64,000 bases of DNA from Octopus vulgaris (lineage: Eukaryota): positions 10,912,001-10,976,000 of the forward strand of contig OX597815.1 in NCBI GenBank assembly GCA_951406725.2. Direction: 5' to 3'. Positions 1 to 64,000 of this stretch are shown here, piece after piece. Each line of letters begins with the position of its first letter. The first letter of the stretch is position 1. The position numbers were made by a program, and so were the translations under genes. The notes beneath the pieces were generated by a model. That model was given only the letters and a program-made list of their open reading frames with translations. It did no database searches and was not told the origin of the DNA.

Positions 1-30
1 TACATATGTATGCATATATATATATATACA

Positions 31-79
<49 letters not shown>

Positions 80-111
80 TTATATACATATATACATACA
101 TACATTCATAC

Positions 112-150
<39 letters not shown>

Positions 151-169
151 CATATACATATATATGTGC

Positions 170-203
<34 letters not shown>

Positions 204-270
204 TCACATACACACGTATATGTATATTCATTTGTGTGTATGTATGTATCGATATATGTATGTATGGTTC
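1..270. repeat. (TA)n/(CATA)n microsatellite
   Basis: Direct inspection. Confidence 0.95.
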
Positions 271-352
271 TATACAATACAACTCTGTGGTCTGATTACA
301 CACTCCGCTAAATATCAACTTGAGTGCGTGCATGTATTATTTCATCCGTTTC

Positions 353-735
353 TTTTGTTTCAGTCGTTTGACTGTGGCCATACTGGAGCACCGTCTTGAA
401 AGACTTTTTGTCGAAGAAATTGATTCCAGGACTTTATAAGCCTAGTACTTATTCTATCTGTCTCTTTTGCCGAGCCATTAAGTTGAGGGGACGAAAACAC
501 ACCGACATCGGTTGTCAAGCGATGGTGGGAGGATAAACAGACACAAAGACACACACATGAATATACAAATATATATATATATATTCGACAGGCTTCTTTC
601 AGTTTCCGTCTACCAAATCCACTCACAAGGCATTGGTCGTCTCAAGGCTTATTGCAGAAGGCACTTGCTGAAAGTGCCACGCAGTGGGACTGAACTCGGA
701 ACTATGCAATTGGTAAGCTAGCTTCTTACCTCACA
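353..735 (-). mobile_element. SINE family A, diverged
   Basis: Reverse complement of 1745-2170. Confidence 0.85.
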
Positions 736-884
736 TACATATATTTTCCACTAGTAAATCTAATCGCCTTTTAAGCATACGCTTTATATATATACGTCAG
801 TAATAGCTTACTCAATGGTAATGCCTTCCCTGTTTATTGCAAAAATATAATTTCTTTCACAAATAAATTGCAATTCATATTCGA

Positions 885-965
885 AGCTCCGATGAAGCTG
901 TAAGATGTTATTCAGGCATTCAGTTATGAGTCTGCTTCATCCTACAGCATAAACAGTTGTAAGCC
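885..965 (+). ncRNA. Degenerate hammerhead motif
   Basis: GCT CCGATGA A GCTGTAAGATG...CATCCTACAGC A TAAA CAGTTG TA AGC. Stems I and II and a near-palindromic stem III are present, but core positions 4 and 12 are mutated. Confidence 0.5.
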
Positions 966-1031
966 AGTGAAATTCATAACATAACCATCGTTTTCCTTGT
1001 GTCAGCTCGTTGTCTTACACACACGAACGCG

Positions 1032-1062
<31 letters not shown>

Positions 1063-1107
1063 AATTATAGGCTAAGCTGTCAAACTGAGTGCAGAATTAT
1101 CATAATA

Positions 1108-1500
1108 CTAGCAGTATCGTCCGGTGCTTCTCGAGTTTGTTTCGACCCTTTAGAATTGGAATTTTTGAAAAGTAAAAATTTTCCCTTATGTAGCTTGTTA
1201 TTCTCTTTAAGAGAACATTTTTCTGGTTGAAATACACCGATAAATGTCAACACAGCAGTCAAAAAATCGTAAAAAATAGGGATTTTCATAGTAAAAAAGC
1301 ACCTTTTTGATGTAAATAATTTTTGGTGTTAACATGGCCCGATTTGAATTTTTTCTTCTACGGAAGGAAGAGCAAGCCTTCTTCTATCATACTCTCAATT
1401 TTGGCCAACTTGCGCCGCAGGGTCTTCGGAGGAGATAGTGTTAGTTGAAGGCTACCAAACCTGCCACACAGACAATTTCAGCTTTATATATAGAGAGAGA
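1108..1500 (-). mobile_element. Non-autonomous Helitron, same termini as 3158-3555 but different interior
   Basis: Minus strand starts A|TCTCTCTCTATATATAAAG and ends ACAAACTCGAGAAGCACCGGACGATACTGCTAG|T. Confidence 0.75.
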
Positions 1501-1744
1501 TTACATTAATAACTTCTGCAATTAAGATTTACAGCAGAATGATGCTCAGTTGCATCCAACCAGAGCTCGAGAAAATTATTCGCAGTAACTGGGTTCGATT
1601 CACAGAAAGAATGATTGAGGTGTCTGTGCCAAAGCGTTCCAGTCATTCTGTTAATCTTGAATTTCTGCATAAGTATATTTCTCAATTTACGCAGCAAATT
1701 CTACTCCTTATGAAACTACTAAAAAAAAAAAAATAAATAAATAA

Positions 1745-1909
1745 GGCGCAGGAGTGGCTGTGTGGTAAGTAGCTTGCTAACCAACCACATGGTTCCGGGT
1801 TCAGTCCCACTGCGTGGCATCTTGGGCAAGTGTCTTCTGCTATAGCCCCGGGCCGACCAATGCCTTGTGAGTGGATTTGGTAGACGGAAACTGAAAGAAG
1901 CCTGTCGTA

Positions 1910-1948
<39 letters not shown>

Positions 1949-2170
1949 ATGTGTGTTTGTGTGTCTGTGTTTGTCCCCCTAGCATTGCTTGGTAACCGAT
2001 GCTGGTGTGTTTACGGCCCCGTCATTTAGCGGTTCGGCAAAAGAGACCGATAGAATAAGAAATGGGCTTACAAAAGAATAAGTCCCGGGGTCCGATTTGC
2101 TCGACTAAAAAAGGCGGTGCTCCAGCATGGCCGCAGTCAAATGACTGAAACAAGTAAAAGAGTAAAAGAG
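1745..2170 (+). mobile_element. tRNA-derived SINE family A (octopus OK/OR-like), full length
   Basis: GGCGCAGGAGTGGCTGTGTGG A-box, GGTTCAGTCCC B-box, internal (TA)n(TG)n, (AAGAGTA)-like tail; about 11 copies in the window. Confidence 0.9.
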
Positions 2171-3050
2171 TATAGATGCAATAATGATGCGTTTGAAAAA
2201 CACTTGCATTCAAGGCAGGTTCAGTTGGAGAGGGACATAGAATTTTGCGACATTCTTGCGAGTGTTCTACAAGGAAAAGATCTTTCTATGTTTCTTATTC
2301 ATAAACTGTCCGCTATGTGTTGCGTACTTCTGTGGATTACCACAAGGAACATACGCTAAAGCCATTTTCCAGTCACCCAGTCTCTAACAATAACAGATGC
2401 AGACTATTCTGATTATTTAGCCCTAATTTTCAATGCGATTGCAAGAGCCACTTTATTCTACTTGACAATTTTTACAGAATGCTGCGGAAAGAATCCAGTT
2501 GACACAAGATAAAGGGAATTCACAAGATACACCTTGGAAAGTACCATCATCTCGTTATCTGGAAGCTTGATAAGACAAGTAAATTGTTTCTCTTACCTCA
2601 TGGAAGCACTCCGTCGGTTACGACGATGAGGGTTCCGGTTGATCCCAATCAACGGAACAGCCTGCTCGTGAAATTAACGTGTAAGTGGCTGAGCACTCCA
2701 CAGACACGTGTACCCTTAACGTAGTTCTCGGGGATATTCAGCGTGACACAGAGAGTGACAAGGCCGGCCCCTTGAAATACAGGTACAACAGAAACAGGAA
2801 GTAAGAGTGAGAGAAAGTTGTGGTGAAAGAGTACAGCAGGGATCACCACCATCCCCTGCCGGAGCCTCGTGGAGCTTTTAGGTGTTTTCGCTCAATAAAC
2901 ACTCACAACGCCCGGTCTGGGAATCGAAACCGCGATCCTATGACCGCGAGTCCGCTGCCCTAACCACTGGGCCATTGCGCCTCCATTACCTCATGAGGAA
3001 TCTAGTATTTACACAGACAGATGTTAAATTCAGTATCGTAGCTAATAGGG
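2170..3050 (+). mobile_element. Degenerate RTE-clade LINE RT fragment interrupted by a SINE
   Basis: FCDILASVLQGKDLSMFL (GVLQGDxLS), ITDADYSDYLAL (YADD), and FSYL|MRNLVFTQTDV across the SINE insertion. Confidence 0.6.
2601..2985 (-). mobile_element. SINE family B
   Basis: Reverse complement of 44636-45020; TSD TTACCTCA(TG). Confidence 0.9.
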
Positions 3051-3157
3051 GCGCAAGGAGAGCGATCGCTCTTCCGAGCACCTTTTTTCCAAACTGGCGC
3101 CTTTTCAACAATTATTTAAAATTCGTTAGTTACCTATATCAGAAGTTGTAAGCTTCA

Positions 3158-3555
3158 TCTTTATATATAAAAGTGAAGTTGTGTGTCTGTCTCCTACGAT
3201 CTAGATTCCTAACTACTCCCACATTTTGCGGTGCAGTTTAACCAAAACCGGGTATCTTATAGTCGTGATTCATATCGAGCCCTTCTGGGTATTAGCGCGC
3301 GTCTACGATTAGTTTACAATTTAAAAAAAAATTTACCATCAATTTTTCCCATTTTAATGCATTTTTCTCGCTATTATATAAGGGAAGTAACTCTCTAAAA
3401 ATGTCTACGATGAGTCAACGATTTAAAAAAAATTTACCATAATTTTTTTTCCATTTTTAATGCATTTTTTTGCTTATTTTTGACTATAACTGTCTAAAAA
3501 TGCTTATATAGTTATTTCCCTTACAAACCCGAGCAACGCCGGGCGATACTGCTAG
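3158..3555 (+). mobile_element. Non-autonomous Helitron
   Basis: A|TCTTTATATATAAAAG 5' end; 3' hairpin CCCGAGCAACGCCGGG then CTAG|T; internal ~100 bp duplication. Confidence 0.8.
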
Positions 3556-3715
3556 TTTATAATAAAATTGTTATTGAAGTATGAAATTAATGACTGTAGG
3601 ATAGAGTTACGTATATTATAACTTATGAAATATTTCGCGTAATATGAAAAATGAATTGAAAATTGACGTATGTCACAGCACCTTATTTTATGCGCTCGCT
3701 CCCCTAAACTTTTGA

Positions 3716-4686
3716 ACCTATTTCTTTACTACCCACAAGGGGCTAAACACAGAGGGGACAAAAAAGGACAGACAACGGGATTAAGTCGATTACATCAACC
3801 CCCAGTGCGTAAATGGTACTTAATTTATCGACCCCGAAAGGATGAAAGGCATAGTCGACCTCGGCGGAATTTGAACTCTGAATGTAACGGCAGACGAAAT
3901 GCCAATTTCTTTACTACCCACAAAGGGCTAAACACAGAGGGGACAAACAAGGACAGACAAAGGGATTAAGTCGATTACATCGACCCCAGTGCGTAACTGG
4001 TACTTAATTTATCGACCCCGAAAGGATGATAGGCAAGGTCGACCTCGGCGGAATTTGAACTCTGAATGTAACGGCAGACGAAATGCCAATTTCTTTACTA
4101 CCCACAAGGGGCTGAACACAGAGAGGACAAACAAGGACAGACAAACGGATTAAGTCGATTACATCGACCCCAGTGCGTTACTGGTACTTAATTTATCGAC
4201 CCAGAAAGGATGAACGGTATAGTCGACCTCGGCGGAATTTGAACTCTGAATGTAACGGCAGACGAAATGCCAATTTCTTTACTACCCACAAGGGGCTGAA
4301 CACAGAGAGGACAAACAAGGACAGACAAAGGGATTAAGTCGATTACATCGACCCCAGTGCGTTACTGGTACTTAATTTATCGACCCAGAAAGGATGAACG
4401 GTATAGAAAGGTAAAGTCGACCTCGGCGGAAATTGAACTCTGAATGTAACGGCAGACGAAATGCCAATTTCTTTACTACCCACAAGGGGCTAAACACAGA
4501 GAGGACAAACAAAGACAGACAAAGGGATTAAGTCGACCCCAGTGCGTAACTAGAACTTAATTTATCGACCCCGAAAGAATGAAAGGTATAGTCGACCTCG
4601 GCGGAATTTGAACTCAGAACATAGCGGCAGACGAAATACGGCTACGCATTTCGCCCGGAGTGCTAACGTTTCTGCCAGCTCACCAA
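3716..4686 (-). mobile_element. Tandem array of 5 family C SINE units
   Basis: Unit marker TTTCTTTACTACCCACAA at 3721, 3906, 4090, 4274 and 4468; only the outermost unit has the head. Confidence 0.9.
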
Positions 4687-5124
4687 CCTCGCATCGCCTC
4701 TGGATAAACCACGCGTCAGCAATGCTTGGATATAAACCTCCAGGGAATCTGAAAGGAACTTATATCCTGCAGTGGTTCAAACTGTGTTTCTATAAATATT
4801 TTTTTTCTTTACATGGCTTTTAACCAGAAAGGTTTGATACAATCTGTCTGGGAACAGCAAGCTCATACTGTGCGACATTCTGAAACAAAAACCTCACCAA
4901 AGAAGATTTGTGTAACAAGCTTCCAAAAATATCAGTAAACGTTAGAGAAAGAAGAGTTGGTTTTGTTAGACAAGACTCTACTTGAGAAATAAGAGCTGTT
5001 TAGAGGTATTCTACTTTGGACCATCATATCGACCACTCTGCAAAGATATACGTCAAGCAATTAATAGAAGACAAGGGATGTCAGTTACCGAAAGGAAATA
5101 TGATATATAGATTTATCATTGTTT

Positions 5125-6295
<1,171 letters not shown>

Positions 6296-6548
6296 TAGAT
6301 AAGTAAGTATAGATGTCGCTGATATACGTAACAGTATATTTTATATTTGTAATACAGCTTGCCCTGAAGGACATTCCATACTTCACCTGTTGACTGATTG
6401 GAGCGCTCCCTCAAGTGGTGTCGAGTAGTTATGATCTTCTCAGGTAATGTTTGGGTTTTTGTCCACACTGTAGCAGTACGGGTTACAAGACAAAAGTATT
6501 AACAATATATAATATAATGTTATGTCTGATGGCTATGCTTGTGTGTGT

Positions 6549-6714
6549 AGGCCTAGGAGTGGCTGTGTGGTAAGTAACTTGCTTACCAACCACATGGTTC
6601 CGGGTTCAGTCCCACTGCGTGGCACCTTGGGCAACCTTACTATAGCCTCGGGCCGAACAAAGCTTTGTGAGTGGATTTGGTAGACGGAAACTGAAAAAAG
6701 AAGGCCGTCGCATG

Positions 6715-6769
<55 letters not shown>

Positions 6770-7262
6770 CGTGATCACGTGACCGACCAGACCATCATAT
6801 GTTGCTACACATCGCTGGTCACAATGCGTTCGCATTGTTTTAGCCTTCGAATGACGCCACCCCACTGGCTAAGCCGGAGCCTCGTGGAGCTTTTAGGTGA
6901 TTTCGCTCAATTAACACACACAACTGCGATCCTCTGACCGCGAGTCTGCTGCCCTAACCACTGGGCCATTGCGCCTCCACACACACACACACATATATAC
7001 ACATATATATATATATGCGTGTGTGTGTGTGTGTGTGTGTGCATATATGTTTGTGTGTTTATGTTTGTGTCCCCAACATCGCTTGACAACCGATGATGGT
7101 GTGTTTACGTCCCGTAACTTAGCGGTTCGGCAAAAGAAACCGATAGAATAAGTACTAGGCTTACAAAGATTAAGTCCTGGGGTCGATTTGTTCGACTAAA
7201 GGCGGTGCTCCAGCATGGCCACAGTCAAATGGCTAAAAGAAGTAAAAGAGAAAAAGAGAGAA
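6549..7262 (+). mobile_element. SINE family A interrupted by a nested family B-head SINE (6770-6980, minus)
   Basis: Head 6549-6712 and 3' half 7050-7262, with the insertion in the internal microsatellite. Confidence 0.85.
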
Positions 7263-7390
7263 ACATATATATTAGTTCAGCTCTCATACTGCGTACGTGT
7301 GTGTATACGTGTGTGTGTGCGTGTGTGCGTGTGTGCGTGTTTGTGTTTGTGTGTGTGTGTGTGTGCGTGCGCACGTGCGTACACTAATAT

Positions 7391-7806
7391 CTATTTCTTT
7401 GCTACCCACAAGGGGCTAAACACGGTAGAGACAAACAAAGACAGACAAACGGATTAAGTCGATTATATCGACCCCAGTGCGTAGCTGGTACTTATTTAAT
7501 CGAAGCCGAAAGGATGAAAGATAAAGTCGACCTCGGCAGAATTTGAACTCAGAACGTAACGGCAGACGAAATACCTATTTCTTTACTACCCACAAGGGGC
7601 TAAACACAGATAGGACAAACAAGGACAGACAAAGGGATTAAGTCAATTATATCGACTCCAGTGCGTAACTGGTACGTATTTAATCGACCCCGAAAGAATG
7701 AAAGGCAAAGTCGACCTCGGTGGAATTTGAACTCGGAACGTAGCGACAGACGAAATACCGCTAAGCATTTCGTCCGGCGCGCTAACGTTTCTGCCAGCTC
7801 ACCGCC
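7391..7806 (-). mobile_element. Family C SINE dimer
   Basis: One headed unit plus one head-less unit. Confidence 0.88.
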
Positions 7807-8014
7807 TATGCGGTGTATGCACCCTATTAGTACAGCTATCATAGTGCGTATGTGTGTGCATACGTGTGTGTGTGCGTGCGTGTGTACGTGAGTGTGTGTG
7901 TATTTTAATACTTATATGCACGTATATATGCTTCGGTGGATGTGCTTCTGTGTCTGTGTTCGTATTCTTTCTGTGATTCCTTTGTAACCATTTTTACTCC
8001 ATTTAGAAGTTTAC

Positions 8015-11000
8015 GGTCAAAATTAGAAAATTTTCTAAAAATTTTTGGTGAAAATTTTCGAAACATTTCTGGGTAAAATTTTTGGTCGAAAATTTCGAAA
8101 AACTTTTGGGTAAAATTTTCGAAAATTTTTAGATAAAATTTTCGATGGAAATTTTCGAAAAATTTTGGGGGAAAATTTTCGGTGAAAATTTTCGAAAAAT
8201 TTTTGGGGAAAATTTTCATTGAAAATTTTCGAAAAACTTTTGGGTAAAATTTTCGGTGAAAAAATTTTGGGAGAAAATTTTCGAAATATTTTTGGGGAAA
8301 ATTTTCGGAAAATTTTTGGGTTAAATTTTTGGTGAAAATTTTCGAAAAATTTTGGGAGAAAATTTTCGATGGAAATTTTCAAAAATTTTTGGGAAAATTT
8401 TCAGAAAATTTTTGGGGAAAATATTCGGTGAAAATTTTCGAAAAATTTTTGGAGAAAATTTTCGAAAAATTTTTGGTGAAAATTTTTGGTGAAAATTTTT
8501 GAAATATTTCTGGGTAAAATTTTCGGTCGAAATTTTCGAAAAACTTTTGGGTAAAATTTTCGAAAAATTTTTGAAAATTTTCGTTGGTAACTTTCGAAAA
8601 ATTTTTTGTGAAAATTTTCGAAACATTTCTGGGTGAAAATCTTCTATGAAAATTTTCGAAAAATTTCTGGGAAAAATTTTCGGTGAAAATTTTCGAAAAA
8701 TTTTGTGGAAAATTTTCGAAAAATTTTGTGGGAAAATTTTCGAAAAATTTTTGGTAAAAATTTTCAGTGAATATTTTCGGTAAATTTTCGGTTAAAATTT
8801 TTTGGTAAAATTTTCGAAACATTTTTGGGGAAAATTTTCAGTGCAAATTTTCGAAAAATTTTTGGGTAAAATTTTCCGTGAAAATTTTCAGAAAATTTTT
8901 GGGGAAAATTTTCGGGGAAAATTTTCGAAAAATTTTTGGAGAAAATTTTTCTAAAAATTTTTTGTGAAAATTTTCGAAACATTTCTGGGTAAAATTTTCG
9001 GTCGAAAATTTCGAAAAACTTTTGGGTAAAATTTTCGGTGAAAAAATTTTGGGAGAAAATTTTCATTGAAAATTTTCGAAATATTTTTGGGGAAAATTTT
9101 CGAAAAATTTTTGGGTAAAATTTTCGGGGAAAATTTTCGAAAAATATTTGTGGAAAATTTTCATTGAAAATTTTCGAAAAAGTTGTGAGTAAAATTTTCG
9201 GTGAAAATTTTCAGAAAATTTTGGGTAAAATTTTCGGTGAAAATTTTCGAAAAATATTTGGAGAAAATTTTCGAAACATTTCTGGGTAAAACATTTTTGG
9301 ATAAAATATTCGATGGAAATTTTCGAAAAATTTTTGGGTAAAATTTTCGGGAACTTTTTGGGCAAAAGTTTCAGTGAAAATTTTCGAAAAATTTTGGGGA
9401 AAATTTTCAGTGGGGAAAATTTTCAGTGAAAATTTTCGAAAAATTTTTGGGTAAAATTTTCGGGAAATTTTTGGGCAAAAGTTTCAGTGAAAATTTTCGA
9501 AAAATTTTGGGGAAAATTTTCAGTGAAAATTTTCGAAAAATTTTTGGGTAAAATTTTCGGTGAAAATTTTCGAAAAATTTTTGGGTAAAATTTTCAGTGA
9601 AAATTTTCAGAAAATTTTGGGTAAAATTTTCGATGGAAATTTTCGAAAAATTTTTGGGTAAAATTTTCGGTGAAAATTTTCGAAAAATTTTTGGGGAAAA
9701 TTTTCATTGAAAATTTTCGAAAAACTGTTGGGTAAAATTTTCGGTGAAAAAATTTTCGAAATATTTTTGTGGAAAATTTTCGAAAAATTTTTGGGTTAAA
9801 TTTTTGGTGAAAATTTTCGAAAAATTTTGGGTGAAAATTTTCGATGGAAATTTTCAAAAAATTTTTGGGAAAATTTTCAGAAAATTTTTGGGGAAAATAT
9901 TCGGTGAAAATTTTCGAAAAATTTTTGGAGAAAATTTTCGAAAAATTTTTGGTGAAAATTTTCGAAATATTTCTGGGTAAAATTTTCGGTCGAAATTTTT
10001 GAAAAACTTTTGGGTAAAATTTTCGAAAAATTTTTGGATAAAATTTTCGTTGGTAACTTTCGAAAAATTTTCGGTGAAAATTTTCGAAATATTTTGGGGG
10101 AAAATTTTTAGTGAAAATTTTCGAAAAATTTTTGGATAAAATTTTCGAAAAATTTTTGGTTAAAATTTTCAGTGAAAATTTTCGAAAAATTTATGTGTAA
10201 AATTTTCGGTGAAAATTTTCAGAAAATTTTAGGGGGAAAACTTTCGGTAAATTTTCGGTTAGAATTTTTGGGTAAAATTTTCGGTCGAAAATTTCGAAAA
10301 CTTTTGGGTAAAATTTTCGGTGAAAAAATTTCCCGTGAAAATTTTCAGAAAATTTTCCTTGAAAATTTTCAGAAAATTTTCTTGAAATATTTTCAGTGAA
10401 AATTTTCGAAAAATTTTTAGGTAAAATTTTCGGGGAAAATTTTCGAAAAATTTTTGGGGAAAATTTTCATTGAAAATTTTCGAAAAACTTTTGGGTAAAA
10501 TTTTCGGTGAAAAAATTTTGGGAGAAAATTTTCATTGAAAATTTTCGAAATATTTTTGGGGAAAATCTTCGAAAAATTTTTGGGTTAAATTTTTGGTGAA
10601 AATTTTCGAAAAATTTTGGGAGAAAATTTTCGATGGAAATTTTCAAAAATTTTTGGGAAAATTTTCAGAAAATTTTTGGGGAAAATATTCGGTGAAAATT
10701 TTCGAAAAATTTTTGGAGAAAATTTTCGAAAAATTTTTGGTGAAAATTTTTGGTGAAAATTTTCGAAATATTTCTGGGTAAAATTTTCGGTCGAAATTTT
10801 CGAAATACTTTTGGGTAAAATTTTCGAAAAATTTTTGGATAAAATTTTCGTTGGTAACTTTCGAAAAATTTTTGGTGAAAATTTTCGAAACATTTCTGGG
10901 TAAAATCTTCTATGAAAATTTTCGAAAAATTTCTGGGAAAAATTTTCGGTGAAAATTTTCGAAAAATTTTGTGGAAAATTTTCGAAAAATTTTGTGGGAA

Positions 11001-11985
11001 AATTTTCAGTGAAAATTTTCAAAAAATTTTTGGGGAAAATTTTCGAAAAATTTTTGGTAAAAATTTTCAGTGAAAATTTTCGAAAAATTTTTGTGGAAAA
11101 CTTTCGAAAAATTTTTGGGTAAAATTTTCGGTGAAAATTTTCAGAAAATTTTAGGGGAAAATTTTCGGTAAATTTTCGGTTAAAACTTTTGGGTAAAATT
11201 TTCGAAACATTTTTGGGGAAAATTTTCAGAAAATTTTTGGGGAAAATTTTCGGTGAAAATTTTCGAAAAATTTTTGGAGAAAATTTTCTAAAAATTTTTT
11301 GTGAAAATTTTCGAAACATTTCTGGGTAAAATTTTCGGTCGAAAATTTCGAAAAACTTTTGGGTAAAATTTTCGGTGAAAAAATTTTGGGAGAAAATTTT
11401 CATTGAAAATTTTCAGTGAAAATTTTCGAAATACTTATGGGGAAAATTTTCGAAAAATTTTTGGGTAAAATTTTCGGGGAAAATTTTCGAAAAATATTTG
11501 GGGAAAATTTTCATTGAAAATTTTCGAAAAAGTTGTGGGTAAAATTTTCAGAAAATTTTGGGTAAAATTTTCGGTGAAAATTTTCGAAAAATATTTGGAG
11601 AAAATTTTCGAAACATTTCTGGGTAAAACATTTTTGGATAAAATATTCGATGGAAATTTTCGAAAAATTTTTGGGGAAAATTTTCGAAAAATTTTTGGGT
11701 AAAATTTTCGGGAAATTTTTGGGTAAAATTTTCAGTGAAAATTTTCGAAAAATTTTGGGGAAAATTTTCAGTGAAAATTTTCGAAAAATGTTTGGGTAAA
11801 ATTTTCGGTGAAAATTTTCAGAAAATTTTGTGTAAAATTTTCGATGGAAATTTTCGAAAAATTTTTGGGTAAAATTTTCGGTGAAAATTTTCGAAAAATT
11901 TTTGGGGAAAATTTTCGGGAAATTTTCGGGTAAAATTTTTGGTGAAAATCTTCGAAACATTTTTGGGGAAAATTTTCAGGCAAAA
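8015..11985. repeat. ~4 kb satellite of GAAAATTTTC-type units with higher-order duplication
   Basis: A4-5T4-5 tracts separated by CG, CGGTG, GGG and GGGT spacers; rare variants recur about 2.3 kb apart. Confidence 0.95.
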
Positions 11986-12249
11986 TTATATATCTTAGTA
12001 ATTCGTGTATAACTCCAAACTACCAGAAGAAGGACCTAGTAGTGTTCTATTAGGTACAAGAGTGTTTTGATATTCTGTTAGTTATTATCTAGGTTAGAGG
12101 CGTTAAATGTGAAATGAAGAAGAGAATGAGAATCTTCAAAGAAAAGATAAAAAGATATGGAGATACCGTGGTTTTACTAATTTAATTAAGTAAGCTCATA
12201 TAATGTCTAAACTATATGTTATGTGAATCAAAAGTAAAACTTGAATGAC

Positions 12250-13260
12250 TTAAAAATTTGTGGACACACGTAGGGAAGGCTTCATGCTGCTTGTTTAATA
12301 ATTGTTCAAGGTTATGTGGCAAGATTTGTGAGGATTCCCTCAAACAAGCAACAGGGGTATGCTGGCCTTGATATGGAGGACCTGAATCAATATGTTGTGT
12401 GGTATATTCTTTTTCCTAAGTTAGTGTATCTTCTCTGCGAGAGAAGTATACTGTTTATCACATCTAAAAGAGTTTAAATCTGCAGAGTATCTTCGCTTAG
12501 AATTAACAATAGCACCTTTATAACTCTTGATAGAGTTTTGAAGTTTGTTAAGGACCGTACACTTGTAGACCACATTAAACCTCCTGCAGTGAGCTTGCAG
12601 TGGGCATTTATTCCCAACTTTGAAGTTGCAATGGGATCTATTTGGTTTATGAGTTTTTCCGCTATGTGAATTGGAGAATGCAAGATTAGAAGGTGCACCA
12701 TGGTTTAAAGCAGTTCCTGCTAATCCACTCTCAGCGTATTCGTTGTTTTCGATGTCATTTGTACTGTTATCGTAGGGATTGGTGAATGAAAGCATAGATA
12801 TTTCTGACTCTAGGGAAAGACTAAGAGCTGCATTATTCTCTTGGTTTGTAGCAGAAACACTACTATTGTAATTGGTACTAATATTGTTGTTGTTGTTGTT
12901 GTTGTTGCTGTTGTTATTTTAGTTGTTAATACTAATACTGTTAGTGTTATCACTAGTGTTATTATTACTGATACTATCGCTATAATTACGACAGTTATTA
13001 GCGTTAGTAATAGCACCACTGTCAATAGGATTCTCGTTTATGTTAGTATTGTGATTGTTATTATCGTTTCTATTATTAGGATTAGCAATAATATCATAAT
13101 TATGGCTATTGTTGTAATTATTATCATCATTATTGGCCATTGAGCTAAGGAGAAAGGGTTATTGCTATCATCATTTAAATTTTGTTTGTCATGATCAGCT
13201 TACTTGGATAACTTAGATGACAGAAGTGGTTCCCGGCGAATATATAATGAAAGAATATAA
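12250..13260 (-). mobile_element. Penelope-like C-terminal Cys-motif/GIY-YIG remnant preceded by an Asn-rich linker
   Basis: CNFKVGNKCPLQAHCRRFNVVYKCTV...SYKG...TSLAEKIH, then LLNKQHEAFPTCVH (matches the LNKRxExxxxCxH terminal motif). ORF 12919-13140 (Asn-rich) is in the same frame. Confidence 0.72.
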
Positions 13261-13450
13261 TAATCGGTTCGATCCGCGCTAAGTAGCCGAAGCCCTGGGG
13301 TTTAACTACTGGGGCTAATTTCCCAGCGAATTAGTTATATAATTTATTAAACATGTGGTATATGATTCTGTAAATATATATTTATTCATAACCCATGATG
13401 TTTTGGTATTGCAGTTGATTGCAGTTGTAAAAATATGTGAGCTATGTGCG

Positions 13451-13503
<53 letters not shown>

Positions 13504-14061
13504 GTGTGTGTGTGTGTGTGTGTGTGTTTGCGTGAGCTTATTGTTTAGCTTGAAGGAGAAAATATAAACATTGAGGGGGTTACACAGGAGTTACAAACAG
13601 TTTAGTTCTGAAATGGGGCGGGGATTACGGAAAGTATTTAGTACGAGACATTGTTATGACGGTAGGTGCAAAGTTAAGTCAAAAGTGGGGGGTTTATAGT
13701 GTTTATGTAGTTGTACCGTACGGTGCTGTCAAAGGATGCTGAATTGCCGATGTTCCCTACATGATATTCTTGAGGTCACGGCTATTTTGAGGGTGTGTGT
13801 ATGTTTATCGAGTGGGATGTGTTTAATAAGCGTGTGGGCGAGTCCTGTGTGCAGATCTTAAGGAAGGCGTGAAAGATGTCATCTTCATTGCAACGTGTTT
13901 GAAGCTGAAAGCGAGTAGGTACTCCAATGTACGTAAACAAAAGAATGTGAAAGAAATGAAGAGACTCGAGTTGAAAGTGACGCTTGGAAAGACCACTGTC
14001 AACACATGCTGACCGAAAGTTTGTAATTAGAGCTAAGTTAGCTTTCTATCAGGACAAAATT

Positions 14062-14478
14062 GGGATCTTTTCGGTTTGAACGGCAGTTTTTAACATAATT
14101 TCTAGGTAACTAAAAAATTTTAAACTTCGTATACTGGTAGAATGTGATAATAAAACATCTTTTTGTCTTGGCTTTATTGAGAAAATTCTATAGTTTGTAA
14201 GATATTTGTTGTTTTTTTCTTCAATTTCTGCAATTTCAACCAATCACTGACGTCTATTGAGGTGAAAATATTCTGTGCCATGTGAATATGTCCCTCGTTT
14301 AAGAAACAGATTGGGTTTATTTACATTTGTGAAGAAAAAAATATATCCTTCCACCACCCCTAACCCTAACCCTAAATGAGATTGAAATGCAATAGATCGA
14401 TTCTAGGGTCATAATTATGGGTGACAATTTCATATGACAACGCTAGAAAAAAACTGCCGTTCAAATCGAAAAGATCCC
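14062..14478. mobile_element. MITE with ~30 bp TIRs, 6 bp TSD AAAATT and internal (CCCTAA)3
   Basis: GGGATCTTTTCGGTTTGAACGGCAGTTTTT ... AAAAACTGCCGTTCAAATCGAAAAGATCCC; AAAATT at 14056-14061 and 14479-14484. Confidence 0.85.
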
Positions 14479-14609
14479 AAAATTGCCAGGTGATTATTTA
14501 AACAAATAATACCCTCAGTTTAGAAATAAATATTCCGAGTTCGAATTTCATCTTTTACTGTATACGTATGTAACGAAGATGAGGTGAGTGAGAAAGATGT
14601 ATGTGGAAA

Positions 14610-14830
14610 TCTCTATATATATAAACGGCAAAATGTCTGCGTGTGTGTCCTTTATACAAATCCACAATTTTTCAGTTAGAGGGCTCGCACTTTCTTTGGT
14701 CATTCAAAACTATCCAAGGGTGGTCGTGCACATCTTTACATTTCCCCAGTCACCCCGCAAAAATCAATAGAAGTGACTTTTTTGTGAATTTTCTATCCAA
14801 AGCCCAATAAAAATGCTCGAAACTTGATAC
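14610..14830 (+). mobile_element. Helitron-like 5' end; 3' end not resolved
   Basis: A|TCTCTATATATATAAACGGCAAAATGTCTGCGTGTGTGTC resembles the other Helitron starts. Confidence 0.45.
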
Positions 14831-15468
14831 ATTACAGGTTATTACAAACATGTATGAGAGAACTTCATGGTTAGACTGGACTGTTGATGCTGTAGACATG
14901 GTTGACCTACTGTTGGTGGTGTGTAGAGGTAGCTGTTGGTCTGTGTGGTCTTCATACAGCAATGATGTAGACAGGCGTCTGGTGGAGATGAAAGTGGAGT
15001 CTGGCTGGTGTCAGAACATCGTTGCTGGAGACGAGTTGCGTGTGTGGTCAGTGACGCATGCCAAAAACCTAGAACAGTCGAGAAACACCGTACTTATGGG
15101 GAATGGTAGGCTCCCAGAAGCTGGTGAAAGATTTCCCGCGTAAGGAAAAATAAACTGCTGCGCCAACACGATTAGACGGCTGAAAACTGACCAATACAAA
15201 CAACCGGTTCGTCTACTGACGAGGTCATGTGACAGCTGGAGTGAAAAGGCCTTGTGGGGCCGATATTGGGGTATTTAAGTCTAGATGTGTCAAGCTGAAA
15301 ACATTTCACACAATTACAGTGTAAATCACTTCTGCTACGCATATCCAGGAAGGGGAGTGCTGACAATCGGAGATCAAATCCATCGAAACATTGAGTCGAT
15401 AAAAATATTTTATAAATGTTCACCATTAATCTTAAAGATACTACTGGGAATTTTTAAAAGTCTATCAA

Positions 15469-15510
<42 letters not shown>

Positions 15511-15562
15511 TATCATTATTGTTATTATTATTAGTAGTAGTGTTGTTGTTGTTGTTGTTGTT

Positions 15563-16126
15563 ATTGAGTGAGAGAGCAGTGCATACCATTAAAGTGACAC
15601 TGGGGTAAAATATACGAAGCCCAGTATACCCACCATGACTACCATTCTGATAAGGGTACACTAGGCACATGCATTACAACCATATGTGCGCGATATGGTG
15701 ATCTCATATCAAGATTAACAGCGCATGACCTTGTAAGTGGGACCCAGTTAGAATTTTTTTCAAGTTGAGTAGTCCAACCCGATCAAAAGGGCCCTGAATA
15801 AGGGTTGTTTAAGGATGATGAACGAAACGCTCATGTTTCCAAAGGTGAATTATCCAAACCTCAAAGAATCCCTCTCAATACATGGCTATGATGCTCTCCC
15901 TTCTATTTCTGCTTGTGATCAGAGATGCATATATCGTCAGCCACTATAGGGACATGCTCAACTGGTTATGGTCAAGTAACTGACAAGCAAATCTGTGGTA
16001 TTGAGCAGAATATTTGCTGTAGCCCATCTTTTATACCAAGACAAAACAATGTACATGATAACACTTCCAGTCAGTTAAGATTAGAAGCCAAGGCATAGCC
16101 ACTGTCAGGTACTGCATCAGGGCATT
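15563..16126 (-). mobile_element. Family D copy, longest in the window
   Basis: Reverse complement of 61794-62338, extending 5' to ATGCCCTGATGCAGTAC; its tail runs into (CAA/TAA/TGA)n. Confidence 0.78.
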
Positions 16127-16790
16127 TGGGGCCGATCTGCCCAAGATGCGGTCAGAGCGACGAAACCGTTCTACACGCACTCGTGCAGTGTGCAACCATT
16201 TCTGACCTGTGGGCTTATGTCGAACGACTGCTGTCACGTGTGGGACGAGTGGGTTTATCAGATGAGTCTATCATCAATATCGTCACGCCTCCTTCCTTAA
16301 AACGGGAAAGAAGAGCTATTTTCATCATACTTGTGGCTATGGCGAAAGAATGTATTTGGTGGACGCGTCTGAAAGGATTAGAGACAAACACTTTCCTTTC
16401 TGGTCAATCTCTCATCAACTTCTTCAAGTATCACTTGACAAGGAAAGTGAGAGTCTTTAAAGCAGAGAGTTACTTACTTGCAAATAAATGTGTTAACATG
16501 TGACATTATTGACCGAGGTTACCGTGGTCTTTTCCGTAGGCTTTTCTTTCCACGGATAAACCTTATCTGTTTCCCCCTTTACACTTTACATCATGACATT
16601 TCTGTGATACACGATCCCAATTGATCGTTTTTTTAAAAACTTTTTTCTTTCTTTTTACGATCCCTTTTGATCGAAAACCTACCCCGTTTTTTTTCTTTTC
16701 TCCCCAAAAAGAAAAGCTCTACTTTGTAATTTGTCCCGTCTGTGTTCAGCCCTGTGTGGCTAATAAAGAAACATATTATTATTATTAATT
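16126..16790 (+). mobile_element. L1/Tx1-like LINE 3' end (CCHC zinc knuckle, 3' UTR, (TTA)n tail)
   Basis: CPRCGQSDETVLHALVQC...LW...AKECIWWTR is the typical L1/Tx1 ORF2 C-terminus, followed by a T-rich UTR, AATAAA and attattatt. Confidence 0.75.
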
Positions 16791-16879
16791 ATAATAAGTA
16801 TCACTGAAACCCTGGGGTCGATGTAATCGACTAGTCCCCCTCCCCCAAATTTCAGGCCTTGTGCCTATAGTAGAACCCT

Positions 16880-17460
16880 ATGTGCCGTTGCAACCCAAGG
16901 ATAACGTTAAAAGACCATAATGATAATTTCTATGCAGACCCTAAAGTCCAGCTGATATGCCCATGTAAGTCGGACCTAGGGAAATTAAGTAAATTAATAT
17001 TAGACAAATATATAAATAAATTAAATAATTTAGATCACCTACAATTATGGGGTAGTATAATGGAAACTTTACAATGGTTTAGAAATATTAAAAACAGTAA
17101 GGAATATAAGTTTATACAAATAGATATTGATAATTATTATGCATCGATAAATGAGATAGTGTTGAATAAGGACTTGATGTATGCCAAAAATAGAATATGA
17201 ATGACGATGGAGGAAATTAAGGTAGTCCAAATGGCAAGGAAATCACTCATTAAATACAAAAATGAATTATGGGCTAGAAAGGAAACACGGGAGTATTTTG
17301 ATGTACATATGGGAACGCCAGATTCAGCACAGGTAACCGTCCTAGTTGGGATCTATTAACTTTCCGAATTAGAATTAGAAAATTTAAATATAGAAGGGGG
17401 CTTATATAGAAATGATTTGCTATTGATAACAAAAAATTGTATGAAAAGAACTCTAGAAAA
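16880..17460 (+). mobile_element. Penelope-like RT fragment (possibly Naiad-type), degenerate
   Basis: ITLKDHNDNF..PKVQLICPCKSDLGKLSK..FIQIDIDNYYASI, then after a frameshift [18 protein letters not shown] and GGLYRNDLL (YRDD-type catalytic motif). Truncated by (TA)n. Confidence 0.8.
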
Positions 17461-17463
17461 TTT

Positions 17464-19780
<2,317 letters not shown>

Positions 19781-20244
19781 AGCGCGCGTACATATAATCA
19801 CGTACAGCAAATGATAAATGACAATTAGGCAGAGGAGCCCATCGACCATAAAACCGGAATAACCATTTATCCCTCCTCCAGGACACAACTCTACAAATGT
19901 GATATTACAGAACAGAGACAATTTTCTCAGACGCAGTTGGCAGCTGACTTAGCCAGAGGCAGTAAAAGAGCTTCGTACCGAACAACAGACATGTTCTTGC
20001 CATTTTAACAGAGCAAATAAATTGAGATTTATTCTTGAGGGAGTTTTTATGTTTTGTTTTGGTTTGGTTTTTTTTTTTGTTTTTTTTTCCCTTTAAAAAT
20101 AAAAGTCAAATTATTAAGTTTTTTTTTTAGTTTGTTAAGATAGTTAAACTTTTTTTTACTTTCTGAGTTTCCAAGATCAATAAGTTTGCTTTTTTTTCTT
20201 TGTTTGTTTGTTTAGAAGTTTATTCAGACGTAACTGGTATAGTA

Positions 20245-20786
20245 CCACCACCTCCACCACCACCACCACCACCATCATCATCATCATATGATAACCATCA
20301 GTAGATATATCTTCAAATCATCATCATCATCATCCTCATCATCAAACTCCTCCTCCTCATCATCATCATACACCTCCTCCTCCTCCTCCTCCTTATCATC
20401 ATCATCTTCATCGTCATCTTCATTATCTTCCTCCTCCTCCTCCTCCTCATCATCATCATACACCTCCTCACCCTCCTCCTCCTCATCATCATCTTCATCG
20501 TCATCTTCATTATCTTTCTCATCATCATCATCATCATCATCAACACACTCCTCCTCCTCATCATCATCATCTTCCTCACACTCCACTTCCCCTTCCTCCT
20601 CCTCCTCCTCCTCTTCTTCCTTCTCCACTTCCTCCTCCTCATCCTACTCATCCTCATCATCTTCATCGTCATCTTTCTTATCTTCATCATCTTCATCATC
20701 ATCATCATCAAGACACTCCTCCTCCTCCACCTCCTCTTCTTCCTCCACCGCTTCTTCCTCCTCCTCCTCCTCCTCCTCATCATCAT
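20245..20786. repeat. (TCA)/(TCC) compound trinucleotide tract with repeated sub-blocks
   Basis: TCTTCATCGTCATCTT recurs three times; ACACCTCC/ACACTCC blocks recur. Confidence 0.9.
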
Positions 20787-20943
20787 TTTGGCATTTCAAA
20801 CTGCTAGAATTAGCAAACAAATCTCCCTCAAATCCCTTTTTTTTAAATGGGAAGGACACAACATTCGACAATATTCTTTCTTCTTCGTTAAGTTGTCGCA
20901 AACGATTCTCTTTTTCACACTCAAAGTCCATTAGGAATTTATC
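20644..20943 (-). CDS. Candidate exon: unique peptide followed by an Asp/Glu-rich tract
   Basis: ttttatatcag| then DKFLMDFECEKENRLRQLNEEERILSNVVSFPFKKKGFEGDLFANSSSLKCQND and poly-E/D to TAG; phase 0. No homology recognised. Confidence 0.25.
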   Translation of the reverse strand, partial: DKFLMDFECEKENRLRQLNEEERILSNVVSFPFKKKGFEGDLFANSSSLKCQNDDEEEEEEEEEAVEEEEEVEEEECLDDDDDEDDEDKKDDDEDDEDE

Positions 20944-21377
20944 CTGATATAAAATGTCACTGATAAAACCGTATGCTTTGTTTGCGGATTTTGGACTTAC
21001 TCAAAATGTCGGAGAGGATCGCCATCCAAGAAACCAAAGCGGGCCGAAAAGCACCAGTGACTGACAATATTGTCAGCGAATTCTATTTTTAACATAGAAA
21101 GTCACCTTGAAGAAGTTTCTCATAAAGTATAATAATGAAATTATTATTAGTGGCACATGACATTAATTGTTATTTCGTGGTCAGGAGTTGATCCCCCAAT
21201 TGGTGATTAACACTACGGATTTTTTACAGAGAAAGTAGTTTTCGGTCAGCTATACGTTCAGCTCTAAAATACAATGCAATGGCTGTGGAGGATAGGAACT
21301 TTTTTCTTTTCGCTGCTTTCATGGATTCCTATAACTCTCTATCGCCATCCAATTTTTTTAATTATGAACATGAAAGA

Positions 21378-21778
21378 CGGCGAGCTGGCAGAAACGTTAG
21401 CACGCCGGGCGAAATGCTTAGCAGTATTTCGTCTGTCTTTATGTTCTGAGTTCAAATTCCGCCGAGGTCGACTTTGCCTTTCTTCCTTTCGGGGTCGATT
21501 AAATAAGTACCAGTTACGCACTGTGGTCGATATAATCGACTTAATCCGTTTGTCTGTCCTTGTTTGTCCTCTCTGTGTTCAGCTCCTTGTGGGTAGTAAA
21601 GAAATAGGTATTTCGTCTGTTTTTACATTCTGAGTTCAAATTCCGCCGAGGTGAATTTTGCCTTTCATCATTTCGGGGTTGATAAATTAAGTACGAGTTG
21701 CGTACTGGGGTCGATCTAATCGACTGCCCCCCTCCCTAACAGTGTCGGACTTTGTGCCTAGAGTAGAAAAGATTATTA
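21378..21778 (+). mobile_element. Family C SINE dimer, second unit with an alternative tail
   Basis: Second unit ends ...TTGTGCCTAGAGTAGAAAAGATTATTAT. Confidence 0.85.
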
Positions 21779-22220
21779 TGGGCTTGAATTGGGAGCTTGA
21801 AGTATAATGAATCTTTCATTAGCTGATTGCACAACCGTGGACGCTACCCCTGACGATTCGTTGCAGATACTCTCTTGATGGAGCTTGGTGATCCTGACCG
21901 CTGATCTTCTAGGGTTCCTCCGCTCAGCATCAATGTAAGAGGGACCATTGGCTCAGTTGAGCCCTTCCGCAACCTTTTCACGATCCGCCATGCTGCAGTC
22001 CTATGACTTCGCGTACCCCTGACAGGGTGGCTGAATGGGGGCTATGTTTTCCCAAAGGGTAGCCCGTAACTATGCAGAGAACGGTCGTTACTCTTGACAT
22101 GGAATATTTTGAACTAAAAGAAATGTTGATATTAAGAAATGCCCAATATCTAATCCACTCAGCCTTATTGATAACTAGAAGAGACCCTCGGCGTATAATG
22201 TATACCTATCAACCAACCTA

Positions 22221-22278
22221 AATACCTACCTACCTACCTACCTACATACCTACCTACCTACCTACCTACCTACCTACC

Positions 22279-22356
<78 letters not shown>

Positions 22357-22523
22357 TACATGCATATAAATATACTTGTATATATATAGATGTGTATATA
22401 TACATGTATATAGATATACATATATATGTATATACATGTGTATACATATATATATATACATATATATATACTTACACAATATATATATGTATATATACAT
22501 GTATATACATGTATATATGTGTA

Positions 22524-22556
<33 letters not shown>
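22221..22556. repeat. (CCTA)n/(CATA)n/(TA)n tract
   Basis: Direct inspection. Confidence 0.95.
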
Positions 22557-22559
22557 CAA

Positions 22560-22952
22560 AAACAAAATGCAATTAAACAAGAGAAAAGTTGAGCTGATGC
22601 ATTTTGGAAAAAAGGCTATGCTAAAACAACCATACTCTCTTCCTTTAGCATCTAATAATATCAGAGACCTAAACGTAATTGTTGATAACAATCTCAGTTG
22701 GAGTGCCCGCATCAACAATAAGGTCGATATAGCTCGTAGGATGAGCTCCTGGATCTTAAGAACCTTCCGGTCCAGAGAACAAGGTGTCATCATTCCACTT
22801 TTCTTGAATACTGCTGCCCGCTGTGGTCTTCCGATACAAAACAAAACACCTCGAGAATCGAATCACCCCAGAGGGAATTCACTAAACGAATTAAGGGCAT
22901 GACTGATCTCGATTACTGGGATCGCCTTAAAACATTCAAACACTACTCTCTC
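22560..22952 (+). mobile_element. CR1-like LINE RT fragment
   Basis: [12 protein letters not shown]...IRDLNVIVDNNLSW...WILRTFRSRE, then after a frameshift EYCCPLWS...IESPQREFTKRI...YWDRLK. Confidence 0.8.
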
Positions 22953-23302
22953 TCATAAATATATTTAAGTAAATAAGTGTTAGAGGTTAGACAACCATCC
23001 AAGGAATAATAAATATCCAATATACAACTGGAGGGATACTGGAGAGATATTTATATTAAATGTCTTACTGTTGCAAGGCAATAGTGCAAGTGAATAATTA
23101 GTACAAGTGGAGGAAAGCGAAAGTTTATCCAGAATTTATATAAAGCAAGGAAGAAAATGGAGAAGAGATTCAATTGACAAACATTCGTATTGCATTATTG
23201 TTTTCATTGAAACTTCTTCACTGTTCTCGTTCTGTTAACGTTTTGGCGCTCAGACGAGTATACTGGTATTGATGTGGCAACATTTGAAATCTTGTCTAGG
23301 TA

Positions 23303-23375
23303 AATGCAGCTGATGAAGACTAATCAAATCTACGTTGTCAAACGTATTTGAAGAGTCAGAAACCGGTCCTGCATT
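23303..23375 (+). ncRNA. Type I hammerhead ribozyme motif with intact core
   Basis: Stem I AATGCAG/CTGCATT (7 bp); core CTGATGA 23310-23316; long stem II GACT..TCAAAT..ACGTT-gtca-AACGT ATTTGA..AGTC; GAAA 23359-23362; palindromic stem III ACCGGT; GUC cleavage triplet ending 23368. Extra A on each side of stem II. Confidence 0.85.
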
Positions 23376-23628
23376 ATCCGATTCTAGATTGTCCATTTAT
23401 TAGATGTTCTTCCTAGAGGTAAGACAATTTTTTTTCATGTTTGTTGCACACACGCGTCTTTGCTAGTATATATGCAGTGAAGCTATACAATAGCGTCGTA
23501 TTTATTACGATCGCTATTTTCCAGTATATTGGTGCCTTGTTGTACCATTTATTTACTTTTATATGTATAATTTTACCCTTATGGTCTCTCTTTTACTGGA
23601 AAGTAATACATTCGTATTGCATTATTAT

Positions 23629-23685
<57 letters not shown>

Positions 23686-23714
23686 TGTGTGTGTATGTAT
23701 GTGTGAAGTATATA

Positions 23715-24020
23715 TGTGAGATAATAGTCTCAAATAAATAGTTTCAGTATTAATAGTGAAACTATTAAACTGAAAGTATCTCACATTACAATAGAGATAT
23801 TCTTGTTTCACTTTTGACACGTAATACAGAAAGGACTTGCATTAGGCAAGAGGTTGAAATATTTTTGGCCCATGGTACTGCTTGGAACCTAAGTAAGGCA
23901 TGTGTAAAATTTGAATGAAATCAGTTGCGTGGTTATCGAGTTTTAGTGATGCACACATACAGACAGAAGACAGACTGACAGGTCGTCAGACACGCATTCT
24001 AAGTTTTATATATATATAGA
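23715..24020 (-). mobile_element. Helitron-like repeat, second copy at 42518-42870
   Basis: Shared blocks TAATAGTGAAACTATTAAA, TCTCACATTACAATAGAG and GTGTAAAATTTGAATGAAATC...TTTTAGTGATGCACACATACAGACAG; TC-TATATATA start on minus. Confidence 0.55.
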
Positions 24021-24050
24021 TTGAGCATTCATGTTAGACAAGACAGAATG

Positions 24051-25490
24051 CAGCGAGCTGGCAGAAACGTTAGCACATTGTTTAAATTCCGCCGAGGTCG
24101 ACTTTGCCTTTCATCCTTTCGAGGTCGATTAAATAAGTACCAGTTACGCACTTGGGTCGATATAATCTACTTAATCCGTTTGTCTGTCCTTGTTTGTCCC
24201 CTCTGTGCGTAGCCCCTTGTGGGCAATAAAGAAATAAGAAACGCTAGCATGCCGCGCAAAATGCGTAGCGGTATGTTGTCTGCCACTACGTTCTGAGATC
24301 AAATTTCGCCGAGGTCGACTTTGCCTTTCATCCTTTCAGGGTCGATTAAATAAGTACCAGTTACGTACTGGGGTCGATATAATCGACTTAATCCGTTTGT
24401 CTGTCCTTGTTTGTCCCCTCTGTGCGTAGCCCCTTGTGGACAATAAAGAAATAAGAAACGCTAGCATGCCGCGCAAAATGCGTAGCGGTATGTTGTCTGC
24501 CACTACGTTCTGAGATCAAATTTCGCCGAGGTCGACTTTGCCTTTCATCCTTTCGGGGTCGATTAAATAAGTACCAGTTACGCACTTGGGTCGATATAAT
24601 CGACTTAATCCCTTTGTCTGTCCTTGTTTGTCCCCTCTGTGCGTAGCCCCTTGTGGGCAATAAAGAAATAAGAAACGCTAGCATGCCGCGCAAAATGCGT
24701 AGCGGTATGTTGTCTGCCACTACGTTCTGAGATCAAATTTCGCCGAGGTCGACTTTGCCTTTCATCCTTTCGGGGTCGATTAAATAAGTACCAGTTACGT
24801 ACTGGGGTCGATATAATCGACTTAATCCCTTTGTCTGTCCTTGTTTGTCCCCTCTGTGCGTAGCCCCTTGTGGGCAATAAAGAAATAAGAAACGCTAGCA
24901 TGCCGCGCAAAATGCGTAGCGGTATGTTGTCTGCCACTACGTTCTGAGATCAAATTTCGCCGAGGTCAACTTTGCCTTTCATCCTTTCGGGGTCGATTAA
25001 ATAAGTACCAGTTACGTACTGGGGTCGATATAATCGACTTAATCCGTTTGTCTGTCCTTGTTTGTCCCCTCTGTGTTTAGCCCCTTGAGGGTAGTAAAGA
25101 AATAGGTATGTTGTCTGCCGTCACGTTCTGAGTTCAAATTCCGCCGAGGTCGACTTTGCCTATCATCTTTTTAGGGTCGATAAATTAAGTACCAGTTACG
25201 CACTGGGGTCGATGTAATCGACTTAATCCCTTTGTCTGTCCTTGTTTGTTCCCTCTATGTTTAGACCCTTGTGGGTAATAAAGAAATAAGAATCATTAGA
25301 GCGCTGGACGAAATGTTTAGCAGTATTTCGCACGTTGGAACATTCTGAGTTCAAATTCCCCCCAGGTCGACTTCCCTTTCATCCTGTCGGGATCGATAAA
25401 AGAAGTTCCAGTTAAGCACTGGGGTCGATGTAATCGATTCGTCCTCATACCAAATATTGCTGCCCTTGTAGCAAAATTTGAAACCATATT
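24051..25490 (+). mobile_element. Tandem array of about 7 family C SINE units
   Basis: Near-identical 217 bp units ending near 24238, 24455, 24672 and 24889, then further units; the last is diverged with a different tail. Confidence 0.9.
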
Positions 25491-25768
25491 AGACGAGACA
25501 GTAGAGTCGGGAAGAATGCAAAGTTCAATGAACAAGAGTGGGCTGTTATATGGATTATTGGTGTAAATTAAACTCATTAGTAGTCATCCAATTAGTTAAT
25601 TAAAGTGACGTGGGAGAAAATCAGAATAAACCCAGAGTTACGTGTATTGTCTTATAGTTTATTGTACATCAGCACGTAGTAAGGACGGCTGACAGTTTAA
25701 TTTGTAATATCAGCTTTCATATTTTGGTAGAAGAATTACAACTATCCAAAGTTAGATGAAAGTCTGCT

Positions 25769-26232
<464 letters not shown>

Positions 26233-26375
26233 GCTTGTAAAATCATTGACAGCTGTTAATGCCAGCAATATGTCAGTGTTTTCGTAAAATTGTTTATTTT
26301 GCCAATTTATGTTCGGAATGTGTCACAGTTGATTGAATCAAGTGTTAATAATGCTTACTTTGGAGACGTTAGAAA

Positions 26376-26377
26376 TA

Positions 26378-26433
<56 letters not shown>

Positions 26434-26536
26434 CATTACTACTACTACTACAAATAATAATAATAATAATAATAATTATGGGCGGTGGTGGTGGTGGTGA
26501 TGATGATGATGTTGATGATGATGTTGATGATGATGG

Positions 26537-26603
<67 letters not shown>

Positions 26604-26692
26604 GATGATGGTGATGATGGTGATGATGGTGATGATGATGATGGTGATGATGATGATGATGATGACGATGATGGTGATGATGGTGATGATGT

Positions 26693-26731
<39 letters not shown>

Positions 26732-26807
26732 CGATGGTGATGATGATGATGGTGATGATGACGATGGTGATGATGATGATGATGATGACGACGATGATGA
26801 TGATGAC

Positions 26808-26841
<34 letters not shown>

Positions 26842-26913
26842 TTGATGATGATGATGATGATAATGATGATGATGATGATGATAATGATGATGATGATGAT
26901 GATGATGATGTTG

Positions 26914-26945
<32 letters not shown>

Positions 26946-26954
26946 GATGATGAC

Positions 26955-26991
<37 letters not shown>

Positions 26992-26992
26992 T

Positions 26993-27032
<40 letters not shown>

Positions 27033-27033
27033 A

Positions 27034-27072
<39 letters not shown>

Positions 27073-27073
27073 T

Positions 27074-27111
<38 letters not shown>

Positions 27112-27127
27112 TTGATGATGATGATGT

Positions 27128-27224
<97 letters not shown>

Positions 27225-27261
27225 ATTGATGATGGTGATGATGATGGTGATGATGGTGATG

Positions 27262-27293
<32 letters not shown>

Positions 27294-27393
27294 GATGATG
27301 ATGGTGATGATGGTGATGATGATGATGTTGATGGTGATGATGATGATGGTGATGATGATGATGGTGATGATGACGATGGTGATGATGATGATG

Positions 27394-27463
<70 letters not shown>
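26376..27463. repeat. (TAC)n-(TAA)n-(GGT)n followed by ~1 kb (GAT)n
   Basis: Direct inspection. Confidence 0.97.
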
Positions 27464-27466
<3 letters not shown>

Positions 27467-28019
27467 GTTGTTTTGTTTATTTCTCCCCGGAAAACATATA
27501 CGGAATTTTCCTTTGCAGAAATATGCATAATGACCCCCCCACCTCTCTCTCTCTTTCTCTTTGTCTTCTCTCGTTTAACTTTCGTTTTGTTCAAAACGAT
27601 TTCGACAGACTTCCTCCGCGATTACACCTAGAGCAACAGAGGTCAACTCATTTCTCCAACGCTGATGCGTCTGCCTATCTTATCCCTCCACCACTTCCGC
27701 TATATCTGTGAACGGCATACAGGTGGCAATATGAACACCACTCTCCTTAACTTTTCTTTTTTTCTTTCTCATCTGTCCCAGCATATTTCATTCGCCTCTC
27801 CAGCCTTGCCGTGGTGCGAGGCGAGAAACAGCAACCTTCCAAGGGAAATCGCCATCGGAAAATGTTAAAATCCGAGTAGGTAAGATCTTCCTTAGCTTAG
27901 TAGACAAGCACTTCCCCGTACAAATGGGCTCACCAGAATATTTAATAAGCACACCTGAGAATTTCCTTTAGCTGTGCACCCAATATCAAAAAAAAAAAAA
28001 AAGAAAAAGATTTCAGTAG

Positions 28020-28320
28020 GTGGACTATACCTAAGACAGAAGAAGAATGCTCATGTAGGAGTAACATAACATGTCCAGTGAATCACCACTGTAAACTGTA
28101 ACATCCCGGAGTGGCATAACGTTGAAAGAAAGAGCCAACGAGTACCGCACAATGTAGAAGTTTCGAAACAAATGTAAAGCGTACTTCAGTAGCAGCAGAA
28201 AGTGCTGATTATGCATGGCTAAGAAGAGAGCGATTTTAAAGACCATCCAGCGCCCAGACATTTACCTGAACGGAAGAAACCAAATTTTTAATCCTTGCCA
28301 ACATGAAAGGAAGTACATTC
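28020..28320 (+). mobile_element. Degenerate Penelope-like GIY-YIG C-terminus
   Basis: HVGVT, then KFRNKCKAYFSSSRKC*LCMAKKRAI...YLNGRNQIFNPCQH; same terminal motif pattern as 12250-12420. Confidence 0.55.
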
Positions 28321-28852
28321 TATCACACCTGCACGCCCCATCATGACTATAAGCACCAGTCCCTCAACATTGGCCCTGCACTATTGTCTGGGAGTCCGGC
28401 AAAGAGCTTGACTAGAACATACACAAATGCATCCGCAAACACACACGCCCTAGCACGGTAGACACCTTCCAATATATGCTCCCCCACATGTACCCCTACA
28501 CACACCGCATACATACATAAATGCCCCAAGAATTTAACCAAAACATAAAGGAAAGAAATATACTAACGAACACAGATGTGTATAGCCCCCGCCCCTACAA
28601 AAGCTATACACTTTTCATTTCCAAAAGAATACCAACCTTGAACCTATTTCCATAAACACTTCTTCAGAGCCCTCCTCAACTTGCAACTAAACCACCGCCA
28701 GAGACGACGCTTTTGATACCAAAGAACATAAGTCTTAACTTAATTCCCTGCTCGATTCGGTTCATCATCCTTTCCACAGCAAACACAAACCGGATGTGTC
28801 TATTCACCTCCAACAGTAGAGAACAGCCGCCGTATTTCATTCCATAACAACT

Positions 28853-28935
28853 ACCTCTGAAGAGAGTAGAGTTACATAATCGGACTGTTACCTGGCACTC
28901 CGTTGAACCCCTAATGCGAAACCTACCGGTAAGAT
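28853..28935 (+). ncRNA. Hammerhead-like motif with long stem II, downstream of a PLE endonuclease remnant
   Basis: ACCT CTGAAGA G...C GAAA CC-tacc-GG TA AGAT. Core intact; stem II irregular (GAGT/ACTC internal helix). Confidence 0.45.
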
Positions 28936-29274
28936 CGCCTGTAATGGATATATAATACTGTGCACATCAATTAATACATATATATTGTATTCTTTATGTC
29001 GCAATAATTAATAACATATTTATTTAATATTCTATTAATATTTATTTAATATAATAAACACTTCTATAGGAAGTAATCTTATTTTATAATACCTGAAGAA
29101 TTATTATATTCAACTACATATACAACCACTGAGGATCTCACTGGGTAATTAAAAGATAAAAATTACAGAAAAGACAATGAAATATCTTTATTCATTATAA
29201 TAAACTCTGATATAAGAATTAACCTTATTATATAATAGTTGAAAAGTTTTTATAATTAATAATAATAATATATA

Positions 29275-29552
29275 TATTTCTTTATTGCCCACAAGGGCTA
29301 AACATAGAGGGGACAAACAAGGACAGACAAAGGTATTAAGTCGATTACATCGACCCCAGTGCGAAACTGGTACTTTATTTATCGACACCGAAAGGATGAA
29401 AGGGCGCAGGAGTGGCTGTGTGGTAAGAAACTTGCTTCCCAACCTCATGATTCTGGGTTCAGTCACACTGCGTGGCACCTTGGACAAGTGTCTTCTTCTA
29501 TAAGCCTCGGGCCGACCAAAGCCTAGTGAGTGGTTTTGGTAGGCGGAAATTG
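29275..29552. mobile_element. Family C 3' fragment (-) fused back-to-back with a family A head (+)
   Basis: C body ends ...GAAAGGATGAAAGG and runs directly into GCGCAGGAGTGG at about 29403. Confidence 0.8.
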
Positions 29553-29829
29553 ATGAGTATTTAGCTGAATATCTATCCCTCATTGAGTGATTATTACATC
29601 AGAGGATCTGCTGGCTGGGAAACATATGTAGCCTGGATTTTACCTTGTCCACTCTCTCACTTTGGATTTTTATTCGCATTCATAGCAACTGAAGTTGCTA
29701 ACCGTGAGCTATAAAAACTTATTTTCAGCTTATCGAGCTTAGATACGGGAAAAGTCTAGAACGTTCACCGTTGTTTCTTTATACCTACCACGGACTGCTC
29801 GAAGCCTACAAACTTCCTACACTCCTTGG

Positions 29830-30056
29830 ATGAACTGGCAGAATCGTTAGCACGCCGGGCGAAATGCTTAGCGGTATTTCGTCTGTTGTTACGTTCTGAG
29901 TTCAAATTCCGCCGAGGTCGACTTTGCCTTTCATCCTTTCGGGGTCGATCAAATAAGTACTTGTTACGCACTGGGGTCGATATAATCGACTTAATCCGCC
30001 TGTCTGTCCTTGTTTCTCTCCTCTATGTTTAGCCCCCCTGTGGGCAATAAAGAAAA
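29830..30056 (+). mobile_element. SINE family C
   Basis: Matches family C monomer. Confidence 0.88.
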
Positions 30057-30089
30057 ATATAATTACATATCGATATAAATATACAAATA

Positions 30090-30336
<247 letters not shown>

Positions 30337-30781
30337 AAGTTTTAGTAGAGTGCGAGAGTGGGCGTTGAGTGGGAGAGAGTCTTAGAAGTCATTTGGAGGA
30401 CTTTAGCCACAAACGAATCCCAAAAGCGTCTTCCGCATCATATAAATAGCAACAGTGGTATATATACAATACTTATATCTAAGTTATCTTCCAATTGGTT
30501 TGTTCAGCGATAATCTATTATTTTCTCCGGATTATTGACCTTATGCTTAGAGTGCACGTTTACAATACTTATATCTAGAATATGTTTCAATGTCTTTGAT
30601 CTTCAAATGTCATTGTATGGATAACCAAGTGGAATAAGAAGTGCGTTATTAACCTTACTTTATAAAAATAAGTTCCTGATAGGAGACTACCATTTTCGGT
30701 CTTTGTATGTAGCGAAAAGTATTAACGATCGAACCGATCAGAAAAACAGTACAATTCTTAAATACGGCAAATATATTCCCT

Positions 30782-31188
30782 CTCTTTTACTCTCTTTTAC
30801 TTGTTTCAGTCATTTGAGTGCGGTCATGCTGGAGCACCGCCTTTAGTCGAGCAAATCGAACCCCGGGACTTATTCTTTTTGTAAGCCCAGTACTTATTCT
30901 ATCGGTCTCTTTTTGCCGAACCGCTAGGTGACGGGGACATAAACACACCAGCATCGGTTGTCAAGCAATGCTAAGGGAACAAACACAGACACACACACAT
31001 ACAAATATATATATATATACATATATACGACAGGCTTCTTTCAGTTTCCGTCTACCAAATCCACTCACAAGGCATTGGTCGGCCCGGGGCTATAGCAGAA
31101 GACACTTGCCCAAGATGCCACGCAGTGGGACTGAACCCGGAACCATGTGGTTAGTTAGCAAGCTACTTACCACACAGCCACTCCTGCT
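30782..31188 (-). mobile_element. SINE family A
   Basis: Reverse complement of family A. Confidence 0.9.
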
Positions 31189-31504
31189 CTAACAATTATA
31201 TTTTTGGTGACTAAGGTGGAAGAGAAGAGGCCATGGTCATTTCAAGGCCCAGAAGACTGGTGTGAGGAATGAAGGAAGTTAGTCTCGAAGTGGAAACCTG
31301 GCCCAAATGGATGCAAAAAAAAAGAAAAAAAAAAATTCCCCAGGGTATGATGGTAGTGGTAAACCGGGTGAGAGATAAAAGTCCACTACTCACGAACAGG
31401 GACAACGGAACCATCGGACTTCGACATAATTTTTGCTCAAAAGGTGTTGGTCAGTTAGAGATTATGGTAAAAACACACTTGTCTAAGGAGTAGCGCAGTG
31501 GCAC

Positions 31505-32487
31505 CGTCGTTCGTTCGTTCGTTCCTTCCTTGCTTCTCTTCCTTCCTTCCTTCTTTCCTTCTTTCCTTCTTCTCTTGCTTCCTTCCTTCTTTCCTTCCTT
31601 CCTTCTTTCCTTCTTTCCTGCCTGCCATCCTTCATTGCTTCTTTCCTTCTTCCTTCATTCCTTCCTTCCTTCCTTCCTTCCTTCCTTCCTTTCTTTCTCC
31701 CTTCCTTCCTTTCTTCCTTCCTTCCTTGCTTGCTTCCCTCCCTCCTTCTTTCCTTCCTCCCTTCCTTCCTTCCTCCCTCCCTCCCTCCTTCCTTCCTGGC
31801 TTCCTTCCCTCCCTCCTTCTTTCCTTTCCTTCCTTCCTTCCTTCCTTCCTTCCTTCCTTCCTTCCTTCCTCCCTCCCTCCTTCCTTCCTGGCTTCCTTCC
31901 CTCCCTCCTTCTTTCCTTGCTTGCTTCCCTCCCTCCTTCTTTCCTTCTTTCCTCCCTCCCTCCTTCCTTCCCTCCTTCCTTCCCTCCTTCCTTCCTTCCT
32001 TCCTTCCTTCCTTCCTTCCTTCCTTCCTTCCTTCCTTCCTTCCTTCCTCCCTCCCTCCCTCCCTCCTTCCTTCCTGGCTTCCTTCCCTCCCTCCTTCTTT
32101 CCTTGCTTGCTTCCCTCCCTCCCTTCCTTCCTTCTTTCCTCCCCCCTCCTTCCTTCCTGGCTTCCTTCCTTCCCTCCCTCCTTCCTTCCTTCCTTCCTTC
32201 CTTCCTTCCTTCCTTCCTTCCTTCCTTCCTTCCTTCCTTCCTTCCTTCCTTCCTCCCTCCCTCCTTCCTTCCTGGCTTCCTTCCCTCCCTCCTTCTTTCC
32301 TTGCTTGCTTCTCTCCCTCCTTCTTTCCTCCCTCCCTCCTTCCTTCCTGGCTTCTTTCCCTCCCTCCTTCTTTCCTTCCTTCCTTCCTTCCTTCCTTCCT
32401 TCCTTCCTTTTTTAATACCAATTCTGCGGATCTCTATGGAAAACAGTTGAAAATAGTGCATATATACATGCACACACACACACACAC

Positions 32488-32562
<75 letters not shown>

Positions 32563-32585
32563 TACACGCACGCACACACACACAT
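31505..32585. repeat. (CCTT)n polypyrimidine tract of about 900 bp plus (CA)n
   Basis: Direct inspection; CCTGGCTTCC and CCTTGCTTGCTT blocks recur. Confidence 0.97.
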
Positions 32586-32654
32586 TCTTCGCTTAAAGCA
32601 TATCGCAATTCAAACAATACAACCATTTGTTCACCAAGTGTCTCGATGTTCTTC

Positions 32655-32885
32655 TTTGACTCTTCAGCATTCTGATTACTCTGCCGAGTGTAATGCTTAT
32701 TGATTCACATTGTTCTGAATAAGTCATGTGTATCGTCTTGTAGTTTTAAGATTTTGATGATGTGATTGTACAGTTTTAGAGTGACATTGCAAGGTGGGTG
32801 TGAGAAGTCTGATCTGGTCAGTTTGAACATAAAACAGATAGAATGTTTAAGCCTGACGTAGCAGCTCTGAAAGCAAACGCGTTAA
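32655..32885. mobile_element. Decayed piggyBac-type MITE
   Basis: Ends TTGACTCTTCAGCATT and AAAGCAAACGCGTTAA resemble TTAA-CCCTTTAGCATT TIRs. Confidence 0.4.
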
Positions 32886-33121
32886 CCCGAGATCATCTCT
32901 GATCGAACAGCGGTTTCATTAATGGCCTTCCAAACCTTTCCCGTCTTTTCGTTTCTCGTATTTTGTATTTTGAAATACATTATCCAACATAGCTCTTATG
33001 ATATTTGTTATCAGCTACACTCTAAAGTTTGATTTAACTGTTATTTCTAGCATGTTGAACAACCGTATAGAGGTTTCTTCGTGTCTTGTAGTTGATGTTG
33101 GTATTATTGTTGCTACCACCA

Positions 33122-33355
33122 GGCGGCGAGCTGGCAGAAACGTTAGCAACACCGGGCGAATTGTTTAGCAGTATTTCGTCTGCCGCTACCTTCTGAGTTC
33201 AAATTCCGCCGAGGTCGACTTTGCCTTTCATCCTTTCGGGGTCGATAAATTAAGTACCAGTTACGCACTGAGGTTGATATAATCGACTTAATCTCTTTGT
33301 TTGTCCTTGTTTGTCCCCTCTATGTTTAGCCCCTTGTGGGTAGTAAAGAAATAGG
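33122..33355 (+). mobile_element. SINE family C with long TSD
   Basis: Flanked by the direct repeat GGTATTATTGTTGCTACCACCAGG. Confidence 0.9.
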
Positions 33356-33419
33356 TATTATTGTTGCTACCACCAGGTCAGCCTTAATTGAACAAACTTT
33401 TCCTTGAACAAAGATCAAA

Positions 33420-33833
33420 GGCACAGGAGTGGCAAGTAGTGTGGTAAGTAGCTTGCTTACCAACCACATGGTTCCGGGTTCAGTCCCACTGCGTGGCACC
33501 TTGTGCAAGTGTCTTCTACTATAGCCTCGGGCCGACCAAAGCCTTGTGAGTGGATTTGGTAGACGGAAACTGAAAGAAGCCCGTCGTATATATGTATATA
33601 TATATAAATGTGTATGTGTGTATATGTTTGTGTGTCTGTGTTTGTCCCCCCAACATCGCTTGACAACCGATGCTGGTGTGTTTACATCTCCGTAACTTAG
33701 CGGTTCGCCAAAAGAGTCCGATAGAATAAGTACTAGGCTTACAAAGAATAAGTCCTGGGGTCGATTTTCTCGACTAAAGGTGGTGCTCCAGCATGGCTGC
33801 AGTCAAATGACTGAAAAAGTAAAAGAGAAAGAG
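33420..33833 (+). mobile_element. SINE family A
   Basis: Matches family A. Confidence 0.9.
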
Positions 33834-34062
33834 ATGTTATGTATGTCGTACCCAAGTATTGTGTATCTAGGATATCCAGCCTTACCTTCTCTCTCTTAAG
33901 ACAGCGAGAAAAATGTTTTGAAAGCGATTTCACTTCCTTGCAGGTCGTATAACAATGTAGAAATGGTTTCATTCAACCTTGGTGCTTTTTCTGGTGCTAT
34001 TGTTCAAACTGCTGTTCTAATTATTGTTTCTGTAATTGCTGCTGTTTTTGCTGTAGATGTTT

Positions 34063-34446
34063 GTTCGTTTGTTTGTTTTTTGAGCGAAGCGGTCTTCGTC
34101 CCAGAGCTCGCAAGATCGCGCCTCAGGATTGTCTGTAGAAGTCTGAAACGTGGTCCTTTGCAATTCGTAAGACCCGCAGAGATGAGAAAGCAGGTCAACC
34201 CCCGACATCGAGAGCATCGACGGATGGATGAATGCGCATCCAGGCTCAGCGGTTGCGTAGGAAGTCGGGGACAGGAAACAGGAAGAAAGAGTGAGGAAGA
34301 AAGAGTACAACAGGGGTCGCCACCACCCCCTGCCGGAGCCTCGTGGAGCTTTAGGTGTTTTCGTTCAATAAACACACACAACGCCCGGTCTGGGAATCGA
34401 AACCGCGAGTCCGCTGCCCTAACTACTGGGCCATTGCACCTCCACT
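34063..34446 (-). mobile_element. SINE with family B head and a different 3' half ending (AAAC)n
   Basis: 34270-34446 matches family B, 34080-34270 does not; TSD TGCTGTAGATGTT. Confidence 0.82.
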
Positions 34447-34567
34447 CTGCTGTAGATGTTGCTACTATTGTTGCTGTTACTGTTGTGGCTGCAATTGCGG
34501 TCTTTACTGTTGTTCTTGATGTCGTTGCCATTGCTGTTGTTGTTACTACTGCTGCTACTACTGCAGT

Positions 34568-34760
34568 TATTGCCTCCGCCAAGGAAGGAGGTTATGTTTT
34601 CATCGGCGTTGGTTTGTCTGTCTGTCCCTCTGTCTGTCCCTCTGTGTGCAAAATAACTCAAAAAGTTGTGAACGGTATCTGATGAAACTTGCTGGAAAGG
34701 TTGGTAATGACACAAGGAACACAGGATGAACTTTTGGTAGTGATCTGGAAAGTTTTATGG
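34568..34760 (+). mobile_element. Helentron-associated (DINE/HINE-like) element fragment
   Basis: TTATTGCCTCCGCCAAGG..GGAGGTTATGTTTT subterminal inverted repeat followed by (GTCT)n, the typical HINE layout. Confidence 0.5.
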
Positions 34761-35459
34761 ATTCTTATAGGATTTTTCATTTGTTATATTTACTTTACAT
34801 GAAGTATTACAATGTCATGTTTTTTAAAGTCTTTCTCTGATTATCTCCCTTGAAAACACCTTCATGGTTTTCACGTAACCTACGGTGGCGTTGCTGTTTC
34901 CAAAGTTTTATTTTCGTCTCTCTATTAGTAATTTTACTCGCGTATCATCTTACTAGAAACTGGTGGATAAAGAGATCAAACCACGGCAGCGAAACAGTTC
35001 AGAAATTAAATGACACTAACCTATTCAAGGGTTGCTAAAAGCAACAGCAGAGGAGGAGGCGGTGGTAGCAACATCTGATGCTGGACCCTTGAGGGATGAT
35101 TGATAATATACTGACCACAGAGGGATGTATAGTAGGTAGGTAGGTTTAGTTTGGTAAGTAGACAGATACCTCTTTTAGAAGTAGCTTATATTGAAAACTG
35201 TTCATACTGACCTGAGTAGTAGTTGAAAACAACTGACAGTGGACTACATACACTCAGCTCCAGTTGTGTCTAAGGATAATCTTTTCTACTATAGACACAA
35301 GGCCTGAAATTAATCATTTTCTGAAACACTTTCACTTGCAGACACGATCACTGATACACCAGCACTTGTAGATGGAGCAGTAGATTTCTTTTTGAAAACA
35401 AGTTGAGAGTTATTTGCTTAAAAGAAGCTTTGTTTTACTCTCTATAAGTTTCTCAGTCA

Positions 35460-35830
35460 CAGCGGAGTGGCTGTGTGGTAAGTAGGTTGCTTACCAGCCA
35501 CATGGTTCCGGGTTCAGTCTACTATAGCCTCGGGCTGACCAATTCCTTGTGAGTGGATTTGGTAGACGGAAACTGAAAGAAGCCCGTCGTATATATGTAT
35601 ATATATATAAATGTGTGTGTATGTCTGTGTGTCTGTTTGTCCCCCCAACATAACTTGACAATCGATGCTAGTGTGTTTACGTCCCCGTAATGTAGCGGTT
35701 CGGCAAAAGAGACCGATAGAATAAGTACTAGGCTTACAAAGAATAAGTCCTGGGGGTCGATTTCCTCGACTAAAGGCGGTGCTCCAGCATGGCTGCAGTC
35801 AAATGACTGAAACAAGTAAAAGAGTAAGAG
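35460..35830 (+). mobile_element. SINE family A with internal deletion
   Basis: Matches family A but lacks the segment after the B-box. Confidence 0.88.
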
Positions 35831-36583
35831 TATCTAAAACTATCCTTTTGTATTCATGTTTAACCGTGAATCTGATTAACAAACTTTCACAAAATAAATC
35901 AGTGCAACCATTTCCCCATTACCTTGATGTGTCCTTTTCATGTTCCCGGTCCATTGTAATGCAATGGTTTCTGAACATGTTGAACCTTCACTACCGAATG
36001 CATTGCATACATTTTCCCATTGCTGTGCTGTCTCCTTTATCTTTTTCTTTGCTACTACAACAGTCTCCGGACATGTCTATCTGATGCCATCCCATCTTAA
36101 AACCATTTGTTTCACTCGGTGTCTCTCCTTTCATCGGTCATACTGGGCCTCAAATCTAGCGGCCACCTACATGTTCTGGTCCTTTTTATTATTAAGCTTT
36201 TCCCCGCAGATTTGAGCCCAGTGCCTAATTTTAAAGGAACAATTCTACCTGGCCTCATTGATATTGGGGGTCCTACTATGAAAGATATGGAGCACTCAAT
36301 ACATGGAGAGCACCACCTTCTAGCAAGCTTGTATGAAGAAGCTCTCTTTCAATATAGAAACTTGTTAAACATTAAAGGGTTCCTTTTTTGATAAATAACC
36401 ATAGATTTCTCCACGTTAACGACACCAATTTATCCAATTAAAAAAAACCGTCACTATCTAGTCCCAAAAGCAGCTTCGGTTTCCTTGGGAATTGTAGATG
36501 CTTTTGGGACAATGTCAGAGAAAAGGAAAATTACAAAACACTCCTGAAAATGTATGTTTGTATGTGTGTCTGTGTATACGTTT

Positions 36584-36654
<71 letters not shown>

Positions 36655-37207
36655 GGGCTGAGAGAGAGAGGGATAGAGAGAGAGTGAGAGGGACAGAGAG
36701 AGAGAGGGACTGAGAGAGAGAGAGTGAGAGAGAAAGAAAGAGCGAGTATCAATGAATTTAAAGCTAGAGATAAGGAAATTGATAGAAAGAAGTTATTGTC
36801 TTGTTCAAATTCCTTCTTTCAACGCATGAGTGAACAATGACCTTGGATCGACCACTTCCGATTAGAAGCACCCTCCCCCTCTCACACATGCACACATATA
36901 TTTGTCACTTCTAAACATCATCATTTCAGTGAGGTATTGAAATCTTTGGTCTTATTTTACGAAAGAACTAGTAAATAAGGAATATGTTCCAAAATTTAAA
37001 TTTTGAATTAAATTCAAATGGTAAACTTACATCTCTCAATAGCTAAATGCATTTCTGTGGGGGCTGGGGATTGGCTTTAGAATTATTGCATATATTTTCA
37101 AACGCTTTTCTTTCTTTCTTTCTTTCTTTTTTTCTTTCTTATTTTCAACACTTTTCATTAATTTGTCAAACACTTGAAATTAATACAAGAGAATGAAGCA
37201 AAATTTG

Positions 37208-38212
37208 TAACAGGGGCAAAATGAGTAATTACCGATTTCCCATTATTTACTCACTATTTGTTTGAAGTAATTACATTGGAAGTATGGCATCACCATTTTG
37301 TACTGGTGCCTCATTTTTGAGAGTAAAAATTGGTCGCCAGAGTTATTATTGAAGCCGAGAGTGTAACATAGGGAACAGATACATTTTTCAATGAATTTTG
37401 ATGGGGATGAGTTTTTTTTCTCAAATCTAATTCTAGAGAATTGAAGAGGGAAATCTACCTTGTCTTACTCATTCCCCTTTCAAAACTTGTCTCTCAAAGA
37501 GAACAGGATAATTTTCCCTCAGTTTTGACCCAATTGTAATTGTGGTTGTTAATAAAATAACTTGATAATTTTTGGTGTTTAACAATCAATACTCTTTTCG
37601 TTGTTGGGTTGTACATCTCCCACATTAATGTCCAAATTGATAATTTTCAATTTTCAAACAATGATGTCTAGATTGGGGCAAAATGAGTAATGACTAATTA
37701 AAAAAAATTTCTTCTCTTTAACTGCATGTTGCATAAATATATCAGGAAGAGAGCCATACCAGAAGAGCATGAAGAAGCTATAGAGAATATTTTATGTTAA
37801 GCTGTTTTGATTTGGTCGAGTTTTGTTAATTTCATATCTTGTACAATTTCTCCATCCTCCTCTTCTTGACCTTGATATTTATAATTTTTGCTGAATTTCT
37901 GGTCTTCTTGGTGTTTAAAAGTGGATTTTGATGTGCATGAGTTTTTCTTTCAAATCTAATTCTGGAGAATTGAAGAGGCAAATTTACTTTTTCTTGTCTT
38001 CTTCATTCCAAAATCTAAATTTGTCTCTCAAAGAGAACAGAATAATTTTCTGAAATAGAGTTTTGAATATGTTATAGTGTTTTTGATGCATTTACAAAAG
38101 GCCATTTGCTAAGCTGATGTAGTTTTTTTTTTAAAGTAGTGAACATTTGTAAAAATACATTTTTTCTCGAAGTCAAAAACGCTGTAAATATTACTCATTG
38201 CGTCACCCCTGC
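37208..38212. mobile_element. Old DNA-transposon remnant with TIR-like ends and internal direct repeat
   Basis: GGGGCAAAATGAGTAAT at about 37213 and 37675, inverted ATTACTCATTGCGTCACCCCTG at about 38190; 37395-37520 repeated at 37925-38050. Confidence 0.45.
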
Positions 38213-39007
38213 GGGAAACTGGTAAAGTAGACGTTCGGAATAACCGTTCCATATATGTTAGAATTTTTGTTAGAATGTTTTCTTTGTTTTCATAAATTAC
38301 AAAACAATGAAAAAAAAAAGAAGCTTTTTAAAACAAGAATTTTAAAAATCCATCTCTTTTAAATGTTTGTCTCTCCGTCACCACCCACAACACACTCATC
38401 ATGTTTTTGGAAGAGCAACATAATTTTCTCATAATTTTCTGTTATATTATCATATTCCACATTCTGAAACATTGGCAACTTGCATAAAAAAAAAATCTTA
38501 CCCCTTTCATAATGCCCTCAAAGAAAGACTAAAGGTTCATGTTGGAATGCCTTTGCTCATAAGTATGCTCAACCAGAGATATCCGGGGCACAACAGCAAT
38601 GACTGATCTGTGCCAACCCCTTCATCATACAATATTTCGATATAACAAGAATGTTGTGGGATGAAAATTAGAGTATTAAGGAAGTGATATCGTAATGTTG
38701 TCCCAATTTCATGTCGAAATAGCTTAGCTTCCTTTATACTAATTATACAAATAGGAAAGGCTTGAATAATACAAACTGTTCCTTCAAAAGAAATCGATGC
38801 AGAATAATATAACAAGAACATTAACTTTCAAAAGAATTTATTAAATATCGGTACAAAGATCACAAAATGCAAAATATAAACATATGTGTTTGTGACTGTG
38901 TATGTGCTAATGTATATATATATATATATAATATTAAGAATCAGTTGAATTAGGTACTTAATTTGAGGCACCAAGCCAGTTCGGTATAGTCCGCGCAGCT
39001 CGAAGTT

Positions 39008-39414
39008 ACTCTTTTACTCTTTTACTTGTTTCAGTCATTTGACTGTGCCTATGCTGGAGCACTGCCTTTAGTTGAGCAAATCGACCCCAGGACTTATTCT
39101 TTGTAAGCCTAGTACTTATTCTATCGGTCACTTTTGCCGAACCGCTAAGTTACGGGGACGTAAACACGCCAGCATCGGTTGTCAGGCGATGTTGGGTACA
39201 AACACAGACACACAAACATACACACACACACATACATATATATATTATACATATATACGACAGGCTTCTTTCAGTTTCCGTCTACCAAATCCACTCACAA
39301 GGCTTTGGTTGGCCCGAGACTATAGTAGAAGACACTTGCCCAAGGTGTCACGCTGTGGGACTGAACCATGTGGTTTGTAAGCAAGCTACTTGCCACACAG
39401 CCACTCCTACGCCT
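39008..39414 (-). mobile_element. SINE family A
   Basis: Reverse complement of family A. Confidence 0.88.
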
Positions 39415-39636
39415 ACGTTAGGTGAACAAAACGCAAATAAGTAACAAGAATGGCCAGGTACCAATGCATTATGGCCGTTTCAAGCGGCTCCATTTAATCG
39501 ATCAATGAAAACATTACACCAATTTGAAAGAAACCTCTCTCCTCAGATGTAGATGACTATATAGATTTCCAATATAAAGGACAAACCATTTTTAGTAAAT
39601 TTATATCAGTACTAGACACCAAAATAATTATATTGT

Positions 39637-39810
39637 ATATATACAAGAAAGTAATATTTCGAACTCAGTATCGCCGTTAAAACACGGGAGTGACTCCCAT
39701 AGTTGTTTGCTGATAACTTTTACCGCCTCGTAAAGGTAATAATAAATACCCAATTTTTGTGCTATTTTAACGGAGATACTGCGTTTGAAATACCACTTTC
39801 TTGTCTATAT
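39637..39810. repeat. Imperfect inverted repeat with ~50 bp arms
   Basis: ACAAGAAAGTAATATTTCGAACTCAGTATCGCCGTTAAAA versus TTTTAACGGAGATACTGCGTTTGAAATACCACTTTCTTGT. Confidence 0.65.
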
Positions 39811-39998
39811 CGTACGATACACATACGACAATTCTAAAAAACTAATGTATGTTCTTTTATTACATACATGTGGTTGTTATGTGTATGTATATATTGTTGT
39901 ATTTCGGGACGGTCATTTTGTTTTTGCCAAATAAACACACGCTCTGTATATTTGTTCTTCACTCGTTTATTACTATTTTTATTCTAATTCTTGTCCGT

Positions 39999-40043
39999 TG
40001 TCCGGAAATCTTTCGTCACACATCTGTGACCTCTTCAGCGACA
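39999..40043 (-). ncRNA. Minimal type I hammerhead in the PLE 3' pseudo-LTR (C3-G8 core)
   Basis: Minus strand reads TGTCG CTGAAGA G GTCACA-gatg-TGTGAC GAAA GATT TC CGGACA, downstream of a PLE ORF on the same strand. Confidence 0.8.
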
Positions 40044-41796
40044 CTTTTCGCCTTCGTGTATGCTCTTGCTCCACTTATTTCATTCTGTTCTTCTATGGTG
40101 TATATCCTTATGTGCGCATGCGTTTGCGTGTGTGTTTGTGTGTGCGTGTGTGTTTGTGTATGTATATGCATGTGTGTGTGTGCATGCTTGTGTGTGTGTG
40201 TGTAATTGTTCTTAGTAGCAGTATGACCTTTCCCTCAGTTCCATCCTCTTGGTACAGTTCCTGTATCCCTCTGTGTTTGTGTGTTCACCCTCGGCGCTGT
40301 CATCGTGGTAGTAGTTGTTGTTATTGCCATCGTTGTCACGCCGCTGCCGCTGTCGTTGTCAGTCGTGTTGTTGATACTGTTGCGGTCATCTGTGAAATTA
40401 CTGTGTGTGCGTGTGCGCGCGCGCGCGCGTGTATATGGGTTCGCTTCTTATGTTGTTTGTATCCATGACCTTTATATAAATGTATTTATTTATTTTTATT
40501 TATCTCTCTCTATTTCTTATATGTATCACAGGTATGTACATATATGTCTATTGTGTGTGTATTACCCTCTTTGTGTTTTATTTATTATTGTTATTTTCCC
40601 CTCTCTCTTCTGCTCCCTTTTGTCTTTAGTCATGTGGTGTGGTGATTGGGGTTATTGTTCCATTAGTATTTTCTATCGAGGCTCGCTCTATCTACTGCTA
40701 TGTGTGTAGCCTCTGTGATCTGCCTAAGTGCCGTGTCACTTCTATGCGTCGATAATACTTTACTATCTATGCTATTAATCGGGCCTCCATGTTCTGCTTG
40801 AGCGTGTTGGTAGAGCACTGACAAGCCTTTCTTTTCGTGGAGCTCTCGCCAGTATTCACCTATACTCTCCCCTGTGCTGCGTGCAGTCTCTCCAATGTAA
40901 GTGGTTGTCATGTTTCTGCATCATCCCTCAGTACATCGTAAGCTATACACGATATTCCTAACCTTACAGTTAACCCATGGGTTCATAATACATACAACAC
41001 AATTGTTCTCCGATCAGGGATTTTATAGGAGCGCCAGGCCTTTCTACTACCTTAATCCATAGATTAGTCTTAATGTTTTCCTAATAATGTATGCTAGTTT
41101 GCCGCCAGGGATAGCATCAACGAACATGACACTCTGGTCTTTTTTGTAGTCATACCAAGAGTTGACCGTATCTATCTTATTTCTGGTCCTTTCTGTGCTG
41201 TTCTATGATTCACTCCTGTACAGCGGGCAGATCCGTTTAGCATCACTCTCTATGATAGCTTTGTACTTAGTCCTGGCTCCTTTGTATACTCTAATCCTGT
41301 ACTTTTGGTTGTAGCCAGAGAACTGCATGCGGTGGATGAAGTGTTGTGTCTTTCCAATTTCATAGGGTCGCACATGCCAGACACATTCCTCATCGCTCTC
41401 ACCAAGTCAGTTATAAGAATGTTGAACTTGGCGTTGTCCGCAATAGCTGTGTTTTTGTGAACAAGGTATTTAAAGGCCGTGGGTTTGGCATAATGAGAGT
41501 GAAGGATCTGGACCTTACCGTTCTTCGTTTCTAGCCAGAGTACTGAGTCTAAAACGGGTAATCTATAGTCTGGGTGCTTACTGGGGTAGTCTATCGTTAT
41601 TTAAATACTCAGATAGATGGAGTTAGCTATTTGCTGGATGCTCTCCGCAGTGTTAGCTTATAGATCATCAACATTGTCATGTAGGATTGCTTTGGCTACT
41701 ATGTTGATATCATCCACGTAGTAGGAGTTCATGGTTACATTCATGGAGTTCACTGCTAATTTCTCTTTGAGTCTCCTATCCGACCATACCATAAAG

Positions 41797-41841
41797 TATC
41801 GCCGAAGAGGTCACAGATGTGTGACGAAAGATTTCCGGACA
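41797..41841 (+). ncRNA. Second, inverted copy of the PLE hammerhead with a U4C core change
   Basis: TATCG CCGAAGA G GTCACA-gatg-TGTGAC GAAA GATTTC CGGACA; lies in the inverted repeat of 39891-40048. Confidence 0.7.
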
Positions 41842-42880
41842 ATGGACATGAGTTAGAATAAGAACAGTAATAAACGAGTGAAGAACAAATATATAGTGCG
41901 TGTGTTTATTTGGCAAAAAAATTACCATCCCAAAATACAATATGTTTCAACACACGAATTCACATCAGCAGTCTTGCCTCATAAATTCATATATATATAT
42001 ATATATATATATATAAATTTATGAACTTATGACTATATACATATATATATAAATTTATGAATTTATGAATATATACATATATATATAAATTTATGAATTT
42101 ATGAATATATATATATCGTTGCTGTCATGTAAACTTTACTTTTTCAGAAAACTAAAAAATAGTTTCACCATTCCAAAGCAAAACTGTTGTTCTACACTTT
42201 GCTAATTTTTTATATCTTGGCACCTGAACTAGCTGGAGATACGATGGTTTGTAGGCATGTACATGTATGTGTGTATATATGCATATATATATATTATTTA
42301 TATTATTTACACACACACACACTCACACACACACATATATATATATATATATACAACTATGTATATACATATATATACATACATATATACATACATATGC
42401 ATGTATACGTATACATCTCTATATATACATATATACACATATATATGCATACATACATATATATATATACATAATATATATGTGTATAGATAAATATGTA
42501 TGCATGTATATATGTAATGTGAGATAATAATTTCACTTGTAAGAGTTTCACCATTATTAGTTACACTATGTATATATTATATACATAGTGAAAGTATTAA
42601 TAGTGAAACTATTAAAACTGAAACTTTTATCTCACATTACAATAGAGGTGTTATTGTTTCACTTTTGACACATAATACCGAAACAGTCTAAGAAATTGCT
42701 CCGGGCTCGCATCAGACAAGAAGTTGAGATTGTTTCTAGCCCATGATACTCCATGGCCCCTAAGTGGTGTATGTGTAAAATTTGAATGAAATCGGTTGAG
42801 TATTCCTCGAGTTTTAGTGATGCACACATACAGACAGACAGAGACACACACACACTCTCTCTCAGTTATATATATATATT

Positions 42881-42988
<108 letters not shown>

Positions 42989-43788
42989 CTATCTATCTAT
43001 CTATATATATATATATATATATATGTATATACATATTATTTTACACGCACACACACACACACACACACACATATATGATGGGGACTCGTTAAACATTACA
43101 CTGTTAAACCGGATATCGTATGGAACGGCCAGTATCTATCTATTTGAGCCTCCTCTACCATCTTTGTAGGGGCATATTTTGATTCTATTAGGGAAATACT
43201 GTATCCTGACCACAGGTGATAAAATCATCATAAATAGTTGATGCATTTAATATAATCGCGAATCATAAATCGGAAATTTATTTTTTCTGTCCTTGCGATG
43301 AGATGTGTGCTACGAGATAACATGGCACACTCAAAAGAAGCTAGTTATGATATGAGTGGATGGTAGGATAACGGGAGATTGATTAAACTATGGACACGAA
43401 ACAAAGGAATGATTAGCAGAATGTCATCAGCTGTACATTCTGTTAATTATTCTATTTTACACCCCTCTGTAAGAAATATACCTTTTTTTTAGAACTCTGC
43501 ACCACTTTGCTAATTTCTTAATTTTACTATTTTTTCAATAAATTTCTTGCTACTCACTGTGATTGTTTTTTCGTATCCAGAAGTTACTTATATAAATAAG
43601 GTTTACACTATCTTAGATATGAAGAAATAACCTATGCTTATTCTTGAGTAATATCTATGTCAAGTGAGTGAATTCCTTATGACAGCACAGAACAAACTGC
43701 TGTGATAACCGCCTCACGTAACACAACTTGCGTTGAAATGCAATTGTCGTCGATATTATCAGCTATGTATTCCTTGTATTTTACATAT

Positions 43789-43930
43789 CATGGCTTTAAG
43801 GGAGAGCAAGAATCTAATGAAGAAGCACGTATCCTTATTTGTAGACCAGAAACTGGAACTTATGAAGAAGATAGAGGCAAATACTTCAGTGGCAAGAGTT
43901 TATAGTGTAACGATGTAAACCAGCTGTGAA
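43789..43930 (+). mobile_element. Tigger/pogo transposase N-terminal HTH remnant
   Basis: KKHVSLFVDQKLELMKKIEANTSVARV resembles the CENP-B/psq N-terminus of Tigger/Jerky-like proteins. Confidence 0.5.
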
Positions 43931-44635
43931 AATTGAAACACTAAAGGTGAGGTTAAGTAATTGAGTGTGAAAAACTAAATTCTCAAATGTGTAATGGAAA
44001 TAAAATGGATTGTGTTAGCAGTTGGTCACTATCTTGGAATAACCAAGCTTTTAAGAATGAAGTTTCCACACCTGATTGTCAGTTTTAGAATTGAGCGATT
44101 TTCGGGGTTGCATTTCTCGAACACAGACGGTATGCACCTTTTGAAGTTAATGGTGGTGTGGATGTAAGCAGGTGCACGAGTTTTTACATCCCAGGTACAA
44201 GTGCATTATTACCATTCCAAGAAAATGTGTTCAGCACAATACCTATCTATAATGATATTGCTCCTTCGCATTGTGCTTGCAGTGTGTAATTAATAGAAAG
44301 GTGTCCTAAAAATTTCTGCTTATGAAATGTAGGTGCCAATAATTTTGACGCACCTACTCACTCAATGTGGTAACCGGATTGATAGTAATGTTTTAAAATA
44401 TGATGGTTATTCTTGTGACGCTTCAGACAGTGCATCAAAACATAGATGTTGTTTGGAAGAGATTGTACTAACAAAGATATTTGGACAAAGTTCTTGTGGT
44501 GACAGAAGTAGAAGAGGCTAAAGAAGGCATACGAGGAGGATTTGAGGCAATGGATAGATATTCAGCATATAATTTAAAGAGTACACGAAACATATATCAC
44601 AGAAGACGATTTTAGATTGTAGCTAGAATCCAGCA

Positions 44636-45020
44636 GTGGAGGCGCAATGGCCTAGTGGTTAGGGCAGCGGACTCGCGGTCATAAGATCGCGGTTTCGATT
44701 CCCAGACCGGGCGTTGTGAGTGTTTATTGAGCGAAAACACCTAAAAGCTCCACGAGGCTCCGGCAGGGATGGTGGTGGTTCCTGCTGTACTCTTTCACCA
44801 CAACTTTCTCTCATTCTTACTTCCTGTTTCTGTTGTACCTGTATTTCAAAGGGCCGGCCCTGTCACTCTCTGTGTCACGCTGAATATCCCCGAGAACTAC
44901 GTTAAGGGTACACGTGTCTGTGGAGTGCTCAGCCACTTACACGTTAATTTCACGAGCAGGCTGTTCCGTTGATTCGGATCAACCGGAACCCTCATCGTCG
45001 TAACCGACGGAGTGCTTCCA
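44636..45020 (+). mobile_element. tRNA-derived SINE family B, full length
   Basis: GTGGAGGCGCAATGGCCTAGTGGTTAGGG...GGTTTCGATTCCC tRNA head; TSD AGAATCCAG(C/T)A. Confidence 0.9.
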
Positions 45021-45203
45021 GAATCCAGTATCAGGGAGAGTAATCGTAGATATTTGTTAAACTGTTAATGGAAGAAACAGTGGATGGTGTTCTCGATGGC
45101 CACAGCAAAGTTAATGACGCTAAGGAAGACAACGAAGCATTGCCCAGGAAACTTAAACTATACGAGAATACTTTGTTTACGTCGTTTAGCAGGTTGACAA
45201 CAA

Positions 45204-45433
45204 GGCGGCGAGCTGGCAGAATCGTTAGCACGCCGGGCGAAATGCGTAGCTGTATTTCGTCTGCCGTTACGTTCTGAGTTCAAATTCCGCCGAGGTCGAC
45301 TTTGCCTTTCATCCTTTCAGGGTCGATAAATTAAGTACCATTTACGCACTAGGGTCGATGTAATCGACTTAATCCGTTTGTCTGTCCTTGTTTGTCCACT
45401 TTATGTTTAGTCCCTTGTGGGTAGTAAAGAAAT
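45204..45433 (+). mobile_element. SINE family C
   Basis: TSD AGGTTGACAACAA. Confidence 0.9.
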
Positions 45434-45619
45434 AGGTTGACAACAATTTTAACATCTTAGAGATGTAAAAGAACTCAATATCCAGAGGTAGTCTCTACAA
45501 GATAAACAGTTGGAACTCAACTAATTCTTCAAGCAAGTTCGTCCCAGTTCTGCTGCAGCTGATAAACTGGCTGATCGTGTTGTTAGTCGATCTGTTGTTG
45601 GTCCTGTCCCTTCTCAGTT

Positions 45620-45840
45620 ATCTCAAACTTCTACGAATAAGCAGAAAAACCTTGTGAAGCATACTAGCTTTACTAACTCATAATGACAAGTTATCATCTT
45701 TACTTCTATCCCTATCTCCACTATGTCGTGGTTCCTTAGTAGAGATAGAGATAGAGGTAAAAATGATAACTTGTCATTACGAGTTAGTAGAGCTAGTATG
45801 CGCCACTAGTTTTTTTTCTACCTTTTCGTACATGTCTGAG
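45620..45840. repeat. Long hairpin with ~100 bp arms and ~12 nt loop
   Basis: GCATACTAGCTTTACTAACTCATAATGACAAGTTATCAT... pairs with ...ATGATAACTTGTCATTACGAGTTAGTAGAGCTAGTATGC. Confidence 0.85.
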
Positions 45841-46074
45841 GTAAGTCATATGAAATATATACTTATATATCTTATTTACTTAAAAGGTGTTTACAGTATT
45901 TTCTTTAATTTTGTTATTGTTTGCCGTGTTTAACGTACAATATCTATATTTCCAATTTCGTATATGAGTGTAAAACCAGTTTCTATTATCCATTAAAAAG
46001 GCCAATAGTTAAAGCGGACACTATCCCACAATTAGTACGGTTTAATGAGGGTTCACTGTACACACACGTATGTG

Positions 46075-46140
<66 letters not shown>

Positions 46141-46144
<4 letters not shown>

Positions 46145-46555
46145 AGTGGCTGTGTGGTAAGTAGCTTGCTAACCAACCACATGATTCCGGGTTCAGTCCC
46201 ACTGCGTGGCATCTTGGGCAAGTGTCTTCTGCTATAGCCCCGGGCCAACCAATGCCTTGTGAGTGGATTTGGTAGACGGAAACTGAAAGAAGCCTGTCGT
46301 ATATATATATGTATATGTATATAAGTGTGTGTGTATATGTTTGTGTGTCTGTGTTTGTCCCCCTAGCATTGCTTGACAACCGATGCTGGTGTGTTTACGT
46401 CCCCGCCAATTAGCGGTACGGCAAAAGAGACCGATAGAATAAGTACTGGGCTTACAAAGAATAAGTCCCGGGGTCGATTTGCTCGACTAAAGGCGGTGCT
46501 CCAGCATGGCCGCAGTCAAATGACTGAAACAAGTAAAAGAGTAAAAGAGTAAGAG
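46141..46555 (+). mobile_element. SINE family A
   Basis: Matches family A. Confidence 0.9.
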
Positions 46556-46634
46556 TATACATATATATATGTACATAATTGAAAAAAATGGAGTCAACAA
46601 GAAGGGGTACGGTTGGACATTTATTTTTTATAAT

Positions 46635-46812
46635 CATTTACAATCGTTTCGACGCCACGCAGTTCTCCAGGTGCGCAGGTACTTGATTATGCAACTGTCT
46701 CCCTACATTATGAGATCTAGTTGTGTATAATGCTACTACTGGGTAGCACAGGGTAAATCTGAAGGTGGACGGGCTTTATACTATTATACCCTACTACGTC
46801 CTTAACAGAATA
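46635..46812 (-). ncRNA. Possible highly degenerate hammerhead with long stem II
   Basis: Minus strand TATT CTGTTAA G GACGT ... GCGTC GAAA CGATTG TA AATG; two mismatches in the CUGAUGA box. Confidence 0.25.
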
Positions 46813-47041
46813 TACCATAACTATATATTTGTGTATATGTGTGTGTGTGTGTGTGTATGTATGCGCGCGTGTGAGTATATATATGTGTTTATATATATAT
46901 TTACGGAGATGTACTTGCATACCGAGTGACTTGGTCTGAGATCGTGTGCTGGAACGAAAACAATTGCAGCGTGGAAGGTGTTTATAAGCCATTTAAGAAA
47001 CACACAAAAACCGTTAGATTCACTTCAACATTTAAATTTAA

Positions 47042-47092
47042 TTTGTCGAAATATTTTCGGCGCTTTGAGACCGCGACCTGTTCACTGACAAA
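47042..47092 (-). ncRNA. Minimal type I hammerhead-like motif with G3-C8 swapped core
   Basis: Minus strand reads TTTGTCA GTGAACA G GTCGC-ggtctcaaa-GCGCC GAAA ATAT TT CGACAAA. Stem I TTTGTC/GACAAA, palindromic stem III AATATT, core GUGAACA. Confidence 0.65.
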
Positions 47093-47116
47093 ACTTCGTG
47101 CTGCAGCACGGTTTTA

Positions 47117-47119
47117 ATG

Positions 47120-47171
<52 letters not shown>

Positions 47172-47179
47172 TAATAATA

Positions 47180-47213
<34 letters not shown>

Positions 47214-47234
47214 TTAATAATAATAATAATAATG

Positions 47235-47283
<49 letters not shown>

Positions 47284-47309
47284 TAATAATAATAATGATA
47301 ATAATAATG

Positions 47310-47362
<53 letters not shown>

Positions 47363-47375
47363 GATAATAATAATG

Positions 47376-47428
<53 letters not shown>

Positions 47429-47456
47429 GATAATAATAATAATAATAATAATAATG

Positions 47457-47493
<37 letters not shown>

Positions 47494-47507
47494 TAATAAT
47501 AATAATG

Positions 47508-47562
<55 letters not shown>

Positions 47563-47597
47563 TAATAATAATAATGATAATAATAACAATAATAATG

Positions 47598-47639
<42 letters not shown>
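47117..47639. repeat. (AAT)n/(GAT) microsatellite
   Basis: Direct inspection. Confidence 0.97.
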
Positions 47640-48117
47640 GTCTTGGTATAAAAGATGGGCTACAGCAAATATTCTGCTCAATACCACAGATTTGCTTGTC
47701 AGTTGTTTGACCTTAACCAGTTGAGCATGTCCCTTAGTGGCTGACGATATGTGCATCTCTGATCACGAGCAGAAGTAGTGGGGGAGTATCATAGCCATGT
47801 GTTGAGAGGGATTCTTTGGGGTTTGAATAATTCACCTCTGGAAACATGGGTGGTTCTTTCAGCATCCTTAGACAACCCTTATTCAGGGACCTTTTGAGCA
47901 GGATAGGCTACTCAACCTGAAGAAAATTCTAACTGGGCCCCACCTGCAAGGTCATGTGCTGTTTATCTTGATATGAGATCACCATGTCACGCACATATGG
48001 TTGTGATGCATATACCTAGTGTACCTTTATCAGACGGGTAGTCATGATGGGTATATTGGGCTTCGTATATTTTACCCCAGTGTCACTTTGATGGCATGAA
48101 CTGCTCTCTCACTCAAT
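47640..48117 (+). mobile_element. Family D copy, 5' truncated, between (TAA)n tracts
   Basis: Aligns by eye with 61861-62338. Confidence 0.8.
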
Positions 48118-48118
48118 G

Positions 48119-48189
<71 letters not shown>

Positions 48190-48659
48190 TTCTTAAGTAA
48201 CCAGAAGATGGATTTGGTATTTTTGTACAACGATCGTTTTGTCCCAACCTGCTACTGTCCCTTATCGGTGGGACTCCGTTCAATATGTCGTGTTGCATCC
48301 ATTTTGGAGTCTGGGTCTCATCAGATGCATCCATACATAAAGTTGTGCATGGCTGTGCCTGATGTTATGTATGGATACACCTGATGAGCCCCAAAACTGC
48401 AAAATGAATGCAACACTACATGTTGAACGGAGTCCCACCCATAAGGGGCAGTAGCAGGTTGCGTCGAAGCGCCTCTTGTACAAAAAGATTAATACCAAAT
48501 CCATATTATTATTATTATTAACATTGCAGAGTTCCTGAAGTAATATACCAGAGTTCCAACGGTAATATACCCCGGCTGCAGGTGACACGAGGTAGCACAA
48601 ACTGTGCCAGTGCTCTACTAAACACTTCAACACACTAATCGACATATACTTATTAGTCG

Positions 48660-48817
48660 AGTAGTTTTGTGGTAAGTAGCTTGCTTACCAGCCACATGGG
48701 TCCGGGATCAGTCCCACTGCGTGACGCCATAGGCAAGTGACTTCTACTATAGCCTCAGGTCGCCCAAAGCCTTGTGAGTGGATCTGGTAGACGGAAACTG
48801 AAAGAAGCCCGTTGTAC

Positions 48818-48856
<39 letters not shown>

Positions 48857-48915
48857 CATATACATACATACATATATATACATATACATACATACATACA
48901 TATATATACATATAC

Positions 48916-49014
<99 letters not shown>

Positions 49015-49180
49015 AGTGTGTTTGTGTTTGCGTCCCCGTAACTTAGCGGTTCGGCAAAAGAACCCGATAGAATAAGCACTAGGCTTACAAAGAATAAGTA
49101 TCGGGGGTCGATTTGTTCGACTAAAGGCAGTGCTCCAGCATGGCCGTAGTCAAATGACTGAAACAAGTAAAAAAAAAAAA
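48660..49180 (+). mobile_element. SINE family A with expanded internal microsatellite
   Basis: Matches family A; internal (TA)/(CATA)/(TG) tract of about 200 bp. Confidence 0.85.
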
Positions 49181-49228
49181 AGAATATATATACACACATG
49201 CATATATAATATATATACATATACATAC

Positions 49229-49272
<44 letters not shown>

Positions 49273-49899
49273 ACATATATATATATTTATACATATATAT
49301 ATACATATACATATATATATATATGTATATATATGTATATATATATGCACATGTATATACAATATATATATACATGTATATATAATGCATTGTCTTTCCA
49401 ATGTAAGATGGGAATTAATGAGTTTGAATTAATAATTAGGCTGAAATAGACGTGCAATTTCTGAACATGAGTAATTACGTATCGTTTGTAATGAACAGAG
49501 TTTTATGATGTGCTATTATCAATTCGTGGACATTGGATGTAAGCACATATTTTTGTGTTAATTATCACATACAGTTATAGAGCTATGTTTGTTAGTTTAT
49601 CCATATGTATAATGATGATCTTTATGATAGTGATTCCATTTTAATGATACATGAATTATTTTAGATGGCATAAAATAATTAATTTCCGATCATGTCACAA
49701 CACGAACAAACGGAAAGAGGATGTCGCTGGGTTTTTTGTTATTTTCATAAAAATTGAGCTTCTCTTTGAAAAAGAACCGCCATATCCTTCTTCCTCAAAA
49801 ATATTCATAGCGAATCAATACGCAATTTAAATTATTGAAAATATTTACAATTGATAAAAACAACAATTATTGGCAGTTGCGATTCTAAACGATTTATAC

Positions 49900-49913
49900 T
49901 TACACACACACAC

Positions 49914-49969
<56 letters not shown>

Positions 49970-49988
49970 CATATACATACATACTTGC

Positions 49989-50045
<57 letters not shown>

Positions 50046-50079
50046 CATATATATATATGTATATACATATATATATATG

Positions 50080-50122
<43 letters not shown>

Positions 50123-50125
50123 GTA

Positions 50126-50175
<50 letters not shown>

Positions 50176-50176
50176 C

Positions 50177-50255
<79 letters not shown>
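49900..50255. repeat. (TA)n microsatellite
   Basis: Direct inspection. Confidence 0.95.
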
Positions 50256-50257
<2 letters not shown>

Positions 50258-50935
50258 TTTGTGTTAGCGCTAGAAGCCACGTGTTAAAGCGAAAAAGAAA
50301 TTGCGATACAAACACAATGTAGAGTAAGAAGTCTTTTTAAAAGTTTTGATTGTCAATATTATAAGAAGGAAAATATAATTTTCTGAAAGTTAAAAAAAAA
50401 AAACCCAAAAAAAAAAAGAAACCCAGAAAACAACCTGGATCAAACCAAGAACAAAGTCCTCGATAATATTCGTTTGTTTCTCTTATCTGTTTTTCTCTCA
50501 CGAAATGAAAAGATGAAATAAACGATATTTTCCATTAAAAGTCGATGAAATTGGAAAATAATTGCAATGAACATGCACACGCACACGCAAACGCGCGTGC
50601 ACGCACACGCAAACGCACGTGCACGCACGCGCGCACGCACGCGCACACGCACGCATGCAGACACACATACGCCTCCCCGCCTACGAACACAATTTGTTTA
50701 AATTTCGAGTCTCCTTTTCCAGATTATCCCAACGAAATATTTAAGATAGATATGTAGATGGTGTCATATTCAAGTTTGAAGCAGTAATAATGAGGTATTA
50801 TAAAGTTCAAATTTAAGGGGATGATATTTTTTTTGTTTTGTTGTTTTTTTTGTTTTGACAAAAACATTTTCAGAAGTATTTGGTTTTTGGATTTGGTGTA
50901 CAAGATTCTTTATATGAGTTCGTGTGTTGAAGCAT

Positions 50936-51228
50936 ATTCTGTTGTGTCTGGAGAGAGTCATTTTCTTTTTGCGCCTTATAATCTAACACACTCACCGGTA
51001 AAATTTCCACTTTTTCCTTATTTTTATTGTCCTAAAATTTTCGTTGCGTCTTGCAACCTATTCAATAGTCTTCCCTTTTGTTTGTTTGTACGCATAAGTG
51101 TCGGTCAGTGTGTGTGTGTGTGTGCCTATACATACATACATACATACATACATACATACATACATACATACATACATACATACATACATACATACATACA
51201 CACATGCATACATACATACATACATACA

Positions 51229-51262
<34 letters not shown>

Positions 51263-51512
51263 CATACATACATACGTACATGCATGCATGTATAGGCACA
51301 CATATACACACACTGACCCACACACATGCACACAAACAAACAAAAGAGAAAGCAGTGTAAATAACGGACAGTGTCAAGACTATTGAAAAGGTTGCAAGAC
51401 ACAACGAAAATTTTAGGAGAATAAAATTAAGAAAAAAGTGGAAATTTTACCGGTGAGTGTGTTAGATTATAAGGCACAAAAAGAAAATGACTCTCACCAG
51501 ACACAATAGAAT
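50936..51512. repeat. Fold-back element with ~190 bp arms around (CATA)n
   Basis: 50936-51072 pairs with 51376-51512; 51076-51130 pairs with 51291-51346. Confidence 0.88.
51372..51420 (+). ncRNA. Hammerhead-like motif with U3-A8 core (inverted copy at 51028-51072)
   Basis: TTGAAAA (51383-51389) G GTTGC-aagac-ACAAC GAAA ATTT TA GG. The inverted copy has a perfect stem II GTTGC/GCAAC but core TTGAATA. Stem I is weak or interrupted. Confidence 0.5.
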
Positions 51513-51769
51513 TTTCAGAAGTGTATCATTCACATTGCAGTTCGTTATTAGATGCCTAACCTCGGTAAGATAACTGTGTATATTCAATGCATGCATGACT
51601 GGAGATTCAGTTTTTGTTTTGACTAGCATTGAAAATGTGCATGCATGTGTAAGTCTGTTGTTATCCCTTCCGCAACCATTTTCTCTTTAAATTGTGGAAT
51701 GTATGCATATCAGACCGCTCGTGAGTACTACGGGTAATATGTAATCCCTTATAGGATCGTCGATGACTA

Positions 51770-52248
51770 AACAGAGGTTGAAACAGCTAAGACTCTACTC
51801 CCTGGAAAGAAGAGGTATGCAGTAATATATATCTGGAAGATCCTGGAAGGAATTGTGCTAAATTTTGGCATTGAAAGCTACACCAATGCCAGAACGGGAC
51901 GACACTGCATAGTGCCAAAGATCCCAGCAATGCCATCATGCTTCAGGACCAGTTACTGCAACAACCTGGGTTTCAAGGGCCCACAGCTTTTTTAATATTC
52001 TCCCAAAGAGTCTGAGGAACTTGCACAAAGTAGATGTAGGGGTTTTTAAATCAAAGCTGGACCTCTTCCTGTCGAGAGTCCCAGATGAGCCTACCTCACA
52101 GCAAGAGGTGCAAATGAGGGTAGCTATATAAAACTCCATTCTTCATCAAGTGCCACATATTAGAGGAGACTCTTAGTAATAATAGTGTAGCGCAAAACGG
52201 CGGTGCATCAGCATGGCCACAGCTCTGAGCTGAAACTTTAAAAAAAAA
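51770..52248 (+). mobile_element. CR1-like LINE 3' end
   Basis: RLKQLRLYSLERR...WKILEG...GPQLFNILPKSLRN...FKSKLDLFLSRVPDEP, then a short 3' UTR and A-tail. Confidence 0.8.
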
Positions 52249-52659
52249 CCGCTACCAGGTTAAACTAGGGAGGAAGTTTGCTGCAAACCCTGTCCAACAA
52301 AAGTAATAACCGCCAAAAGAACTGAGAAACCTAGCATGTAGTCAACGACTATCTACTAACACCGTGAGAACATAAAAATTTGATTTGCTGTCGAGCGAGC
52401 TGCAAAGCAACTGGGAGTGGGACAACCCTTCGTTTTCGTTAAATCATCTTTCTAGAAGTTTACTCTGATATATAAAACCTGTTGCACAGAGTATGGTCTT
52501 ACCCTATTCCGGCACCTATCCGGTTTATCTCTGGATCATACCAATGGGATGAAGGTAGTAAAGGAGATATTTGATGGCCTTATTGGATCTAAAATCAGTA
52601 TTGACATTCTTGATTTTCCTAATAGCTAGTGATAATATCGTTGGACTCGATAGAAGCAC

Positions 52660-53192
52660 ATGTGTGTATGTATGTTTGTATGTATGTATGTATGTATGTA
52701 CATACATACATACAAACATACATACATACATACACAAACTCCCTGAACATACATACATATATACGTACATACATACATACATACATACATATGCATGTAT
52801 GTATGCATGCATGTATGTATGCATGTATGAATGTATGTATGTGTGTATGTATGTATTATGTATGTATGCATGTATGTATGTATGCATGTATGTATGCATG
52901 TATGTATGCATGTTTGTATGAATGTTTGTATGTATGTATGTATGTATGTATGTATGTATGTGAGTGTGTATGTATGTATGTATGTATGTATGTATGTATG
53001 TATGTATGCATGTCTGCATGTATGTATGTGTATGTATGTATGTATGTATGTATGTATGTATGTATGTATGTATGTATGTATGTATGTATGTATGCATGCA
53101 TGCATGCATGTATGTATGTATGTATGTATGTGTATGTATGTATGTATGTGTGTGTATGTATGTATGTATGTATGTACGTATGTATGTATGTA

Positions 53193-53227
<35 letters not shown>

Positions 53228-53252
53228 ATGTGTGTGTGTGTATGTATGTATG
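52660..53252. repeat. (TATG)n microsatellite
   Basis: Direct inspection. Confidence 0.95.
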
Positions 53253-54060
53253 CCATTATTCAGTTTTATTTCAAGATTTCTTGCCAATAGAGAAGGAACC
53301 GGTTTCTAACTTAGATCCAAGGTTCCTTCATTGGAATTTCAACATCAGTAACAGAGTATTTTTGTATGTATGTATGTATATTTTGTGAAAACCAGCTGCC
53401 CTCTGGACACCACTATGGTTATAAAAATAGAGAAGAAAGAATGCGTTTATCGTCTAATGGTTAAGACTTTGCAAATACCGTATCCCGGATATTCTTCCAG
53501 TTTCATACCTATTATTGGAGTAACACGATACGTACAAATCCGCCTGGAGCAAAATATGGCCGAACATGGGTTCTTAGGGAGACAAGCCAACTTCAGCTCC
53601 TTAATTTATACGCTACAAAGGATTCTGATATTATGGGATAATAAAGATCTGCAAGACGTTAAAAGATAATGAAAAATCAAGATGTCTTCCTTAGCCAACT
53701 CATGCTAAATGTTACATGTGTATGTATTAACAAGTATTGATTAAATGCGTAGAAGAATCTTTACCTTATGATTGTCGTAGTTTTATATTAGTTTATAACA
53801 AGCATGACGTTTATGAAATTGCTTCTAAGTGCATTTACAACATTGCATTTATAAAATGACTGATATCTATATACATACATACACATACAAACGCACACAT
53901 GCACACATATATAATGTTGTGTTTTAATATTTGATATCGTGAAATCCTGGGCGAACGCTTACTGATTAACGAGTGTTTATTTTGCTGGGAAGTAAAAATT
54001 GGATAACAATGGTCCATGGTGCAGAAAAATAAATAATGCAAGTCGCTCATAAGTCACACA

Positions 54061-54437
54061 CATCATCATCATCATCATCATTGTCCGACCGTGGTCGAGA
54101 CAATGGAATTTACCATGCTACGCCAGACTTCACGGTCCATCATGGCATTACGGAGGTCCTGTTGCTGGATGCCTGTATCCCTGGAGATTACATCAGGGTA
54201 GGAGAGTGTGCGCCCTCTGGTATTGCGACTAGATGGCTTCCAGAGGAGAAGAGTAGAAATTACCTCATTTTCAGCTCTACAACAATGTCCAGCAAACTGG
54301 ACTCTCTTACCTTTCACAAGAGATGACACAGGTGGTAGTTTCCCATATATTTGCATTTTGGTTGGATGACGCTTCCACGAGAGATTTTGAGCTCTCATAA
54401 GGAGGCGAGTGTAGGTTCCATCCAACCGTCTCTCAAG
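54061..54437 (-). mobile_element. RTE-type LINE 3' end with (TGA)n tail
   Basis: LDGTYTRLLMRAQNLSWK...RVQFAGHCCR...LLLW...RGR...AMMDREVWRS, stop, then TGA repeats. Confidence 0.8.
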
Positions 54438-54732
54438 TCACACACAGACACATGAGAAATTGACCTGCGATATATTTGAAGTTTTCTAGAGATTATTTAC
54501 TAGTGTTTTGTTGTGGTTGCTGTCGCTTATTACATTTCACAGTTCCAAATGATCGCAACACAACAATCTCCGCTAATAGCAGCCAATAATGAAGTATTAT
54601 AATGAGGTATTATAAAACTGGATGACTTGATGTGCCTGCTATAAAAAAAGAGGTGGGCTCAGCACCATATATAACAGGACTATATTTTAAAACACACCAA
54701 GTACATGATGATCTCGGGTTAAACTACACCTA

Positions 54733-55119
54733 TAGGAAGCACTCCGTCGTTTACGACGACGAGGGTTCCTGTTGATCCGATCAACGGAACAGCCTGCTCG
54801 TGAAATTAACGTGTAAGTGGCTGAGCACTCCACAGACACGTGTGTACCCTTAACGTAGTTCACGGGGATATTCAGCGTGACACAGAGAGTGACAAGGCCG
54901 GCCCCTTGAAATACAGGTACAACAGAAACAGGAAGTAAGAGTGAGAGAAAGTTGTGGTGAAAGAGTACAGCAGGGATCACCACCATCCCCTGCCGGAGCC
55001 TCGTGGAGCTTTAGGTGTTTTCGCTCAATAAACACTCACAACGCCCTGTCTGGGAATCGAAACCGCGATCGTACGACCGCGAGTCCGCTGCCCTAACCAC
55101 TGGGTCATTGCGCCTCCAC
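54733..55119 (-). mobile_element. SINE family B
   Basis: Reverse complement of family B; TSD TAAACTACACCTA. Confidence 0.9.
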
Positions 55120-56119
55120 TAAACTACACCTACACGCATACACACACCACATATGATTGTGTGTAAGTGTGTGTGTGTGTGTGTGTGTGATATACATAAA
55201 AGTGCGTGTGCTTGTAATGACTACCAGCATAAAGAATATGAGTTGTGGGAGATTTTGGCTGCTGTCTCTTGCAGTTCGGGTGACTATTTTGAGGTAGATA
55301 GAGGTTTGTTAGCATGTGTGATGTTGTATATTATGATGTAATGAAGCGGTGTGGCTGTTTAACCATAGGTCAATCCTGTTCTAGCAGATTTATGACCAAA
55401 GGAAAGCCACCCGTGCCCATTCTATGGTTTTGTTATACACTGTGCTTATTTACTTTGAGAAGCTTGGGGTGTTATTTAAGGAATATTTTGCTGCTATTTT
55501 TAGCTGGTTGAGTACTCCTGCACAGGCTGTCTCCCGAGGCATGGTATGATGTAATGGAATGCAATGTAGTTCTAATTTAAATCTCAAATGAATGCCATTT
55601 GTGTGTTTCAAGGTAGCAACCCATTTCAATATTTCTGACACCACCCAGAGGCAGAAAACTGTGTCAGATTATTGTTGTAACGAATGACAGTGGAATGATA
55701 TGAGTCTTAATAACGATTGTCAAGACAGTCATCAACAGCAATATAGACAGATACGGCAACAAAGCTGTAGTCACCGCAACAGGGAACCACACAACGTTAT
55801 AGTTGTGTCATGGCGTAACTGGAATGAGACGAGACAGCCGCAGTGAAGCTGCAAAATATTGTGGAGGCATCGTGACTTGAGTGAGGCGGCACAGCGGACG
55901 CATTGGTCGCGTCATAGGAGATCTCGATAACAAAATCACATGATCACAGCATTTTTATTGGTTGATTTCGTTCGGCAGTCATCGGCCACAATTTTCAACT
56001 GGAAAGAATATAGAAAATATAGATATAAATAACAGATATATTCATAGAATTCATAGAAAGAGATGTAGTTATATACATAGGCAAACACAGAACTAGGTAT
56101 ATCAGCAGATATGTTAATA

Positions 56120-56474
56120 GACACACACACACACACACGCACACACACACAGACACACACACATAGATACACACACAACACACGCACACACACACACACA
56201 CTCACGCACACACACACACACACACAGACATACACGGACACACACACACACACACACATACACGCACACATACATACACACACACTCACACACGCACGCA
56301 CACACACGCACACACATACACACTCACACACACATACACACATACACACACATACACACATACGCACACACACACGCACACATACATACACACATACACA
56401 CACACTCACGCACACATACACACACACACACACACATACACACACATACGCACACACACACACACACACACACA
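56120..56474. repeat. (CA)n microsatellite
   Basis: Direct inspection. Confidence 0.95.
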
Positions 56475-56489
56475 GATTTTGAAGAACAG

Positions 56490-56721
56490 TATTTCTTTAC
56501 TCACCCACAAGGGGCTAAACACAGAGGGGACAAAGAAGGACAGACGCGCGGATTAAGTCGATTATATCGACCCCAGTGCGTAACTGGTACTTATTTAATC
56601 GACCCCGAAAGGATGAAAGGCAAAGTCGACCTCGGCGGAATTTGAACTCAGAACGTAACGGCAGACAAAATACGGCTACGCATTTCGCCCGGCGTGCTAA
56701 CGTTTCTGCCAGCTCGCCGCC
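56490..56721 (-). mobile_element. SINE family C
   Basis: TSD TTTTGAAGAACAGTATT. Confidence 0.9.
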
Positions 56722-57174
56722 TTTGCTTTTGAAGAACAGTATTGTCGACTTTCAGGTTTCCAACGGGGCAATCACCAGTACACTATAAAAGTGAGCGTTG
56801 TAAAGAAACTTTATGTGCAACTCAAGTGGAACAAATACTTCAAAGTACATTCAGGGCTACACACCTGTTGGTGTAGGTAATCACCTTGGGAAGCCCCACA
56901 AAGAGAGCAGAGGAAGTCCATCTCGGAACATTGGAGGATGGACAACAGGAGTTAGTTGGAGAGTAAAAGACGGGAGTTTTGTGAGGTGTTATTACCTCAA
57001 ATGATTTGTCGTGAAGCATTTCAAATATTGTCCGATATCAGATATACTCGATGATATGAATAATCATAAACGATAAGTTTCTTGTTTGTAAGTTAGTTAT
57101 AAGTTTTCAAATTGGATTTCTCAAGTGACATAAAGAAGCTGAATTTGGAGAATTTAGAGAAAACTTTTTAAGGA

Positions 57175-57512
57175 GGCGCACAATGTAGGGTTGGTAAAAA
57201 TGGGAATACATCATAGGGCCGAGAGAAAAGGAAGCGCACTTTCAAGTTGAAAGCAGGGAATTTATTTTGTAGGGCTGACAAAAGGAGCAGATTTTGTAGA
57301 ACTGGCCGAAGGGCATATTGTAAGGCAGAAAGAAAGGTGAACACAAAGTAAGGCTAGCGGAAGGGAAAGCAAAATGCAGAACTGGAGAAGAGTATATTGT
57401 AGGGCTAAGAAATGTTGGAGTAGAATGTTGGGTTGAGAGAAGGGAAAGCACGATGTAAAGCTGGTAGAAGGGGCGCACAATATAGGACTGGAAGAAGGGG
57501 AAGTATAGGGTC
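57175..57512. repeat. Degenerate ~27 bp purine-rich minisatellite
   Basis: About 11 units of the pattern (a/t)TGTAGGGCTg..gAAGGg..gcac. Confidence 0.5.
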
Positions 57513-57600
57513 AGAGTGACATTGGGCGCTGAATATCCAGGAACTACCCTTAAGTATTTTCATCAGGTTTTTCTTTTACTGATACACATCGGCAAAAGAT

Positions 57601-57707
<107 letters not shown>

Positions 57708-57720
57708 ATGAGTGCAATAC

Positions 57721-58340
57721 TTTGTTTATATTCTATGGCGTAGACTAGTCCTTCTTGTGGGGAAAATGTATATGTTGTTTAGAGAGTAGAATTCGCATGT
57801 AAAACATTTAATAAATTATGATTATGCAAGGTGATTGTGTTTGTTTTCTTCAGCAAAAAATCTAACCATTTGGATCACTAGTTGTATGTTAAAATAAGGA
57901 ATTCTTATATAGTCACATGTGTAACGTGTTTCTCACTTTAAAATATCTTCGTATTTTTAACATCTTTTTATGTGGAGCCGAAAAAGGCAAAACACCCAAT
58001 GAAATTTTTCTTGGCTTGTTGCTGTTAAAGCAACATGAGTGTGCCTCACCAATTCTGCTAGGAACCTACACACTTTTGCACGAATGTGGCGCCTCTTGTA
58101 GCAGTTATTTAGAGAGTTACGATCCACGTTGTCACATGCCTTCATTCCATCAAGAAAATTTTCATTGAGTGTTTTGCCTTTTTCGGCTCCACATAAAAAG
58201 ATGTTAAAATCTAGCGATGCCTATGTTTAAAGATATTTTAAAGCGAGAAACACATTACGCAGGGCCAATTCCACTCTCTAAACAACATATGCATTTCCCC
58301 CCCAAATGAAGGACTAGTCTACGCCATAGAATATAAGCAA
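57721..58340. repeat. Long inverted repeat; left arm holds a ~120 bp insert duplicated at 58426-58547
   Basis: Arms 57721-58013 and 58150-58340; CAGCAAAAAATCTAACCATTTGGATCACTAGTTGTATG occurs at about 57851 and 58479. Confidence 0.85.
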
Positions 58341-58777
58341 ATTCGCAGGTGTTACATCAGAGTTTTCCTTCTTGAGAAAAGCCTAAACAAATATTTCACA
58401 TAAAATATGGACGCCCAAAATCGCTTGTAAAACATTTAACCAAGTATAATTATGCAAGTGGATTGAGTTTATTTTCCTCAGCAAAAAATCTAACCATTTG
58501 GATCACTAGTTGTATGTTAAAATAAGGAATTCTTATATAGTCATATGACTATGTTAAAAAGAAATTGTTGAAGTGGGCTTGTGGAAACGGATCGGTTTTC
58601 TTTTTCTTTTTCTTAACGAATCCGTGATGCAAAAATTGCGTAGCAGTTACGAGGGGGAAACGAAACCATAATGCGGTTTGCTGTAATACTTTTGAACCCA
58701 ATGTGTATTGAACAATGTGTATTGTGTTTCATGATGTTTATTGACAAGGTGAATCGACTGAGATTTGATTTTTTGTA

Positions 58778-59019
58778 TTAGCATAAAGAAACTTTTACCT
58801 CAGTAACCTGAACACAACTGTGTTGTCGTAAGACTCCGCAAGACGATCCGGTAAGATCCGACTGGTTCATTTTAAAGAAAGCTCTGACCAGGACGTTTTT
58901 TAAGACGGCTCGCTTAAAATGTGTAGTCATCATGGTGTAGATAAGTGGGTTAAGGGCACTGTTGATTGGTAGAATAAAAATTGCTAACCAAGCGTAGAGA
59001 TTGTCACCGATTTGGTAAC
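58778..59019 (-). CDS. Next exon of the same GPCR: TM7 and proximal C-tail
   Basis: Acceptor ctgtttccag|GT completes a Gly codon in phase with the upstream exon. Reads GYQIGDNLYAWLAIFILPINSALNPLIYTMMT (LGR TM7 motif LPINSALNPxxY). Either runs to TAA at 58778-58780 or splices at GAG|gtaaaa after 58799. Confidence 0.92.
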
Positions 59020-59171
59020 CTGGAAACAGAAAGCACCAACGTTGAGAAACAACCTGGACATTATGACAAAGAAAGTTAACGATCATAATGACGATGCGTG
59101 TGTACGTGTGTGAGTGTGTATGTGTATGTGTGTGTGAGAGGGAGTGAGAAAGAAAGAGGAAAAAGAGAAAT

Positions 59172-59582
59172 GGCGCAGGAGTGGCTGTGTGGTAAGTAGC
59201 TTGCTAACCAGCCACATGGTTCCGGGTTCAGTCCCACTGCGTGGCATCTTGGGCAAGTGTCTTCTGCTATAGCTCCGGGTCGACCAATGCCTTGTGAGTG
59301 GATTTGGTAGACGGAAACTGAAATAAGCCTGTCGTATATATGTATATATATATAAGTGTGTGTGTATATGTTTGTGTGTCTGTGTTTGTTCCCCTAGCAT
59401 TGCTTGACAACCGATGCTGGTGTGTTTACGTCCCCGTCACTTAGTGGTTCGGTAAAAGAGACCGATAGAATAAGTACTGGGCTTACAAAGAATAAGTCTC
59501 GGGGTCGATTTGCTCGACTAAAGGCGGTGCTCCAGCATGGCCGCAGTCAAATGACTGAAACAAGTAAAAGAGTAAAGAGTAA
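59172..59582 (+). mobile_element. SINE family A in the GPCR intron, antisense to the gene
   Basis: Matches family A. Confidence 0.9.
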
Positions 59583-59682
59583 ATAGTGAAAAAGTGAGAG
59601 CGAGAGAAAGAAAGTAAGCGTGAGGGAAAGAAAGGAGAAAAGTTGTTGATGATAGCGTGTGTTGAGTGAAAATTTGATAATG

Positions 59683-60105
59683 TATGTAGCGTATCGATAT
59701 CCCCACTGTTTGAGAAACACAATAAGAATGATCTCGTTTGAGATTACAACCATCTTTGCCTGCTTTGACCCTATTGTGTCCACTGATCTGATTGGTTGGC
59801 AGAGCTGAGTAGCTCTGTGGTCAGTGACTAGACCTTAGAAGGTCTAAAGTCGAAAGACGGAGAATAGTGAAAACAAGCGCCTTATAAAGCCTGTGGTGGG
59901 CTCAAAGAAGCAGATCTTATCCGAAGGCCGTGATTGGTTGCTTTTCACTCTGGCTCGAAATAAGTAGAGAGACAAACCGCGCCAGATGCCAACCAATCAG
60001 ATCAGTGGACACAACAGGGTGAAACCAGCCAAAGATGGTTGTAATCTCAAACGAGATCATTCTTATTGTGTTTCTCAAACAGTGAGGATATCAGATACGC
60101 TACAT
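59683..60105. mobile_element. MITE/fold-back with ~115 bp TIRs in the GPCR intron
   Basis: 59683-59800 is the reverse complement of 59987-60105. Confidence 0.85.
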
Positions 60106-60741
60106 GTAAATAGATGTGGTGGTTTGTAGAGAGTCAGAAAATACTGAGAACGGAGTTATTTTGGGATCTCGAGGAAACAGTTTATAGCTATTCGATCAAC
60201 AGTTTGGCAGTATTATAAAAGCTGGAAGCATTCAAAGATTAGCATTTGCAGCAAGTTATGTTTTCCTCCGTAAAACAAGCATGAAGTTCAAAATATTTTA
60301 TTTGAAATAGAAATAGATATTCTCTATCCCATTTAATTTTTTGTTTAATTAAAAAAAGATTATATATTTTTTTTATCCATGATTACCAATGAAAATGAAG
60401 TGAAATAATCATAGCTGTAGATATGCAGCCGTGGAAGGAAGAATTATCTCTTGCTATTCACTTTAAATTAAAAGTAAACAAGATATTGAAATATCGTATC
60501 TTATTGTCTTAAAAAGATGAGGACAGATTGCAAAAAGTAGTCACTGATACACAAAAGAAAACGAAATACTCAAAGCGGGATGGTTTTGATCATAGGCCAA
60601 CTCGACCAGGATTGATCCGTGTCTAAACCTTTAAATATTTCTTTATCAACAACTGTACAGATGCAAAGAAAATAGCTGAAGGAGAAATTAAAAGAAATAA
60701 AACGAAGAAACACGAAAAAAAGAACTTTACGATAAACTTAC

Positions 60742-61580
60742 CTGCAAGTGCCACAGTTTTCACTGTTATTATAGGAACCCAACACATAAAGTCGGTGAGG
60801 ACGATCATGGAGAATCTCTTCATTATAAGATGATCATGATTTTCTCGATTTGTCCGCAGGGACATGGCTGACTTACGGATATTGCAAAACATGACGAAAT
60901 AGGCATAGGAAATAAATATGAAAGCTAGCACATTTATACCGAGGAATAAGAAAGCCGAGTACTCCCAGCCTTTTATGTACGGCTCATGGATATGCAAAGG
61001 TAGACACACAGCATTGTTTCGATAGAACTGTTCTCCGAAATAAGGTATGCCGAGAACTGGCAGTACAGCAAGAAAGAAATTAGCGAGCCACATGGAAAAT
61101 ATTAAAAAATATGCGGTTTTTCGTCCGCATTTGTGTAATGAAAACGGATAGACGACATTGATGTATCGATCTAAAGTAATGAGTACCACAGTAAAAACAG
61201 ACATTTCTGTGCTGATAGTCGAAATTACTCCGCAGCTGTTGCAAAGCCATGAATATCTCCATTGTTGGTCGTTCGATAAATATTGCTCACGATAATACAT
61301 ATCCTTGGAGCCGACAGTTAGTAAATAAACGCCCATCAGCATATCAGCCAACGCCAAGTTTTGGATGTAAAACGAGTGGACTTTGTTGTCTTCGTTAATG
61401 CAGAAACGCCCGAGTAAAACCAAGCAGTTTCCCAGGACACCGACGACGCCGATCACCCATACGCTAATACGTAGCACCGGGTTTTCAATGAGATTCTTTG
61501 TACTGGATAATCCATCTCCTTTGGGATTGCACACGCGTACGTGCAAAGCGTAAATACAAGTGTAGAACACAGAAAAATGT
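60742..61580 (-). CDS. Internal exon of a relaxin-receptor-like (RXFP1/2 / LGR3-type, type C LGR) GPCR: hinge plus TM1-TM6
   Basis: Translates as HFSVFYTCIYALHVRVCNPKGDGLSS...GNCLV...NLALAD...TLDRY...NAVCLPLH...FLGIN...KRFSMIVLTDFMCWVPI, closely paralleling RXFP1 motifs (YAPHVRxCxPxxDGISS, GVCFPLH, KRFFFIVFTDALCWIP). Acceptor ttattttcag| precedes 61580 and donor G|gtaagt follows 60742. 839 nt, phase 2 in, phase 1 out. Confidence 0.93.
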
Positions 61581-61584
61581 CTGA

Positions 61585-61691
61585 AAATAAAAACAAAAAC
61601 AAAAATAAAAATAACAATAACAACATCAACAACAACAATAATAATAATAATAATGATAATAATAATAATAATAATAATAGTAGTAGTAGTA

Positions 61692-61757
<66 letters not shown>

Positions 61758-61793
61758 GTAGTAGTAGTAGTAGTAATAATAATAATAATAATA
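61585..61793. repeat. (AAT)n/(TAG)n tract abutting the GPCR splice acceptor
   Basis: Direct inspection. Confidence 0.95.
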
Positions 61794-62338
61794 GTACCAG
61801 GCAGTGGCTCTCATGGCTTCTGATCTTAACTGATTGGAAGTGTTATCATGTACATTGTTTTGTCTTGGTATAAAAGATGGGCTACAGCAAATATTCTGCT
61901 CAATACCACAGATTTGCTTGTCAGTTGTTTGACCGTAACCAGTTGAGCATGTCCCTTAGTGGCTGACTATACGTGCATCTCTGACCACAGGCAGAAGTAG
62001 TGGGGGAGCATCATAGCCATGTGTTGAGAGGGATTCTTTGGGGTTTGAATAGTTCACCTCTGGAAACATGGGTGGTTCTTTCAACATCCTTAAACAACCC
62101 TTATTCAGGGTCGTTTTGAGCGGGATGGGCTACTCAACTTGAAGAAAATTCTAACTGGGCCCCACCTGCAAGGTCATGTGCTGTTTATCTTGATATGAGA
62201 TCACCATGTCGCGCACATATGGTTTTGATGCATGTGCCTGGTGTACCTTTATCAGACGGGTAGTCATGATGGGTATATTGGGCTTCGTATATTTTACCCC
62301 AGTGTCACTTTGATGGCATGAACTGCTCTCTCACACAA
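61794..62338 (+). mobile_element. Non-coding ~540 bp element (family D) embedded in (TAA)n
   Basis: Similar copies at 15563-16126 (-), 47640-48117 (+) and 62905-63181 (+). Shared 3' end CTCTCTCAC(T/A)CAAT(AAT)n, variable 5' ends. Confidence 0.8.
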
Positions 62339-62404
62339 TAATAATAATAATAATAATGATAATAATAAAATAAATAATAAAAATAATAATAATAAAAATA
62401 ATAA

Positions 62405-62451
<47 letters not shown>

Positions 62452-62521
62452 GTAGTAGTAGTGGTAGTAGTAATAATAATAATAATAATAATGATAATAA
62501 TAAAATAAATAATAAAAATAA

Positions 62522-62563
<42 letters not shown>

Positions 62564-62606
62564 TAATAATAAAATAAATAATAAAAATAATAATAATAAA
62601 AATAAA

Positions 62607-62651
<45 letters not shown>

Positions 62652-62692
62652 TATAAAAATAAAAATAACAATAATAATAATAATAATAATAT
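62336..62692. repeat. (AAT)n/(AAAAAT)n microsatellite
   Basis: Direct inspection. Confidence 0.95.
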
Positions 62693-62904
62693 TTTTTTTA
62701 GACATTCACTAGTACAACACCAAAGAAAAAAACAAATATATGGTACACGGCATAACAACATCACGAACTTCCAACCTGTTGTCTCTTGAGGTCTCTTGGT
62801 GAGACTTGGAGCCAACTTGTACAAATATAAAGCAAAATTCAAACGTAGAATAATAATAATAAGTGGTCCCCCACTTATTATAGCCCTGTGTTGAAAGGAA
62901 TTAT

Positions 62905-63181
62905 TAGAGGTTTGGATAATTCACCTTTGGAAACATGGGTGTTTCGTTCAACATCCTTAAACAACCCTTATTCAGGGACCTTTTGAGCGGGATGGGTTAC
63001 TCGACCAGAAGAAAATTCTAACTGGGCCCCACCTGCGAGGAGATCAACATGTCGCGCACATATGGTTGTGATGCATGTGCCTAGTGTACCCTTATCAGAC
63101 GGGTAGTGATGATGGGTATACTGGGCTTCGTATATTTTACCCCAGTGTCACTTTGATGGCATGCACTGCTCTCTCACTCAA
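62905..63181 (+). mobile_element. Family D 3' fragment
   Basis: Matches 62043-62338 with an internal deletion. Confidence 0.75.
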
Positions 63182-63199
63182 TAATAATAATAATAATAA

Positions 63200-63461
63200 T
63201 CTAAAAACAGAAACAATTCCTATCATAGTAGGTGCATTAGGCATGATAGAAAAATATTCAGACAAATACATAACAAAAACACCAGGACTTATAAACACAT
63301 ATAACATACAGAAAATTGCACTACTAGGCACTGCACACATCCTACGCAAAACACTTCCATACAATAACCATCAGAGCATCACAACAAATCACAGCACATA
63401 CCTAAGGCACACAGAGCTGCGCTCGGTAGTGAAGTGAAAGCACGCTATAAAAATAAAACTA

Positions 63462-63465
<4 letters not shown>
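63200..63465 (+). mobile_element. R4/Dong-like non-LTR element 3' end within (TAA)n
   Basis: IPIIVGALGMI...IQKIALLGTAHILRKTL is the C-terminus of restriction-like-endonuclease elements; (TAA)n on both sides. Confidence 0.75.
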
Positions 63466-63529
<64 letters not shown>

Positions 63530-63552
63530 TAATAATAATAATAATAACAATA

Positions 63553-63614
<62 letters not shown>

Positions 63615-63619
63615 TGTAA

Positions 63620-63885
63620 TAATATGAATGAACACAAGATGAAAGAAAAGTACAGGAAAGAGTATTTGAGGAGAACCTGGCTTGCGTTTCAATCGAAGTT
63701 AAATGGCCGCTATAAGATTAGGGCAATTAACACGTGGGCGGTTGCTATGATGAGATATGACGTACGAAGTGTATCTTGGAAGAAGCATGAATTACAAGTG
63801 TTAGACCAGAAAACACGTAAATTAATGACAATGAACAAGGAACTACACCATAAGAGTGATGTGTCAAGATTCTATGTAAAGAGGA
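63620..63885 (+). mobile_element. R4/Dong-like RT thumb fragment
   Basis: KEYLRR...SKLNGRYKIRAINTWAV...RY...W...LDQKTRKLMTM...HHKSDVSRFYVKR. Confidence 0.75.
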
Positions 63886-64000
63886 TAGTTCTTAATTACT
63901 GGCGATATTGATGATATAACTTGTCTTTCCGTTTCATCATTCGTTACAAACATTACATATATGGTCACGTAGTTACTTCCTCATTTCACAGAGAATATAC

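What the first reader, a model, noticed from the sequence alone, without database searches (positions are those of the whole stretch)
47042..47092. G3-C8 hammerhead variant with no adjacent ORF
Seen: 6 bp stem I (TTTGTC/GACAAA), core GUGAACA, GC-rich stem II, GAAA and palindromic AATATT. Two reciprocal changes at exactly the paired positions are unlikely from random decay. It sits in a ~200 bp non-coding segment (about 46900-47115) between microsatellites. Inference: solo pseudo-LTR or a small non-autonomous retrozyme-like element.
Basis: partly seen in the sequence, partly recalled or inferred. Interest (0 to 1): 0.7.

Follow-up and report, generated by a model that had tools for sequence, protein, structure and literature searches.

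The report
G3-C8 hammerhead in Penelope terminal repeat
This 205-base piece is a lone copy of the end repeat of a very abundant Penelope-type jumping gene, and the family carries a hammerhead RNA motif whose core base pair is reversed (G-C instead of C-G); it is predicted to cut itself only weakly and in pairs, which is untested.

Summary
The motif is real: a type I minimal hammerhead on the minus strand (47092-47042) with G3-C8, U17 and palindromic helix III; 0 of 150 shuffled windows gave a strict match. It belongs to a repeat (46901-47105) laid by 10,000-21,000 contigs in 3 of 4 runs, three organism labels. G3-C8 is the family state; this copy has two private defects in its stems. 'No adjacent ORF' is wrong: an ATG at 46992 opens 30 codons, 27 of 30 identical to the start of an Octopus protein whose relatives are RT plus GIY-YIG Penelope-like proteins. 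It is therefore a solo pseudo-LTR, with two 3' ends 57 nt apart and inversion joints. No sign of a retrozyme was found. Sister repeats in this window carry C3-G8 and U3-A8 cores. I found no natural G3-C8 hammerhead in the papers searched, but key papers were not available. Laboratory C3G/G8C mutants cut partially. Cleavage and expression are untested. The scan already noted G3-C8 Penelope hammerheads elsewhere in this genome and in another. New variant of a known kind.

The parts
46901..47105 (-). Solo pseudo-LTR of a high-copy Penelope-like element family (long form, 205 bp)
   Evidence: Loose ends pile up before 46901 (85/91/95 contigs) and behind 47105 (128/119/161) in runs X1/X4/X5; single copy in this window
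47042..47092 (-). Type I minimal hammerhead motif with G3-C8 core
47086..47092 (-). Stem I 5' arm (47086 = position 2.1, unpaired in this copy, paired in the family majority)
47079..47085 (-). Core positions 3-9 (G3 = 47085, C8 = 47080)
   Evidence: No variant at 3 in 100 or more at 47076-47105 in any of the three runs with coverage
47059..47078 (-). Extra nucleotide 9.1 (47078) and stem-loop II; 5 bp with a 9-nt loop in the family majority, bulged in this copy
   Evidence: 47060 differs in 96-97% of family depth; pair probability 1.0 against 0.67
47049..47058 (-). G12-A15.1, palindromic helix III (47055-47050) and U17 (47049); predicted cut between 47049 and 47048
   Evidence: no variant at 3 in 100 or more at 47049-47058; the cut site is inferred from hammerhead numbering
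47042..47048 (-). Stem I 3' arm; 47048 (position 1.1) is a private mismatch of this copy
   Evidence: 97-99% of family depth has the pairing letter; a 17-30% variant at 47046 keeps a U-G pair
46903..46992 (-). ATG and first 30 codons of the parent Penelope-like ORF
   Evidence: 27 of 30 residues identical to the N-terminus of P0002; P0001 found at E = 4e-4 among 1.84 billion proteins
46901..46957 (-). Optional 57-nt 3' extension ('tail') between the short 3' end (46958) and the long 3' end (46901)
   Evidence: Loose ends before 46958 in 57/49/63 contigs with TA-rich flanks; of each sister pair in the window one copy is short and one long at about this place
47106..47110 (+). 5-nt inverted copy of 47097-47101 next to the 5' end (small fold-back), followed by the AAT repeat
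   Evidence: Sequence; depth falls 70-80-fold beyond 47107

Best explanation
The segment 46901-47105 is a lone pseudo-LTR (5' leader plus the first 30 codons) of a high-copy Penelope-like retroelement family whose leader carries a minimal hammerhead with a family-wide G3-C8 core pair, predicted to cut only weakly and as a dimer, and it was likely made when reverse transcription started inside an uncut element RNA and ran off its 5' end. Shown: motif, family-wide G3-C8, the ends, the ORF start, and kinship of the ORF to RT plus GIY-YIG proteins. Inferred: (a) RT starts about 35 or 92 nt into the ORF, giving the two 3' ends; (b) 47105 is the RNA's 5' end, 57 nt upstream of the predicted cut, so the templates were uncut; (c) in full pLTR-ORF-pLTR transcripts two motifs pair through the AAUAUU palindrome, perhaps helped by the element's protein, and cut after U17, 56 nt before the ATG; (d) G3-C8 keeps the core pair that positions residue 8, and U17 avoids the G3-C17 mispair that C17 would allow; (e) this copy, solitary and with two stem defects, is probably inactive.
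For:: 21,298 / 10,362 / 15,454 contigs laid in X1, X4, X5 (organism labels A, B, C); no core variant at 3 in 100 or more; fixed ends; opposite-strand joints at 47105 and 47093; the 31-residue frame finds P0001 (Octopus bimaculoides); P0002 (O. sinensis) matches 27 of 30; P0002 is 79% identical to P0004 (O. vulgaris) over 28% of P0004; P0004's relative P0021 has weak RVT_1 (E 5.6e-4) and C-terminal GIY-YIG (E 5.7e-4) matches; 11 of 13 tested proteins hit the decayed PLE at 40.65-41.8 kb; the part downstream of the hammerhead resembles that PLE's inverted end copy (1 of 2000 shuffles) and one U3-A8 copy (0 of 2000). Layout fits the PLE consensus of PMC4209133 Fig. S3, where 24 of 56 motifs have U17 by my hand count. 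PMC11167929: C3G/G8C partly restores cleavage of a PLE hammerhead, uncut RNA is the main template, RT starts inside the ORF's 5' part. PMC3884650: G3-C8 works better with G17 than with C17 (data not shown there).
Against: No cleavage or expression data. The family-majority monomer is predicted to pair G3 with U17 (probability 0.67), an inactive-type pairing, and its palindrome can extend to 10 bp over A13, A14 and U17 (-3.8 against -0.2 kcal/mol for the 6-bp helix III); cofolding did not give the active dimer. PLE minimal hammerheads cut poorly in vitro even with C3-G8. Raw-read run X21, under the same label as X1, laid 0 of 12.9 million records. The Pfam matches are below curated cut-offs and 6 of 8 full-length relatives had no RT match. 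The downstream similarity to the other two sister copies is weak (70 and 266 of 2000 shuffles). No single DNA record with this pLTR joined to a full ORF was seen: the link runs through predicted proteins, and P0002 is a chimeric model. The 57-nt tail is longer than the 30-40 bp in the papers.
Confidence: 0.7

Rival explanations
1. Same pseudo-LTR, but the G3-C8 motif is vestigial or only structural: it no longer cuts and was amplified because transposition does not need cleavage.
For: Hammerhead mutants do not affect PAc insertion in vitro and no RNA ends were found at its cut site (PMC11167929). Predicted G3-U17 and extended-palindrome mispairing. Copies span the cut site.
Against: The only two core changes hit exactly the 3-8 pair and restore complementarity (about 1/55 x 1/3 by simple counting over 11 core positions; my estimate). 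At the CpG 47058/47059 the change that keeps a G-U pair reaches 5-8% while the change at G12 stays under 3%, whereas seven other CpG sites show both changes; one site only, and alignment effects are possible.
Confidence: 0.17
2. The 205-nt unit propagates as a non-autonomous element of its own (retrozyme-like circle or mini-PLE) using the parent's protein.
Against: It carries the ORF start and ends where PLE reverse transcription is expected to start. No strongly supported 46901-47105 head-to-tail joint among the 15 of 76 joints shown. Metazoan retrozymes have canonical hammerheads in tandem 170-400 nt units (PMC7229834 passages).
Confidence: 0.11
3. Chance hammerhead look-alike inside a SINE or other repeat.
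For: No Rfam match; folding z-score -0.77.
Against: 0 of 150 shuffled windows; family majority folds both stems at probability 1.0; same place and layout as C3-G8 and U3-A8 motifs in related repeats; ORF start of a PLE; no tRNA gene.
Confidence: 0.02

Closest known systems
Minimal type I hammerheads in pLTRs of metazoan Penelope-like elements (Cervera and de la Pena 2014, PMC4209133; read: main text parts 1-2 of 4, supplement file 2 parts 1-2 of 3)
   Same: Type I order, U-rich 5' side, extra nucleotide after A9, G10.1-C11.1, short palindromic helix III (6-nt palindrome as in Drosophila Penelope motifs), U17, mostly solitary genomic copies.
   Different: G3-C8 core: of their 56 listed motifs 53 have C3, 3 have U3, none G3 (my count; their descriptor could not have found G3). 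Extra nucleotide is G (their consensus H). Stem I of 7 bp is at the long end.
PAc Poseidon element of Anolis (Frangieh et al. 2024, PMC11167929; read: passages and part 2 of 2 of the main section)
   Same: Hammerhead in a pLTR that overlaps the ORF start; two 3' ends inside the ORF's 5' part; AT-rich targets; copies from uncut RNA.
   Different: PAc has C3-G8 (G3-C8 only as an engineered mutant); its ATG lies inside the ribozyme, here 56 nt after the cut; tail 57 nt here. The relatives here have a Cys-rich linker between RT and EN, which points to the Neptune or Nematis type (PMC8557442 passage); no tree was built.
Natural U3-A8 hammerheads (Perreault et al. 2011, PMC3088659 passage; Schistosoma Cercyon motifs in PMC4209133)
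   Same: Natural compensatory change of the 3-8 core pair.
   Different: U3-A8 is reachable through a U-G wobble; G3-C8 needs two transversions through a non-pairing intermediate.
Metazoan non-LTR retrozymes (Cervera and de la Pena 2020, PMC7229834; passages)
   Same: Short, high-copy, type I hammerhead.
   Different: Those have canonical hammerheads, tandem arrays and circular RNAs; this has a minimal motif, an ORF start and PLE-type ends.

Membership tests
PLE minimal type I hammerhead | Stem I, core 3-9, stem II, GAAA, UH in type I order | tested here: met
PLE minimal type I hammerhead | Canonical C3-G8 core letters | tested here: not met
   G3-C8 here and in the family; the Watson-Crick pair itself is kept
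PLE minimal type I hammerhead | Extra nucleotide after A9 and G10.1-C11.1 pair | tested here: met
   Family majority; the extra letter is G
PLE minimal type I hammerhead | Palindromic helix III for dimer formation | tested here: met
   47055-47050; self-duplex only -0.2 kcal/mol, and a longer competing duplex exists
PLE minimal type I hammerhead | Self-cleavage as a dimer | not testable with these tools
   Needs an in vitro assay
Penelope-like element pseudo-LTR | Belongs to an element with an RT and C-terminal GIY-YIG ORF | tested here: met
   Through predicted proteins: window to P0002 to P0004 to P0021; Pfam scores below cut-off; no single DNA record seen
Penelope-like element pseudo-LTR | Two 3' ends (optional tail) | tested here: met
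   46958 and 46901; 57 nt against 30-40 in the papers
Penelope-like element pseudo-LTR | Inverted truncated copy next to the 5' end | tested here: inconclusive
   7 of the 15 joints shown are opposite-strand joints at 47105 or 47093, one more at 47108; their orientation was not resolved; this copy has only a 5-nt fold-back
Penelope-like element pseudo-LTR | Direct repeats flanking a full ORF | not testable with these tools
   No genome held
Neptune clade of PLEs | Cys-rich linker between RT and EN and placement in an RT tree | tested here: inconclusive
   Cys-rich linker visible in relatives P0013, P0019, P0020; no named references for a tree
Metazoan non-LTR retrozyme | Canonical type I hammerhead | tested here: not met
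   Minimal PLE-type motif; no Rfam match
Metazoan non-LTR retrozyme | Head-to-tail tandem units | tested here: inconclusive
   Single copy here; 15 of 76 joints shown, none 46901-47105; one possible array joint
Metazoan non-LTR retrozyme | Abundant circular RNA | not tested
   No RNA run was laid
tRNA-derived SINE | tRNA-like head | tested here: not met
   ARAGORN 0 genes, no Rfam tRNA match; a decayed head could be missed

The most novel reading that the evidence does not exclude
G3-C8 is a working natural hammerhead core, fixed in a Penelope-like family with thousands of copies across several octopus species. With the C3-G8 and U3-A8 sister families it forms a natural covariation series showing that PLE hammerheads are selected for their catalytic fold in vivo, although cleavage is dispensable in vitro, and it marks a class of ribozyme families that CUGANGA-based searches and Rfam miss.
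Probability: 0.45. Interest if true: 0.6.

Novelty: new variant of a known kind. Interest (0 to 1): 0.42.

Why it matters
Whether the weak hammerheads of Penelope-like elements do anything in vivo is open (PMC4209133, PMC11167929, PMC8557442). A family that reversed the 3-8 pair by two transversions while keeping every other core letter, beside sister families with C-G and U-A, is comparative evidence that the catalytic fold is selected, and it gives a ready test set. It also means that hammerhead censuses built on C3-G8 or U3-A8 descriptors undercount. The element itself, a solo pseudo-LTR, is ordinary, and this copy is probably inactive.

Tried and rejected
Rfam at gathering threshold on the whole window (0 hits) and at E up to 10 on 46500-47130 (8 hits, none over the motif). 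No genome held, so no direct copy count or flank analysis. A 19-base pattern in metagenome contigs gave 16 loci, all chance matches with no hammerhead continuation; a gapped pattern in viral contigs gave 0. Raw-read run X21 laid nothing and is no test. The decayed PLE at 39.9-41.95 kb was considered as the parent and rejected: it is self-contained, has its own C3-G8 motif and inverted end copy, and its pLTR is only distantly similar. Pfam on six pieces of decayed PLE-like ORFs gave nothing useful; a homolog search with one piece found none; the Atlas gave HTH_animal clusters at 0.96 with recognition under its threshold, and nothing at 0.9 for P0001; PDB search of P0020 gave 0. The fold of the downstream 141 nt is not unusual (z = +0.82), so no RT-start stem-loop is claimed. 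An intron after codon 23, suggested by P0001, was rejected because P0002 continues through those codons. U17 as a special co-adaptation to G3 was weakened: 24 of 56 published PLE motifs have U17. Literature searches for a natural G3-C8: (laboratory mutants and natural U3-A8 only); for context. Not held and not seen: Lunse et al. 2017, Hammann et al. 2012; never opened: Przybilski and Hammann 2007, Martick and Scott 2006, Arkhipova et al. 2017, Eckert et al. 2023. Any of these, or supplement file 1 and part 3 of file 2 of PMC4209133, could hold a natural G3-C8 example.

Full report
Observation. The minus strand of 47092-47042 reads as a type I hammerhead: stem I 47092-47087 with 47047-47042, core GUGAACA (G3 = 47085, C8 = 47080), an extra G at 47078, stem II, GAAA at 47058-47055, the palindrome AAUAUU at 47055-47050 and U17 at 47049. 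In 150 block-shuffled versions of the window a relaxed descriptor that accepts any Watson-Crick 3-8 pair gave 6 hits in all, none with G3-C8 and none as strict as this one. Rfam does not see it and its folding energy is ordinary, so the case rests on the core letters and on the family.

The family. No genome is held. The run index listed 24 runs, 20 holding the stretch or part of it, 19 with half or more of its words, under four organism labels plus one small-share metagenome row. I laid 4 of the 24. Three contig sets gave 21,298, 10,362 and 15,454 contigs (labels A, B, C); the raw-read run X21 gave none of 12.9 million records, which the tool counts as no test. Summed depth is not a copy number; dividing it by the depth of single-locus contigs, with and without a 31-fold overlap correction, brackets the family at roughly 1,500 to 67,000 copies. 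This copy differs from the majority at 46934, 47048 and 47060 (96-99.6% of depth). The last two changes repair the hammerhead: the 1.1-2.1 pair forms (7-bp stem I) and stem II becomes 5 bp behind the extra nucleotide; both stems then fold at probability 1.0. No difference at 3 in 100 or more was listed at 47076-47105 or 47049-47058, so G3-C8 and U17 are the family state among contigs at least 80% alike. Other common variants in the motif are CpG decay, loop II changes, and one change that keeps a U-G pair in stem I; no double compensatory change was seen within the family.

Ends. Loose ends pile up behind 47105 (128/119/161 contigs, flanks unlike each other), before 46901 (85/91/95) and before 46958 (57/49/63), the last two with TA-rich flanks; 18 rows were shown and 749 were not. 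Seven of the 15 joints shown (61 not shown) join 47105 or 47093 to the opposite strand. Two 3' ends, an inverted piece beside the 5' end and microsatellite targets are described for PLE insertions (PMC8557442 passages; PMC11167929). No pile of ends at the predicted cut was among the rows shown.

The ORF. An ATG at 46992 opens a frame that runs to the element's 3' end. Its 31 residues found one protein among 1.84 billion, P0001 of Octopus bimaculoides (E = 4e-4). P0001 led to P0002 (O. sinensis), whose first 30 residues match 27 of 30, and to P0003/P0004 (O. vulgaris), which share the region behind it and go on into RT-type motifs (the motif reading is from my knowledge). P0004 has 67 relatives, many of 750-950 residues on 2-4 kb contigs. 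Of 8 scanned, P0021 has weak RVT_1 and C-terminal GIY-YIG matches, P0012 a weak RVT_1 match, and six have neither; 11 of 13 proteins tested have YVDD and hit the decayed element at 40.65-41.8 kb. So 46901-47105 is the leader and first 30 codons of an RT plus GIY-YIG Penelope-like element, that is a pseudo-LTR. The link is through gene models, one of them chimeric, not through one DNA record. The window is from an octopus-type genome; the species was not determined.

Sister repeats in the window. A C3-G8 motif at 40038 (-) lies behind the decayed PLE ORF, with an inverted end copy at 41793-41975; a head-to-head pair at 50880-51530 carries U3-A8 (51383 +) and a decayed U3-U8 copy (51065 -). All share the extra G, G10.1-C11.1 and a short palindrome. 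Whole-length alignments to the finding beat shuffles (0, 1, 1 and 18 of 2000); with the hammerhead left out, two of four stay significant (0 and 1 of 2000) and two do not (70 and 266). The U3-A8 copies were picked as top tiles of a window scan, which inflates their significance.

Mechanism. Shown: motif, family state, ends, ORF start. Inferred from the PAc study: the element's protein nicks AT-rich DNA and starts reverse transcription inside the RNA, here about 35 or 92 nt into the ORF; starting in the first pLTR it runs off the RNA's 5' end at 47105 and leaves a solo pLTR. As that end lies 57 nt upstream of the predicted cut, the templates were likely uncut, as for PAc. In a full transcript with two pLTRs the motifs would pair through the palindrome and cut after U17, releasing a unit or removing the leader before the ATG. 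G8C alone lowers the rate about 100,000-fold and C3G partly rescues it (PMC8495972 passage); the double mutant partly restores a PLE hammerhead. With G3, C17 would offer a trapping pair (PMC3884650 passages); the family has U17, but so do 24 of 56 published PLE motifs (hand count). Against activity: the majority monomer is predicted to pair G3 with U17 at 0.67, the palindrome can extend over catalytic adenosines, and cofolding did not return the active dimer (a nearest-neighbour model does not score the tertiary core). This solitary copy with two stem defects is probably inactive.

Novelty. Natural U3-A8 is published. Six searches aimed at the variant returned G3-C8 only as a laboratory mutant, and none of 56 motifs in PMC4209133 Fig. 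S3 has G3, though its descriptor excluded it. Lunse 2017 and Hammann 2012 were not held, and other likely sources were not opened, so 'not in print' is not established. The scan's earlier notes report G3-C8 Penelope hammerheads at four other places of this genome and in other genomes; sequence look-ups found no look-alike of this stretch, so I cannot say whether they are the same family. These notes are not counted as support.

Verdict. Real motif, ordinary carrier, unusual core: a new variant of a known kind, interest 0.42.

Noticed in passing
window 39895-41975: Decayed RT plus GIY-YIG Penelope-like element (ORF 41800-40660, minus, many stops) with a canonical C3-G8 minimal hammerhead at 40038 (-) and an inverted copy of its end at 41793-41975.
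   Followed up: partly
window 50880-51530: Head-to-head pair of related pLTR pieces around a TACA repeat, with a U3-A8 hammerhead core (51383 +; the copy at 51065 - has U8) and a short ATG frame whose start resembles that of the other families.
   Followed up: partly
P0002 (XP_029654200.2) and P0039: Octopus gene models that join this PLE family's protein to host domains (a methyltransferase; leucine-rich repeats): chimeric predictions or exonised insertions.
   Followed up: no
window 46972-47093 (table 5c): A joint from 47093 to 46972 with six letters between, at depth 1587 in X5 and 95 in X4; possibly a tandem array of a hammerhead-bearing subunit, direction unresolved.
   Followed up: no
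window 47058-47059: One-sided CpG decay: the change that keeps a G-U pair reaches 5-8%, the change at G12 stays under 3%.
   Followed up: partly
window 60623-61400 and 58778-59050 (minus): Exons of a seven-helix receptor resembling relaxin/LGR receptors (recalled resemblance, not searched).
   Followed up: no
window 16874-17200 (+), 54078-54437 (-), 63072-63911 (+), 16099-16503 (-): Fragments that look like other retroelement ORFs (PLE/Naiad-like, RTE-like and others; recalled resemblance). Pfam gave nothing for 16874-17197; the rest were not searched.
   Followed up: no
window about 7900-12000: Long AT-rich satellite of short degenerate units with strong GC skew.
   Followed up: no
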